From positions 1 through 5,860 of the IMG/VR virus record IMGVR_UViG_3300045988_062519: 5,860 nucleotides of DNA. One strand, written 5' to 3'. Source of the DNA: a virus. The translations under genes were made by a program, and so were the position numbers. The notes beneath the pieces were generated by a model. That model searched no databases, was not told the DNA's origin, and worked only from the letters and a program-made list of their open reading frames with translations. Within the stretch, counting starts at the first letter, position 1. Each line of letters opens with the position of its first letter. Shown here in pieces: positions 1-5,860 of this stretch.

Positions 1-119
1 CGCCTAAATTTGCGAACTGCGGGAAATAATAGTCGAGTGTATCTTGTCTGCTCCAAAAGCGTTCAATTCCTTGCTGGTAGGTTCTATCATGACGCACGCA
101 CATAACACCAATTACGAAG
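1..119. repeat. Terminal redundancy (left copy) from linearising a circular assembly
   Basis: cgcctaaatttgcgaactgcgggaaataatagtcgag...caccaattacgaag at 1-119 is identical by eye to 5742-5860. Confidence 0.95.
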
Positions 120-1375
120 CCGTGCTCTTCGAAACTCTTTGTGAAACTGTTTTCTGTAAAAGGTGTTACGCTGATTGCAGATGCATTGCCCTGAGGACTT
201 GTTTCCGTTGATGCACTTGTCTGCACAACCTGTGATATGTTAATCATATAACGACCGCCACCAAGGTATTCCGGGATTTGTACTGTTTTGTCGCTGATTA
301 ACGTTCCAAACATCGAGCGAATAATCTCTCTGTATCTGCTTCCGCCCCGTGCTAGTGCTTCGTAATAGTGCTGCACTGCAAATGCCTGCCTTAGTTCGTT
401 AATTGTCGTTGCTTCCACGTTGCTTAAATCCGCATACAGTTTTCCGGCATCGAATTGGCTTCCGCTGCCCATATTCCGTCTTACTCTGATGTCGGGTTCT
501 TCGTTGCTCGATCGGTTTACAAGTCGGTCTCCGTTGGTGCCACCCAGTCCGATATCGAATGCATACTCGCTCCATGTGATAGCTCCTACTCCATTGCTCT
601 CGTCCATTCCAATTGGTGCTGCGCCTGTTAATTGGATATTCACAGCCGGCCCTTTTTGGGGTTCCGGCAGAGCACTTGTAAAATAGTCGTGGAATTTAGC
701 AACTGGTAATGTCTCCATTCCACGGATTGCTGTTTCGTTTTTGAAGGTGTCTGTTGCTTTTTCTTTTTCTCCGGTCACCCACGCTGTGTTAGCGCTTGAT
801 GTGTTGCCCTTTTCCTCTGTTACTGGTTCCTGTAGATTTTGGTCTCTGAACCACTCGTTCCAGATTTTCACGTATCCACGAATTGGCAGTGAGTTCACTG
901 CGTAGGTTCTTCCGGAACCCGGGTTGATCTTTGTTGGAATCCCCATATAGTCGAGTATGGAGCCTTCTTCCGGTGCTATTTTTGCTTCGCTTTCTTGGGT
1001 GCTGCCGTCTGCTTTCAGTGCGTAACGTGTGATTGCTGTCTGCGGTATACTGTATTTGATTTCCTGTTTCCATGCGTTGGTTGTGTTTTCTCCCATGAAC
1101 TCTTTCCAATGCTCCCATACAATGCGGTTAGGCACGAAGAAATAGTATAGGTCAAGATAGCAGTTGTCCATGACCGGGAAGATTGGCGTGCTCATGCGAA
1201 CAATTCCTGCTGTGTCCACAGAGAAGGTATCACCCGGTAGAACTTCGTCCACATAGAATGGGATTAATTTCCCTGCATCGAATGTGAGTTTGATATTTTG
1301 GTCTCTTTTAAATCGGCTTCTGCTGATTTTTGTTTGCGGAATTTGATTAAAGTGTGCTTCGTTGTTTCTGTTCAC
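1..1375 (-). CDS. VP1: Major capsid protein VP1 (phiX174 F homologue), N-terminal ~458 codons; continues across the circular junction into 5395-5741
   Basis: Absent from the ORF track because it runs off the left edge. Manual translation from GTG at 1375-1373 gives (M)NRNNEAHFNQIPQTKISRSRFKRDQNIKLTFDAGKLIPFYVDEVLPGDTFSVDTAGIVRMSTPIFPVMDNCYLDLYYFFVPNRIVWEHWKEFMGEN... The frame stayed open to base 1 in my hand translation. Hallmark microvirus capsid motifs are present: LPIRGYVKIWNEWFRDQNLQ, TINELRQAFAVQHYYEALARGGSRYREIIRSMFG, IPEYLGGGR. An in-frame TGA three codons upstream of the GTG excludes a longer form. The first in-frame ATG would delete ~56 conserved residues. SD AAAGGA lies 9 nt upstream. 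The frame matches the 5395-5844 ORF (1375-103=1272=3x424). Total length is 1722 nt, giving 573 aa. Confidence 0.95.
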   Translation of the reverse strand, partial: MNRNNEAHFNQIPQTKISRSRFKRDQNIKLTFDAGKLIPFYVDEVLPGDTFSVDTAGIVRMSTPIFPVMDNCYLDLYYFFVPNRIVWEHWKEFMGENTTNAWKQEIKYSIPQTAITRYALKADGSTQESEAKIAPEEGSILDYMGIPTKINPGSGRTYAVNSLPIRGYVKIWNEWFRDQNLQEPVTEEKGNTSSANTAWVTGEKEKATDTFKNETAIRGMETLPVAKFHDYFTSALPEPQKGPAVNIQLTGAAPIGMDESNGVGAITWSEYAFDIGLGGTNGDRLVNRSSNEEPDIRVRRNMGSGSQFDAGKLYADLSNVEATTINELRQAFAVQHYYEALARGGSRYREIIRSMFGTLISDKTVQIPEYLGGGRYMINISQVVQTSASTETSPQGNASAISVTPFTENSFTKSFEEHGFVIGVMCVRHDRTYQQGIERFWSRQDTLDYYFPQFANLG

Positions 1376-1377
1376 TC

Positions 1378-1836
1378 TTATTCATCCTTTCTTTCGTCAT
1401 TTTGCTGATTGCTTTCTTCCGATCCGGCCTTGTTGCTTTCATTGTTGCTTTCATTGTTTTTGTTGTTTTGCATAGTTTTCTTGGCTTTCAGCTCTTCGTT
1501 GATTTTCTCAATTGTTTTTCCGGCTTCGTCTGCTCTGTGCTTCAGCTCATGGATATTTTCTGGATAGTCTGTGATATCCGTGTATTCTCCGGTATTTGCT
1601 CCTTGCGCGAGACTTTGCGCGAATGCTGGGTCAAATGATGCTCGCGCTACGATGTTTTTAATGTCGCATTCGTCTGCATAGCTTTCGATTTCTGCTTGTC
1701 GGTCTATGTCTGCGTCACGTTTGAGATGTTCTGTTCCGTCTTCTGCTTTTACCCATTTGTAGGTATCTCGCATTCTGTCGCCGGGTTCGCTTGGCTTTGC
1801 TTTTGGCAGATCAAACTTGCTGAATACTTTACTCAT
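1378..1836 (-). CDS. VP3: Internal scaffolding protein VP3 (152 aa)
   Basis: This is the distal part of the 222-aa track ORF. I place the start at MSKVFSKFDLPK (ATG 1836-1834), which has SD GGGAGGG 8 nt upstream. The motif SYADECDIKNIVAR plus GEYTDITDYPENIHELKHRADEA resembles the gokushovirus VP3 consensus (..ECDIxNIV.. then ..DftD.pDy.ea). The 70 residues upstream are W/R/C-rich and overlap the 80-aa gene in another frame. The stop lies 2 nt before the VP1 GTG. Confidence 0.8.
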   Translation of the reverse strand: MSKVFSKFDLPKAKPSEPGDRMRDTYKWVKAEDGTEHLKRDADIDRQAEIESYADECDIKNIVARASFDPAFAQSLAQGANTGEYTDITDYPENIHELKHRADEAGKTIEKINEELKAKKTMQNNKNNESNNESNKAGSEESNQQNDERKDE

Positions 1837-2071
1837 TCGGCTTGCCCTCCCACACCTTTGATAGTTCTGCTGGTTCAAATGTGCCGTTATCATCGTCGAA
1901 GTATCCACAGTGGAATGCCACATAGTCTCCCGGATTCTGTCCAATGAAAGTTTTTTCGTCTTTTGCCAGCGCATTGCACATTCGTGCCATGGTTTCCGGG
2001 TTTTCGCTTTCGCATACGTGTACGAATTTCTTTGCCACCTTGTCACGGATTGTAAAGTACATGTGTTTCAC
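1829..2071 (-). CDS. Small conserved gokushovirus non-structural protein (80 aa; ORF5/VP5-like pattern), function unknown
   Basis: GTG start at 2071 with SD GGGGAGGA 8 nt upstream. An alternative ATG at 2062 has no SD at proper spacing. YFTIRDKVAKKF...ARMCNALAKD...NPGDYVAFHCGYFDDDNGTFEP fits the F-T-I-x-D...A-R-x-F...P-x-D-Y...G-x-F-D-D-x-x-G pattern I recall for small microvirus proteins. Its stop overlaps the VP3 start (ATGAGTAA). Confidence 0.7.
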   Translation of the reverse strand: MKHMYFTIRDKVAKKFVHVCESENPETMARMCNALAKDEKTFIGQNPGDYVAFHCGYFDDDNGTFEPAELSKVWEGKPNE

Positions 2072-2187
2072 AGTCGAGTTCCTCCCCTCATCGGCTTACT
2101 CTTTACGTTGATTTTTTTTGTTTTGGTCGCTGTTTTGTTGTAGATTTTGGCGTCTTTGCCTTTATTTGTTCGCGTTCTGTGTGCCAT
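2068..2187 (-). CDS. 39-aa highly basic protein, candidate ssDNA-binding/packaging protein (phiX174 J / gokushovirus VP8-ORF8 analogue)
   Basis: Not in the track because it is too short. ATG at 2187-2185 is preceded by TAAGGAGGA (10-nt spacer). Translation: MAHRTRTNKGKDAKIYNKTATKTKKINVKSKPMRGGTRL. It has 13 K/R against one D. Its stop TGA overlaps the GTG of the next gene (GTGA). It overlaps the 3' end of the 87-aa ORF by 26 nt in another frame. Confidence 0.65.
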   Translation of the reverse strand: MAHRTRTNKGKDAKIYNKTATKTKKINVKSKPMRGGTRL

Positions 2188-2425
2188 CTGTATATATCCT
2201 CCTTAGTAGTTCTAGATATTCTCTCCTTAGTAGTTCTTGTTGAATGTCGTGTGCTATTGCTTTCATGTTCCAGATGCTATCTATCATTTTTTTTGCATCT
2301 TCTATGTTGCTTAGTCTTTTAAGCAATTTGTAGTTTTTTTCAATATCTTTGTATAGTTTTCCTGCCTTTTGTTGAAGTTCTTCTTCGGTCTGGTCTCTTA
2401 CGTTCCAACTTTTATGAAGACTCAT
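2162..2425 (-). CDS. Hypothetical 87-aa helical/coiled-coil-like protein
   Basis: ATG at 2425 with SD AAAGGAG 8 nt upstream. It is tightly packed between neighbouring genes on the same strand. The sequence is charged and heptad-like: EEELQQKAGKLYKDIEKNYKLLKRL...QQELLRREYLELLRRIY. I recognise no domain. Confidence 0.6.
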   Translation of the reverse strand: MSLHKSWNVRDQTEEELQQKAGKLYKDIEKNYKLLKRLSNIEDAKKMIDSIWNMKAIAHDIQQELLRREYLELLRRIYTDGTQNANK

Positions 2426-2430
2426 TGTCG

Positions 2431-2544
2431 TTACTCCTTTACTTCGGTGTTGATGACTGCGTGATAGATTTTGTCCAGCATTTCCAGAATCTGCATCATG
2501 ATGCGGATTGCCTCCTTGACGTCTTTAATGCTGATAAGCGCCAT
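2431..2544 (-). CDS. Hypothetical 37-aa protein
   Basis: Not in the track. ATG at 2544-2542 lies 4 nt after the peptidase stop, with AAAGGGGGTG upstream. Translation: MALISIKDVKEAIRIMMQILEMLDKIYHAVINTEVKE (amphipathic-helix-like). Its stop TAA is 5 nt before the next ATG. It fills an otherwise unexplained gap in a very compact genome. Confidence 0.4.
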   Translation of the reverse strand: MALISIKDVKEAIRIMMQILEMLDKIYHAVINTEVKE

Positions 2545-2547
2545 TTT

Positions 2548-2940
2548 TTACACCCCCTTTCTGTATTTCGTTTGGCGTGTGTCGATGTGTACCCAGTTGT
2601 CGTATACTATGATTCCGCAACTGTTTGGCACGATTTTGTCGAGCACTTTTGCCAGCTCTTTTGGGCTTACTCCGTTTGCTCTAATGTCAGCTGCCATACC
2701 TCTTGTATGGTAGCTGTACTTTGCACCGCCGACTTTTGCGTTGTGGCTTACTGTGCGGTATCCGCTTGTGATTATAATCGGTTTTTTCATTTTGTTCCTT
2801 GCGATATCAAGGAGTTCTACTAACCAGCCGTCAACAAATACGATTGGTGTATTATCTTTACAGGCAAATTCTTTTACTTTGAAATGACTTGCAATATTTT
2901 CGTTTCCTTGCGTTTCCATTACATATGATTTGATTTCCAT
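2548..2940 (-). CDS. Zinc metallopeptidase, M15 family (Peptidase_M15_3 / YcbK-like fold), endolysin-like cell-wall peptidase (130 aa)
   Basis: This is the distal part of the 181-aa track ORF. I place the start at MEIKSYVMETQ (ATG 2940) with SD AAAGGAG 10 nt upstream. Catalytic signature: IIITSGYRTVSHNAKVGGAKYSYHTRGMAADI (SGYR, then H-x6-D) followed by NWVHID (the third Zn ligand, His). There is no signal peptide or TM segment, and no separate wall-binding domain. Confidence 0.88.
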   Translation of the reverse strand: MEIKSYVMETQGNENIASHFKVKEFACKDNTPIVFVDGWLVELLDIARNKMKKPIIITSGYRTVSHNAKVGGAKYSYHTRGMAADIRANGVSPKELAKVLDKIVPNSCGIIVYDNWVHIDTRQTKYRKGV

Positions 2941-3059
2941 TTTTTGCTTTCTCCTTTCATGTCTTTGACCATTTGTACCATGAGGATTATAAGTGATGCT
3001 GTTGCTGCTGTCATTCCGATTATTGCGATTATGATTCCGACTGCTGCAAGTGTTTCCAT
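2919..3059 (-). CDS. 46-aa single-pass membrane protein, holin-like
   Basis: Not in the track. ATG at 3059-3057 with SD AAGAGGT 7 nt upstream. Translation: METLAAVGIIIAIIGMTAATASLIILMVQMVKDMKGESKKWKSNHM. It has one hydrophobic segment of ~24 residues followed by a charged, lysine-rich tail. It is the first gene after the promoter and overlaps the peptidase start by 22 nt. It competes with the low-complexity N-terminal extension of the 181-aa ORF, which lacks an SD. Confidence 0.6.
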   Translation of the reverse strand: METLAAVGIIIAIIGMTAATASLIILMVQMVKDMKGESKKWKSNHM

Positions 3060-3095
3060 GTTCTTTACCTCTTTTCTGCTCTGCATTTATCATGC

Positions 3096-3133
3096 ATTAT
3101 AAGTATTATATGCCTTGTTATGTCTTTTTTCAA
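3096..3133 (-). promoter_or_regulatory. Sigma-70/sigmaA-type promoter driving the lysis/structural operon
   Basis: Minus strand reads TTGAAA (3133-3128), a 17-nt spacer, then TATAAT (3110-3105). A second TATAAT sits 3 nt downstream (3101-3096). The element is ~40-50 nt upstream of the first ATG (3059). Confidence 0.6.
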
Positions 3134-3158
3134 GTCTTGTAATTGTTTTTTAATTTTT

Positions 3159-3209
3159 ACTATGCAAACTGGCAAGGTTGCTGAAAGCAATTTTGCCAGT
3201 TTGCATAGT
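3159..3209. repeat. Large inverted repeat / hairpin (17-bp perfect stem, 2-nt mismatch, 4-bp stem, 5-nt loop)
   Basis: actatgcaaactggcaa (3159-3175) is the exact reverse complement of ttgccagtttgcatagt (3193-3209). The inner pair ttgc/gcaa (3178-3181 and 3187-3190) encloses the loop tgaaa. Confidence 0.85.
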
Positions 3210-3247
3210 TGCCCGCGGCAGGCGTTTTTAATAGTTTCCACATAGTT

Positions 3248-3330
3248 TTCAACAATTCAACATTGTTAAATTTTATCACAATAGAGTCTTTCAACAATTT
3301 AACAAGTTTTCAACAATTCTTTCAACATTG
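3248..3330. repeat. Iteron-like array: five direct copies of TTCAACA(A/T)T(T/G)
   Basis: TTCAACAATT occurs at 3248, 3290 and 3309. TTCAACATTG occurs at 3256 and 3321. On the coding strand each copy reads (A/C)A(A/T)TGTTGAA. Confidence 0.8.
3270..3297 (-). promoter_or_regulatory. Possible second promoter with extended -10, overlapping one repeat copy
   Basis: Minus strand reads TTGTTG (3297-3292), a 16-nt spacer, then TAAAAT (3275-3270), preceded by TGA (the TGnTAAAAT extended -10 form). Confidence 0.3.
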
Positions 3331-3442
3331 TTTTTTGCTTCTTTTTTACGATGTTACGTTAAAAATAATATGTTTTCCACTTTTCCACAGTCCCTACTAC
3401 TACGACTACAACAAGCAATAATATAAGCAATTATATCAAATA

Positions 3443-3473
3443 AGCCCAGTACCTACTTGATAGGTACTGGGCT
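3443..3473 (-). terminator. 13-bp perfect stem / 5-nt loop hairpin 20 nt after the VP4 stop; candidate end-of-operon terminator
   Basis: agcccagtaccta (3443-3455), loop cttga, taggtactgggct (3461-3473). On the coding strand it is followed by TATTTGATAT, a moderate U-tract. Confidence 0.5.
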
Positions 3474-3493
3474 AGGTGACACCATAGCATGAA

Positions 3494-4516
3494 TTATAGC
3501 TTTCCTGATTTGTGCATCTTCTTTTTTGTTATTCTTTCTTTTGTTTGTAATTCTGTTGCGTAGTCAATCCCTTCATATGTGTATCGGTTCGATTCAATTA
3601 TTTTGGCTTGTCGTTCTTTTTTAATTTCCCATAGTTTTTGTGGGTTTTCTTGTTCCATCATTTTTTCGTAGAATCTTGGGATTTTTGCTCTTTTTCCGTT
3701 TGTGCATTGGATATAGCCTTTTTCCCAGATTTCTTTTTTGTGTTCTTCGTACCATTTGTCACCGATTCCCGGTTTAAGTGACATTTTCGCGAATGGCTTT
3801 GTTTGGCCTAGTTCATAGTAACTGTTTGCTTTTTTTTCGTCTATTTCATACATTTTTTTTGTAACGTATCCTGCTACATATCTGTAGGTTTCCGGCACTG
3901 CTTGGGCTATTTGGATTTGACCCATTTTCCACAGATCTACTAGTGTTTTGCTTGTAAAGTATCCGTTGCATCTTTTTTTGTAAATTGGTTCTAGATCTGT
4001 TGGTTTCCATCCATATAAAATTAGGTGATAGTGTGGTCTTGCTGTTTTTTCTCCGTATTCACCCGCGCAGAAGTATCTTATCTCGTTTCCTGTGGCCTTT
4101 CTCAGCCTTTTTAAAAATTTTTGAATATCCGTATAGAGCAAGATTTGGACGCTTTCTGGACGTTCTGCGCCCGGTCTCCACGTGTATTTTACTTTTCGCA
4201 GTATTTCCCCTGTTTTGATTATCATTCCCGGTACGTGTTCATCGTCATAAGTTAGTGTTACAAACCATACTTGATTCTTCGGATACATTCTCGCTTCCAT
4301 TTCAATTCTTGTCGTCCAGTCCTCACGTTGTGCTATTCTGCATCCTATGCATTGTCCACATGGGATTAACATGACGTCTTTTCTGTACATTAGGTCTTCG
4401 TATCTCAGGTTTTTGTGTGCCCTTTCTTTACAAAAACGCGAGAGAGTATAAACTCTCCCGCTGATTTCTTTGTTTTCAGGGCAGTAAAACCGGATAAGTG
4501 GTTTACTGCATCCCAT
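3494..4516 (-). CDS. VP4: Replication initiation protein VP4 (HUH rolling-circle endonuclease, phiX174 A homologue), 340 aa
   Basis: CGQCIGCR zinc-finger-like motif; FVTLTYDDEH (motif 1); RPHYHLILYG (HUH motif); YVAGYVTKKM (the Y-x3-Y catalytic tyrosine pair, as in phiX174 A). SD GGGGAG lies 7 nt upstream. The start overlaps the VP2 stop (TAATG). Confidence 0.95.
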   Translation of the reverse strand: MGCSKPLIRFYCPENKEISGRVYTLSRFCKERAHKNLRYEDLMYRKDVMLIPCGQCIGCRIAQREDWTTRIEMEARMYPKNQVWFVTLTYDDEHVPGMIIKTGEILRKVKYTWRPGAERPESVQILLYTDIQKFLKRLRKATGNEIRYFCAGEYGEKTARPHYHLILYGWKPTDLEPIYKKRCNGYFTSKTLVDLWKMGQIQIAQAVPETYRYVAGYVTKKMYEIDEKKANSYYELGQTKPFAKMSLKPGIGDKWYEEHKKEIWEKGYIQCTNGKRAKIPRFYEKMMEQENPQKLWEIKKERQAKIIESNRYTYEGIDYATELQTKERITKKKMHKSGKL

Positions 4517-5358
4517 TATTCATCTCCCCTTCTTTCTTTCCATCGTTCGTATGTGTTGGCTTTTACCTCTGGTTTTTTTGGTGCTGCACCTGATATTCCA
4601 TCTACCTTTTTTCCGCTTGTATTGTCTTTGCTTAGCCAGTTTTTTAGTTCAGATCCGTTTGGTACGTGGCTCCAGTCGGTTCCGTAGCTCTGTGTACTAC
4701 CGCCCATGCTGTATCCGCTCGAATTTGTTTTACTCCAGCTTTCTGTTTTGCTCCATCCTGGCAACGGCTGTTGTGGTGTTGGCATTCCTGCGCTTTGCGT
4801 TCCAACGGTTGGATTGTTGATGCTTTGTGCGTGGATCGTGCCTTGTGCACTGGTTGGCGTGCTTGCTCCCCCTTGTGTGTATGCTAGGATCGGGTTTAGT
4901 CCAGCTTTTTCCATGTCTGCTCTTGCTCTTTGGTAGCTTGTGTTTGACATCCTTTCAGACCATGCTCTTGATTTTTCTGCTTCTGTGCTGTTGTAATTCA
5001 TTGCTGCGTTCTGGCTGATCTGATTGTATATGCCTTGCATGATGCTTCCAAACGTGTTTGCTCCCAGACTCATGAGCAGATTTTTGTTGTTTTGCTGTGC
5101 TTGTGCGCTTTGCCCGGCCATTGCTTGATTCCATAGATTTTGATTCATTGTTGCAGCTTGATTGTAGTCTACTCCGCTTTCTCCTTTGCTCTGGCTTTCT
5201 CCGCTGCTCTCGTTTCCGCTTTGCTGCCAGCTGTTTCCGCCTCCGCTTACTCCTTTGAATGCGTTCATTAGCTGCGCTCCGGAACTTACAATGCCGCTTA
5301 TTCCGCCTGCAACTTTTCCGATTGCGCCTAGTGCTCCCATGATTTCTGCTAGTGCCAT
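4516..5358 (-). CDS. VP2: Minor capsid / DNA pilot protein VP2 (phiX174 H analogue), 280 aa
   Basis: It has a G/A/S-rich N-terminus (MALAEIMGALGAIGKVAGGISGIVSSGAQ) and a Q/N/S-rich body. The conserved core SNTSYQRARADMEKAGLNPILAY is typical of gokushovirus VP2. It sits directly after VP1. Confidence 0.88.
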   Translation of the reverse strand: MALAEIMGALGAIGKVAGGISGIVSSGAQLMNAFKGVSGGGNSWQQSGNESSGESQSKGESGVDYNQAATMNQNLWNQAMAGQSAQAQQNNKNLLMSLGANTFGSIMQGIYNQISQNAAMNYNSTEAEKSRAWSERMSNTSYQRARADMEKAGLNPILAYTQGGASTPTSAQGTIHAQSINNPTVGTQSAGMPTPQQPLPGWSKTESWSKTNSSGYSMGGSTQSYGTDWSHVPNGSELKNWLSKDNTSGKKVDGISGAAPKKPEVKANTYERWKERRGDE

Positions 5359-5384
5359 ATAAAAATAGCCCGGAAAACCGGGCT
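5359..5384 (-). terminator. Intrinsic-terminator-like hairpin between VP1 and VP2
   Basis: Coding strand reads AGCCCGG TTTT CCGGGCT (5384-5367) followed by ATTTTTAT (5366-5359), then the VP2 ATG. The only SD for VP2 (AAAGGAGGA, ~5385-5393) lies upstream of the hairpin. Confidence 0.6.
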
Positions 5385-5394
5385 TCCTCCTTTC

Positions 5395-5860
5395 TTAGAG
5401 CTTTTCCAGACCTGGCACGCTGTATAGCGGCATCGGTCGTGTTGTTGTGTTTTTAACCATAATGTCTGCAATGAACTGTGGTTCGTTCTGCACTGCGAGT
5501 GTTCGCTGGATTTCGTTTTTACCTTCTTTGATCCATTCGTCCGACAAAAACGGCCTGCTTTCATAGTTGTCGCCATAATGCCAGCTATCCAGAGTTCCTT
5601 TTGCGTTGCTTCTGAATTTCCCGCATACTCTGTTAGGTTTCATTCTGTATTCAGCCCATGCCTCTTGGTAGCCGAATACGTCTTCTTCTTCTTCTGCTGC
5701 TTCTGAGCTTGCATAGATCTCTCTCAACTTTATCGCCTGTTCGCCTAAATTTGCGAACTGCGGGAAATAATAGTCGAGTGTATCTTGTCTGCTCCAAAAG
5801 CGTTCAATTCCTTGCTGGTAGGTTCTATCATGACGCACGCACATAACACCAATTACGAAG
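5395..5860 (-). CDS. VP1: Major capsid protein VP1, C-terminal part (5742-5860 duplicates 1-119)
   Basis: Track ORF 5395-5844 reads ...CVRHDRTYQQGIERFWSRQDTLDYYFPQFANLGEQAIKLREIY...WAEYRMKPNRVCGKFRS...LDSWHYGDNY...MPLYSVPGLEKL. This is the typical microvirus capsid C-terminus. Its listed M is internal, because the frame continues upstream through the junction. Confidence 0.95.
   Translation of the reverse strand, partial: FVIGVMCVRHDRTYQQGIERFWSRQDTLDYYFPQFANLGEQAIKLREIYASSEAAEEEEDVFGYQEAWAEYRMKPNRVCGKFRSNAKGTLDSWHYGDNYESRPFLSDEWIKEGKNEIQRTLAVQNEPQFIADIMVKNTTTRPMPLYSVPGLEKL
5742..5860. repeat. Terminal redundancy (right copy) from linearising a circular assembly
   Basis: Identical to 1-119. 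It lies inside the capsid ORF, so it is not a biological repeat. Confidence 0.95.

Follow-up and report, generated by a model that had tools for sequence, protein, structure and literature searches.

Layout of the locus and nature of the peptidase

The window, by which we mean the whole stretch of 5,860 nt analysed here, is a circular gokushovirus genome of 5741 nt with a terminal redundancy of 119 nt. The virus is a gut ssDNA phage, and every gene lies on the minus strand. At the locus a promoter-like site is followed by two co-oriented genes, the first encoding a small membrane protein (TM46) and the second a peptidase of the Peptidase_M15_3 family (Table 1). The two genes overlap by 22 nt (2919-2940) and each has its own SD. 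This arrangement agrees with the initial annotation, which had described both the overlap and the separate SDs and had placed the pair first after a promoter; the last point holds for a promoter-like consensus match. Six such sites occur in the scanned region compared with 4.0+/-2.1 in shuffles, so that the site counts as a consensus match only, and in alignments it is homologous to the promoter directly preceding the peptidase in the relative L011. A homologous SD precedes TM46 in three further genomes (L037, L038 and L039), and the junction of the peptidase SD with ATGGAAATC is conserved in relatives that have no TM46. A twin genome from a second sample (L033) is 99.9% identical to the window, and two of the five SNPs between them fall in control sites of TM46, one at position 3130 in the -35 box and one in the SD, where G3069 is A in L033. 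This post hoc observation hints at tuning of the TM46 dosage.

Table 1. Features of the TM46-peptidase locus, in coordinates of the window
Feature	Position	Strand	Remarks
Promoter-like site TTGAAA-17-TATAAT	3105..3133	-	upstream of TM46; 11/12 consensus matches
SD of TM46, AAGAGGT	3067..3073	-	7 nt before ATG
TM46, 46 aa, METLAAVGIIIAIIGMTAATASLIILMVQMVKDMKGESKKWKSNHM	2919..3059	-	single-pass membrane ORF, predicted N-out/C-in
Inserted cassette (TM46 with its own SD), approximate extent	2958..3078	-	relative to peptidase-clade genomes, e.g. L011; from three-way alignment of window, L011 and L037 and multi-genome alignment
Second promoter-like site ATGACA-17-TATAAT, candidate	2986..3014	-	inside TM46, upstream of peptidase; consensus match only
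SD of peptidase, AAAGGAG	2951..2957	-	within 3' end of TM46
Peptidase_M15_3 gene, 130 aa, putative endolysin	2548..2940	-	no signal peptide

The peptidase matches Pfam PF08291 (Peptidase_M15_3, a family with the LAS or 'hedgehog/DD-peptidase' fold) at E=2.5e-22 and 79.5 bits, against a cut-off of 23.2, over profile positions 2-108 of 108, and PHROG 894 ('endolysin') at E=1e-38. The motifs SGYR (59-62), H78-x6-D85 and VHID (117-120) are present, and residues H78, D85, H118 and D120 are invariant in two alignments, A1 (10 sequences, including dsDNA-phage enzymes) and A3 (17 sequences). At the sequence level, the H-x6-D motif aligns with the HxxxxxxD of 1LBU. An AF2 model built from A3 has a mean pLDDT of 72 and a pTM of 0.70, and its top Foldseek matches are 1LBU (E=7.7e-4), hedgehog N-domains, LysECD7, the RB49 and T5 endolysins and VanY/VanXY, with TM-scores of only ~0.4-0.5. 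The protein is related to the peptidoglycan L,D-endopeptidase MepK without being its orthologue, scoring 44.3 bits against the equivalog NCBIfam NF053624, below the cut-off of 185. Neither a signal peptide nor a SAR helix was found in the peptidase, whose maximal 19-residue Kyte-Doolittle mean (KD19) over the whole protein is 0.87 and whose first 30 residues are hydrophilic.

Homologues with 60-85% identity to the peptidase occur on ~74 gokushovirus contigs, and the GenBank entry KX513868, annotated 'peptidase M15', is 77.7% identical. The nearest homologues outside the microviruses are endolysins of Faecalibacterium phages (46% identity), and (pro)phage loci of Clostridia reach up to 50%; Clostridia are accordingly the candidate hosts. 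Roux et al. (2012, PMC3394797) proposed that the M15_3 genes of gut Gokushovirinae and Alpavirinae are horizontally acquired endolysins, and reported adjacent 'unknown' ORFs and no holin. Peptidase_M15_3 is already known in gokushoviruses, with annotated relatives in GenBank. An M15 peptidase of 130 residues without an export signal is what had first been read from the DNA, together with the remark that M15 ORFs had been noted in some Microviridae, and each of these statements stands. Because of the HMM matches, the invariant zinc-ligand positions, the M15/LAS sequence and fold matches, the phage-endolysin homologues and the literature, the product is a cytoplasmic zinc peptidase and very probably a lysis enzyme that cleaves peptidoglycan.

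TM46, a gene family of gokushoviruses

Residues 3-31 of TM46 are uncharged, with a maximal KD19 of 2.50, which is consistent with one transmembrane (TM) helix, and the C-terminal tail of 19 residues contains five lysines and two acidic residues; the protein has no proline. The single TM segment and lysine-rich tail seen initially are therefore borne out, and the ORF belongs to a conserved family. A HMMER scan of 1.84 billion proteins yielded homologues at E=5e-8 and 6e-7, and across HMMER, profile and DNA-pattern searches the homologues (P0001-P0005 and others) lie on gokushovirus contigs only. Every full-length copy is exactly 46 codons long and free of indels, and informative pairs give dN/dS values of 0.18-0.29 (about 0.2 where the members are distant), indicating purifying selection in the gene's own frame. 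Since its homologues are confined to gokushoviruses, its length is constant and its dN/dS is low, TM46 is, beyond chance, a genuine gene of an undescribed gokushovirus-only family.

TM46 has no match in Pfam, PHROG or NCBIfam, and hence matches no holin family or exclusion protein described there. Relatives were not found by tblastn against 50,697 phage records, nor were members found by back-translated patterns against IMG/VR, and a 55-aa form of the protein had no match in a word-indexed set of 5.8 billion proteins, not even the window's own product. Members were recovered only by the full HMMER scan, by profile search and by a degenerate DNA pattern against metagenome contigs, and the distribution of the family is incompletely sampled because small ORFs are under-called in metagenomes. 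The 55-aa form would begin at an in-frame ATG at 3086, upstream of the start at 3059; this codon has no SD and is not conserved, and the homologue alignment begins at residue 10 of the longer form. As regards a dual-start (holin/antiholin) motif, the window thus has two in-frame ATGs, only the second with an SD, and upstream in-frame starts vary among the members, with ATG in L037, TTG in L039 and none in L041.

Distribution and movement of the two genes

In the initial annotation, TM46 was taken to be the dedicated small membrane protein of a two-component lysis cassette. The distribution of the two genes speaks against this claim. None of the ~74 peptidase-bearing gokushovirus contigs has TM46 or any other strong TM ORF on the coding strand, in a scan of every stop-to-stop coding-strand frame at KD19 >= 1.7; the search for hidden TM partners in these contigs returned only the N-terminus of VP2 and one ORF overlapping the end of VP4. 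Conversely, the peptidase is absent from all seven other TM46 lineages. Both genes are found together in one lineage only, that of the window and L033, and neither is present in L121, L122 and L131. The two-gene arrangement sought in relatives is accordingly missing, the 46-aa ORF not being conserved among genomes that carry the peptidase. As judged from these genomes, TM46 and the peptidase are not a fixed holin-endolysin pair, because the genes normally occur in different phages and have been joined here by recombination. The ~74 peptidase-only genomes evidently manage without a TM partner; in this one genome the two proteins may co-operate functionally.

The usual hosts of TM46 form a distant, peptidase-free gokushovirus clade, in which it is also the first gene after the promoter. 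The gene that follows it in these other lineages encodes a basic DNA-binding protein of 39 aa, and the overlap is likewise 22 nt. Since the same overlap recurs with a non-lysis gene, it is a property of TM46 with any following gene. Within the peptidase-less genomes L037, L039 and L041, TM46 is the sole strong TM ORF on the coding strand. L039 and L131 have VP4 proteins that are 99% identical, and TM46 is missing from L131 through a clean ~115-nt indel between SD-like repeats; L131 and 20 other members of the clade have no TM46-like ORF at all. By this comparison TM46 is dispensable in a near-isogenic pair and non-essential in its clade.

The window and the TM46 clade are 55-58% identical in TM46, 32-40% in VP4 and 42-43% in VP1, a disparity which argues for a horizontal origin of TM46. 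In the three-way alignment, the flanks in the window match L011 and the insert matches L037, and the corresponding slot in the window's relatives is either empty or holds unrelated small ORFs. These alignments place the TM46 cassette in a peptidase-clade backbone, downstream of the promoter and ahead of the peptidase SD, and insertion appears to have occurred via microhomology at SD/ATGGAAA junctions. The adjacency of TM46 and the peptidase is fully explained by this insertion site, the first slot after the promoter, and so carries little functional weight; the slot of TM46 is the same in peptidase-free genomes.

Three other candidates were considered and set aside. A 37-aa ORF downstream of the peptidase (2544-2431) is present in 52 of 53 peptidase-positive genomes, yet also in the peptidase-less L121 and L122, and is therefore a backbone gene and no partner of the peptidase. 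Contig L020 has the look of a 5.2-kb 'microvirus' with a multi-TM ORF downstream, and was excluded because dsDNA phage contigs carry matches to its flanking genes. Several peptidases in the databases have long N-termini (P0008, P0037, P0038 and others), but these extensions are unrelated read-through and do not betray hidden TM46 genomes.

Possible functions of TM46 and comparison with known systems

The best explanation, which may well be right but is held tentatively, is that recombination brought together two accessory genes, each mobile on its own, with TM46 acting as a holin-like helper. By comparison, the M15_3 gene derives from phages of Clostridia and is widespread in one gokushovirus group, and TM46 behaves as an ORF-precise cassette with its own SD. 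The protein may oligomerise in the cytoplasmic membrane via a conserved small-residue face (G8-A12-G15-A19) and perturb or permeabilise the membrane, so that the signal-less peptidase would reach the wall. In this genome the pair could work as holin-like helper and endolysin, with neither gene requiring the other. Since both clades include gokushoviruses that have neither gene, the core lysis mechanism would lie elsewhere. A holin-like role is plausible from the features of TM46, namely one TM domain with a basic tail, encoded directly upstream of an endolysin-type gene. Nevertheless, the position first after the promoter and the strong SD suggest constitutive high expression, which would be unexpected for a lethal holin in a phage that lacks temporal gene control. 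TM46 may conceivably be a true holin of minimal size (46 aa, one TM domain), with lysis modules swapped as SD-flanked, ORF-precise cassettes, but we regard this stronger proposal as doubtful.

A serious rival is that TM46 is a superinfection-exclusion protein or another non-lysis membrane 'moron', for example one that blocks DNA entry by the pilot protein of competing microviruses, its adjacency to the peptidase being incidental. We consider this rather unlikely. The patchy occurrence of TM46, including presence and absence between near-identical genomes, is typical of exclusion or defence 'moron' genes, and the gene has been transferred horizontally between distant backbones. Its leading position and strong SD would be expected to give early, strong expression, and exclusion would be of advantage in gut samples, where related gokushoviruses co-occur densely and recombine. 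Against this, TM46 resembles no known exclusion protein in the three family databases, and its small-residue helix face and basic tail suit pore-forming or lysis peptides equally well. Moreover, lysis enzymes and methyltransferases are the only accessory gene classes known from microviruses (PMC9239249).

A dedicated, co-adapted holin-endolysin cassette, in which TM46 would be the holin needed by the peptidase and the pair would constitute the lysis system, is improbable. It draws on the adjacency of the genes, their overlap and separate SDs directly after the promoter-like site, on a peptidase without an export signal, on the holin-like size and topology of TM46, and on the TM proteins that adjoin the peptidase in its dsDNA phage relatives. 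However, the numerous peptidase-bearing contigs without a TM partner, the absence of the peptidase from every other TM46 lineage, the recurrence of the overlap with the gene for the 39-aa basic protein, the loss of TM46 between L039 and L131 and the related genomes with neither gene all speak against co-adaptation.

It is more improbable still that TM46 is a stand-alone lysis protein on which peptidase-free gokushoviruses rely, either an amurin that blocks cell-wall synthesis in the manner of E or a membrane-depolarising toxin, and that in the window it duplicates the task of the peptidase. As the sole strong TM ORF in three peptidase-less genomes TM46 would be suited to such a task, and E of phiX174 likewise acts via a single N-terminal TM domain. 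Yet L131 and the 20 other clade members persist without it, its TM domain is proline-free and its gene is not overprinted, unlike E, and neither the Pfam and PHROG searches nor the scan of 1.84 billion proteins linked it to E or to any known single-gene lysis protein. Finally, the initial annotation had allowed that the real product might be an N-terminally extended peptidase of 181 aa (3093-2548), with the 46-aa ORF an artefact of an alternative frame, and although the peptidase frame is open across the whole TM46 region in the window, as is the frame of the downstream gene in the other five full-length TM46 members examined, sequence comparison leaves this reading virtually untenable: substitutions in the TM46 frame are mostly synonymous (dN/dS about 0.2), more than 100 peptidase homologues begin M-E/x-I-K with their own SD, longer database versions carry unrelated N-terminal read-through, the Pfam match starts only at residue 70 of the extended form, the same frame in other lineages would extend the 39-aa DNA-binding protein, and the ATG at 3093 has no SD.

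Literature searches found no experimentally defined gokushovirus lysis gene and no holin in Microviridae. The genomes compared here constitute a natural genetic series, with neither gene, the peptidase only (~74 contigs), TM46 only (seven lineages) or both (one lineage), and L039 and L131 provide a near-isogenic pair with and without TM46. It is possible to synthesise and reboot gokushovirus genomes (PMC7062461), and in combination with the series and the near-isogenic pair this makes it directly testable whether the TM protein, the peptidase, both or neither drive lysis. If TM46 were a minimal holin, no holin would have been described in an ssDNA phage before it, and the window would represent a 'holin + endolysin' pair assembled in nature, whose relatives serve as natural single-gene and no-gene controls. 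Microvirus genomes are thought to be rigid, and the locus shows that gene-sized cassettes are exchanged between gokushoviruses that share only about 42% identity in VP1.

Among microviruses, one parallel by description is Microvirus Ebor of the Tainavirinae, in which Gp1 is a predicted membrane protein of 45 aa and Gp7 a zymogram-verified peptidoglycan hydrolase (Bardy et al. 2025, PMC11980548). Like the window, Ebor thus encodes a wall hydrolase together with a membrane protein of about 45 aa, but it belongs to another subfamily, its Gp1 has no assigned function, and the comparison of Gp1 with TM46 and of Gp7 with the peptidase is by description only. The best HHpred match of Gp7 (6SSC_A) is not among the M15/LAS structures matched by the peptidase of the window, and, as Gp1 and Gp7 of 10 ORFs, the two Ebor genes are presumably not adjacent. 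Together with four Dulem viruses, Ebor suggests that small TM ORFs and wall-hydrolase genes may go together in other clades. The M15_3 genes of other gut Gokushovirinae and Alpavirinae resemble that of the window in protein family, in the VP4-VP5 slot and in having their nearest relatives in Faecalibacterium and other Clostridia, but a membrane-protein gene lies ahead of the peptidase only in the window lineage.

Holin-endolysin lysis is the paradigm of dsDNA phages. A cassette of this kind occurs in Faecalibacterium phage FP_Toutatis, where a TM protein lies downstream of the M15 endolysin. In the dsDNA phage contig L019 from IMG/VR a single-TM ORF of 41 aa abuts the M15_3 gene, a point in favour of a holin-like TM46. 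The likeness to the window lies in a signal-less M15_3 peptidase beside a small membrane protein with a charged C-terminal tail, in overlapping frames. Unlike the holins of dsDNA phages, TM46 is not inherited together with the peptidase, can be dispensed with in its native clade and matches none of the described holin families. In phiX174, lysis is due to a single amurin, E, an inhibitor of MraY, which acts through one N-terminal TM domain, depends on Pro21 and is encoded within gene D. TM46 and E are both small microvirus proteins in which a single N-terminal TM helix is combined with a basic tail, but TM46 is non-homologous, has no proline in its TM domain, is non-essential in its clade, occupies an intergenic slot of its own and adjoins a gene for a muralytic enzyme.

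Gene map and the M15 peptidase

A circular genome, complete at 5741 nt, and a 119-nt terminal redundancy make up the 5860 nt of the window; the gene content is that of a gokushovirus, with all genes on the minus strand. The genome is not an assembly artefact, because it was also assembled independently from a second sample (L033, 99.9% identical).

Coordinates of features in the window and in comparison genomes
Feature	Genome	Position	Strand	Remarks
VP1	window		-	wraps around window ends
VP2	window	5358-4516	-	
VP4/Rep	window	4516-3494	-	
Hairpin	window	3443-3473	-	perfect 14-bp stem, AGCCCAGTACCTAT CAA GTAGGTACTGGGCT, then T-rich tail
Intergenic region	window		-	~400 nt, between VP4/Rep and TM46
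Motif array	window	about 3190-3340	-	TGTTGAAA-like motif, 5 or 6 copies, intergenic
TM46	window	3059-2919	-	METLAAVGIIIAIIGMTAATASLIILMVQMVKDMKGESKKWKSNHM
M15 peptidase	window	2940-2548	-	130 aa
37-aa ORF	window	2431-2544	-	MALISIKDVKEAIRIMMQILEMLDKIYHAVINTEVKE
87-aa ORF	window	2162-2425	-	between 37-aa and 39-aa genes
39-aa ORF	window		-	small ORF between 87-aa ORF and VP5
VP5	window	2071-1829	-	
VP3	window	2046-1378	-	
Dulem small TM ORF	L036	2607-2783		
Dulem small TM ORF	L222	2577-2786		
Dulem small TM ORF	L223	2593-2700		
Dulem small TM ORF	L224	2621-2728		
41-aa single-TM ORF	L019	3374-3499		MLTNFEIVGYALALTVGAVSILGIGAVLVICLVKKFGEDDE
M15_3 homologue	L019	3480-3842		
Different M15 peptidase	L132	3502-3861		
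ATA at TM46 start	L038	1354-1356		
ATA at TM46 start	L042	2239-2241		

The 130-aa ORF encodes a predicted M15/LAS enzyme of the phage-endolysin type, in agreement with the initial annotation. It matches PF08291 Peptidase_M15_3 (E=2.5e-22; 79.5 bits, cut-off 23.2), PHROG 894 'endolysin' (1e-38) and, in sequence, the Streptomyces Zn DD-peptidase 1LBU; two alignments show H78, D85, H118 and D120 as invariant residues. The best folds for its AlphaFold model (pLDDT 72) are 1LBU, hedgehog N-domains and the T5, RB49 and LysECD7 endolysins, with modest TM-scores. The proposed lack of an export signal was also borne out, a hydropathy scan finding no hydrophobic segment at the N-terminus.

The peptidase is already known and is not a new gene. 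M15_3 genes were described in 11 human-associated Microviridae by Roux et al. (2012; PMC3394797), who argued for horizontal acquisition, proposed an endolysin role and noted that the gokushovirus copies show affinity to Faecalibacterium. Peptidases are among the lysis-associated accessory genes swapped through recombination (Kirchberger et al., 2022; PMC9239249), M15 peptidases are present in marine Occultatumvirinae, and GenBank relatives have the gene annotated (e.g. KX513868, 77.7% identity). At E<=1e-10 the window peptidase has more than 1000 matches among database proteins; the best 120 of these are at least 65% identical and come mostly from 5-6-kb contigs. Cellular and prophage homologues are at most 50% identical and derive from Clostridia in almost all cases, and a Bacillota host would fit the strong SDs.

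A 37-aa ORF starts 4 nt past the peptidase stop, with its SD (GGGGG) inside the last peptidase codons. Its product has a strongly amphipathic character (hydrophobic moment 0.69). Of 53 peptidase-positive genomes surveyed, 52 keep the ORF, as do 31 gokushovirus records in GenBank (59-100% identity), and it is present in the peptidase-less L121 and L122 as well; it is almost never annotated, including in the window. The 87-aa ORF is kept in most relatives (46-57% identity) and has no family match except a sub-threshold one to YukD. The hairpin, ~20 nt past the VP4 stop and conserved in sequence in several relatives (L004, L005, L007, L008, L011 and L018), may act as a terminator or as a signal for replication/packaging. 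The motif array is conserved clade-wide and, when translated, gives many genomes a recurring pseudo-ORF ('LLKHSVMLKFNNVEMLKT...'); its appearance is that of a DNA element (iterons or a promoter array) rather than of a gene.

TM46, a selected membrane-protein gene

TM46, the 46-aa ORF, is a real, selected gene and encodes a predicted single-pass membrane protein. Residues 3-31 are uncharged (Kyte-Doolittle 19-mer maximum 2.50) and the 19-residue tail contains five Lys and two acidic residues. The protein has no match in Pfam, PHROG or NCBIfam, and initial searches of a 5.8-billion-protein word index, of 50,697 phage records by tblastn and of IMG/VR with back-translated patterns were empty. Two homologues (E=5e-8 and 6e-7) emerged when 1.84 billion representatives were scanned in full with HMMER; the alignment, starting from residue 10 of the longer 55-aa form, supports the 46-aa start. 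A search with a profile and another with a degenerate DNA pattern yielded further members, and a survey of relatives one divergent 39-aa member (L139); all members found are carried by gokushovirus contigs. Full-length copies have 46 codons each and zero indels, dN/dS is 0.18-0.29 within the clade (pairs with dS >0.29) and 0.4-0.7 between window and clade, and the conserved positions include a small-residue ladder, G8-A12-G15-A19, on one helix face. In two lineages (L038 and L042) ATA replaces the ATG of the conserved start; an upstream in-frame ATG is present, its reading frame crossing a poly-T tract (FFFF...), and translation may begin at a non-ATG codon or yield a longer product.

TM46 and the peptidase overlap by 22 nt, have separate SDs (AAGAGGT and AAAGGAG, respectively) and lie downstream of a promoter-like TTGAAA-17-TATAAT site, a consensus match only. 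These features, like the two ORFs, are all in the sequence as initially described.

Independent distribution and a mosaic locus

The initial annotation had read the two genes as a dedicated lysis cassette. An M15 peptidase and a small membrane protein are indeed present, but their independent distribution contradicts co-inheritance. A TM46 homologue was found in none of about 74 distinct peptidase-bearing gokushovirus contigs (60-85% peptidase identity), nor was any other coding-strand ORF with a 19-residue Kyte-Doolittle mean >= 1.7 except a VP2 N-terminus and one VP4-overlapping ORF. The peptidase, in turn, is absent from all other TM46 lineages (L037, L038, L039/L040, L041, L042, L127 and L139), in which the order is VP4, intergenic region, TM46 and a 39-aa basic protein, followed in the longer contigs by VP5, VP3, VP1 and VP2. 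There TM46 shows the same 22-nt overlap with the 39-aa gene, and the 'coupling' is therefore a property of the cassette and not of the peptidase.

TM46 is dispensable. L131, with a VP4 99% identical to that of L039, lacks it owing to a clean indel of ~115 nt bounded by two SD-like AAGGAG repeats, and a TM46-like ORF occurs in one (L139) of 22 IMG/VR relatives with a TM46-clade backbone that cover the slot. Both clades include genomes without TM46 and without the peptidase, so neither can be the core gokushovirus lysis function. L132, which has a TM46-clade backbone (VP4 73% identical to L039) and no TM46, encodes a different M15 enzyme that shares 47% identity with the window peptidase; peptidase entry into that clade was therefore also independent.

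The window backbone belongs to the peptidase clade, with VP4 70-88% identical to most members. Against the TM46 clade, VP4 is 32-40% and VP1 42-43% identical, but TM46 is 55-58% identical. In a three-way alignment, the promoter region and the peptidase SD and start match L011, in which the peptidase directly follows the promoter, and the ~120 nt between, TM46 with its own SD, match L037. In other relatives the same slot is empty or is occupied by a hydrophilic, unrelated ORF 56-68 aa long (L001, L006, L010, L013, L014, L016, L031; e.g. MKEYKFLVRVYFKNGTKEQRTWIETTKDAKEKAKK...LYRIDQTFEF), which marks it as a cassette hot spot; the mosaic and these alternative contents together identify the slot behind the promoter as a cassette site. 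TM46 was inserted here in the position that it has in its native clade. The locus combines, as a mosaic, two accessory genes that move independently; what is new is the family to which TM46 belongs, the cassette-like mobility of this gene and its unique juxtaposition with the peptidase.

Possible roles of TM46 and analogues elsewhere

The tentatively favoured reading, at somewhat under even chances, is that TM46 is a holin-like helper, which would perturb the membrane so that the signal-less peptidase could reach the wall in this genome. The support is circumstantial. The architecture of TM46 resembles that of holins, and in a dsDNA phage contig (L019) a 41-aa single-TM ORF abuts an M15_3 gene. 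Moreover, of the five SNPs that distinguish L033 from the window, two strike the TM46 -35 hexamer (3130, TTGAAA to TTGGAA) and SD (3069, GAGG to GAAG), both signals being weaker in L033, which suggests, post hoc, that expression of the TM46-peptidase unit may be tuned. However, strong constitutive signals are not expected for a lethal protein, and in about 74 genomes the peptidase is used with no TM partner at all. The plus/minus polymorphism is, in addition, typical of exclusion genes; a role in superinfection exclusion, or some other function outside lysis, is a less probable but serious alternative. A dedicated TM46-peptidase cassette is unlikely given the separate distributions, and the chances of TM46 being a stand-alone lysis protein are lower again. 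A 181-aa fusion as the real product was rejected as highly improbable: although in the window no stop interrupts the peptidase frame across TM46, and the other five full-length members examined likewise have an open downstream-gene frame there, substitutions are mostly synonymous in the TM46 frame, peptidase homologues begin MEIK/MxIK with their own SD, and long database versions of the peptidase have unrelated N-termini.

The main value of the TM46-peptidase locus is that a clean experimental test of gokushovirus lysis is made possible. The microvirus Ebor encodes, besides a wall hydrolase verified by zymogram, a predicted membrane protein of 45 aa (PMC11980548). Four microviruses from lemur gut (Dulem viruses 189, 203, 195 and 178) carry an M15 peptidase, 47-49% identical, and an ORF of 35-69 aa that has a single strong TM segment and starts directly behind the pilot-protein gene; this ORF is conserved in position, divergent in sequence and does not adjoin the peptidase. 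In L019 (38 kb), whose architecture comes closest to that of the TM46-peptidase pair, the single-TM ORF overlaps the start of the M15_3 homologue and a multi-TM ORF comes after the enzyme.
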